Made by a program: the position numbers and the translations under genes. 64,000 bases of DNA from the NCBI GenBank assembly GCA_964016885.1, contig OZ024743.1, positions 116,312,001-116,376,000 of the forward strand. Reading direction: 5' to 3'. Within the stretch, counting starts at the first letter, position 1, and each line of letters begins with the position of its first letter. The notes under the pieces were generated by a model. The model did no database searches, was not told where the DNA came from, and was given only the letters and a program-made list of their open reading frames with translations. Positions 1-64,000 of the stretch are shown piece after piece. Source of the stretch: Eledone cirrhosa. Taxonomy: Eukaryota.

Positions 1-288
1 TGGGAGGGTAAAAGTACAACGTTTCATTTATTTATTAACAGCACAGTTTAAGTCATTTTTATTTTAAACTCATTTGTATAAAAATTTAATGATTACAGAA
101 CGAAAACACAAACAAATATAATGTATACAAAGGAAAGAGAAAGGGGAAAAAAAGAAAGAGAAAAATACACAAGAACGTAATACACACATCTTAGACCACA
201 CACAACAATATGCAGGTGAAAGAATGATAAAACGAGACCCTACCAGAGCAAAAGATAGCAATATAGCGAGGAGCACTGGGAAACCTCT

Positions 289-740
289 CTAAGAATTTTT
301 GAGGCAAGCCAGCACGCTCGCAGCGTTACCTTGGGTAATGGCTAGGCTGGGTTGCTGGAACAACCAAGTGCCCTCACGAGCATCACCAGTTAACTCTATT
401 TGGCGAGCGGCCAGTGAAGATAAGAACCTCGCTGTCAGTAACCCGTCTCCCTCAAACGTCTCGAACGCCACAGGCTGGATAATGTTGTTAGCTGACGGAA
501 CACGGTATTTTAAGATTTTGTTCCGGTCAGCTGCGGATGCTGTAGCTTTCGCCCTTACCGCTGCATCCAGGATATGGGAAGAAACAAAAGAGTCACTAAC
601 TGTGACGTCCCAGATAAGGCACCTGCCTATTGACCAGGAGCACAGAGTAAGACCGTCACGTCTTTTCCCATCAATTCAGGACAACCCAGACGGTTCCAAA
701 ATTGAGGGGATGTTTGCCCGGGACAAAGCTCTTGAGTGGT
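289..740 (-). pseudogene. 3' fragment of CRE-like non-LTR retrotransposon, restriction-like endonuclease domain
   Basis: Minus-strand reading gives ILEPSGL..DGKRRDGLTLCSW..GRCLIWDVTV...KY...QPVAFETF...LFQQPSLAITQGNAASVL, matching the RLE C-terminal pattern (RPDG..WDVT..KY..P...E..QRGNA). Confidence 0.75.
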
Positions 741-925
741 AATAGGACAGTGTGTGTGTGTGTGTGTGTGCACGCACGAGTTTGTTGGTTTTCTTAAATT
801 AGAGTCATGTGTGTGTGTATGTGTGTGTGTGTAACTGTTTTTAAGTTAGAAACATATATGCGTGTATCCCTTTCCTTCCTTTTACACACACATACATTCA
901 CACAAACACAAATACACATTGTGTA

Positions 926-1600
926 ATGGAGAGGTGGACAGAAGTTCCTCAAATTTATATACATGTGAATGGAGTTCTACTGAAGCAGTTAGAGAGGTAC
1001 AAGTATCTTGGAGCTGTGTTCATGAGTGATGGAATGCAGGAGGCTGAATTAAGTGGAAGAATTGCAAAAGCTGATGCAGTAAAGCGCCAGCCTCAGCAAT
1101 CAGATGAAGGGGGTAGGTGTAAACGCCAAACTCGCTGTCTTCCTGGTATTCCTGCCAACTCTTACCGAGGATCATGAATCTTGAGTAATGACCACAAGAA
1201 TACAATTGCAAATAAAAGCGGCAGAAATGGGATCCCTGTGAAGGGTCTTTGGAGTGACGTTACTCGATAAAGTACATAGCTCAGAGACCAGAGAGTCACT
1301 CCTGGTAGAGCCGCTACTTCTCCTAATTGAGTGATCACAACTCCGATATTATGAGCATGAGGTTAGAATGTCTCAGTAAAGAATCGCTGGACACATTTAC
1401 AGGCAAAACCATTCGTCAAGAGACACTGAGGTAGACCCTGGGCAAGATAGTTGAATAACATCCATGAGCTTGGCTGGTCACGCTTTGAGATGCAGCTGGA
1501 TCAGTTAGAGATTTTTGCTTCTGACAGACTGGCTGGAAGGAGTGTTTGAGAAGGTCTCTGCCCCCACGACCCTCTCAGAAATAAATGAGCGAAGAAGAAA
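926..1600 (+). mobile_element. Degenerate RTE-type LINE 3' fragment
   Basis: IHVNGVLLKQLERYKYLGAVFMSDG...ELSGRIAKA is RT C-terminal (YKYLG). Downstream frames give decayed RPxGRP-like thumb/tail sequence. Ends in gaagaagaa. Confidence 0.75.
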
Positions 1601-1709
1601 ATATTGTCAATTTACTTTTCAATTTACATATATATATATTTGCGTATAATACCAATATGCACACTACATATGCTAGCAGAAAACTGCCCGAGGCGGTTTT
1701 TCTGCTAGT
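1600..1709 (+). mobile_element. Short repeat with terminal hairpin and CTAG|T end, probable non-autonomous Helitron 3' end
   Basis: Hairpin ctagcagaaaactgcc-cga-ggcggtttttctgctag at 1673-1708, followed by T. Second copy on the minus strand at about 28096-28220. Confidence 0.5.
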
Positions 1710-1807
1710 GTTTATGATGTAGACGAGGATGATTGTTGCTATAGATTTTAAATGATGATGAATAACGAGGATACATATATTGATCCTCTCATGGATAAGT
1801 GGGTGAC

Positions 1808-1909
1808 GAAGAAGAAGAAGAAGAAGAAGAAGAAGAAGAAGAAGAAGAAGAAGAAGAAGAAGAAGAAGAAGAAGAAGAAGAAGAAGAAGAAGAAGAAGAA
1901 GAAGAAGAA
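1808..1909. repeat. (GAA)n microsatellite
   Basis: Pure gaa run of about 34 units. Confidence 0.98.
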
Positions 1910-2064
1910 TTTTATTTACATTCAGCTAACGATCGAACGCTCAGATGTAGTAATACATTTTTTTAATATTTCATACTGCATGATGTATTATTACTGGAGA
2001 ACGAAAGAGGGGTTAACCATAGCTTGAATTCCTGGCGCTAAACAACATCATATGTTAAATAAAA

Positions 2065-2890
2065 CTACACACACCACCAACACCATCATCACCAGTACTA
2101 TAAAATCAACATAACTATATCCACCAAAACTATATCTATTTGTTACATTCCACTAATATTTACATTATCATAACTACTACTAACACCAATACTAAAATAC
2201 ATCACTATTCTACGTTCTACCCTAAGATTAGTATCACTAACCATCATACCCAAAACCGATATTACGACTATAAACTCCACCGCCAACAACATCAAAATAA
2301 ACATCATACCGCCAACACTAATATCAGCTACATTGCCACCATCATCAACATGACCACCACAAGGAGCACCACAACCAACAACAACACGCTCATCACAACA
2401 ATGAACAACATCGTCACCACTACCAACAACACCACCACCACCACTAGCATGAACAACACCAATACACTGCCACCAACAACATCAACATCAATATGACCAT
2501 CACTACTAACAACAACACCGACACCACTAACATGAAAAACTACACCACAACGCCACAATAAACACCAACGACACGACTGCAGCACCAAACAAACCAACTA
2601 CATCACCAACACGGCCGCCACCACTAAACACTAGCACCAACCCAACACCGCCACCAGCACCGAGTACAACAACACTGCCGCCACCACTACCATCAACAAC
2701 AACAGCATTAAGACTAGAAACACCAACTAACATCAACAACACCAACACTGCCATTGTAATCACCACCACCAGCACCACCACAACCGACAACAACGCTACC
2801 ATTACCGACAACAACGCCACCGTTACCAGCAACCACAAACCGCCACCAACAATAGAACCGCCGCCAAAACCAAGACCATCACTAACAACA
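2065..2890. repeat. Low-complexity (ACC/AAC)-rich tract
   Basis: Degenerate cac/caa trinucleotide sequence. A similar tract lies at about 3400-3920. Confidence 0.85.
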
Positions 2891-2892
2891 GC

Positions 2893-3232
2893 CTATTTCG
2901 ATGCATTCAGAACATAAGCTGGCGACATCTGACTTAGAAAGAACTATTTGACGGCCTCCCACGCATATCCGTCGTTGTACACGTAAAAGGAAAGTAAGAT
3001 TTACTGGCCACTGCCATAGTACCACCTATGAGGTTGTGTCCCCCATTAGTGTTTGGGAAAGCACAAGCAGTTACTAATAACAGGGGGCGCAAGCTCTCCT
3101 ATCCCGATGTCATCTCCAGAGATTCTGATATTGAAATCCAGGATTTGGCAAGCGCAATGAATGACAGACCGACGTGGAGATCAGTTATTGAGACAATTTC
3201 GGCTGAGGCTGCTGGATAATGATGATGATTTT
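2893..3232 (+). mobile_element. RTE-type LINE 3' end
   Basis: FTGHC...RGRKLSYPDVISRD...LASAMNDRPTWR then stop and a (GAT)n tail. Confidence 0.7.
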
Positions 3233-4091
3233 GATTATGAACAACCACAATGGAGTCACATGAGAACACTACGTTATATATGTACTCCTACCATTACTTC
3301 CAGTAAATCCATCACCTCAACAGCACACATTACTAAAACCACCATTCTAGCTACCCTCAATGATACATTTCCGAATTTCAACATCCTAGGGTTATCGATA
3401 CCCCGTTAAAACCAACATACATCTATATCGATACTACTACCACCACCAATCTGTCTAATGGCATACTATCATCACAACCAAAACTATTTAAATAGATACT
3501 TACATTGCTACCTATCTCGCTAAATCGATATAACCATCACGACGAATGAAGCGATATTGATCACGCCATCACTACTAATCGACCTAAATCAATACCTCCA
3601 TCACCACTACTCTACTTCTATCGATACCACTATTGCTACCATTCCATTTCTATCGATACAACTATCACTACCAATCATTAACACCATCACTACCACCATT
3701 ACTACCACCATCACTACCACTTTACCCCTATCATCGATACTTCTATTACTTTACTTCTACATATATCAGAACCACTATCACTACCATTCCACCCAAATCA
3801 ATACCACCATCACTATCGCTCCAACTAAATCGATAACACTATTACTACTGTTCCACCAATATGGAAACCACCATCACTACGAATACTACTCTAATAACAG
3901 CATTCACCAAGACAACCAATAAACTGTGACCAAATGGTCGTCATGCAATAAGACATGATATTTCCAATAAGATTTCCCAATTCTCTTCTACAACATTAAT
4001 TTAATCGAACGGGGATTCTCATTGATATACATCGTAAATGTATTTTGGCACATCTACAGATATTCTTATCATTCCATCCACAACTATTCTT

Positions 4092-4097
<6 letters not shown>

Positions 4098-4134
<37 letters not shown>

Positions 4135-4810
4135 CCCCACACACACTCACTCTTTCATTCTTTCTCTCTCTACGTTCTCTGCAAGACAGTCTATGTCACA
4201 GTCTTTTTCTTCCTCTCTGTCACTCTCTCTCTCTCTCCACCTCTGCGTCACAGTCTCTTTCCTCCTCCTCTAAGCCACACTCTCTCTCGACCTCTGTGTC
4301 ACAGTCGCTTACCTCCTTTGTGTTGCAGATGCTTTCCTCCTCCGGGTAACAGTCTTTCTCATTCTCTGCATCCAAGTCTCTCTCCTTCTATTGCATCACT
4401 CTCTCTCTCTCTCTCTCTCATTCTGTCTATTCCAGTATCTCTATGTCTGTTGTATCACAGTCTCTCTTTCACTCAACGTATCACAGTCTCTCTCATTCAC
4501 TAATTCACAGATATCTTAATTTGTGTATCACCGACTCTCTGAATCTGTTGTTTCTCAGTCTCTCTCATTCAATGCATTGCAGTCTCTCTCATTCTGTCTA
4601 TCACAGTCTCTCTCACTCACTGTATCAGTCGTTCTCCTTCACTCTTACACGGTCTCTCTCATTCTTTGTATTACAGTCTATCATTCTCTGAATCATTTTC
4701 TTTCTCATTTACTGTATTCCTGTTTCTTCCATTCCCTTTTTCACAAACACTCTCATACTTTCAATCACAGTCCCTCTTATTCTGTATTACAGTATCTCAG
4801 TATTACAGTA
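4098..4810. repeat. (CT)n-rich minisatellite-like tract
   Basis: Repeated tcacagtctctctcattc-like units. Confidence 0.8.
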
Positions 4811-4904
4811 TTAAAACACACAAAGGTAACATATAGAAGGCTTTTTTCCAGTGAAAGCAGTACTTTTTACTTTCAATTTATCAGGTATTTTTTAATACAC
4901 CCTG

Positions 4905-5048
4905 CGTTCTGGCATAATTAGTTGTGATCTGAGTTCAAATCCCGCCGAGGTTGACTTTGCCTTTCATCCTTACGGGGTCGATAAAATAAAGTACCAGTAA
5001 TGCACTGGATAATTGCTGGCCTTGTGCCTAAAGTAGAAACAATAATTA
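4905..5048 (+). mobile_element. Octopod-type SINE, 5'-truncated
   Basis: gagttcaaatcc B-box followed by gactttgcctttcatccttacggggtcgataaaataaagtaccag. At least five copies in the window. Confidence 0.85.
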
Positions 5049-5093
5049 GTTGTTATTTTGATAATGTATAGAGAAAGAAGGATGGCAGATAAA

Positions 5094-5149
<56 letters not shown>

Positions 5150-6070
5150 TTTCCGCTTATTTAAAAATCCACCTTATCCGGCATCAACACAACACCTATT
5201 TCTTCATATATATATATATATAGTTAGGAAAGCAGAAAATTGCTTATTGTGATCTAGTTCGTGGTTAAGAAAGCCAGTTTCATGGACAGTTTAACGTACG
5301 GTTAGGGGTAACTCCACAAGTTTGTAAGAATTCCGTTCAATCTTGGAGTATAAAGTATAAAAGAGAAAACACAGGTAAGCATTAAGAGAAGGATTCTATC
5401 CAGGTATTTACGACTGTTTCATTGGTAAGTGCAACCTTATATTGCTATACTGCAAATAGCAGCCACTCAATAATAATTGTTGTTCACGTCCAAATTTTCA
5501 AAATAGTGACTAAGTTACGCTTGAAATAGTTCTTAATATATAGAGAAAAACGTTTTTTGGGAATTGTATTTACTAGTATAGAGAGAGAGGAAGAGGAATT
5601 AGAAAGTGATGGGACAAACGGAATAATATAGAGAGAGAGGAAGGGAGAGAAGTGTTAGGAAGTAGAGTGACAAACTGAGATGGAGTGAGGGCTAGAGGTG
5701 GAAGGATTTGATATGTAGACTTCATTCGGTGATTGAGGTGAGTTAAAGAGAATTAAATTGATCATAGTGGATGGAGAGAGAGAGAGAGAGGGGGGGGGGG
5801 GAGAGATAAAAGATAAATATATATATATATAAAATAAAGATAAAAATAATAATGATAAAAATAAAAGTAAAGAAGGGGGAGGAGAAAGAAGAAAATAAAA
5901 GATAGCCAAAAAGGGGAGGGAAGAAAGGCAGAAAACGAAAAGAAATAGAAGTGGAATGAAGGAGAAGGGAGGGATATAGGTATTGGTTTTTGTGGGTAAT
6001 TAAAGGGGTTAGATACAATAAGAGGGTATAAAGTCTAAGTATATGCAGTTTGTCAGTTGGTAGTAAGAAG

Positions 6071-6460
6071 TTAAGGGTTCGATTTGCACTTGTAGGGCGA
6101 AAACATTTCTTTGAGTCTATGGTTACAATAAATTGATCTTTCGATTTTATTGGTGAGTAACTTATTCTTCGAACTCAAAATGTGGAATAGCTCAAGGTCA
6201 CATAATCGACAGCTTCTCATACAACTCCGATATGGGGGCGCGTTCGATAATTGTTTCCACTTCAGGGTGTATTGATGGTTACTTTCCCTCAGTTGCCAGG
6301 TCTTGTTTGCAAGAGTAGTTACATAACGATGCTGGGAATGTTTCATTGCGTAACGGTGTGTATACCAACGTGCTTTAAATGTATTCCCAGTCGCTCCGAT
6401 GTAATACCATTTCTGGTTATCTGATTCCACTGTGCATTGGTAAACCAGGTTAGACTGCAT
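6071..6460 (-). pseudogene. PLE GIY-YIG endonuclease (inverted arm)
   Basis: LVYQC...YYIGATGNTFKARWYTH...CRLCDLE...CNHR. Confidence 0.9.
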
Positions 6461-6486
6461 ACATTCATTATGTAATGGACAGGATT

Positions 6487-7860
6487 CATGGGGCTAACGA
6501 CTCGGCTCAAGTCACAGATTTAGTAGGGATTTACATAGCCCATAGTTTAGAGAATCTACAGAGACGACGCCCTTCTCCTAGTTAAGAACCTAAATAACCA
6601 GAGCATAGAATGACTCCGTAAGAATATTAGAAAGACTCTCGGGAAACTAGGCCTTTGCATAACGTATGAGTATAGCACTAAAACAGATAACTTTCTAGAC
6701 ACGACGCTTAACCCAAATACGGGAGTTATAAGACCTTTTCACAAGATTAATGAAAACTTAGCATACATCAACTGTAACTCAAACCACCCACAATCCATAA
6801 TTAAATCCATTCCACGCAGCATATCCTTTAGGATCTCCCGCCTCTCGTCTAACCGACAAACCTTCGAGGAACATGCAGAATACTACAATACCGCACTAGA
6901 CAAGGCAGGCCACTTAGATAGAGTAGAATATATAGATAAAAGCCTCCGCAAAGCGCACACGAACACGCATAACACAAACTCCAGAAACCCCCGCACACAC
7001 GCATTTACGCATAGAACTAAAAATTATACGGTAAATAGAAAAAAAACATCGAAATCAAACAAGTCACGCAGTAGAAAATATATTTGGCATAACCCCATAT
7101 TTAACACCTCTATTAGTACTACCCTACCCTCTACCTTCTTTAGAATAATAAATAAACACTTTCCAGATTCACATATATACAGCAAAATCCTTAACAATAA
7201 ATCTATTAGAATATCTTACTGCACGGCACCAAATATAGAGGCATACATTAAGATGATTAACGCTAAAAAGATACATAAGAACACCAGATAACAAATTTAT
7301 AACGATAACAGTACAATCACCATTGAACACAAAAGAATATCTAATACACAACCACCCACTAATAGGCAAAAAAACGTAACACACCTGTACAGGCATCGCA
7401 GCCCACCAATAATGCCAAAGTTTCCCATGACAAGAGTTGTAACTGCCACCTACCTGATACCTGTCCATTACATAATGAATGTATGCAGTCTAACCTGGTT
7501 TACCAATGCACAGTGGAATCTGACAACCAGAAATGGTATTACATCGGAGCGACTGAGAATATATTTAAAGCCCGTTGGTATACACACCGTTACGCAATGA
7601 AACATTCCCAGCATCGTTATGTAATTACCTGGCAAACAAGACCTGGAAACTGAGGGAAAGTAACCATCAATACACCCTGAAGTGGAAAAAATTATCGAAC
7701 GCGCCCCCATATCGGTGTGGTATGAGAAGCTGTCGATTATGTGACCTTGAGCTGTTCCACATTTTGATTTCGAAGAATAAGTTACTCAACAATAAAATCG
7801 AAAGATCAATTTATCGTAACCATAGACTCAAAGAAATGTTTTCGCAAAGCAAACCCTTAA
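6487..7860 (+). pseudogene. PLE RT C-terminal half, linker and GIY-YIG, frameshifted
   Basis: YRDD motif near 6556, WHNPIF...KHFPDSH...ISY linker near 7085-7250, GIY-YIG at 7485-7860. Confidence 0.85.
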
Positions 7861-8092
7861 CCTCTTACTACCAACTGACAAACTGCATATACTTAGACTT
7901 TATACCCTCTTATTGTATCTAACCCCTTTAATTACCCACAAAAACCAATACCTATATCCCTCCCTTCATTCCACTTCTATTTCTTTTCGTTTTATGCCTT
8001 TCTTCCCTCCCCTTTTTGACTATCTTTTCTTTTCTTCTTTCTCACCCACCCCCCTTCTTTACTTTTATTTTTATCATTATTATTTTAATCTT

Positions 8093-8144
<52 letters not shown>

Positions 8145-8406
8145 CTCTTTATCTCTCCCCCTTCTTTCTCTCCATCCCTCCCACTATGATCAATTTAATT
8201 CTCTTTAACTCATCACAATCACCGACATGAAGTCTACATATCAAAACTAATCAAAGAATCCTTCCACCTCTACCCCTCACTCTATCTCAGTTTGTCACTC
8301 TACTTCCTAACTCTTCTCCCCCCTTCCTCTCTATACTAGTAAATACAATTCCCAAAAAATGTTTTTCACTATATATTAAGAACTATTTCAAGAGTAACGT
8401 ACTCAC

Positions 8407-8507
8407 TATTTTGAAAATTTGGACGTGAACAACAATTATCATTGAGTGGCTGCTATTTGCAGTATAGCAATATAAGATTGCACTTACCAATGAAACGGTC
8501 GTAAATA
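8407..8507 (+). ncRNA. Type I hammerhead ribozyme, U3-A8 variant (mirror copy 5405-5505 minus)
   Basis: tatt TTGAAAA tttgg...ccaat GAAAC ggtc GTA aata. Located in the pLTR downstream of the PLE ORF. Confidence 0.65.
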
Positions 8508-8568
8508 CCTGGATAAAATCCTTCTCTTAATGCTTAACTGTGTTTTCACTTTTACACACACACACACG

Positions 8569-8704
<136 letters not shown>

Positions 8705-9103
8705 AACAGAGACAGACACACCGACAGTGAGTGAGAGATAGAGAGGGTGTGTAATTTGGTTACATTCACGTTTTCTTCTGTAGAATACGCAATTTTCGGT
8801 GAGGGAGTTATTGCCAAAGATGGCAGAGCACACACTCCGATGAACGAAGTGTAATATAAAAATGTTGGTTAAATGGAAACGCGAGTAATCGACAGATGAA
8901 AGTGTATGTTCAGCTGAGATCATATCAGAACTACTTCAGTTCTGTTGTCCTCTATCTCAGAAATATTATTCTTCACCAGTAAAATACGTATTTAATACGT
9001 GATAATCTATAAATATATACAACGCTCTCCTTGAATACTGGTCCACCCCTTCTACATCAAGACTACAGTAACATATATATATATATATATAAATAAATAA
9101 ATA

Positions 9104-9147
<44 letters not shown>

Positions 9148-9360
9148 ATGAAATATATGAAATATATGAAATATAATATATATGATTCTTATATTTCATA
9201 TAACTGCTCTGTAAATCATCTGATGTTTTTACATTGAGCTACTTAACTTACTGGTAATAAGGTAGTAATACAATACTGCCTACCACTATTTAGGGTGTGT
9301 GTAAAATACTTACAACTGCTTAAGGTTTTGTATTTACATAACCATAAATAGTATAACTAA

Positions 9361-9404
<44 letters not shown>

Positions 9405-9411
<7 letters not shown>

Positions 9412-9560
9412 TAATTTGGGAGGGTCATATTGCCACTAAGAAACACACGCACCAGTGGTTTTCACTCCGATTTATTATAAATTTAATTTAAAGTGAAAGC
9501 AACTGGTGAAAGCAAATGGTGCGTGTTTTTCGTGACACTCCCAAAGTATAACAATATCGG
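9405..9560. mobile_element. Small fold-back of Naiad-like PLE terminus
   Basis: ttataatttgggagggtcatattgccact..aaacacacgcacca paired with tggtgcgtgttttt..actcccaaagtataac. The same terminal motif occurs at 36845, 40815, 22737 and 56390. Confidence 0.65.
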
Positions 9561-10076
9561 TTTCAACAGACGTTTTCAGATAAAGAATCTTGCTAAACAA
9601 ATTCAGAAAGGATATATCAGAAAAATTTAAGTATTTATATTAGTTGTAATAGAGGAAGAAGAGAGGGGATAGTATATGACAGATGGTAATTCAATTTACT
9701 GCTAAACAAGTATATAAAGGGTTTATAATGAGAATACAATGAATAAATGGTTTATTTTATCTAAATAAGAATTTTGGGGAATGCCTATTTTAATCTATAC
9801 TTGACCAATTGAACAATGGACAAGGCTGGTCATTTGGTGTAGTAGTATTAATTATAAAGTGTCAATTAAGGAAGGGGGAGATTTCGACTGCTACTGAATA
9901 ACATCAATGCTAGTAGCCAGCTGGTATATACATTAGGGAATTGAATTAAGAAATCTCATTTTATCTATAGCAGTTTATATTAAATGGTAAATAATAGAAG
10001 AGTTGATAGAATTAAGACTAATAGAGAATAACTAATATAAATACTTCAATTTTTCTGATTTTTTCCAACTTATCAA

Positions 10077-10197
10077 AATTCTCTGAAGAAGTGACAACTG
10101 ATTATACATTTGCTCTCGAATACTTGCTAACATTATATGATTACGCAAGCAGCGATACATAGGTATTCTGTCTGTTACAGAAACATATGTCAATACC
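10077..10197 (+). ncRNA. Hammerhead-like motif
   Basis: CTGAAGA agtgaca...tgttaca GAAAC atat GTC. Stem I is weak. Confidence 0.55.
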
Positions 10198-10854
10198 TAA
10201 TAAATTCCTTTTTTTTTAAAAAAGCACTTTCATTTTATATTCATCTTTTCTACATTTTCTCCGGAATATAATTTATACTCGTTAAGCAAACCTACACGTA
10301 CGCTGTTCATCTCTAACGTAACGATATATTATCACTACATTATTGATAACCTGAAATGTTTATATATATATATATATATATATATTTTATACAATCAAAG
10401 TTTAGCAAATAAGAAAAAGTTTCAAAATAAATTTTAAAAAATTCACTGTACTCACTATGGTTACCTTTACCGAATCGGTTTCGAGTCTCAAAAATAAATG
10501 GACAGTCCTTGCGGCCTTCCATTGAAAATATAAACTCTCGACACAAGGTTCTTTTCACTCGGAGAATATAAAATTCCCGAGTTCAAATTACGAACTGGCG
10601 CTATTGAAAATTGTTCGCGGGATGAGAATGAATAATGTGGAAGCAATTCTGTCCATTGCCGTGTGTAAAGATAGAAGCAGAGAGGTCAGTCTACTACCAC
10701 TATAAATAACAGCAGTCAGAACGACCAAATGTTATCTTGACCAAGAGGAGAATAATAATAATAAAGTATATATCCCTACACGCAAAAAGCGTCTAGAGAC
10801 ACATGTATTGTCCAACCATATGCAGGATAATAAATTAACGAGCCAGAACATATA

Positions 10855-12131
10855 CAGGGTGAGGCATAATTCCTGTTACAAAGTTTTAAATCAATTTAAA
10901 AATACATTATGTTCCTAATATAACTAATATATTTTTATCAAATCCATGCACTATAACCATATTAACTATTTTTCCATTAACAATTTGCAATGGCCATAGA
11001 ATTGAAAAGAAAGTTCATAATAGAGAAGCATGAAAAAGGCCTGACTCCACCCGAGATATTTAAACTGGGGGAAATTCTTAAGATCAATAGAATGTTGATC
11101 AAAAGGACAATCTATCGATTTAAGGAAACTTCCTCGATCAAAGACAGACCTCGACCCAGACGCCCTCGCACCCCAAGAACAACAAAACTCGTTAAAAGTG
11201 TGAGGGAAAAAATAAGGCGTAATCCAAGAAGGTCCATGATTAAAAATGGCAGAAGAAGCAGAAACATCGCCGAGAACTATGCGGAGGATATGTTGAGATG
11301 ATCTGGGGATGTCACCCTGTAAGTTCCAAAAGAGGCAGCTTCTTTCTGCAGCCACAATTGAAAAGAGGCTCTCCAGAAGTAAACTATTATTGAACTGTAT
11401 CAAGGATGGCACGTTGCAAAACATCATCTTTACAGATGAGAAGTTATTCACTGTGCAGCAGTCTCACAATCATCAAAATGATCGAGTAGTTGCAAAAAGT
11501 CTCAAATCAATTCCTTCAAGTGTAGGAAAAGTGTTCAGAACACAGAAACCAACATCAATGATGATTTGGGCAGCCATTTCTGAAAGAGATAAGTCTCCTC
11601 TGATTTTTGTGCCTCAAGGAGTTAAAATTAACAAAGAACTTTGCATAAAGGATATTTTGGAAGGAGCATATCTGTTTATGGCGATGACATTTGGACTCTC
11701 CAACAAGATGGAGCGACGAGCCACACTGCTTGCATAACACAACAATGGTGTAGAGACCATTGTCCTGCATGTATCAGTAAGGAAGAGTGGCCTCCCACAT
11801 CACCAGATCTCAACCCTCTCGATTTTTCTTTAAGGTCAATTCTTGAGAGTGAAGCCTGCTCTACTCCTAGACAAGATATTGAAACTCTAAAATCAAAACT
11901 GAAAAACGTATGGCAGAAAATACCCATGGAAACTGTTCGTGCAGTCATCGAAGACTTTCCTAGAAGACTTCCAGCGGTGGTGAGAGTTAGAGGAAAGCAT
12001 TTCGAATAAATGTGTGTGCAGTTGTTTAATAGTATATTACTTACTATTTGTTGAAGTCAGATCTTGAAATAAATGTTCTTTTCAAGAACTATTTACATTT
12101 TATTTTGTAACAGTTTTTATGCCTCACCCTG
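10855..12131 (+). mobile_element. Tc1/mariner DNA transposon, DD37D (maT) family
   Basis: TIRs cagggtgaggcataa..ctgttacaaa and tttgtaacag..ttatgcctcaccctg. TA on both sides. Length 1277 bp. Confidence 0.95.
10990..12009 (+). pseudogene. DD37D transposase, frameshifted
   Basis: HTH N-terminus, IIFTDEKLF, QQDGATSH, WPPTSPDLNPLDF. 37 residues lie between the second and third Asp. Split over three ORFs. Confidence 0.92.
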
Positions 12132-12325
12132 TATAATCAAGATTTAGCAAATAAGAAAAAGTTTCAAGATGAATTTTAAAAGATTCACTGTACTCATTAT
12201 GGTTACCTTTACTGAATCGGTTTAGAGTCTCAAAAGTAAATGGACAGTCCTTGTAGCCTTCCATTGATGAATAGCGCCAGTTCGTAATTTGAACTCTGGA
12301 ATTTTATATTCTCTGAGTGAAAAGA

Positions 12326-12401
12326 ACCTTCTGACGAGAGTTTATCTTTTCAGTGGAAGGCCGCATTTATTTTTGAGACTCGAAACCGATTCGGTAAAGG
12401 T
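12326..12401 (+). ncRNA. Type I hammerhead ribozyme, canonical core
   Basis: acctt CTGACGA gagtt...gactc GAAAC cgattcg GTA aaggt. All three stems pair. Confidence 0.85.
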
Positions 12402-12647
12402 AACCATAGTGAGTACAGTGAAATTTAAAAAATTTATTTTGAAACTTTTTCTTATTTGCTAAACCTTGATTATATATGTTCTGGCTCGTTAATTTATTAA
12501 CCTGCCATTGAACGACATTGGCATATGGTTGGACAATACATGTGTCCCTAGACGCTTTTTGCGTGTAGGGATATATACTTTATTATATATATATATATGT
12601 TTATCTATCTATCTCTTTTCCCTCACCCTCTCCCACCCCTCTCTCTA

Positions 12648-12788
<141 letters not shown>

Positions 12789-13308
12789 CTACATATATAT
12801 AATCAACTTGACGTAATTCCGTCGGAAAGGTACAGGAAAAAACAGTGCTCTATGTAGGCTACAGAGCTTATTAGTTATGTAATAAACAACATTAGATAAT
12901 TATTTCTTTTACCAGTCGTTTCTTGAAAGCAGATACTAGATATGTTAAATTATGTATGTTGATTGTATATATATATATATACTGCCAAATCAACTTCCCA
13001 AATGCAAGTCGATTGAAAGGTATGTCATATCTATTTATTTATAAGACTGTTTATATTGTATTTTGTCTGATAAAGGCATAACATATTGTTAATATGATAT
13101 CCCTGAAATATATATAATGAAATAAATATGGTTTTATAAATATAGTTTCCATTTATTTAATATCATAAATATACTCCAAATACTTGTTGAGTGCTTTTAT
13201 ATCAGTTATAAATATTTACTCGTTGTTAACCCAACAATTTAAATATAATTTTCCATATATATATATATATATTTTTTAGCTATATAATAAGCAAAATAAG
13301 ATAATTAT

Positions 13309-13370
13309 TTCATTTACCAGTGGTTTCTTGAAAGCAGATGCTAGATCTGTTTCTGTGTCGTCAGAATGAA
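13309..13370 (-). ncRNA. Type I hammerhead ribozyme within fold-back 13272-13572
   Basis: Reverse complement: ttcatt CTGACGA ... GAAAC cactg GTA aatgaa. Decayed mirror copy at 13482-13533. Confidence 0.65.
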
Positions 13371-15033
13371 TAAAAAACATGGTGTTTTTATTAAATATGG
13401 ATTTGAAAACAAAATTTACGAAATATTCCTTAAATGTTGTTTTCAAATCCATATTTAATAAAAACACAATATTTTTTTATCCATTCTGACGAAACAGATT
13501 TAGCAATTACCAAGTGCGTTACTGGTAAATGAAATAATAATCTTATTTTGTTTATTATATAGCTAAAAATATATATATATATATATATATACATAATCAA
13601 TTTATATAATTTAACAACCCCATATATATATATATATACAATTAAGTTAAAAATGTACATCCACATATGTATACTGAAATACTAGTATGCATATGAATAC
13701 ACACACGTATACATATGTAGATGTACCGAGTTTTTTCACTGGTCACTTTACTGTGAGTGTCCAGCTATTCTGTATGTAAACACAGACAAACCGGTTTTTA
13801 GAGTCATACTGGTTTTTGAGGAAACACCTTTCCTCTATTCTCCAGAAAGCCAGACAAGGAATATTGAACTAGTTTCGTTGTTGTTACAACTCATCAGCAA
13901 TATTTACCTATCTTCCGGCCTTTCTAGAGAATCGTAAAAGCACATATCGTTATATGCTTTTTCTATGAAAATTAGTAGTGGGCAGACTAATTTGCATAGA
14001 GCGTGAGTACGTACCGGTTCAACGGAGACGATAAAAACGAATAACGAAACGAAATTAAATTTCGCTTCGTTTGTAACTCACTTTTGTATGACTGACGCTT
14101 AAACAATTAAGTTAAAAATGTACATCCACATATGTATACTGAAATACTAGTATGCATATGAATACACACACGTATACATGTGTATATGTACCGAGTTTTT
14201 TTCACTGGTCACTTTACTGTGAGTGTCCAGCTATTCTGTATGTAAACACAGACAAACCGGTTTTTAGAGTCATACTGGTTTTTGAGGAAACACCTTTCCT
14301 CTATTCTCCAGAAAGCCAGACAAGGAATATTGAACTAGCTTCGTTGTTGTTACAACTCATCAGCAATATTTACCTATCTTCCGGCCTTTCTAGAGAATCG
14401 TAAAAGCACATATCGTTATATGCTTTTTCTATGAAAATTAGTAGTGGGCAGACTAATTTGCATAGAGCGTGAGTACGTACCGGTTCAACGGAGACGATAA
14501 AAACGAATAACGAAACGAAATTAAATTTCGCTTCGTTTCTAACTCACTTTTGTATGACTGACGCTTAAACAATTAAGTTAAAAATGTACATCCACATATG
14601 TATACTGAAATACTAGTATGCATATGAATACACACACGTATACATATGTAGATGTACCGAGTTTTTTCACTGGTCACTTTACTGTGAGTGTCCAGCTATT
14701 CTGTATGTAAACACAGACAAACCGGTTTTTAGAGTCATACTGGTTTTTGAGGAAACACCTTTCCTCTATTCTCCAGAAAGCCAGACAAGTAAAGTGACCA
14801 GAAAGCCACTCACAGTAAAGTGACCAGTGAAAAAACTCGGTACATCTACATATGTATACGTGTGTGTATTCATATGCATACTAGTATTTCAGTATACATA
14901 TGTGGATGTACATTTTTAACTTAATTGTTTAAGCGTCAGTCATACAAAAGTGAGTTACAAACGAAGCGAAATTTAATTTCGTTTCGTTATTCGTTTTTAT
15001 CGTCTCCGTTGAACCGGTACGTACTCACGCTCT

Positions 15034-15041
15034 ATGCAAAT
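15034..15041 (+). promoter_or_regulatory. Octamer motif ATGCAAAT in each monomer
   Basis: Exact octamer about 90 bp upstream of the HHR. Conserved in the related family at 23160-23167 (minus) and 23462-23469 (plus). Confidence 0.5.
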
Positions 15042-15126
15042 TAGTCTGCCCACTACTAATTTTCATAGAAAAAGCATATAACGATATGTGCTTTTACGAT
15101 TCTCTAGAAAGGCCGGAAGATAGGTA

Positions 15127-15171
15127 AATATTGCTGATGAGTTGTAACAACAACGAAACTAGTTCAATATT
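15127..15171 (+). ncRNA. Minimal type I hammerhead (also 15592-15636 plus; 13860-13904 and 14326-14370 minus)
   Basis: aatattg CTGATGA gttg-taacaa-caac GAAAC ta GTT caatatt. 7-bp stem I, palindromic AACTAGTT stem III. Confidence 0.9.
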
Positions 15172-15687
15172 CCTTGTCTGGCTTTCTGGAGAATAGAGGA
15201 AAGGTGTTTCCTCAAAAACCAGTATGACTCTAAAAACCGGTTTGTCTGTGTTTACATACAGAATAGCTGGACACTCACAGTAAAGTGACCAGTGAAAAAA
15301 CTCGGTACATCTACACATGTATACGTGTGTGTATTCATATGCATACTAGTATTTCAGTATACATATGTGGATGTACATTTTTAACTTAATTGTTTAAGCG
15401 TCAGTCATACAAAAGTGAGTTAGAAACGAAGCGAAATTTAATTTCGTTTCGTTATTCGTTTTTATCGTCTCCGTTGAACCGGTACGTACTCACGCTCTAT
15501 GCAAATTAGTCTGCCCACTACTAATTTTCATAGAAAAAGCATATAACGATATGTGCTTTTACGATTCTCTAGAAAAGCCGGAAGATATGTAAATATTGCT
15601 GATGAGTTGTAACAACAACGAAACTAGTTCAATATTCCTTGTCTGACTTTCTGGAGAATAGAAAATTTAATTTCGTTTCGTTATTCG

Positions 15688-15729
<42 letters not shown>

Positions 15730-15780
15730 CAACATACATAATTTAGCACCCTCATATATATATATATATTAGTGCGTGCG

Positions 15781-15887
<107 letters not shown>

Positions 15888-16232
15888 CTGTTTGTGTGTG
15901 TTTTTGATTATTTGTGTATGTGTGCGTGTGCACGCGCGCATATATGTACACACATTATTTAATGGCCTTTAGCCTAATGCAGTTTTTGAACAATTTTGAT
16001 ATAATTCATTTAAGAGATCTACGCAAAGAAATTGGGAACTTATTTACAACACTGGAGCACAAATTATTAGAGATTCATATGTAGTGATTTATGACGTTAT
16101 TAAATACCTGCAGTTATGCCATATTCCCTATTTACAATGTAATATAAAGTAAACTGAAGAATATTTGTACTTACACAATCGTGCATACACACACAAACAC
16201 ACGGACAGACTCAAGCGCACACACATATAGGC

Positions 16233-16286
<54 letters not shown>

Positions 16287-16289
<3 letters not shown>

Positions 16290-16740
16290 TAAAAGGAAAA
16301 GAAAATGCTGACAATTGTTCCCAGTGAAAAATAGTTTAATTAGGAATAAGTATAAATTAGTAATAAGTATTGGTTAGTATTCAGTTTTAGTTTTAAGTTT
16401 TTACCGGTTGCGCATTTCTCATGCTTTTCAAAAATAATTTTAAGATCGAGCACCCGTGATGTTTGCTCTAATCTGATCAGTTTTGGAAATTCTTCCTGTT
16501 TTATGTGAAAAAAGTGGCTCCAGAGGTATTAAAATTTGGTTGGTTGTTGAGGGTCACGTGAATGAGTACTATAAATTTCGCGCCAATTCGTGTTGCAGAG
16601 ATTATTGTAGTCAAAATAATTTTGGTTGGTCGGTAGAGGTCACGTGAATGTTAAAAATTGATTTTGCACCAAATGTAGGTTTGTCGAAGAGTGTCCTTTT
16701 TCTCCTGATTGAGAAGTCAGTGAAAAATAAGTCTTTTAAG
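16287..16740 (-). repeat. Dispersed repeat, probable PLE pLTR remnant (second copy 25007-25200)
   Basis: Shared ttggtaaa..gaaaatgctgacaa...ttttaccggttgcgcatttc. Both copies abut (TA)n. Confidence 0.6.
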
Positions 16741-16962
16741 ACAAATATGTGTGTGTGTGTGTGTGTGTGTGTAGTAAAGAGGTTCATTGTTGTGATAATG
16801 GTCAGTAGGGATATGTGTGTGAATTGCAGTCATGTTGAAAGATCAACAGTTCAGGTGTCTATTAAGACAAGTATGAGTGTGTGTGTGCGTATGTCTTTTT
16901 GTATGTTAGTGTACGCGTGTGTATGTGTGTGTATATGTGTGTGTGTATATGTATGTATGTCT

Positions 16963-17010
<48 letters not shown>

Positions 17011-17065
17011 ACCACTATTTTTGTGATACTGGTAACAATGGTGTACATTATACATATATATATAC

Positions 17066-17183
<118 letters not shown>

Positions 17184-17204
17184 GTGTATATATATATATA
17201 TATA

Positions 17205-18830
17205 TAGGAACCAGTAAGACCCCGACAGCTGAGCTCAAGCCGTTTCGACGGCTAATTCTGGACTAAATGAAAATTTATCCTGGTATTTAAATAGCCGATC
17301 TTCTCAAGGGGTAATTCCATATATGGTCAAAGTGATTGTCAAAAATCAGTAGTAATTCTGTGGTTGCAAATTAGTAGGGGAGATGGTGGCTAAACCTGCC
17401 AGTAGGAGAAAGAGGGGAGGGGGTGGAGTAGCCCCAATCAAGCGTTTGTAGTGCCAGCTACAGCTGGGCATGAGGTCAAAGAAGATACAGGGGAGGGGGA
17501 GGGGGAGGAAGTCGGCACGGTAGGTAGAACAATGGGGGGTAGAAATAAAAATACTGAGAGTGAAGAAAAGCAAATAAGTGTAAAGAAAAACAAATGAGTG
17601 TAAAGAAAAAAGTGAAGTAAATTAAATTCTACGACCTAGGTCTCTAGCTATTGTTAGTCTAGAATAAATAAATAAAGAAAGAAAGAAAGAAGTAAAGAAA
17701 GAAATAAAGAAATAACAAAATAAGTAAAAGAACTAGGTGGGACGGTATAGGCGAGGACCCTTTTAAGAGGTATAAGTACGTAAATGATACGGTGACGGGT
17801 CAACAAAAGGGGCCAAAATACTAAAGAGACTACCACGAAATAAACAATAAAGGTTTCCATCCCGGGCACAATTCCAGCAACCACCCAGTGCAGCAAAGTG
17901 AACTAATACGAGATAATAATTCTGAGTCCCGAGAAAAATATATACTAATGCTAACTCTAAAAGATCTAAAACAAGCTACATGAAAGTTCGTACGAAGTAA
18001 AGGTAGAATACGGAAGAATAAATTCAGAATCCACCCCGCCCAAAAGAAAAGCGAAGAAAGAAATACTGAAACGAAAAAATAAGGCATAAGTGCCACTAAG
18101 AAATATAGAGGGCACAGAGAATAGTGGGAGCGGTCGGAAAAAGGGGACAAGTGTCCGGGGTCTAAACCAACTGCTATAAAGGGCGGAGTCCGCCAAATCT
18201 ATCCTAGACTAGGGGAGGGGGTGGGGGTACTAAGGCTACAAGGGGCCAAAGGGCAGCCTCGGGTGGGCGAGAAAAGACGCCGACAAAGGAGAAGAGCTGG
18301 GGTAGAAGGACTAAGGAGAGAGGGGGGAAGGAAGGAAATAAAGGAAGCGATAAAAGAATACAAAGAAGATCTTACGTCTCCCTTGGCAAGCAGAGGTTAC
18401 CCATTGCAAAATCGGCAAGTGGGGTGTTATAGCCCTAGTCTACCCCCCGGGTCATTATGGGGTTTGAGGGCGAGGTAAGTCCTACGCAATCTATGTTTAC
18501 ATGCAGTAACCAGTTCATCTTTCTTGTTTAGGAGTTGGTCCGTCGAAAACAGCATTTGTAAAGTTTCCTCCGAGCATAAATTGCACGGACGGCGTCCTCC
18601 CGTGTAAGAATTGGCTCTGGACAGTAATCTCCAAGTGAGATCATAGGTGATGTTGTTGTCCTTGAGGTCCCATATGTGGCCCGAAAGTGTAGTGGCGCGA
18701 CGCCGGGCCGGGTTTCGGAAGGTATGTCTATGTTGGTATAGCCGGGTCTTGAAGTCACATGTCAGCTAATGAGCGGATATTCGATGAACATGCGCCTTAT
18801 TACAACCAGGCCCTCAAGCGGAGTGGTTTA
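17205..18830 (-). mobile_element. PLE 3' portion with short inverted RT piece
   Basis: Minus strand about 18480-18630: ARAYSYTGGRRPCNLCSEE..LLNKKDELVTACKHR (GIY-YIG tail). Plus strand about 18760-18830: MSANERIFDEHAPYYNQALKRSG (RT thumb). Confidence 0.8.
17220..17311 (-). ncRNA. Type I hammerhead, U3-A8 variant
   Basis: Reverse complement: cccc TTGAGAA gatcggcta...tagccgtc GAAAC ggct-tgagctc-agct GTC gggg. The 3' half recurs at 58449-58500. Confidence 0.75.
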
Positions 18831-18858
18831 CACTTATATATACACATATATATATATA

Positions 18859-19117
18859 TAGTGAAAGAGTGAAGAATAAGATGGTCAACAGTAAAAAAGG
18901 TTTTATTTAGTATATTAACAATTGTTTCATTGGTTAAGTTGTATTAAAATTGGTAAACACTTGAAATTGTGTCACTCAATTTTAAATACGATGTATGCTT
19001 AACAAAATCATCGGAAAAACTGTTTAAAATTATACACAGCGTTTGCAAATTCAACTTTCAAAATCATTAATAAAGAAAGAAAAAAAAAGAAAAGAAAAAG
19101 ACAGAGAGAAAAAAAAG

Positions 19118-19164
<47 letters not shown>

Positions 19165-20426
19165 AGAAAAAAAAGAAGAAAAAAAAGATAAAGAAAAATA
19201 GATATAAAAAATAAAAGTATTGATAATAAATGAATAATAATAAATAAGTGATGGCGAAGATGATAAAAAATAAATAAAACATTTTATGTGTGCCAAGAAA
19301 ATGAACATAACTGTGTGGTTGGTTGCTAAAATATAAAGATATGATGGTATAATCATGAAAGCATTAAATATATTCATATATGTATTGTTTAAATTAATAA
19401 ATTAATAAATTGGAAGTTATATTAGAAGTGAAGATAATACAATAGGTTATAATGTAGGAGATGAAATATATTTAGGGAAAGAAATTAAAAGATAGAAAAT
19501 GAAAGAGAGAAAATATAATAGGTTATGATGTTGATTCATTGACAGTTAATAACAATAGTAACAACAATGATGATAATGGGTTATTATAATAGACTCAGGT
19601 GGTATAATTTGAATTATGGAATTGCTGGGTCGAATCAAGTCGGTTTGAAGTTATCAAATTTATTTGCGGGTTTGTGTCTACAGAAAATTGACCGCTCAAT
19701 GTTGCTGTTAAGCAGCATTTTGTCATATTTTAAAATATGGAATAATTCCATATTGCAAAATTTGATAACTTCAAACCAACTTGATTCGACCCAGCAATTC
19801 CATAATTCAAATTATACCACCTGAGTCTATTATAATAACCCATTATCATGACTGTTGTTATTATTGTTATTAACTGTCAATGAATCAAGATCATAACCTA
19901 TTATATTTTCTCTCTTTCATTTTCTATCTTTTAATTTCTTTCCCTAAATATATTTCATCTCCTACATTATAGCCTATTGTATTATCTTCACTACTAATAT
20001 AACTTCCAATTTATTAATTTATTAATTTAAATAATACATATATGAATATATTTAATACTTTCATGATTATACCATCATATCTTTTTTATTTTTTTTTATC
20101 ATCTTCGCTATCACTTATTTATTATTATTCATTTATTATCAATACTTTTATTTTTTCTCTCTACTTTTCTTTTTCTTTATTTTTTTTTCTCCTTTTTATT
20201 TTTCTTTCTTTATTAATTATGTTGTAATTTGAATTTTCAAACGCTGTGTATAATTTTAAACAGTTTTTCCGATGATTTGGTTAGGCATACATCGTATTTA
20301 ATATTGAGTGACATAACTTCAAGTGATTAGAAATTTTAAGACAATTTAAACACTGAAACATTTATTAATACTGTAAATGAAACCATTTTTGTACTGTTGA
20401 CCATGTTCTTCTTCACTCTTTCACTA
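18859..20426. mobile_element. PLE 3'-end palindrome
   Basis: Arms 18859-19660 and 19759-20426. The spacer reads YDKMLLNSNIERSIFCRHK on the minus strand (GIY-YIG C-terminus). CCGATGA...GAAACaattGTT at 18917-19014 minus. Confidence 0.85.
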
Positions 20427-20662
20427 TTATTACTCCAAGATTAACTTACATAGGAATTCCTGAGAACGTATATACTCCATACCAAAGGAAACTTCTTGTT
20501 GAATCAAACAACGCCGTACGCTAAAATTATTCACAATGCTGAGTATTCACAACCTCTAACTGAATTACCTGTAACGATAATTTGTTATCCCTTATACATA
20601 TATATATATATATGAAAATAAAGATCCTAAGGCATGGTATAACAACTATATATATATATTCA

Positions 20663-21745
<1,083 letters not shown>

Positions 21746-21796
21746 AAAAATATATATATATGTATGTGTGTATATATATATATATATGTGTGTGTG

Positions 21797-22800
21797 TGAC
21801 TACCCTTCCAAACACCCTAACAATAGACTACCAGAATTAGACAAAACCTACCCTTTTAAGAAAACCCACTGTACTAATAGAAAATGTATTATATGTAAAG
21901 TAAACTCGCGGATAAACTGTAAAACTAGAAACGTAGTCTATAGCATAAGATGTACAGAGGGTACTTGCAGAAACATGACAACAACATACAAAGGCGAGAC
22001 AGCTCGTAGCATAGGTGAAAGGATAGACCAACACTGGGGGGAACTAAAAGGACGAAAAAACGGGTCAGTACTATACCAACATGCCAGACAACAACACGAC
22101 GGTAACATAGACAACATAGAAATTAAAATAATATCTAAACATAGAAATGGCCCAGCAGATAGGCAAATCAGAGAGGCCAGTGAAATAGAACTTAGAAGGC
22201 CAAAGCTAAACAGAAAAATGAATGGAATAACAACAACACGCAAACAAAAAATACTGACCTAAGAGAAGTATTAATAAATAAATAAATAAATCATACACAA
22301 GCACAATAACAACAAACACATATAAACACACACTAGTAAACTAAGATAGAATACAATAACCAATACACAGTCACCCAAACACGAACACACATCAAACACT
22401 ATACACACACGCAAACGCATGCACAGAGAAGACAAGAATAAATAAATAAATAAATAAACAAACTAAATAAAGATGGCGTAGGCATACAATACAACAGGAG
22501 GAAACATAATAGCACCACTGACGATGTTGACGATGATGCGATGTTGCAACGAAAGAACTTTGCTATATATTTGTGTTTGTGTCTATATTATATCTCTATT
22601 TTTGACCGTTGGTCAGTCAATGGTAACATTGACGATCGAATATTTTAAATTAACTGATATAAAAGATACAGAAGCGAAAACCAACCAAACAGTGAGTGTG
22701 TTCCGTTATTAATTCTGGCAATATTATTACACAAATATGACCCTTCCCAAGTATAACAAAGTATAACACGATTTCATATAAAAAACCTCTCAAAACTAAT
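21797..22800 (+). mobile_element. Internally deleted copy of the Naiad-like PLE at 37490-40838
   Basis: DYPSKHPNNRLP is joined directly to KTYPFKKTHCTNRKCIIC...YKGET, followed by the same pLTR. Confidence 0.9.
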
Positions 22801-22809
22801 ATATATATA

Positions 22810-23836
22810 TATAAGTATGTATACGTACATACATATATGTATACAGACGTACAGTAGTATGTATGTATATATACATGCACATATATATATATATATATAT
22901 ATGTACGTATGGATTCACCGAACATTTATTATAATTGTTTCTACTTTAGGCACAAGGCCAGTGTTTGTAAACAAACATCCCGAATTAAGCCGTACAGAGT
23001 CTAGCAACCATCGTTGCCCATTTGTTCAACACTGACAAAGGAACGCTGTACTAGTTTCAAGCTTATTAGCTATCGTCAGCAACGTATACCCTCCTGCCAG
23101 ATGGTTGAACGTCTGAAAGTATATAATTTCCTTATGCATATTAACGACTGAGCAGCCTAATTTGCATATCGAGGGAGATAATGGGCCGATGGTTAATAGA
23201 CACTGTACGGCTTAATTCGGGATGTTTGTTTACAAACAGACAGAGCATTATAATAAATGTTCGATGAATCCATACGTACATATATATATGTGTGTGCATG
23301 TATGTATATATATATATATATATACTACTGTACGCCTGTATACATATGTACGTATACCTACTCATATTTAAGTAACAGCTGTACTAAAATTGAGAAATTA
23401 AATTTCGTTTCATTTTTTTCGTTTATCGTTCTCGGTACCCCGGCCGATTAACTCACTCGATATGCAAATTAGGCTGCTCAGCCATTAATATGCATAAGGA
23501 AAGTATATACTTTCAGATGTTCAACCATCTGACAGGAAGGTATACGTTGCTTGAAACTAGTAGAGGGTTCCTTTGTCAGTGTTGAACAAATGAGCAACAA
23601 TGGTTGCTAGACACTGTACGGCTTAATTCGGGATGTTTGTTTACAAACAGACCGAGCATTATAATAAATGTTCGGTGAATACATACGTACATATATATAT
23701 GTGTGCATGTATGTATATATATATACATACTACTGTACTTTTGTATACATATATGTATGTACGTATACATACTTATATTTAAGTAACAGCCGTACTAAGA
23801 ATGAAAAATGAAATTTCGTTTCATTTTTTCCCGTTT
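22810..23836. repeat. Second retrozyme-like fold-back/tandem family (about 410-430-bp monomer)
   Basis: 22810-23180 is inverted against 23190-23836. Tandem landmarks at 23199 and 23610. A further fragment lies at 29270-29445. Confidence 0.8.
23044..23084 (-). ncRNA. Minimal type I hammerhead
   Basis: Reverse complement: cgttg CTGACGA tagct-aata-agctt GAAAC ta GTA cagcg. Confidence 0.82.
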
Positions 23837-23860
23837 ATATATATATATATATATATATAT

Positions 23861-24940
23861 AATTGCAAGTTTGAAGAAAAGTTAGGTAAAATATATCCAA
23901 TCCTTCTTCACCCTAATCCGTAGAAATCAACTAGATAAATAATCATTTAAACGGAGGTAAGTTTCAAATGTAACTTCGAAGAAATAACAGATAAATGATA
24001 TAGACTATTCCCCGCGAGGAACAGTTAGATACAATTTACCCCGTCTTTCTTCTCAGCCCGTAGAAATTAACTAAACAAATAATCAATTAAACGGAGCTAT
24101 GTCTAAAATGTAAGTTTGAAGAAAGAATGCATATAAACTTTACCAAAATTCCTCTAGTCCCGACTATCGATAGTTTCGCTCGTACTTTGTAGATATGTAC
24201 AATCCTGGTATTACCCATAAGATTTAGATCTTATCAAGCGACTCCCTCAAGTTTGGACTAAAATTTCTCCAATGATCGCCGCCAGAAATTAATTCAAAAT
24301 GGGTAAGAATCATCACGTGGCTAGCGGTCAAAGTAGAAGGCTGGGAATGGTAGGCCAGGTGGCAGGTAGGTTGGCTGCAACAAAGAGCAGTTAGATACTG
24401 CTTAAGGTTTACTCTACCGAACGGGAGTTTAGAATAAATTCATGAGGATATATATGTATATATTTAGACATAGTCACATAAATATATGAGTGTGGCAACC
24501 TTTCCCGGTGTGCCTCAAACTTAATTAAGCAAATAATTATTAATCAGAGCTATATAAAATTGCAAGTTTGCAGAACAGTTAGATAACATATACCCAATCT
24601 TTCTTCACCCGAGTCCGTAGAAATCAACAAGATAAATGATCATTTAAACGGAGGTAAGTTTACAATGTAACTTCGAAGAAATAACAGATAAATGATATAG
24701 ACTATTCCCCGCGAGGAACATTCAGGTAAAATGTACCCAGTCTTTCTTCTTAGCCCGTTAAAATTAACTAGACAAATAATCAATTAAACGGAGCTAAGTC
24801 TAAAATATAAGTTTGAAGAAAAAGTGCATATAAACTTTACCAAAATTCCTCTAGTCACGACTAGATAGTTTCGCTCGTAATTTGTGGATATATCCAATCC
24901 TGGTATTATCCATGAGGCTTAAAGCTTATCAAGAGACTCC

Positions 24941-24943
<3 letters not shown>
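23861..24943 (-). repeat. Partial tandem repeat (period about 697 bp) with U3-A8 hammerheads at 24156-24243 and 24853-24938
   Basis: Reverse complement: agtc(g/t)c TTGATAA g...gagc GAAAC tatc(ga)ta GTC g(g/t)gact in both copies. Confidence 0.75.
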
Positions 24944-25010
<67 letters not shown>

Positions 25011-25244
25011 TAAACGGAATAGAAAATGCTGACAAATTGTTCACAGTTGAAAAATGGTTTAATTAGGAATAAAAGAGTATTAGTGATTGTATGGGTTAGT
25101 ATTCAGTTGTGGTTTTAAGTTTTTAAGTTTTTACCGGTTGCGCATTTCTAAATGCTTTTCAAAAATAATTTTGAGATAGAGTGTCCGTGCTGTTTGCTCT
25201 GTTTACCAATATATAATAACTTGTGTGATACACCTCTATTCTTT

Positions 25245-25321
<77 letters not shown>

Positions 25322-25326
25322 TTATG

Positions 25327-25542
<216 letters not shown>

Positions 25543-25690
25543 CACACAGATACATGCGGAGACATACATATACATGAATATATCCACATATATCCTTGAG
25601 TTAGTGGTACCAACCTCAACCGATGTTGCTCTATGAATAACTGGGATAAACTAATCCGAACGTTTAGATTGATTCAGTATCAGAGCTATA

Positions 25691-26250
25691 TAATACATTA
25701 TGAAGAGAGAAGAAACATTAGATATAATTAATAATAAGACATATCATACCCAAACTGCTTCTTTAGTCCCCGACTACGTTGTTTCGTGGCATATTATGGA
25801 AAAACACTACATCACAGAGATATAGAATTTTTGTGAGATCTGCCGACTTATCAAGTGGGTACCTCATTAAAAGTTTCAAAACACGTCTGTAGGACGCGAG
25901 ATAGAATCCCGAAAGTCGGAGGGGGAGTCAATCACGTGATACAGCGGTCAAGAAATAGAGCTAAGCCTCTTATAATCCTGCAAAAATACCACGGAGGCGG
26001 AGGGGGTACTTATATCAACCGCCTTTCGGGATTGTATCGCGCGTCCTTCGAACGTGTTTTGAAACTCTTAATGAGGCATCCTCTTGATAAGTCAGTAGAC
26101 CTCACAAAAGTTCTATATCTCTGTGATGTAGTGTTTTTGCATAATATGCCACGAAACTACTTAGTCGGTGACTAAAGAAGCAGTTTGGGTATGATATATC
26201 TTATTATTAATTATGTCTAATGTTTCTTCTCTGTTCATAATGTATTATAT
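25691..26250. repeat. Fold-back element with U3-A8 hammerhead-like motif (26080-26170 plus; mirror 25767-25858)
   Basis: Arms 25691-25855 and 26083-26250. TTGATAA gtc...gccac GAAAC tactta GTC gg. Confidence 0.7.
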
Positions 26251-26279
26251 ATTAGAAACAATTATATATATATATATAT

Positions 26280-26388
<109 letters not shown>

Positions 26389-26695
26389 ATATCCAAGGAA
26401 AATTATATTATAATTATTATATATAGTACCCAAGGAAAATTTCAAACGTTTAGATATGTTCCCTGGCTATGTCAAAATTTACAAAACACACTTTGTATTT
26501 TATCTGATTAAAGCGTACCAAAGTTTTTGGTACTCTTGAAATATATATAATAGAATAAATATGGTTTTATAAATATAGTTTCCATTTATTTAATATCATT
26601 GAATATTATATTCGAGAAAAATTGTTGAGTGCTCTGAATCAGTTATACAAATTTATTTAGTTGTTGAATTACCAACAAATTGAATATCCCTTCTG

Positions 26696-26771
<76 letters not shown>

Positions 26772-26833
26772 ATATTTAATTTGTTGGGATACAACAGGCA
26801 AAATATTTTCATAACTGATATAAAGCACTCAAC

Positions 26834-26902
<69 letters not shown>

Positions 26903-26919
26903 AGCGGTGCAAGCGGTTA

Positions 26920-27805
26920 TCAAACAATTATCTAAATAAATTAAAAGTTTATAATAATCAGCTACTATCTGCGACCTGATTATGCGTGTGTGTCATTTTA
27001 ACGGTTTGGCCCCATGCGTTAGGCAGGAAGCGAAATATTTACTTGCTGTATTACTGGCAACCTTATAGTATGGAAATAAGCTGTCTGAAAACCCATTTCA
27101 TTCCATTGGAAATTCTCAGGATTTCCAATTTTGGGAATGGCCAAACCGTCGGTAACAGCAATAGAACAGGTGATTATTTAAATCGTTTTTTAATTTATTT
27201 AGAGAATTGTTTGATTACCGCTTGCTCCGCTCTTTTTATATTGTTCTGGTATCTCAAATTAGTACCATCGAACCACAACTATTATAAACACCTTGCATAT
27301 GTATATAGGTACTTAGTGCCTGTTGAAGTATTCATCCACTTTTATAATTTTTCTCCTCATGTAGAGAACAAAACGTTGAATAATGCTGCTAATTTTAGTG
27401 GCAGTATCAACAGGTTTATAATAAACAGCTATTATCTGCGACCTGATTTTGCGTGTGTGTCATTTTAACGGCTTGACCGCATACGTTAGGCAGGAAGCGA
27501 AATATTTACTTGCTATATTGCTGGCAACCTTATAGTATGGACATAAGGTGTCTGAAGATCCATTTCTTTCCATTGGAAATTCTCTGGATTTCCAATTTTT
27601 GGAATGGTGAAACCGTCGGTAACAGCAATAGAACAGGTGATTATTTAAATCGCATTTTAATTTATTTAGAGAATTGTTTGATAACCGCTTGCCCCGCTCT
27701 TTTTATAATGTTCTGGTATCTCAAATTAGTACCATCGAACCACAACTATTATAAACACTTTGCATATTCCTATAGGTACTTAGTGCCTGTTGAAGAGTTC
27801 ATCGA

Positions 27806-27812
<7 letters not shown>
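26920..27812. repeat. Tandem repeat, 467-bp period, with short 5' inverted piece
   Basis: gcgacctgat at 26971 and 27438. 26920-26946 is inverted relative to about 27188-27226. Confidence 0.85.
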
Positions 27813-27846
<34 letters not shown>

Positions 27847-27947
27847 GCATGTATTTATATATATATGTATATATATATAATAGGTGTTGGATGCTTAAGC
27901 GTCCGTATGCGGTCGGCCGTATGAGCACTCGATATATATATATATAC

Positions 27948-28011
<64 letters not shown>

Positions 28012-28095
28012 ATGTGTGTATGTGTGTAGATATTTGTAACTTCATTTAGTAAAGAATATATTCTTCATCTCGTTTGTATACACGCATTATTGTCC

Positions 28096-28220
28096 ACTAA
28101 CAGAAAAACCACCCTCGGGTGGTTTTCTGCTAGCATGTGTAGTGTGTATATTGATATTATACGCAAGTATATATACATGTAGATATGATACATCAAATAA
28201 AATCGTAATTGACAATATAA
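28096..28220 (-). mobile_element. Second copy of hairpin-ended Helitron-like repeat
   Basis: Reverse-complement similarity to 1600-1709. Confidence 0.5.
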
Positions 28221-28562
28221 ACAGAAATTGAACGAAGACGTTGTTACACTGTCTTATTTAATCAGTTTTATGTAATGAATGATACATGAAAAAAAGACGA
28301 TATTATATACAAACTGCATTAGGAGAAAATTAGTGACAGAAAATTAGTATGTTTGTTTAAGTGATCGCCACCGGAAGTGTTGACATCACACACTCTCTCT
28401 TTGTATATATATGGTAGTTGAAGTGGTGGTGGTGGCAACGATATACCGGAAGTGAAACTTTGAAATGAAGTCAATTTTAAATTATTTATTTTTAGGAGAT
28501 TATTTTTGTTTACGAAATTTAGTAGAAAAATTATATAACATTCATTCATTATTTATTAAAAG

Positions 28563-28758
28563 CAAATGCGTTGGATTGGCAGTATCGCTAGAGGATCGGA
28601 CGCCATGCTTTGCAGCAAAGATTTACGGCCCTTTATGGTTTGAGTTCAAATCCCGCCGAGGTTAACTTTGCCTTTCATCCTTACAGGTCGATAAAATAAA
28701 GTACCAGTAATACACTGGGATAATTGCTGGCCTTATGCCAAAAGTAGAAACAATTATT
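28563..28758 (+). mobile_element. Octopod-type SINE
   Basis: A-box-like tggcagtatcg, B-box gagttcaaatcc, conserved core. Confidence 0.85.
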
Positions 28759-29446
28759 TATTCAAAGCAATCCAACTTATTTTACTAACAGGATAAATAA
28801 AAGTAAACCGTACGCAGTCCCGCAGACCTTCCATTATTATTCTTTAGATTGAGCAGCAAATATGTACAGTCACATCGAAATGATCTCAATATATTTTTTT
28901 TACTAAATATAGTGATAGATTATTTATAACAATTTGTGTGTTTAATATTACCGATTCCAAGGTTCACTTTGCCCATCTTCAAATAAACATTTGATTAATT
29001 TTCATCCGATTGTTAGTAACCTAATTTTCACATTTTCTTGAAACAACGACGCTATTTCTCGACGAGTCATCTCAAAATGTGTCACAGAGATACAGACCCG
29101 TCTATGGATCTGTATAAATGATAATGCTTTGATCCTGGAATTCTTAAGGATATTGTAGAAAGTATGAATATTTTCGGTGGAAATATGGATGTGTATATGC
29201 AGTTATTTTTTATATATATATATAAATGGAAATGAAAAAAAAAAAAAAAAAAGGTGACGTGGTTGCCTAAACACTGTATGGCGTAATTCGGGCTATTTGT
29301 TTGTTTACAAACAAACAAACCGAAAATTATAATAAATGTTCGGCGAACCGATACGTGCATATATATATGTGTGCATGTATGTATATATATACATACTACT
29401 GTACGTCTGTATACATATATGTATGTACGTATACATACATACTTAC

Positions 29447-29484
<38 letters not shown>

Positions 29485-29545
29485 ATATATATATATCAAC
29501 TTCATACACACACATCCACCCATATATATATATATATATATATAG

Positions 29546-29830
29546 TGGAGGTGCGTAGCCTAGTGGAAAGGGTCTTGGATCATAACGTTGTGGGTTCGAT
29601 TCCTGGTTTGCTTGTTGTGTTATTGAGCAAGGCCCTTCATTTCACGTTGCCCCAGTATACCTACCTGAAAATGAGCACCAGCAATAGCCTGGGGTCTAAC
29701 CATGTGATGCTGTGATGGCCTGGCGTCCTGTCCGTCGCAGGGTTAAAGTGTACTATCAGTCGCTTTACGCATTGAAACCGGAATAAGCACCGGCCAAATG
29801 AGCCTTCTGGTTTAAGACAGATTTTAAAGT
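29546..29830 (+). mobile_element. tRNA-derived SINE (different family)
   Basis: A box tagcctagtgg, B box ggttcgattcc, then ttgagcaaggc..ttcacgttgc central domain. Confidence 0.75.
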
Positions 29831-30638
29831 TTAGATATATATATACATGAATGTGTGTGCGTATATGCATTGAAGCGTGTGCAGTTGTTTTACGCATAAA
29901 ATAATTAACTTAGTTTAAAATCACGTACAAGTTGCGTCCATTTCATTTAAGTGGAGCATCGAATACTATCTATTTAAGAGACATTAAAATGTATAATATA
30001 CCTGATAACACATATAAGTTTATATAGATTTGTTACATTCAGGCATAACTTCGTATCTTATCCATGTCTATCCTTTTCAGAAAACACTGTAAATAGGACT
30101 CCACGTTCTCTGTATGAGAAATTTTATATATTTTAATATGTCAATTAAATAGATAGCACCAGAAGCTAAGCTTAAGGGAAATAGAGTAAATTATTTCGTG
30201 CTTAGAAGTACTATAGTTTTATTACTCACGAAAGAACAATAAAACAGAGATACGATTTGGCCTGAAAAAGGCGATCTGTTAACACAAACGTCTCTCATGG
30301 TGTAGCTCTGATGTATCCATTCAAAACATTGTATATAAAGAAATATACCAAGATAATCACAATTCTAAACAAATAGGAGTAATATAACACGTACACACGT
30401 GCCAGTGTATGTATGTGTGTGCGCTTCTGTGTGTATGTCTGTGTACGCGCGCGCGTTATTTTATTCATTGTTAACTGTATGAACATTGATTATAACGATA
30501 TATTTCTTTATTTCGTATTAAATGAATTACGCTACATAACTATAATCAGCAGAGTACAGAAATGTTTTAAGGGTAAAATAATTACTGGAGATATTGCATG
30601 TACTTAATAGATTATGGACACTTCCATGTTCATATAAT

Positions 30639-30670
<32 letters not shown>

Positions 30671-30939
30671 GTAATAATAATAATAATGATTTCATTTATT
30701 GGCTACAAGGACCGACATATAGGGGACAACACAATAGACAGGGACAGTGGGGGTTTACATAGAGATCGAGTAAGTATAAATAACAAAAAACAAAATAACA
30801 ATAAAAATACAACAATGAAAGTTCCCCAATAAGAGGGATCACCACCCAGGGTTGACTCAAGCACCCCACCAGTCCTGAGCCACCCGACGCTCCTAGGGCA
30901 CCCGGGAAGGGCACCCCTCTCCTTCTCGAAATCACCAGC

Positions 30940-33900
30940 CTACAGGCGCATGATCAGAGTAGGCCCACTCACGCGGGCCATTCTCGCCACATTCACCCAC
31001 CTTTCAGTAAATGTACTGGGGGGCAGCACTTCTCTCTCCACCCTCACCTTCCTTTCCAAGTGAAACTTGAAGAAGTTGATGAGGGATTGGCCGAAGAGAA
31101 AAGTGTCTGTCTTCAGTCCTTTCAACCTGGTCCACCATGCAACCTCTTTCGCTACTGCCACCAGGCAGAGGAAAATTGCCTGCCCTTCCTGACCAAAAGA
31201 AGGCGGCGGGTCAATCTTCACTATGGACTCGGACGATAGCCGGATCCGTTCTACACGCGACAATAGCTGTTCGACATAACCCCACAAGTCAGCAATGCAC
31301 GGACACTGGACGAGTGCGTGCAGAACGGTTTCGTCGCTCTGCGCGCATCTCGGGCAGGTTCGTCTGACAGCACTTCCGTGCCTGTAGAGTTTATCCCGAA
31401 CCGGCAGCGCCCCCCAGTAGCACTGCCAAGCGAGGGATTTCTGGAAGTTATCCATCGTCCCCGGCTCGAAAGTCCCCCGGAACATACTGGTCAGTTCTAC
31501 TTCGTTGACGCCTAGAGCCTCTCCTAGTACGTCATCGTACTTGCCCTCACTAATCCTCTATAGAAATCTTGAGTGGAAGTTCCACTGACCGCATTGCCCA
31601 CCTTGCAGAGTGCAGTGAGCGCCTGGCAACATTCCAGATGCCAGTCGCCCAGTCTCGGTCTCTTCTTGACCCAGGACTGCAGCTCAGTCAAAGAGATGAG
31701 CTGCGGAAAGGCCCGTCTAACAAACGGCGACCACACCTGTTCACCGTTTAGGCAAAATATCTGGAGATGTCGCAGCCTCAACGCATGTCTGCGCATCATT
31801 AGCCACGGCATGCCCAGCCCTCCACGAAGAGGGTGCTAGCAGCAGATGGACCGCCTCACCAACGGGATCCGTCCCCTCCACATAAATTTGAAAAGGAGCC
31901 GTTCCAAATTGGCGAGGCGTGGACGTGAGCAAGGCACGACGGTCAGGCGGTAGTAGATGACGGACGCGATGTACGCGTTCGCCACCTCCGCCCGCCCTTT
32001 CAGTGATAGCTTTCTCTCAGCCCATTTCTGGGTGAGGTTGGCTATCCTGCTCGTCACCTCGTCCCAATTCTTATCCACCTGGAGGTCAGGTCCGAACCAA
32101 ACCCCGAGCAACTTTACCGGTCCGTCTGTCCAGCGCCCAACGACGCTGTTGGACGGCATGGACTTGCCTCTCCAGGTGCCGAGCTGCAAGCCCACCGACT
32201 TTTCCGGGTTAAGTTTTGCTCCCGTCAACCTTTCATTTTCCTCCAAATGGGTGCGGATCACCTCGATTTCCGAGGTGTCCGACACCATCACGGTGATGTC
32301 GTCCGCATAAGCGGACGCAGCCTTTCTGCGTCCCGGTTCGAGCGGGATGCCCTGCAACAACTCCAGCTTCCGCAGTAGAGGCTCAAGAGTCAATACGTAC
32401 AGAAGTGAGGAGAGAGGGCGCCCTTGACGGACCGATCGAGAGATCTGAAACGGTTCCGAGAGGTGGCCATTAACTTTGACCACCGAGCAGATGCCGCTGT
32501 ACATTGCAACGATCCAGCTTCTGAAGACGGGGCCGAAGCCAGCCGCCTCGAGGACAGCCTCCAAGTACCGATGGTCGACCCTATCGAATGCTTTCGATTG
32601 ATCTAAATTGATCAGAGCCCCACCGAAGCCAGGTTTGCACCCAACCCTCTCTATGATGTATCGCATGAGGTGGAAGTTGTCGTGTATGGACCTGGTTGGG
32701 ATTGCACAAGTTTGCGCCTCCCCAACAAAATCTTTGACGACCAGCGCCAACCTTTTCGCTAACACCTTGGCCAAAATCTTAAACTCTGTGTTGAGCAGGG
32801 TTATGGGCCTGAAATTATCTAGTGTGTCCCTCTTGTTCTCGTCTTTCCTTATCAGCGTCACTACGCCACGGCTCACAGAACTGGGAATGCTCCCGTTCTG
32901 CTGCCAGTTGCAGTAGAGCGCTTCGAGGAGATCGGAGAACAAGTCTGGCATATTTACGTAAAGCTCGTAGGGGAGACCATCCAAACCGGGTAACTTGCGA
33001 CTCGAGCAGCCGACAAGGGCGTCCTGAATTTCGACTGATGTTATCGGCTCTTCGCAGCGCTCAGCGTCGGCCGTCGAGAGGCGTGGCAAGCCGTCGAGGT
33101 AGGGACTGAAGTCCGCCGCCGTCTCCGACTCACCCATCTTCCCGAACAGTCGAGCAAAGTGCTGGCGAAAGGCCTCACACATCTGCTTGGAATCGCTCAG
33201 TTCGTGTCCATCTCGATCCGTCAAAGACCGAATTGTGGTTTTATTTCCACGCTGCGTCTCTGCAAAGCAAGCCCATCGGGCAGCTTTGGTTCCCTCGTTC
33301 CTCAGAGCACGCGCCTTAGCTCTGACAATGCAACCTTCGTGTTTCGCATTGAAGAAATGGTCTAGTGCCATCTCGCCGCTAGCACGTCTGTTGCAATGCC
33401 ACTACAAATAGCCTCGTCTAACTTAGCTATCAGCCCCTCCTCCTTTCTATTTTTCTCTATTGCTACTTCTTTGCTAAATCCTATCGAGGTTGCTCTAATC
33501 TCTCTTTTCAGAGCCACCCACCACCTGTTGTTGACAACCCCACCTGTCAACTTTTGCTTAACTAAGTTGTTGACCCGGTCCCTGTAAGCTTTACGTGCCG
33601 GAAACGACATGTTTAGCTTCCAGTAGCTAGGTCCTAACCTACGTGTCTTATCTAGGTCGACCATACAGATCACAAGCTTGTGATCTGAATAGGCAACCGT
33701 TTTAAAATGTGGACATCCTACACTATTTCTATCTCTTTTCCTAATGAAAATCCTATCTATGTACGATCTAGATGACCCTATGCGATTGGTCCAGGTCCAT
33801 ACTGGCTCATTAGGGAAATCTAGTCGGTACCTGTCAGACAGTTGAAACTGGCTGATCAGGTACTTGAGGCTTTTGCATCCCCCGCTCCTATCAGATACTC

Positions 33901-34357
33901 CCACACAATCCCAGCGTGCTTCTAAGATGCCATTCCAATCCCCTATTAACAGTAAAGGGCGAGACGTAAGCAGAAAGTTTTCCAGGCGCCTAAAGAAGTC
34001 CAGCCGACCGGCCCCAGTAGGGGCGTAGACGGCCACCAGTCTAAAGGCACCACCTTCGCCATTGCTCACGTCCAGGACCACCAACTTTCCGTCAGGATCC
34101 CGGAAGATTGACCTTACCTCGAGATCCAGACATTTCCTAAACAGCACAGCCACTCCACCTCCCATTCCCGGCCGACTAACAGATGCAAAGATCTGATAAT
34201 CGTCGAAAATCGGCGCCAGTGCGCGTGTGTCGGAAATTCTGGTCTCGCTGATGGCAATTACATCCATTCCTAGTGACCTGAGGTCGTTGAGCAAGTGACC
34301 TTGCTTCCAGGGCGACCCCAGGCCACGAACATTTAAACTTCCTACTCTTATGGCCAT
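30940..34357 (-). pseudogene. LINE ORF2: APE endonuclease, reverse transcriptase, C-terminal Cys/His domain
   Basis: SLNVRGL, GDWN, SDH; PGLDGLP, NFRPITLLN, DQSKAFDRV, YADD; CPRC..ETVLHALVQC. Frameshifts at about 33370 and 31525, in-frame TAG at 31836-31838. Confidence 0.93.
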
Positions 34358-34386
34358 GCTGGCAGGATGAATGGGAGAGGAAAGGT

Positions 34387-36297
34387 TTACTTACCTTCCG
34401 GGGTCTTGTGAAGGTCGGGTGGTTCGACCTCCATGGTTTGTGGGGTTTCTTTTGGGAACCCCTTTAATAGTCTTGAAGTGGGTTTTACGTTCGGGGTTCC
34501 CACATCCCGAGGAAAGCTCTTTCGAATTTCTTTGTATGAAGCGAGCGACATTCGCATCAGAAGCAAATTATCTGGTACGCGAAATGTGCTCGCTTCAAAT
34601 GTTTCCCCCTCTTTTTCGATGTTTGTGCTTCGTGCTACATGGGCCATCAATTCCTTGTTGGCCCTTCTGGCAAGCACGAAGTTTTTAATGTTTTGTTGCT
34701 CGGGTTTTATTTGTTCGTGTGATTGTGGTGGTGATAGCTTTGTTAGTGTTGTTTCTATTGTGTCTGCGTTTGTTGTGGGTGGGGTGTCTGTAGTTTCTGA
34801 TGTTTGTGTGTCTATTTGTTCTTGTGTCTGTTTAGCTTGTTTGCGTTTGGGGGATTTTGGTGGTTGTGTTGGTGATGCTGTGGGGAAAATGTTTGTGTGG
34901 GTGGTGTGTGTATTTTTTTTTGTGGGGGTGTTTGTGCTTTGTGGATTGCTTTTTTTTTTGTGTTTTGTTTTTTGTATTTTGGGGGACTTTGGTTTTCCCT
35001 CATCTTCACTGCTGGAGGATGAGGGGTCTGTGGCTGTGAGCGTGTTTGTGTCTGAGTGAGTGTTTATGTTCTTGTTCGTGTGTGTATTTTGGGGGGGAGG
35101 GGGAATGGGAGAGCTTTCCTCGTTTCCCCCCTGGGTGTGCAATTTTGGTGGTTCCATTGTTGACGGTGTTGCTGGTGGTCCTTGTCCCGGCGTCGCCAGC
35201 AGTGGAATCTTTCGACCCCTTGCGCTTTTCGGCAGTTGAGGGCAGAAGGCTCGCAAGTGTGTCGTTTCCCCACAAAGGAAACAATGCGGCCTTTTGCCCT
35301 CAGTCATTATATGCAACACCCTCCCGTTTTGGAGGCGGATGTGGTCCGGGATTGCTTTTACGTTTTCGGGTCTGATTTGGAGCAGTATCTCCAGATCAAC
35401 CCCGGACCAGTCGTCCCTGGCAGTTCTCGTTGCCTCTACCGGGACTGTATCCGTTCCTTCCACGATTACGCAACCCAGGAACCACCACATATCAAGTCCT
35501 GGTGGAATCCTGGAAATGCGCACACGTGCTATTCGTTTTCCCATGTGGGAGGGGTACATTATGACCTTGCTGGTTTTGCAAGGGGTCATTGAATGCTTCA
35601 CAGCGAGGGCTTCAGACTTGAACAGCACCGAAACGGTGCCGTATTGCCTGCCCCTCTCTATGAAGTCTGTGTCCTCTCTGATGTATTTCAGTGCGGCTTC
35701 TATATCAGCTTGGGCGATTATCGCTGCCCTCTTTGTCTCTACTGAGATGCATCTGAAATGCACCGTTCTTTTTTCCACTGCCTCAATGGCTTCTGCCGGG
35801 ACAGTTAAGTTTGCTCAGGTCTGCTCTTGATTTATGATTTTCCAGGCCTGGGCCAACTTTTCCTCTCTGTTGGTTAAGTGGATGCTGTAGCATGGTCTCC
35901 TTTTAGCCGCTGCCACAGCAGCGAAGGTGTTCTTGTTGGTGTTGTCACTGTTGTTGTTCTTGTTGGTGTTGCTGCTGCTATTGCTGTTGTTGTTCTCCCC
36001 TGTGTCGTGGTTAAACTCTGTGCTGTTGGCCTTGTTGGTGCTGCTGCTGTCGCTACTATTACTCTCTGTGCTGTTCGTTTTGTTGGTGCTCTCGCTATTA
36101 CCACCTTCTGCGCTGTTCGGCTTGTTGGTGTTGGTGTTGTCGCTGTTACCACCTTCCGCGCCGCTCGGCCCGTTGGTGCTGGCACTGTCGCTGCTCACAC
36201 TCGTGCTGATGGCGCTCCTCGCCCCACCTCTCCTCTCAACGCTCAAGTCGCCGTTGCACGACAGCAGACCCGCCTCTAGGGGGCGTGGCTCCGCCAT
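34387..36297 (-). pseudogene. LINE ORF1 with CCHC zinc knuckle, one in-frame TGA
   Basis: ORFs 35815..36297 and 34387..35778 share a frame across TGA 35815-35817. CFLCGETTHLRAFC knuckle. Confidence 0.85.
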
Positions 36298-36696
36298 GTT
36301 TTTTTGAGAAAAAAAATTATTATTTTTCCAAAATAAAGTTCAAATATTTGGGCCAAAAGGCCCAAATATTATGAGTTATTCCTTCACAGGATACAAATGA
36401 ATGTCTTATAATGCTTCAGCGGTACAAAAAAATAAACAATTCTCCACAATTAATCCTCAAAAAATTGCTTACTCACGGAGCTTCAAAAAACGTACATCCA
36501 CTTTCGTCAATAATAATAATAATAATAATAATACATTTCAGAAGATCGCGTTAAGGTTGAAAGCAGCGATTCTTTGATTTAACTTTAATCTGTTATTTTA
36601 ATATATATATATATATATAAGCGGTGAGCATTTTTAGCACTGCATGTATATATAAGTATATTCATGCAGTATGTATATATCTAAATAATAAATGTA

Positions 36697-41073
<4,377 letters not shown>

Positions 41074-41179
41074 ATAATATTTATACTTATATATACACTA
41101 TATATAATTATAAACAGGACCTTATTACCAGTAATAAAATTACCTCAATGTAAATACATTAGTTGTTTTACAGAGCCGG

Positions 41180-41452
41180 AATAATCAAAATTGTGTTCAA
41201 AATATTTTATTGCTGACCATCGTTTCTTCCAAAATTTCGTTTGGGTTCATCGGAGCACTAGCAAATCTTCACTCTTTAAATATGACACTGTTAATGTTAA
41301 TACTAACCTCTACATATCTTTATAATTGTACTGTGAATAGGAGGTTAATTATATGTCTAAATTTTGCTAGTGCTCCGATGAAATTCAAACGAAAGTATGC
41401 AAGAAACGATTGTCAGCAATAAAATGTCTTGAACATAGTTTTGATTATTCTG
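41180..41452. repeat. Fold-back element with CCGATGA hammerhead-like motif (41371-41418 plus)
   Basis: Arms 41180-41267 and 41360-41452. tgct CCGATGA...GAAAC gatt GTC agca. Confidence 0.65.
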
Positions 41453-41521
<69 letters not shown>

Positions 41522-41733
41522 GAAATGTCGATGAATAACATGGTCGGCAGTTATTCTTCAAACTTTCACTATTGACTCTAAGAATAACCTGTGTAGGAAT
41601 TCTCGGGAACTCGCTACATAACTATGGAATCCTCTTGTTGAGTCAAACAATACCGTGCCTTACGTTAAAACTATCCACAACACCGACTACTCACAACCTT
41701 TAATTGGATTACCTATAATGACAACTTGTTATC

Positions 41734-41800
<67 letters not shown>

Positions 41801-41807
41801 CATATAT

Positions 41808-42162
41808 ACAATATTAAATAAATGGAAACTATATTTATAAAACCATATTTATTTCATTATATATATTTCGGGGATATCATATTAACAATATGCTGCCAGC
41901 TTAAACCTCTTCAAATGGAAGTCGGTGTTGTAACGGTATGTCGAATCTATTTATGTATAAAACTGTTTATATTGTATTTTGTCATAGCATATTGTTAATA
42001 TGATATCCCCGAAATATATATAATGAAATACATATGGTTTTATAAATATAGTTTCCATTTATTTAATATTGTAAATATACTCCAAATATTTGTCGAGTGC
42101 TTTTATATCAGTTATAAATATTTACTAGTTGTAACCCAACAATTTTAAATATAACTTTCCAT
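41808..42162. repeat. Fold-back repeat; family also at 12985-13255 and 26535-26690
   Basis: 41808-41892 is inverted to 41988-42072. Shared gaaatatatataatgaaata..tatggttttataaatatagtttccatttatttaatat. Confidence 0.8.
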
Positions 42163-42193
42163 GTATATACATATATATATATAAATATATATA

Positions 42194-42270
<77 letters not shown>

Positions 42271-42275
<5 letters not shown>

Positions 42276-42570
42276 AGGTCAACTTTTTTTTTCACCTGGG
42301 ACTGAAAGGTCACCAGTTGTTGTCACAACACCTTTCTGGGAGAGGGAAACTCTGATGTTGACTAGTTCTCCTTTTCCGGTAGTGTTTTCGATGCTCAGAG
42401 AGTGGGATTGGTCGATTGCAAGGCCTTTCCCCACTTAAAAAACCTTCAAAGCACAATCATTGCTTGTTTAGCATATGTTACAGGTTTGTGAGGCTGGCCG
42501 TAGCCTAAAAGTGCACCAATCTCTATAATCTGACGAGCAATTTCAATATTCTACCAGAGTTTGCAGCCAT
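42271..42570 (+). mobile_element. RTE-like 5' UTR fragment
   Basis: Similar to 62700-63295 (minus). ggagagggaaactctga motif. Confidence 0.5.
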
Positions 42571-42838
42571 CATATATATATATACACGAATATATGTCGC
42601 GTTGAAATTTGTTTGTGTGAATCAATGTGCAAACAAACTATATATGGAAGGTTGCTAACCAGAGTATTTTTCTCGAAATGGTCGTTGCAGGAGGTACAGT
42701 AATAGTCTAGTTGGCGAGTTGAATGTGCAGTATCCGACTGGAAGATCACGGAGTAATTATGAATTTAAAGGTATATGAAAAGCAAACCACTAGACAAGAA
42801 GTAAAGGTTAGGGGAGAAAGATTTATTTAGAGTCCGTT

Positions 42839-42940
42839 CTTTAACATATGTTTCAATACAATATCAGTCTACGGGCGTTAATTGCATATTTCTATGCTCA
42901 ATCACAAGCACTACAAAACATATTGCACTTCATCAGAAAG
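42839..42940 (-). ncRNA. Type I hammerhead
   Basis: Reverse complement: cttt CTGATGA agtgc...gtatt GAAAC atat GTT aaag. Confidence 0.72.
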
Positions 42941-43166
42941 CGTATAGTGTTCATAATTCAAGCTGAGGTCGCTGCCTCTTGCAATAAGGATTTTCGGATT
43001 GCTCTCTACTCGGACCTAAACTATTAGAGATGAAGCAGAAAAGGTAGCGGTCGGAGAGACAAGATGAGTAAAGTAAGCAACAATTATATAAAATGAGCGA
43101 GGTCAAATAAAACAAAATAATAACTTAAAAGGGTGTACATTTACATATACACATATAATATGTACA

Positions 43167-43206
<40 letters not shown>

Positions 43207-43256
43207 CACACACTCACACACATATCTATCCACACACACGTATATACACACGTACG

Positions 43257-43296
<40 letters not shown>

Positions 43297-43449
43297 TGTG
43301 TGCTTATTTGTATATATGTGTTTGTATATATGTGTATGTATGTGTCCATATATGTGTATATATATGTATATATACACACATACATATATATATATACATA
43401 TGTGCACACATACAAACACATATATATACATACACATATATACAAATAT

Positions 43450-44255
43450 GCACACAGATATATACACCCATAAAGAAAGGGGTGTTGAAGGCTAATAAGC
43501 AGTGAAAATGGAAAGTTAAATAGCGAATAGGTTAGTAAATTGGAAAGGAAGGGTTATATAAGTGGCCAGTGAAGTAAACGAGACAGGGTGGGGGGATATC
43601 GCTGGTGGAAGCATCTGTAATAGATAAGTTAAAGAGTAATGACAGTAATAAACGTTTTCCTACCAGGTTAACCACAGAGGAAAAAATAGATTGGGGAATC
43701 CATTAGTATGTAAATTAGCAGCATAAGATCCTGGAAGTTAGAGGCTGGGTAAGAGCTATAGGTAGAGTGGAAAGTAAGATATAGGATCGAACCTAATGCT
43801 AGTCATAGAGGAAAGTATTGTATTAAATATGCAGTTAAAGGGGCTGAGACGAAACATGTTATAGGATTAGGTTATCTAGATAAGACAATAGATATTATGC
43901 TAATCAGGGTGGTACCTGGGGAAGGTACGTAAATCCCTGTGATGGTAAATAAAAATCCTGTCCTGACGTGCGTTTAACAGATCTGAGACAGACATAATCT
44001 CCATTACCCCCATCACACAAATGTCGCAAGTGAGCCTTTCATTTTGCTATGGGCGTGCGAATCTTAATACGGATCTGGAGAAAATATATTCCGTATTGTT
44101 TTCTTTCAAGTCCAAATTGTCAACATGGGGATTCTGGGATCATTGGCCACTTATATGTCACTTCTCTTACAATTTAGTAACCTAATCGCTATTTAACTTT
44201 CCATTCTCACTTATTATTAGTCTTCAACACCCTTTTCTTTATGGGTGTATATGTC
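43450..44255. repeat. Fold-back element
   Basis: 43455-43570 is inverted to 44143-44255. Confidence 0.8.
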
Positions 44256-44339
44256 TGTGTGTGTATGAATATATATGTGTATGTATATATGTGTATGTAT
44301 GTATATATATATTATGTATATATATATACATATGTGTAT

Positions 44340-44450
44340 TAGTGTAATCGTAGCACAGTGGTCTGGATAACAAAGATGTGGGTTCGACTCCCATGTAGGG
44401 CAAGACTCATCTTTTTCCATTTCTCCGAGGGTTATAAACCCCACTATCAG
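44340..44450 (+). mobile_element. tRNA-like SINE head
   Basis: tagcacagtgg A-box and ggttcgactccc B-box. No full cloverleaf. Confidence 0.45.
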
Positions 44451-44564
44451 GCTAGAAATTTCTTTAGTCTAAATTACGGTGAAAGCTTATAATTTCTAAT
44501 TTCTAATTTCAAACTCGCGCACCGTTTCAAAAACATACTTACATGTTTACGTTTATGATTTGCT

Positions 44565-45470
<906 letters not shown>

Positions 45471-45566
45471 TATATATATATGTAGGAGGTGAGTTTTATT
45501 GTAGTACAATAAAGCAATGCAAGTATCGGATAAGTAGTACAACAGTTTGTAGGAATGGAGTATAAA

Positions 45567-45752
45567 TAATTGTTTCTACTTTAGGCACAAGGCCAGCAAT
45601 TACCCAGTACATTACTGGTACTTTATTTTATCGACCCCGTAAGAATGAAAGGCAAAGTCAACCTCGGCGGGATTTGAACTCAGATCGTAAAGGGACGTAA
45701 CTATGCTGGAAAGCATGGCGTCCGACCCTCTACCGATACTGCCAATCCGACA
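45567..45752 (-). mobile_element. Octopod-type SINE
   Basis: Reverse complement of the 28563 family. Flanked by duplicated gaatggagtataaataat (45552 and 45756), a likely TSD. Confidence 0.88.
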
Positions 45753-45806
45753 ATCGAATGGAGTATAAATAATATAAGATCAAAAGATGGTTAAAAGAGT
45801 TCCAAG

Positions 45807-45874
45807 TATTTTATTATGCGCATTTCAAAAACAAATATCATCCTATGATATTTGCGTTTTCATCAGATAAAATA
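45807..45874 (-). ncRNA. Type I hammerhead, canonical core
   Basis: Reverse complement: tattttat CTGATGA aaacgcaaatatca-tagga-tgatatttgttttt GAAAT gcgc ATA ataaaata. 8-bp stem I, palindromic loop. Confidence 0.88.
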
Positions 45875-47044
45875 GGAATACATGATATGAAGGTTATAAA
45901 ACACTTGTGAATAGGGTAGTTTTAAATTAACATATGACAAAATAATTTAAGATTGATGTGTGATATTTTGAAAAAACTGAGGGGGGGGAGTGTAAGAAAG
46001 AGGGGGAGATGAAAGTAGATAATGGTGGGGGAGTAGTATAAGAAGGAATGATGAGCGAGGAGGAGAGATGGGTGATAGAGAGAGAGAGATAGCCTTTAGA
46101 ACTGAACAAATATATATTGTCTCACAGAGAGAAGTTAAAAAGCCGTTGGAAGATAATAGATAATTTAAAAGAATTTGAAATTAAAAGTTGATGAAGAGAA
46201 AAAGAGGTGTTAAGAATAATATTAAATTAAGGTTTGTATATTGAAGGGTTTAATAATATGTGCGAGGAAAAGAAATTGTTAATATGTATTATTAAAATAA
46301 AAATATTAATGTTATTAAGGATGTACTGTGAAAAGAAGTAGAAGAGTGGATGAGTTATGAATTTAGAGGAATTATTGTTTAAGTTTGTTTTTGTGTAATG
46401 TAATATGTGTGTGTTATATATGTAAATAGTTTGTTTACAAATGAGCCCAGAAAACATAGAAGATAATAATGTTTAAGAAAGAAAAAATCTAACATCAAAA
46501 TATATATGTTTACCAAATATTTTCTAATGGTAATAATATAATATAATAAATGAGATTATTTCGGGTTTGTTTGTATGTATTGTAGTATGTAATATGTAAA
46601 AGTCAGACGAGCATGAAAGGAACACAAATATAAGGAACTAAGGAGGAAAAATCTAACGTAAAAAAAAAATGTTTATGTTTACGAAGGATTATTAAAGGTA
46701 ATAATATAATGTATTTAAAAGGTAATAATAATTTTTATGGCCAATGATATGAAGAAAGATGGATATGTTGTGCTGAGTAATAATAAGAATTGAGAAGTGG
46801 TTAGGAAGAAAAGTACAGAGTAGAGGTTAGAAATTAAAAAGAAAAAAGAAGACAGAAAAGAGGGAGAAAGGAAAGTGATAAAGAGGAATGATATAGAATG
46901 AGTAACTAGTATTATATAATGTATAATAAATAATATTGAAATAAGGTAGAAAGATGGGTATATTTTAAAAATATATATATATAAGACTTTGAGAAAAAGG
47001 ATTTTAAACTAGTAAGGTATTAGATATTATCTGTATACTTTATG

Positions 47045-47175
47045 GAATGTTCTGTGGAATTTATGCAATGCAGAGAGAAAATAAATCAGTGCGTCTATTT
47101 ATTATAGAATCTAAATTAGATATAATGGTAAATTTCTCATATAAACAAAGATTACACGTTCTAGATAAGGAGGCA

Positions 47176-47180
<5 letters not shown>
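47045..47180 (-). pseudogene. PLE GIY-YIG C-terminal remnant; 3' UTR/pLTR extends to about 45480
   Basis: TCNLCLYEKFTII...IINRRTDLFSLC. Confidence 0.7.
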
Positions 47181-47239
<59 letters not shown>

Positions 47240-47245
<6 letters not shown>

Positions 47246-48142
47246 GTGTAATTAATTCTTTTACAATGAAATTAGCTCTAAGAAAGAAATATTTCTGAGC
47301 CGTGTAAAACATTTAAATATAAATTAATATATATGATGAAACACAAATACCAACATATCTGTATTTATATTGCAAAAGAAAATTTAGTTAGCTAGAATGA
47401 AGTATGCTAATTATAATATTACAGTCTGCCCATATCGATTTAAAATAATAAATCAACAAAGACAAACAGTATTGCCAAAAGGCCTTGATGTTTAGACACA
47501 TTTAAATTTCAAAATCAAACCTGTTCCGTAGATAAGTTTAAACTTTAAAATCCAAATATGTTTCGAGATAAAAAAGTGTTGGTATTTGTGTTTCATCATA
47601 TATATTAATTTATATTTAAATGTTTTACACGGCTCAGAAATATTTCTTTCTTTGAGCTTATTTCATTGTAAAAGAATTCATTGCACTTAATATTATTGCT
47701 CCTTAGGTTGAGCTGAAAGTAGCCTCATATATACGGCTGTTATTTCTAGCAGTACGGTTATGAGGCTAGCTAGAAACTGTAAACCATGTGCATTACACAG
47801 TCTTTTAAAATATTGGAAGTGAAGCATATCAATTTGTTCCTGGATGTTTCCTGAAGAGAGCAGGACATGATATCCTTACACTTTTTTATCTCGAAACATA
47901 TTTGGATTTTAAAGTTTAAACTTATCTACGGAACAGGTTTGATTTTGAAATTTAAATGTGTCTAAACATCAAGGCCTTTTGGCAATACTGTTTGTCTTTG
48001 TTGATTTATTATTTTAAATCGATATGGGCAGACTGTAATATTATAATTAGTATACTTCATTCTAGCTAACTAAATTTTCTTTTGCAATATAAATACAGAT
48101 ATGTTGGTATTTGTGTTTCATCATATATATTAATTTATATTT

Positions 48143-48152
<10 letters not shown>
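47240..48152. repeat. Fold-back/tandem element with hammerhead-like core
   Basis: 47305-47578 is inverted at 47879-48150, and 47240-47355 at 47578-47692. CTGAAGA gag...ctc GAAAC atat at 47851-47901. Confidence 0.75.
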
Positions 48153-48176
<24 letters not shown>

Positions 48177-48241
48177 GTAATATTTTAATAAATATATATA
48201 TATATATATACAACATACACATACTCACACACACACACACA

Positions 48242-48286
<45 letters not shown>

Positions 48287-48329
48287 ATGTGTGTGTGTGT
48301 GTGTGTCAGTATGTGTATGTTGTAAAACC

Positions 48330-48867
48330 TTAAACGTTGCTGCCAACTGTCCGTTATCCTAGGAGAAACATGTTCTCGTTCGCACGCAAAATATTATTCT
48401 CTTCCCCATTGTGTTTTGTCAAAAACCTATTTCCATGTATATTTTCCGGGCGTTTACTGTTTATCAATATCGTCCTACACGAATCTCTTCCAATGAAATG
48501 TGATGGTACCTATCCACTGACATCCTGGCTTAGATTGTAATACCTCCAAATTCACACAAACAGCTATTTCACTTTAACGGCTGACAAGCGAAGAAATATT
48601 TCATTGCTGTTCTTTTCCACCATTCTCCTGCTGACGCTGAGAAAGTCTGAAATTTCCTTATTTGTCTTCCCGGCGTGGATTCCAGGAAGAACTCTATGTC
48701 TCTTCCACAAATTTGGAGGTTTAAAATTATTTATAATCAATTATTCTGAAAATAAATAATGGAAATATAGTCACTGTTTTTATGAAGACAAGAGTGACAA
48801 CGGAAGTTAAAAAAATTTGCATAAAATTAGCAGTTGAAAATTGCGAACAAATATCGTCCACACCCTG
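48330..48867 (-). mobile_element. Degenerate, internally deleted Tc1/mariner element
   Basis: TA|cagggtg terminus at 48867. Minus strand reads KRHRVLPGIHAGKTNKEISDFLSVSRRMV (transposase HTH). Other end uncertain. Confidence 0.6.
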
Positions 48868-49317
48868 TATATATATATATAATCAATAATCTCGCAAATT
48901 ATTTTCACGAAAATAAATGGCCTTAAATTCTCTATCAAGCAATTTTATCAATATAAATATTTCCATATTCTAAGGTCTATAGTTAATCATTAAAAAACAT
49001 TGTGGAATGTAAATATTATGATTGAATTTTCAAATGTTTACCTTTATTTAATATAATCTACTCTCTCTTATATACAAAACCCTGTTTATTACAGTATTCT
49101 CTCAATGTTTATAGCATTATCATGGTTAGTTTTGATTTCTGACAGAACATAAGCTCTGCAGAGCAGTCGTCCAATTTGTTCTATAGTTTTCTTTTACTTA
49201 AATGTAGTTCCACGTCCTCTCTGCCACCCCCCCCCCCCCCCACCACACACACACAAACACACACACCCACCCACACACACACATACACCCCCCCCCACAC
49301 ACACACACATACACACG

Positions 49318-49429
<112 letters not shown>

Positions 49430-49527
49430 GTAAATCATAGGTGATTTTAATTCTTGCATTAAGTAGATAATTCATAAATGAAAGTATTTGACACAAGTAA
49501 AATAGCACTTTTAACGTCATTATTTTG

Positions 49528-49720
49528 AGGCGGTGGACTGATAGTATCGGTACAGAGTCTGACGCAATGCTTTACAGCAAATAGTTTCGGCCCTATATGG
49601 TATGAGTTGAAATCCCGCCGAGGTTAACTTTGCCTTTCATCCATACGCGGTCGATAAAATAAAGCACCAGTAATACACTGGGATAATTGCTGACCTTGTG
49701 CTATAAGTAGAAACAATTAT
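49528..49720 (+). mobile_element. Octopod-type SINE
   Basis: Same core as 28563. Confidence 0.85.
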
Positions 49721-52700
49721 TTTGAGTTGTTTTAAACAGCCACTCTTCTTTCTCATATAGGCCGGCATATATTCGAACAAATTGAAACAAATTTATATAT
49801 ATTGCTGATTGAATACACACCTGATTCTTCTAAAAATTGTATTTTCCGCTATTCTCTCTTCTTACTCCCTATATTCTATTTCATCTTCTATTTCCTTTTT
49901 CTTTATGAAGGACTAATGTCGGAAACGTAAAAATTCTTTTGCCACTATATCACACGTTAAACTTATGCTATATTTATTGTACAGTATTCTCGTCGGTTGA
50001 ACGATTCTTCATAACAAATTAGATGTGTATAAAGGCCTTTCACGTGTCAAAGTAGATGTGAATACGCGACTGTCTAAACTCTTATGTCAAGGCAGCAGCC
50101 TCTCCGCTTTTCCGGTGACATAAAGCGTAGTAGCGGCACACTTACTGCAAAGCATTCCGTTGCACTCTTGAGCAGTCCACTTATCCTCAATCATGCAGTA
50201 GTACTTTATTTATCGAACCCCAAATTATAAAATGCGATGTTGACTTCGGCAGGATTTCAGTGCAGAAAGCTAGAAATTTAACAAGGCATGTAATCCGATA
50301 TTTGAGCAACTCTAACAATTCGCCACTAATATAGCATCCAAATATCCCCTAAATTACACTACCGTTTTAAAAACGGGAAAGGCATTCGAATGTATATTCC
50401 TAGATACACCATGTTAGAAAACAAAACAAAAAGAGGCTGAGTGGGATTAACTTCTTTGTTCATGGGATAATTATTACGGTTGTCCTTCAACAACGTATGT
50501 GTAGATTTAATGGAAAATTAATAAGATGGTTGGTTTCAAATTTTGAGAGAATGTTATCTCTGAGAGAAGTAAATATCAGTGGTACATTTAAATTGTAATA
50601 ATTATGTAAATACGTGATTAAATGTTATTATATTATCCAAACAATTTTATTCCATTTTTTCATTGCTAAAGACTTGCATTTATGTCTAAATCAATGACGT
50701 GACTGTGGGCTGTTTTATCGCTTCTACAATCGTTACATATCGTCTTCCTTTTGATAATTGCAGTATTAAACACTTTTTTTTCTATAAATATATTGATGGC
50801 ATGTATTTAACGTCAAGTTGGCAAAGAGTAAAATTCTGAAATATTGAGTAAAAAATAATTATATAATTCAAACAAAATATTAATATAATTGAATCTCATG
50901 TTTACTTAAGTGTTGTTAGTAAATCGCTCTTTTCTTTCAAGCTTTAACAAATAATAAAATATTTTTTTTTATATTTAACAAGCAAACATTTAATTTCGCG
51001 GTAACATAACATTTAGTCCTATTTTTCAATTGTTAATCATATTTAAATTACTATTGACAATATTTTAAAAGTTTTCCATGTGTACGGTATTGTTGCTGAC
51101 CATTCATATCTATGATAAAAAATGTTTGCAGTTTGTGATTATCATTTCTTTTATATATAGTAATGAGCTTACGTCGATTCTAAATTGTAATGTTCCATTT
51201 ATTCGAACAACTGGACAACTTGCTGGGGAAATTAATCGTACATGTGGTAGGGCATTCTTCAGGAACGTGTAATTTTAACGTAATTCTAGGCGAGATTTGG
51301 TGAGATGGAGTGTGACATGTTCGGTGCTTTGAATTACAGGTACAACATATTTTTTGCTAGTCGACTGAAACAACATGAAATAAAATGTCCTGCTCAAGTC
51401 TACATCATGCTGTAGCGAATGAAACCACCTATTATCTAACGATTGTGGGCCGAATAAACGCTGTACCGTACTTTTAAAATTTAGCATATTGGAGAATGTA
51501 CTCCGGAGTGCATTAGTGCTAGAGAACGATTTATGAGGCCATTTTGGCTTGAAGGCTGACCTGGGGCTAAACAACAACGTCATATGTTAATTGGCAGTAA
51601 TTGGTTGAGTGAATCACACTTATGAGATATTAATGAATGTTTAAACATCTGGCTGGCATACTCAACGGCTACCGAGGTATATGTGAGATGTATACAGAGC
51701 CAAAAATACAAAAAAAGCATGTTTTTATGACAATAAATATTTTCTTTCTATGATAGCGATGTTCTCTTATGTTTATTGCGTATAAACATATAGTATATGC
51801 TTTTTTACGCACCCCTATCATATGTTAAAAATAACTACATACACCCGCAACACCCTCATCAACTCTCCTATAAAATCAAAAGGATTATCTACATCCACTA
51901 AATCTACATCTATTTGTTACATTGCACTAACATTTACGTAACATAACCACCGCTAAACACCCATACTAAAATAGAACACTATATCTACGTTCCACCCAAC
52001 TATTTAAATGTGTCGTTTCTTTTTCTAATACATGTGGGCTGAGATAGTTGTGGCTTCTATTACTTAAAGTACAAGTGACCGTACACAGACTAAACAATAC
52101 CAGCGGTGACATTGTCTTGGAATAGACTAATAGTGTAGACGTTAGAATATTCACGGCCTTTGTAAACAAGCTGTCGCCATAATTGAAGTAAAATCTCTGC
52201 AGCTGAAGATTACAAGTTTTATTGCTTAGCTCTGATGAGTATGGCTTATTTTCTTTATAGCATTTTCCTTTTTATTGATCTGTAGCTCATCTGCTTTTAT
52301 TTCAATATATATACATATATATTTATATATATTTCTATTTGGTAAAATTATTTTATATTGTATTCATCCTTTCTCTAACCTACGTTTATCTGTTTAATCT
52401 TATATGTGCCAGGGTCGCCATTTTTTCAATATAATGACCAGTGTTAGCTATCACTAATGAAATGTGTAAAACCAACGTGCGAAACTGAACATACACTGAA
52501 ACACTTGTCATATCTTGTCAGCATTTATGCGATTCAGCGTAAAATTCAGCGTTTATGAAACCAAGAGAACGAATATAACTACGGAAACTATTGTGTATAT
52601 ATATATATATATGTATAAATGAAAATAGAGGAATTAATGTGACCAAGAAGCAAACAGTAATTCATACATATAAGTGACTATTACGTCAAGATGGAAAATA

Positions 52701-52837
52701 TATAACGTAAGATATGGGAAAATAATTCAATCTCAATTCAAAAAAAGTCAAGACAGAAATTGTATCCACAGATTTTGTGTAATCCAGGGAAAAAACTAAT
52801 GGAGTCTTAACTCAGAATAAAATTAAGGGTAAATACT

Positions 52838-52999
52838 TGTAATTGGTATAATAATTGTTGTTACAAATGACACCTCGCAGAAAGTTAATTACTGAACTAA
52901 AACACTTTTAGATTGCACAGGATATTAAAAAATGATTGTACACACACCGAATTGTCAGAAAGATCATAAAACAGTATGTGTGTATATATAAATACATAG

Positions 53000-53010
<11 letters not shown>
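52838..53010 (+). repeat. Dispersed direct repeat (second copy 59669-59835)
   Basis: gtaattggtataataattgttgttacaaatgacacctc...catagacacacac is present twice. Confidence 0.85.
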
Positions 53011-53049
<39 letters not shown>

Positions 53050-53199
53050 TTATTTAGTTATTTATATCATTTTACTAACATGAGCATTCAACATCATACC
53101 ATGTTTCGAGTATTTCTCGGATTTGTATTCTTGCCGGTCTCGGTACCGCAGCCTATGTATCTACTCATACACACATACAGAAACACACACACACATACT

Positions 53200-53259
<60 letters not shown>

Positions 53260-53417
53260 TTGGTGCTCTGAAATAGCGATATATATATGAATGTATATAT
53301 AGTGTATTTTGAAATACACTGTATGCTTAATTAAAAGCATTTCGAAGATCTTACGCTATTGTTTTAGAGTAGTGACAGTCTCACTTACTTTAAATTTTCA
53401 GCAAACAGGGGAGATAA

Positions 53418-53462
53418 AGCTGACAGAGCTCTGTTTCGTTCTGACTGGTACTTATCAAAGCC
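53418..53462 (-). ncRNA. Type I hammerhead, U3-A8 variant (also 53738-53782 minus, 56178-56222 plus)
   Basis: Plus-strand copy: gact TTGAAAA gtact-aatc-agtac GAAAC agtgctct GTC agct. Other copies have TTGATAA and palindromic ACAGAGCTCTGT. Confidence 0.78.
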
Positions 53463-54154
53463 AAGTACTCCACCTCTTTGCTGAAAATCATGAATGTTTG
53501 ATTCTTATAGAATTCTAGTAATAATCAGGAACTGATTATACAGAGCGGTTGCCAGTCAAGCAGAAATTGAAAAGTAGAATTGGTGCTCTGAAATAGCGAT
53601 ATATATATGAATGTATATATAGTGTATTTTCAAATACACTCTATGCTTAATTAAAAGCATTTCGAAGACCTTGCGCTATTGTTTTAGAGTAGTGACAGTC
53701 TAACTTACTTTAAATTTTCAGCAAACAGGGGAGATAAATCTGACAGAGCTCTGTTTCTCACTGATTGGTACTTATCAAAGCCAAGTACTCCACCTGTTTG
53801 CTGAAAATCATGAATATTTGATTCTTATAGAATTCTAGTAATGATCAGGAACTGAGTATACAGAGCGGTTGCCGGTCAAGCAGAAATTGAAAATTTTAAT
53901 TGGTGCTCTGAAATAGCGATATATATATGAATGTAATATAGTATTTACGTATCGAGAAAGAGAAAAAAAGGGGGGATAGGTGATACATATAGTTATTTGC
54001 CAAGTAGCGTATGCCAAAGGTGCTCGATACTAGTGCCGGCAGTATTAGATATTCGAAGTGTTAATATTTAGTGGGCTAGAGAGTTAGCAGAGCGTAAGCA
54101 CGTGGGAAAGTAAAAATCGGAGAATAGACCGTTAAAACATGTTTATTTAAAATA

Positions 54155-54196
54155 TCACCTACGTACGTTTCGCCCAGTTGGGCTTCTCAAGGGCAT
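54155..54196 (-). ncRNA. Minimal hammerhead, U3-A8 variant
   Basis: Reverse complement: cc TTGAGAA gccc-aact-gggc GAAAC gtac GTA gg. Stem I is short. Confidence 0.72.
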
Positions 54197-54476
54197 AAAT
54201 AATCACAAGTGTTCGGAAAGAGTTTTGGGGGTTAAATCTACATCAAGATTCATTGCTCGCAAAAATATCTTGTTTTGATTTTGCAGCAGGTCAAGGGAGG
54301 TAACTCTGGCCGGTGTTAGGGCAGTCTTTCCCGGATAATTTTTTTTTTTTTTTTTTTGCCGCATCCGTTTGTCTGAGGCTGGGTCTGGTATGCAAGGATT
54401 GTTTTCTGGGTGTTATTTTGCAGCGCCTGCCCGCCGGGGTGTTAAGACTTGTTGCAGGGAGATCCAGTGTACTATT

Positions 54477-55448
54477 TCACCCTTCATCCTTAACCCATCT
54501 AAAGAAGGAAATTTTTAAGCGATGTGTACAACTTATCGCTGTTTCAGCTCTGCTGTTGATGAGCTCGTGGGGTGCAGTTATGATGTGGTAGAGCTCCATG
54601 AGGCAAAGATCGCATTTCCTCCTGAAGTTGTACGGTGCAGCCCTGCCGACAATCTCCCAGTGCGTGGAGAAGCTGATGTTTGAGTCCTTTAGTGATGTGA
54701 TGTAGTCCGCGAGCGAAGTGGAGTGCCTTAGTTTTCTATTTGTGAAAGAGTGGAGATGTGTTCGAAACCTAATTTTGAACGGGCCGGAGGTGGCCCCTAT
54801 ATAATGTTTAACGCTATTGTGGCTAGTAATAGTGCATCTATATATAACCCTATCAGTCAAGCAGTATCCTCTAAGGGGGCAGCGTCCTCTGTCGCGGCAG
54901 TTGCAATTTCTGTCGCGGTTCCGTCTATTTCCCACGGTAAGGCTATCATTGTTGCTGCCTACGTTGTTACCTACGCTACCGCAGCCGTCGTAAGCACAAT
55001 TACAACCCACAGCACGCGGGATGGTGCGATTGTTATTCCGCACGGCATGTTCTGCATGTTCTCCAGTCACTTCGCGGTCATTCTGGTTGCGTCTGCGGAT
55101 GCCGTTGCCAAAACTATTGGATGCTGCCAGGGAGTTGTTAAGGCCGATATAGTTATTGTCAGGTGTAGGTGCGTCTGTGTCGAGGTGCTGTGTCTTGGTG
55201 ATCTTACTGTGGTTCGTTGTTCCTATGATGTCTGCTAGGTTAGGAGTAGTAGAGAAGGATATGTTTATATTGTTCCTATTAAGAATGTTTCTATACATAT
55301 GGTTGAGCGGGAAGTTCTTCTCTAAGGCTTCGAAGAATATCCGGGGTATGTTGGAGGCCACACTCCGAGAGTAGGGGGGGGGGGTGAAACCATAGGACGT
55401 TACGGTGGCGATTACGTGTCCTTGTACTTTTGCTACGGGTGGTTCCAT
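54477..55448 (-). pseudogene. PLE linker and GIY-YIG endonuclease (open 323 codons, 5'-truncated)
   Basis: PPYSRSV..KNFPLNH..ISFSTTPN, CNCRDRGRCPL..C, VIYRC...YIGAT, CDLCLME, CTHR. Confidence 0.9.
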
Positions 55449-56348
55449 CTAAGTGACCGCTCTTATGTGTGTTAATGCGCAGTCGCCCGTTCGGTGCCCC
55501 TTTCACTTTATGCTCGGGTGCACTCTTTCTACCTCTTCCATGTTTATGTACACGAAGATGTTGGTTGGAAGGCGTTGGTAGTAGGCCGCCGCCTTTGTTG
55601 GTTTTGTAATAGGGGAATAGTTTGAGTAATCTACAGTGTTCACAGTCGCCGGGGACGTGATCTTTGGTGCGGTTATCTATTCTATTATATCCGACTTCAA
55701 CGAGGTCACCGCGTGATCGGTTGTAGGTATGGCTTACATATATATGAATGTATATATAGTGTATTTTGCATATATATGAATGTATATATATGAATGTATA
55801 TATACTGTATTTTGCAATACACTGTATGCTTAATTAAAAGCATTTAGAAGACCTTAGGCTATTGTTTTAGAGTAGTGACAGTCTCACTTACCTTAAATTT
55901 TCAGCAAACGGGGGAGATAAGAACATTTAAAGTAGGTGAGACTGTCACTACTCTAAAACAATAGCGTAAGGTCTTCAAAATGCTTTTAATTAATCATACA
56001 GTGTATTGCAAAATTCACTATATATACATTCATATATATATCGCTATTTCAGAGCACCAATTCTAATTTTCAATTTCTGGTTGACCGGCAACCGCTCTGT
56101 ATAATCAGTTCCTGATTATTACTAGAATTCTATAAGAATCAAACATTCATGATTTTCAGCAAACAGGTGCAGTACTTGACTTTGAAAAGTACTAATCAGT
56201 ACGAAACAGTGCTCTGTCAGCTTTATCTCCCCTGTTTGCTGAAAATTTAAAGTAATTGAGACTGTCACTAATTTAAAACAACAGCGTAAGGTCTTCGAAA
56301 TGATTTTAATTAAGCATAGAGTGTATTGCAGAATACACTATATATACA

Positions 56349-56387
<39 letters not shown>

Positions 56388-56391
<4 letters not shown>

Positions 56392-57318
56392 TTATACTTT
56401 GGGAGAGTCATGTTGCCAATAATAAACACACGCACCAGTGCTTTCACTCCAAGTTATTATAAAGTAAACACATGTTGTGTGTTTTTTTTTTATTAAATGT
56501 ATAAATTTCCGGTTTCTTGGTTGGTTCCACAACCGGACGGTTGTTCATATATAGTCAAAATTATTTCGTCACACATTATGTGACCTCTGGGGATTCTTTT
56601 CTTTGTTTTGTGCCTCTCCTTTGTTCTGTCCTACGCCATCTTGTTTTTGTGTGTGTTGTGTGCTTTGTCTGCACATGTGTTACATCCGGGTGTCTGTGTG
56701 TGTTTTTATTTGTTTACTTATTTGTTTATTTACATGTTACTGGTTGGTTGTTTGTTCTATGCGTGTGTGTTTTAATTTTGTCCTTAATTGTAAGTTGTGA
56801 TGTTGCTATTCCATTCATGTTTACTATTTAATTTTGGTTGGACTTCATTTATGTTTATTGCCTCTGTGATTTGTCTAAACATTCTGTGTGTAGATTTTAT
56901 TTTTATTTCTATGTTCTCTAATTTGCCCTTATGTTCTATTTTAGCATGTTGGTGGAGTATTGATGATTCTTTTCTACCTTGAAGCTCTCGCCAGTGTTCA
57001 TTTAACCGTCCTCCTATACTACGAGCTGTCTCACCTATGTACACTATATATATTCTTATCTTTGCATTGTCCTTCAGTACATCTTATGCTATATACTATG
57101 TTTCTAGTTTTACAGTTAATATGGGGGCTTAGTTTACAGATTATGCATTTCTTATCTATACAGGGAGGTCTTTGAAAAGAGTATGTATTATTAATAAGTG
57201 TTTTTGTTTATGGGAATGGAGGATTTGTTTTTGTTTGTTATTACTGGTTTCTAACCAAAGCTCGTGTCTAGTACAGGTAATCGATGGTTGGGGTGTTTGC
57301 TTGGGTAGTTTGCTTGTA
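56388..57318 (-). mobile_element. Internally deleted Naiad-like PLE (sister subfamily)
   Basis: NYPSKHPNHRLPVLDT... joined to CIDKKCIIC..NCKTRNIVYSIRC..YIGETARSIG. Terminal tgactctcccaaagtataac. Confidence 0.85.
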
Positions 57319-57540
57319 TATATATATATGGAATAAGAATATGTGAAGTTGTTTCAGATGTTAATCTCCTTTATTGATAAGGCTGTGATAAATATTTCAA
57401 TGACGACAGTGGTCCCACGATTCCACAAGGGAACGCCCGCTCCACAAGGGAATGGGCGAAGGCTTCAAAAACACTCTTTATCCGTTCACTTGTCGTTTCA
57501 ATTTGGATTGCCTCGGGAACGTAACCTTATTGTGTAAGAA

Positions 57541-57606
57541 GCTGTCTGATGAAGTCATGGCATGCAATCGTGTGGCCACTGTGGCCATTGAAATATGCAT
57601 CACAGC
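57541..57606 (+). ncRNA. Type I hammerhead in fold-back 57330-57660
   Basis: gctgt CTGATGA agtcatgg...ccatt GAAAT atgc ATC acagc. Confidence 0.75.
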
Positions 57607-57962
57607 CTTATCAATAAAGGACTTTAACATCTGAAACTACTTCGCATTTTCTTATTCTAAATATACTACGTCATTTCTATGTGGAAAAATTACGTGAAGT
57701 GCTTTGAATTGAATTAAATCAACTTTAACGTAAGAAGAGTATATATGTATATATATATATATATATTGTGTGTGTGGTTGATTATGGTGATTGGGAGAGG
57801 AAATACTGTATATATTTTATCAAATGATTCTATGGACGTACTTTCTTGTATATTGCTCAGATTGGTGATTATTTAATTAATTAATTCGTCATTGAGCCAA
57901 ATCGTGAATGGTTCCCAATAACACATATATATATCTATGGCTCTGTCAAGTTTATGTATATG

Positions 57963-58009
<47 letters not shown>

Positions 58010-58014
<5 letters not shown>

Positions 58015-58165
58015 CGAAGGTTGCCTGCAGTTTCTGTCAAGCAAATTTCACTCATATGATATTGATTAACATAAGGTTATTGTACAAGGCATTTGCCCAA
58101 AGTGCCACATAGTGGGCTAGTACCCGAAACCAAGTGTTTGCAGAGTAGAGGCAATTACTACACAT
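58010..58165 (-). mobile_element. Decayed SINE fragment
   Basis: Reverse complement ggtttcgggtactagcccactatgtggcactttgggcaaatgcc resembles a B-box plus central SINE domain. ctgacagaaactg-like tail also at about 50060-50110. Confidence 0.5.
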
Positions 58166-58309
58166 CGTGTTTGTATAATTCGCGCGTGCGTATGTGTGTA
58201 CAAGTTACACTACACGCGTATATGTACGAATATATAATTAGAGAAGCAAAAGTATACTGTTTGCAGAAAAATTGCTTCTGATTATATTAAGAAACACACA
58301 CATATACAA

Positions 58310-58363
<54 letters not shown>

Positions 58364-58498
58364 CGAAGGAAATGTGGTAAGGAACCAGGTGGACCATAAC
58401 GCAGCAAAGTACTCAGTAGTTAGGGTAGTAGAGTGGGTAATAGGACGAGAATTAGCCGTCGAAACGGCTTGAGCTCAGCTGTCGGGCTCCTACTCGTT

Positions 58499-58619
<121 letters not shown>

Positions 58620-59824
58620 CCTAGAACATTGCGACAAGTTCTTTTGTCTTCACTTTGTTTTCCAAAAATTTATGTGTTTATATCGATATGTATTTCTTTT
58701 CTAAAAAAAAAGATGGAAACAAATGTTTTTTTTACACATATAATATTATAAATGTCTTAATTGGACTTCACCAAATGTTCAGATTTAACGTGGGAATCTA
58801 GTTTAATACGCACGTGTTCATAATGTCAGAGCAATGTAGCAACATAACTTCATACCATGGAAAATCAATATATTTTATACATACCAATTTTGTCAGGCAG
58901 TAACAAGTGGTGATGATTTTAATCGAAGTCATGTAGTATGAAATGATAAGTTTCCGTTAATGACTTGTTACAGTAAAATATGGCGATATATTTCCCACGG
59001 ACATTTCTGATATTTAATGATAAATGAAGTGATGTGTGCTATTAAACGAAGAGGTACTTGGTAGTCGCTACACATGCTAGAAATTGCCAAGAAAACTTTC
59101 CCAAAATAAAACTCTACCTTTTATTGTAAGTCTACATTGGACAATGTAAGACCGGCAGCTCACGACGGAATGTTTTGATCAGAGGTTCTTCTTAATTTGT
59201 GTTGGTGAGATATTTTGTAATGTTATGTGCATAGTACTTTGAAGGATTGATTTATCAGTTTCCCATATACTTTGTTAATGACCAAGCCATTACTGTATTT
59301 ATCCCACGTATTTATTCATTTGATGTAATATGATGGTATTCTTTTTAACTACGTTTAGTAATTTTTTGCATACACACCACAAATCAGCAATAAACATCAA
59401 TACGCGATATAACCCCAATTTGATGTGAGATAACGCTTCTTAGTAGAATGCAAATTTCAATTTCCTATTTGATGTTTGCGATATTTTCAAGTCACCGTTC
59501 TTTCCTTAATTACTAACTAACCAGTGATCAAATCCAGATAAAAAGAAAGAATGTGAGAAAATAAGAAATATTCTGAAACACTGGAGAGAAAGAGAGACCT
59601 AGCTGAAGAAACTAAAGTACTTAGACATTTTTGTTTGTCAATTTGTGATGTCTGATAATCGAAACACGTTGTAATTGGTATAATAATTGTTGTTACAAAT
59701 GACACCTCACCCAAAGTTAATTACTGAACTAAAACAGTTTTAGTTTGTACACGATATTAAAAGATGATTGTACACCCACTCAGAAAGATCATAAAACAGT
59801 ATGTGTGTATATATGAATACATAG

Positions 59825-59856
<32 letters not shown>

Positions 59857-59857
59857 T

Positions 59858-59928
<71 letters not shown>

Positions 59929-60956
59929 CTCTGTATGAATATATGTGTAAACCCATACGTTTTGGTGGAGTCCTGGGGGCGTTATACAGAATTTATAAAG
60001 TTGTTTTTCTGTCATTTATGCACTTCTCAAAGACCCACACTTGGTAGTCTAGGAATTAACTTTTAGAAAATATCATGCACATCTGATTATATACAGACGC
60101 ACGGATGCCTCAAGCAAAAACAAAGGCAGACATAGCATATATAAACAGCCACAGGGTGATCTGGTAATCATTTTATAGTCCACACCTTAGTGACTCTTTC
60201 CTGTCACACTCGCTCTCTAGCACTCAAATCCCGCTCAAATCACACACACAATTTCTAGAAATTAATGAATTAAAATATCTTCTTATTTTAAAGCTAATGT
60301 TGTGTGATCTGAAAGATATTAGGTTTGTAATGCTAGCACACCGAGAGACTGTGGTGTGACTCCCATTATAGTTATAAGAGAACATGGTGTGTAATGTTAT
60401 CAGAAGTATTTGTACAGGATACAATATGACATCCATGTCTTCTATTCAACTCAGAAATTACTTTGGTGTCTATCAGAATATTTGTATTTTTTATAATTTC
60501 ATTCATGCATTGATACGCCTGAATTATTCAATATTGTGTTAGCTTCTGATCCGAATATTTTTTGTTTAGTTTATTTATTTGTTTAATTATTTATTTATTT
60601 ATAGAATGTTTTTTATTTAGACATATATAGATTTATATAGAAATGCATTTATGCATTTCTCAAAGACTATTATTGACAGAAAGAATAAAGCAAAATTTGT
60701 AACTGGAAATCGAACTCGTGCCATCTGTTTGTTGCATATTTTGTTGTGGTTTACACCCAGTTGTTATTTAGACTCTCCGAATTCTGACCTCTTATCCACT
60801 ATAGTCTGTGAGATGAAGTGTATTTCAAACTGAGCCATACAAGTCTCCGTTATTTTCAGATAGAACGGGAATATGGCCATTATTTTTAGCACATCAAGAT
60901 AAGACCCACATTATTATTTATTGGTCGTATACGTCAGTGTATCCCTTAAACGTAAA

Positions 60957-61142
60957 ATAATTATTTCTACTTTTGGCACAAGGCCAGCAATTATCCCAGT
61001 GCATTACTGCTACTTTATTTTATCGACCCCGTAAGGATGAAAGGCAATGTTAAACCCTGGCGAGGTTTGAAATCAGACCATAAAGGACCTTAACTCTTTG
61101 CTGCAAAGCATGGCGTCCGACCCTCTACCGATACTGCCAACT
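60957..61142 (-). mobile_element. Octopod-type SINE
   Basis: Reverse complement of the family core. Flanked by cttaaacgtaaaataat and cttaaatgtaaaataat (TSD). Confidence 0.88.
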
Positions 61143-62699
61143 CTTAAATGTAAAATAATGTAGCTAATATATTCGAAGTATACTAGTATTGCTTACGTGT
61201 ATTCCTTTTACATTGAGTTTTCGTATCATGTGTATGAGATTGAACAGTTTTTGTATCAAAAGTATGACATATTGAGCAGTTTTATCAGAAAATTGCCGAC
61301 TGACAAAAGTACTTCGGTTTATATTTAGTGCGAGCCTTGCTGCTATGAATGATTTACAAAAATGTGTAAGAGCAGCTGAGATTAGACAGATGAAGTCTTT
61401 AAAATTGAGATTTAAAGGAGAAAAACAAACTGCAAGTCGCAAAATCTGAGGTGATTCCTCGCTGGTTACTTCAGTAGATCAAACATCGTTGTAATAGCGT
61501 CATGTATTTATGAACCCGTAACATTTGATGGATTCGTATGGGCGACGTCCTGATACACAGGTATACTCGTGCACTTTAAACCTGGCGGAGCCCTTAACTT
61601 TCAAGATCTGAGAAGAGTCGTGTTTCTCCACAGAGTAAGAGAGAAGTGTGAAAGAGACATAGAGGACGAATCGGATCCAGGAAAAGAAAAGCAAGACATA
61701 GTGGTGGTGGGAGGGCATATTAAGAGAGTAATTAGAACGTCTGATAGCATGCTTTACGGTAATGGTTCTGGCCTTTCGTCTTTCAAAGGTCGATAAATAA
61801 AGCACCAACCCAGTACTGAAGTTGGTTCTTCATTTATATATCTACCTCCCTTTCTCTCTGCGATACTCTCTCCATCTCTGGTAGAAAGCGGTTGTTGTTC
61901 AGATCTAGGAAGGAGATGGATGGGCTGCGCCAGGTTAAAATAGCCAACATTGTATGCCACTAGAGCACCGGTCTGCAGTAACGATAGAGCGGTAACTATA
62001 GAGCGTCGGATAAAATGATTTACGAAATTTAATTATGATTCTTTCGTTCTGAAATCAACCTCCGCCGAAGTTCGAGATCAGTTGCTCCTTTCTATATTTT
62101 TCTCCCTTCCTCTTTCACGACCCCAACTTCTCTGGAGGAAAAATCGACTGTGTTTCGACTGGGAGAATGAATGAGGCTTCACTGGATATAAAAAAGTAGC
62201 CATACAGGACGCAGGAGCTTCCTCTTTTCCAAATATTGCTGACCTCGTGGCAAAGCTAGAAATAATTATTAACTGTATGTTTTATACCAATCTCTTCTTT
62301 TATTTGATCTGTGAACTATAAATTGCGTCTTATCAAGTTTTGTGCGGTTTCTCCTCATGGATATCATACTTAATCAAAACGTCATGATGAGAGTTGACTT
62401 GGGGGCTACAAAACAACGACAACTGGGAAGAGGTTTCTGTCTTAGACAATAAAGTCACTTATCAGGCTGACAGTATGTTCCACCGGATTTTATTGATCTT
62501 TATAGAAAAACAAAATCAATATAAGATACTTTCTATCATATTTATCTCTACCGCTAGCAATGTAGCAAGTGTCCATTTCTCTCTCTATCAATTACATATT
62601 AAGAAACATATATATACCCAGATGCATACATAGACACACACGCACACACACACACACACACTCACACACACACACACACACACATATACATATATATAT

Positions 62700-63296
62700 A
62701 TATGGTGGCTGCCAACTCGTTTTCGAGTACGGCCACTACTTTATATCCATGTAGGAGAAACCCTACCGATGCGCTGAACCTGTGTGACTTTTTAGTCCAG
62801 CCAGCGACTTGAAAACTCTGGTACAAACACTACACTTGTGATAATCATTGACACATAGTGCTGGTCCCATGTGACGACAAGTGCAGAGAGATCTCCAGAT
62901 ATAAAGCAATGCCTGTGCCATGAAGCTTTTATAGTGAGTAAAACGCAGTGCACAAAGCCAGACCCACTCTCTTGACCAAGATGATATTTACTAAAAAGAA
63001 GAACAAGTCAACATCATTGGATACCATCAGAGTTGCAGGTGTTATATCAGAGTTTTCCTTCTCCTAGAATTCTGCCTTGACAAAGGCTAAGGGGTCATCT
63101 CTCCCGGTGATTTTGGATGGCCATTGACTTTTAAGAGCTCCTTTGCCCTTTTTTTTTAGTCCTGCAGGATGTCCAAAGTCACCCTCCTCACCAAGAAACC
63201 TTGGTGGGGTCGCCAGTTTAGTCGCCAACGACCCGACCATGAGACAGGTTGTACTGGGATACATGTTACCAGTAGCACCAACTGGTGACCTGACAT
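62700..63296 (-). mobile_element. RTE-like 5' UTR fragment
   Basis: ggagaaggaaaactctga motif. Related to 42271-42570. Confidence 0.5.
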
Positions 63297-63729
63297 AATA
63301 TATGTATGCATATATATATATATATATATGCATACACGCATATGTATGCATACATATATACAGGGATGCATACACACATATACATACATACACACGTCTA
63401 TACATTTTACTAAACGCGTAGATTCAATAGTTATATATGCACTGTCACATCGTAAGTAGCGTATAAATCTACTTATTTATTTATTTTACAATCTATATTT
63501 TATCCTGTAATATGTTTATCACACTGTCATGTTATCAATCATAACGCCAAGCCATTTACATATACCATTCATATATCCAATCTATCTAGTTCTTTCCTCT
63601 TTTTCAATGAAAGTCTAATGTCCGAAACTTTGAGGAATTTTCCATATAACATCAAACCTTTAACTAATATATATCAACATTACATTGTAATGTTCACCCG
63701 TGTTGCTTTTCTTTGGTGATTTTTCTAAC

Positions 63730-63737
63730 GTGCGCGC

Positions 63738-63818
<81 letters not shown>

Positions 63819-63867
63819 CGTGCGTGTGTGTGTGTGTATGTGTGTGTGTGTGTGTGTGTGCGTGCGT

Positions 63868-63937
<70 letters not shown>

Positions 63938-63950
63938 CTCTGTGTGTGTG
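63730..63950. repeat. (TG)n microsatellite
   Basis: About 220 bp of TG repeats. One of dozens of dinucleotide runs, for example (TA)n at 40836-41070. Confidence 0.98.
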
Positions 63951-64000
63951 TTTCTGAGCGTCGGCGAGTGGATGAGAGGAAAGTTGCTTCGCCCATGCAC

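Follow-up and report, generated by a model that had tools for sequence, protein, structure and literature searches.

Host-type octamer-TATA signal ahead of the ribozyme in hammerhead retrozymes of Eledone cirrhosa: a candidate internalised promoter

The window, by which we mean the whole 64-kb stretch of Eledone cirrhosa DNA that was analysed, contains two insertions flanked by (TA)n, one of family A (13635-15694, unit of ~465 bp) and one of family B (22806-23838, unit of ~430 bp), both built as inverted/tandem arrays. Their features are the following:

13635..15694, no strand: family A insertion, an inverted pair of tandem arms with (TA)n on either side
13635..14792, minus strand: family A left arm, 2.5 units, terminating at the fixed end E2 (unit position 429) beside (TA)n
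14807..15694, plus strand: family A right arm, 1.8 units, with an internal deletion (15662/15663) and the fixed end E1 (15663-15694) beside (TA)n
14968..15000, plus strand: internal copy of the 3'-end block, with which insertions finish at E1; 32 nt separate it from the 12-mer downstream
15033..15044, plus strand: 12-mer TATGCAAATTAG of family A, with the octamer at 15034-15041; the proximal elements of host U6 L096 and tRNA-Sec L158/L159 have the same sequence
15031..15069, plus strand: predicted RNA hairpin of family A, the 12-mer forming the 5' arm (one mismatch), z -5.2
15076..15082, plus strand: weak TATA-like box of family A, 43 bp from the octamer
15106..15108, plus strand: predicted transcription start of family A, inferred from TATA +30/31 and U3 geometry
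15127..15171, plus strand: minimal type I hammerhead of family A, core at 15134-15140, predicted cleavage after 15164
15498..15509, plus strand: 12-mer of the second plus unit of family A
15592..15636, plus strand: hammerhead of the second plus unit of family A, core 15599-15629
14453..14464, minus strand: 12-mer of the family A left arm; in the hammerhead of that unit GAAG replaces GAAA
13987..13998, minus strand: 12-mer of the outer unit of the family A left arm
13867..13897, minus strand: hammerhead core of the outer unit of the family A left arm
22806..23838, no strand: family B insertion, minus arm 22806-23188 running to E2 and plus arm 23189-23838 running to E1, (TA)n on both sides
23461..23472, plus strand: 12-mer of the family B plus arm, with TATATA 42 bp on, at 23504-23509; 18 nt are missing from its hammerhead
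23157..23168, minus strand: 12-mer of the family B inverted arm
23049..23079, minus strand: hammerhead core of family B, with a GUA triplet and U-U at the base of stem II

The octamer ATGCAAAT is the core of a 12-mer, TATGCAAAT(T/G)AG, which is followed downstream by a TATA-like box. Six of the eight exact octamers of the window fall inside the two elements (15034-15041, 15499 and 23462-23469 on the plus strand; 13990, 14456 and 23160 on the minus strand), and the eight matches are not above chance (6.2 expected). The hammerhead core pattern CTGANGA-N14-GAAAC-TA-GTH was found at 15134-15164, 15599-15629, 13867-13897 (-) and 23049-23079 (-), and the hammerhead is intact in three of four family A copies and one of two family B copies; an Rfam search of the 64-kb window at gathering thresholds gave no match. 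The family A hammerhead at 15127-15171 has a stem I of 7 bp, a stem II of 5 bp, a palindromic stem III and a GUU triplet (15162-15164), which is that of the main A subfamily, older subfamilies having GUC; together with the U-U at the stem II base of family B, this may mean that activity is low. Pairing as a dimer is favoured by the palindromic stem III, and the minimal hammerheads of Penelope pLTRs, which share this stem, are thought to work as dimers (PMC4209133, available text).

The first-pass annotation had placed an exact octamer 75-95 bp upstream of a GAAAC-TA-GTH hammerhead in both families, and the gaps are indeed 92 bp (family A) and 80 bp (family B). The complete module that it described is present in family A, but no single family B copy in the window is whole: in the plus copy (23395-23835) a stretch of 18 nt with CTGACGA is missing, and the intact one lacks the upstream 'aaattaaatttcg' block. 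The 'aaatttaatttcgtttc...tttat' block, which had been counted as part of a promoter module, is the 3' end of the element. Moreover, the two families had been said to share little else, whereas 248 of 497 aligned columns are identical, a local match reaches 67% over 251 nt (E 1e-15), and A and B are one diverged lineage.

Other mobile elements are found nearby. Broken Penelope-like ORFs, with RT and GIY-YIG-like motifs recognised by eye, lie at 37472-40314 (+) and 21768-22800 (+), and the family B element sits within the TA tail of the latter fragment (21.8-22.8 kb). A 320-bp partial tandem beside a minus-strand GIY-YIG-like ORF (53255-55448) is probably a Penelope pLTR pair, and a fragmented LINE-like element, comprising ORF1, endonuclease and RT, occupies 30940-36297 (-).

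Families A and B are non-LTR retrozymes with Penelope-type architecture. They match non-LTR retrozymes in every feature that can be tested from DNA: neither element has an ORF of 150 aa, and each tandem unit carries one type I hammerhead. Insertions consist of arms in which as many as 31 units follow one another head to tail, and most contain a single inversion. The 3' ends of the arms are fixed at E1 or E2 (38 of 42 arms in family A, 83 of 97 in family B), E1 lying 32-35 nt before the 12-mer and E2 another 56-69 nt upstream, and a TA repeat follows the arm end in 34/42 and 66/97 cases, respectively. Loose TA ends at 15396 and 15465 in contigs of four sequencing runs, none of them listed as RNA, agree with E2 and E1. 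The 5' ends are uniform round the unit (KS p 0.59, n=44 for A; p 0.56, n=106 for B), and in the same samples no pile-up was seen at the predicted start or cut site. This distribution gives no sign of a template with a fixed 5' end and fits a circle or a long multimer. Differences between opposite arms were 0.0 and 0.5 in the two clearest insertions, against at least 6 and at least 16 to other insertions, and 3.3 against 6 and 4.0 against 4 in two more; the insertion of the window was left out of this comparison because its terminal deletion distorts the value. The inverted truncated arm, the tail at a single end and the microsatellite target are all present, as described for Penelope-like insertions (PMC8557442, available text). 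One 19-unit family A array (L223-L224, C1, 375.63 Mb) has unit variants that recur every three to four units, either by later unequal exchange or from a multimeric template.

Regarding an autonomous partner, the ends of A and B had no match among the Penelope copies sampled, and the tail of family E (see below) resembles that of one Penelope family to a degree reached by 20 of 1000 shuffles. Penelope ORFs beside A and B copies were rejected as partners, being separate insertions in common TA tracts. In one case (L319:2030-2205 / L323) a family E module directly joins an RT/GIY-YIG ORF that lacks its 5' part, possibly through a template switch; this fusion was likewise discarded as evidence of a partner, since it concerns only one of 30 copies, the other 29 relatives of the ORF having no attached module. 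The 12-mer is absent from the pLTRs of coding Penelope elements of the L091/L092 type, and from the hammerheads of the L091-type cluster (0/10).

The octamer proved to be conserved above its flanks. In the consensuses of eight A/B subfamilies the 12-mer is the sole fully invariant 12-nt window (12/12), compared with 11/20 and 10/20 invariant positions in its flanks and 213/466 in the whole consensus. When a ninth consensus, dominated by the array L145, is added, the score falls to 10/12, tied with five other windows. From 42 insertions picked by their hammerhead alone, eight were truncated ahead of the 12-mer, and in the 34 unbiased insertions long enough to include it, it was intact in 29 and variant in five. 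Genome-wide, the hammerhead pattern gave 40,412 matches (control 20), the 12-mer combined with the hammerhead core 28,167 (control 2), and the same search without a base typical of A/B 1,952 (control 0).

At least five hammerhead families carry the 12-mer. A pattern made from host promoters only, with no ribozyme part, returned 49 rows, namely 34 U6/tRNA-Sec, eight B variants (one checked by BLAST, the others by eye), six in the new families C and D, and one unassigned (CTGATGA at +93). We used only the identity of these matches and discarded their number as a sign of enrichment, since the reversed control gave 512. Family C comprises 1,290 candidates with a unit of ~390 bp and family D 724 candidates with a unit of ~357 bp; family E and decayed single copies of other families (L320, L321, L325) were found in a follow-up. 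As families C-E were found through the 12-mer, their carrying it reflects ascertainment. When A/B are compared with C, D and E, the best BLAST matches mostly consist of the 12-mer with the bases next to it. A structural scan of 1.3 Mb of fetched loci yielded 199 hammerheads, which we clustered; the 12-mer accompanies 131/155 hammerheads of A/B, 13/13 of E, 5/5 of D and 2/4 of C, but none of the ten tied to coding Penelope elements, none of the ten in four small clusters and one of two in one more. Many copies of family C (L227-L256) have a duplicated 12-mer, 41 bp apart. A metagenome scan covered 80 loci from at least 118 matches, five of which passed the stem check, a number compatible with chance beside common Penelope hammerheads; in the contigs L380, L384, L418 and L430 a plausible hammerhead follows the 12-mer after 80-110 nt, in L418 with a TATA box as well, which may be due to chance.

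Host small-RNA genes were located in the genome by Rfam family. The element TATG(C/G)(A/T)AAT(T/G)AG lies at -76 to -79 (octamer A) in the U6, U6atac, tRNA-Sec and MRP genes, with TATA at -30/-31, 46-48 bp from the element. Carriers of the 12-mer are U6 genes of three locus types, the best of the eight U6atac matches (1/8) and both full-score tRNA-Sec genes, and MRP served as out-of-sample confirmation; two further top U6 matches and all 12 low-ranked U6 matches examined lack it. Some members of the U6 array (L101-L107, C19) have an insertion of ~190 bp between TATA and +1, which displaces the 12-mer. U3 has a variant element, TATGTAAA(A/T)TAR, at -71 to -74 in 8 of 11 loci, the three without it being the lowest-scoring, and its distance to TATA is 42 bp in five of seven and 40 bp in two of seven. 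No octamer-type element was found at the 16 loci of U1/U2/U4/U5, 15 of which have R(T/C)CAG(T/C) at -56 to -59 with a spacer of ~27 to TATA. RNase P and 7SK (L361, L490) show the U1-like ATCAGT and not the U6-like 12-mer, at -67 and 33 bp before TATA in RNase P, and at -64 and 34 bp before TATA in 7SK, itself a weak match (45 bits).

A TATA-like box near -30 is present in all host small-RNA gene classes, and the distal element TTAYYTCCCTT at -257 to -288 is common to classes (RNase P has it twice). In both proximal-element classes, genes presumed to use Pol III have a spacer that exceeds that of presumed Pol II genes by 5-7 bp, the polymerase being assigned from other animals. In insects, too, the polymerase class goes with the spacing and with a few bases of the PSEA (PMC1761439, available text). 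Host U3 is probably transcribed by Pol II, judging by other animals, an internal T4 at +11 and a T7 after only one of eight intact genes. Since the 12-mer stands at -71 to -79 in host genes, the octamer is a proximal and not a distal element in this host, and the initial view of it as the snRNA distal element, which would lie ~200 bp upstream, is not supported.

One U6 gene (L096) and both tRNA-Sec genes have exactly the 12-mer of the retrozymes, which differs from the U3 element at one to three positions. A matrix built from six host sites scores family A at 21.2 bits and family B at 17-18 bits, within the leave-one-out range of the host sites themselves (12.9-27.9), the best U1/U2 score being 2.5; in the window it finds only the six element copies and two copies of one other site (15.9). 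Ungapped likeness to U3 promoters is modest, being reached by 305 (A), 16-24 (B), 4 (C) and 59 (E) of 1000 shuffles. The comparison with the host U1/U2/U6 PSE that had been proposed thus has a divided outcome: the sequence is of the U6 class and the spacing that of U3, but RTCAGT with TATA, the U1/U2 element, occurs in none of 12 monomer consensuses. The host distal element TTAYYTCCCTT is absent from the monomers as well.

The 12-mer is also a general high-affinity POU site, so that identity with host genes need not mean SNAPc. Plain promoters of Pol II that combine a POU site with TATA are known in the style of immunoglobulin and H2B genes. The retrozyme signal might be such a promoter, derived from a Penelope pseudo-LTR and operating with neither SNAPc nor snRNA-type 3' processing, and the lack of RTCAGT and of the distal element in the monomers would fit this, as would the single E module joined to a truncated RT/GIY-YIG ORF and the internal promoters that Penelope pLTRs contain (PMC8557442, available text). 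We nevertheless regard this origin as quite improbable, because the coding Penelope copies examined (29 of 30 relatives of the ORF, and the L091/L092-type pLTRs) are without the module and because position and spacing mirror those of the U3/U6-class genes of the host.

Spacing also bears on the choice of polymerase. The octamer-to-TATA distance is 43 bp in A, 42 in B, 42 in C (12/20 copies) and 43 in E (13/18), next to 40-42 bp in U3, and 47 bp in D (16/25), which alone lies in the host Pol III range of 46-48 bp; the order of 12-mer, then TATA, is that of the Pol III class. The hammerhead core follows ~88-105 nt from the octamer across families. Position TATA+30 is a purine in four families, at a distance of 26-28 nt upstream of the core in A, D and E and of 16 nt in B; in C it is a T, 20 nt upstream of the core. 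Units of A, B, C and D contain runs of T4-T7, at which Pol III would terminate ahead of the next promoter, a difficulty that is removed if the U3-like register of four families means Pol II. Our best reading is an internalised U3-like promoter, probably for Pol II, with a putative start ~25 nt upstream of the ribozyme.

A type-3 Pol III promoter would instead yield short linear hammerhead RNAs stopped at the first T-run, which may partner the dimeric ribozyme in trans, with long templates arising by leak-through or from other polymerases. The sequence of the 12-mer is nearest to that of U6/tRNA-Sec/MRP, the E1 end of family A coincides with a T5, and family D (L257-L286) combines exact U6 spacing with a G at the predicted +1, a long stem I and a T7 76 nt later, directly behind the ribozyme. 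Against this, the spacers of A, B, C and E are 3-6 bp below the host Pol III range, the T-free stretch is no longer than in shuffles (124-198 of 300), hence no depletion of T-runs as a Pol III signature, and 5' ends are not in excess at the start or cut site. Furthermore, transcripts ended by T5-T7 runs before the next promoter could not transmit that promoter. As a general account of the families, Pol III transcription is, in our opinion, the least probable of the explanations considered. Family D by itself is predicted to be a Pol III ribozyme unit of ~75 nt, its U6 spacing and T7 falling outside the U3/Pol II model.

The 12-mer might also be retained for reasons unrelated to transcription. 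In A, B, C and E, and to some extent in D, it pairs as the 5' arm of a predicted hairpin, with covariation between families, and RNA structure thus contributes to its conservation. The variant ATGCATAT, present in five of the six units of L145, perfects this pairing, one B subfamily with TGG for TAG retains a G-U pair, and the whole unit as a circle has a strong predicted fold (z -9.2, 30 shuffles). These observations would suit an element that a compact circle retains for its RNA structure or for recognition by the RT, transcription coming from read-through and the match to host promoters being a relic or a coincidence. However, the 5' arm is invariant while its partner is invariant at only 7/12 positions and a mismatch or bulge persists in every family; families unrelated to one another share 12-mer and TATA at host spacings and at a similar distance from the core; and the host-only pattern finds almost exclusively host genes and these repeats. 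We hold this explanation to be unlikely.

The self-promoting reading is preferred because the octamer is conserved beyond its flanks, is common to otherwise unlike hammerhead families and matches host promoters. The monomers of these retrozymes carry the octamer and TATA signal of the host, at U3-like spacing in A, B, C and E, and each unit would likely start its own transcript, probably by Pol II, ahead of the ribozyme; on sequence evidence we consider this somewhat more probable than the contrary. Such a host signal, shared at its spacing ahead of the ribozyme, makes own transcription likely instead of read-through. The parallel with newt satellite 2 drawn by the first-pass annotation accordingly stands as the best reading of the sequence in so far as self-promotion is concerned, but the octamer is not distal and the U1/U2 element is absent; its term 'replicon' was overstated, as the arrays look retrotransposed by Penelope-type machinery.

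The proposed cycle begins with the arrangement seen in the DNA: 42-43 bp separate the 12-mer from the TATA-like box, and the core follows the octamer after 88-101 nt. Transcription might start 16-28 nt before the core and pass the T-runs into the next unit. By analogy with known retrozymes, two hammerheads would pair via the palindromic stem III and excise one unit; cleavage would lose only a short leader, and the excised unit would hold the promoter of the next one. A host ligase could then circularise the unit. Finally, a Penelope-type RT/GIY-YIG protein may prime at E1 and E2 on a (TA)n target and run in circuits round the circle, which fits the observed anatomy, in which the 3' ends of the inverted tandem arms are fixed and their 5' ends random. 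By running round a circle, the RT would let the upstream promoter be inherited, although ordinary retroposition would lose it.

As a more speculative extension, which we put forward as possible yet doubtful, retrozymes captured a host octamer-TATA promoter, perhaps repeatedly, and the spacing picks the polymerase: four families would form circles from Pol II (U3-type) transcripts, while D would produce a T7-ended Pol III (U6-type) hammerhead RNA of ~75 nt able to act in trans, the host encoding the polymerase by a shift of 5-7 bp in two element classes.

Retrozymes are abundantly expressed, and the promoters of the newt and schistosome repeats are isolated old reports. The locus offers a precise candidate promoter (element, TATA and predicted +1) for five families and ~28,000 copies, and shows how a promoter that lies upstream can be passed on by a tandem or circular element. 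Host transcription could also be affected by the perfect POU-type sites with TATA, which number in the tens of thousands. As a by-product, the promoter map of host U6/U3/U1-class genes may be useful for guide-RNA expression tools. Our search of a largely non-subscription literature found nothing on these retrozyme families or on the promoter layout of the host.

Newt satellite 2 reportedly has the vertebrate octamer and PSE layout, and its promoter is said to drive a correctly 3'-processed snRNA. In Eledone, by contrast, the octamer is proximal (~-73) and accompanied by TATA, in the layout of host U3/U6-class genes and in several families. The schistosome hammerhead satellite is said to use a Pol III promoter of the gene-internal kind, unlike the upstream-type element described here, which is internalised by the tandem/circular organisation. 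The available text of PMC2220036 cites satellite 2 for an snRNA promoter used by Pol II (Coats et al., 1994) and the schistosome satellite for a promoter of its own (Ferbeyre, 1998); satellite 2 and our families would have in common a hammerhead tandem repeat with an in-unit snRNA-type promoter, which is here a computational prediction.

With Penelope-like elements (PMC4209133, PMC8557442, available text) the families share the minimal hammerhead, palindromic stem III, inverted 5'-truncated arm, tail and microsatellite target; they differ in having no ORF and a tail of 56-69 bp instead of 30-40, and the coding copies examined are without the 12-mer. Metazoan retrozymes seem to be promoterless and to rely on read-through according to a 2020 review (PMC7761336). 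As far as the available texts describe metazoan non-LTR retrozymes (Cervera and de la Pena, 2020, PMC7229834; Li et al., preprint 10.64898/2026.07.22.740005, with an invertebrate sample of three insects and one coral), they are likewise dispersed, non-coding tandem units of a few hundred bp with a type I hammerhead, found alongside Penelope-like elements. The elements of Eledone are distinguished from these by a host small-RNA promoter signal in every unit of at least five families, and by the inverted arms, two fixed ends and (TA)n targeting that tie A and B to Penelope-type integration.
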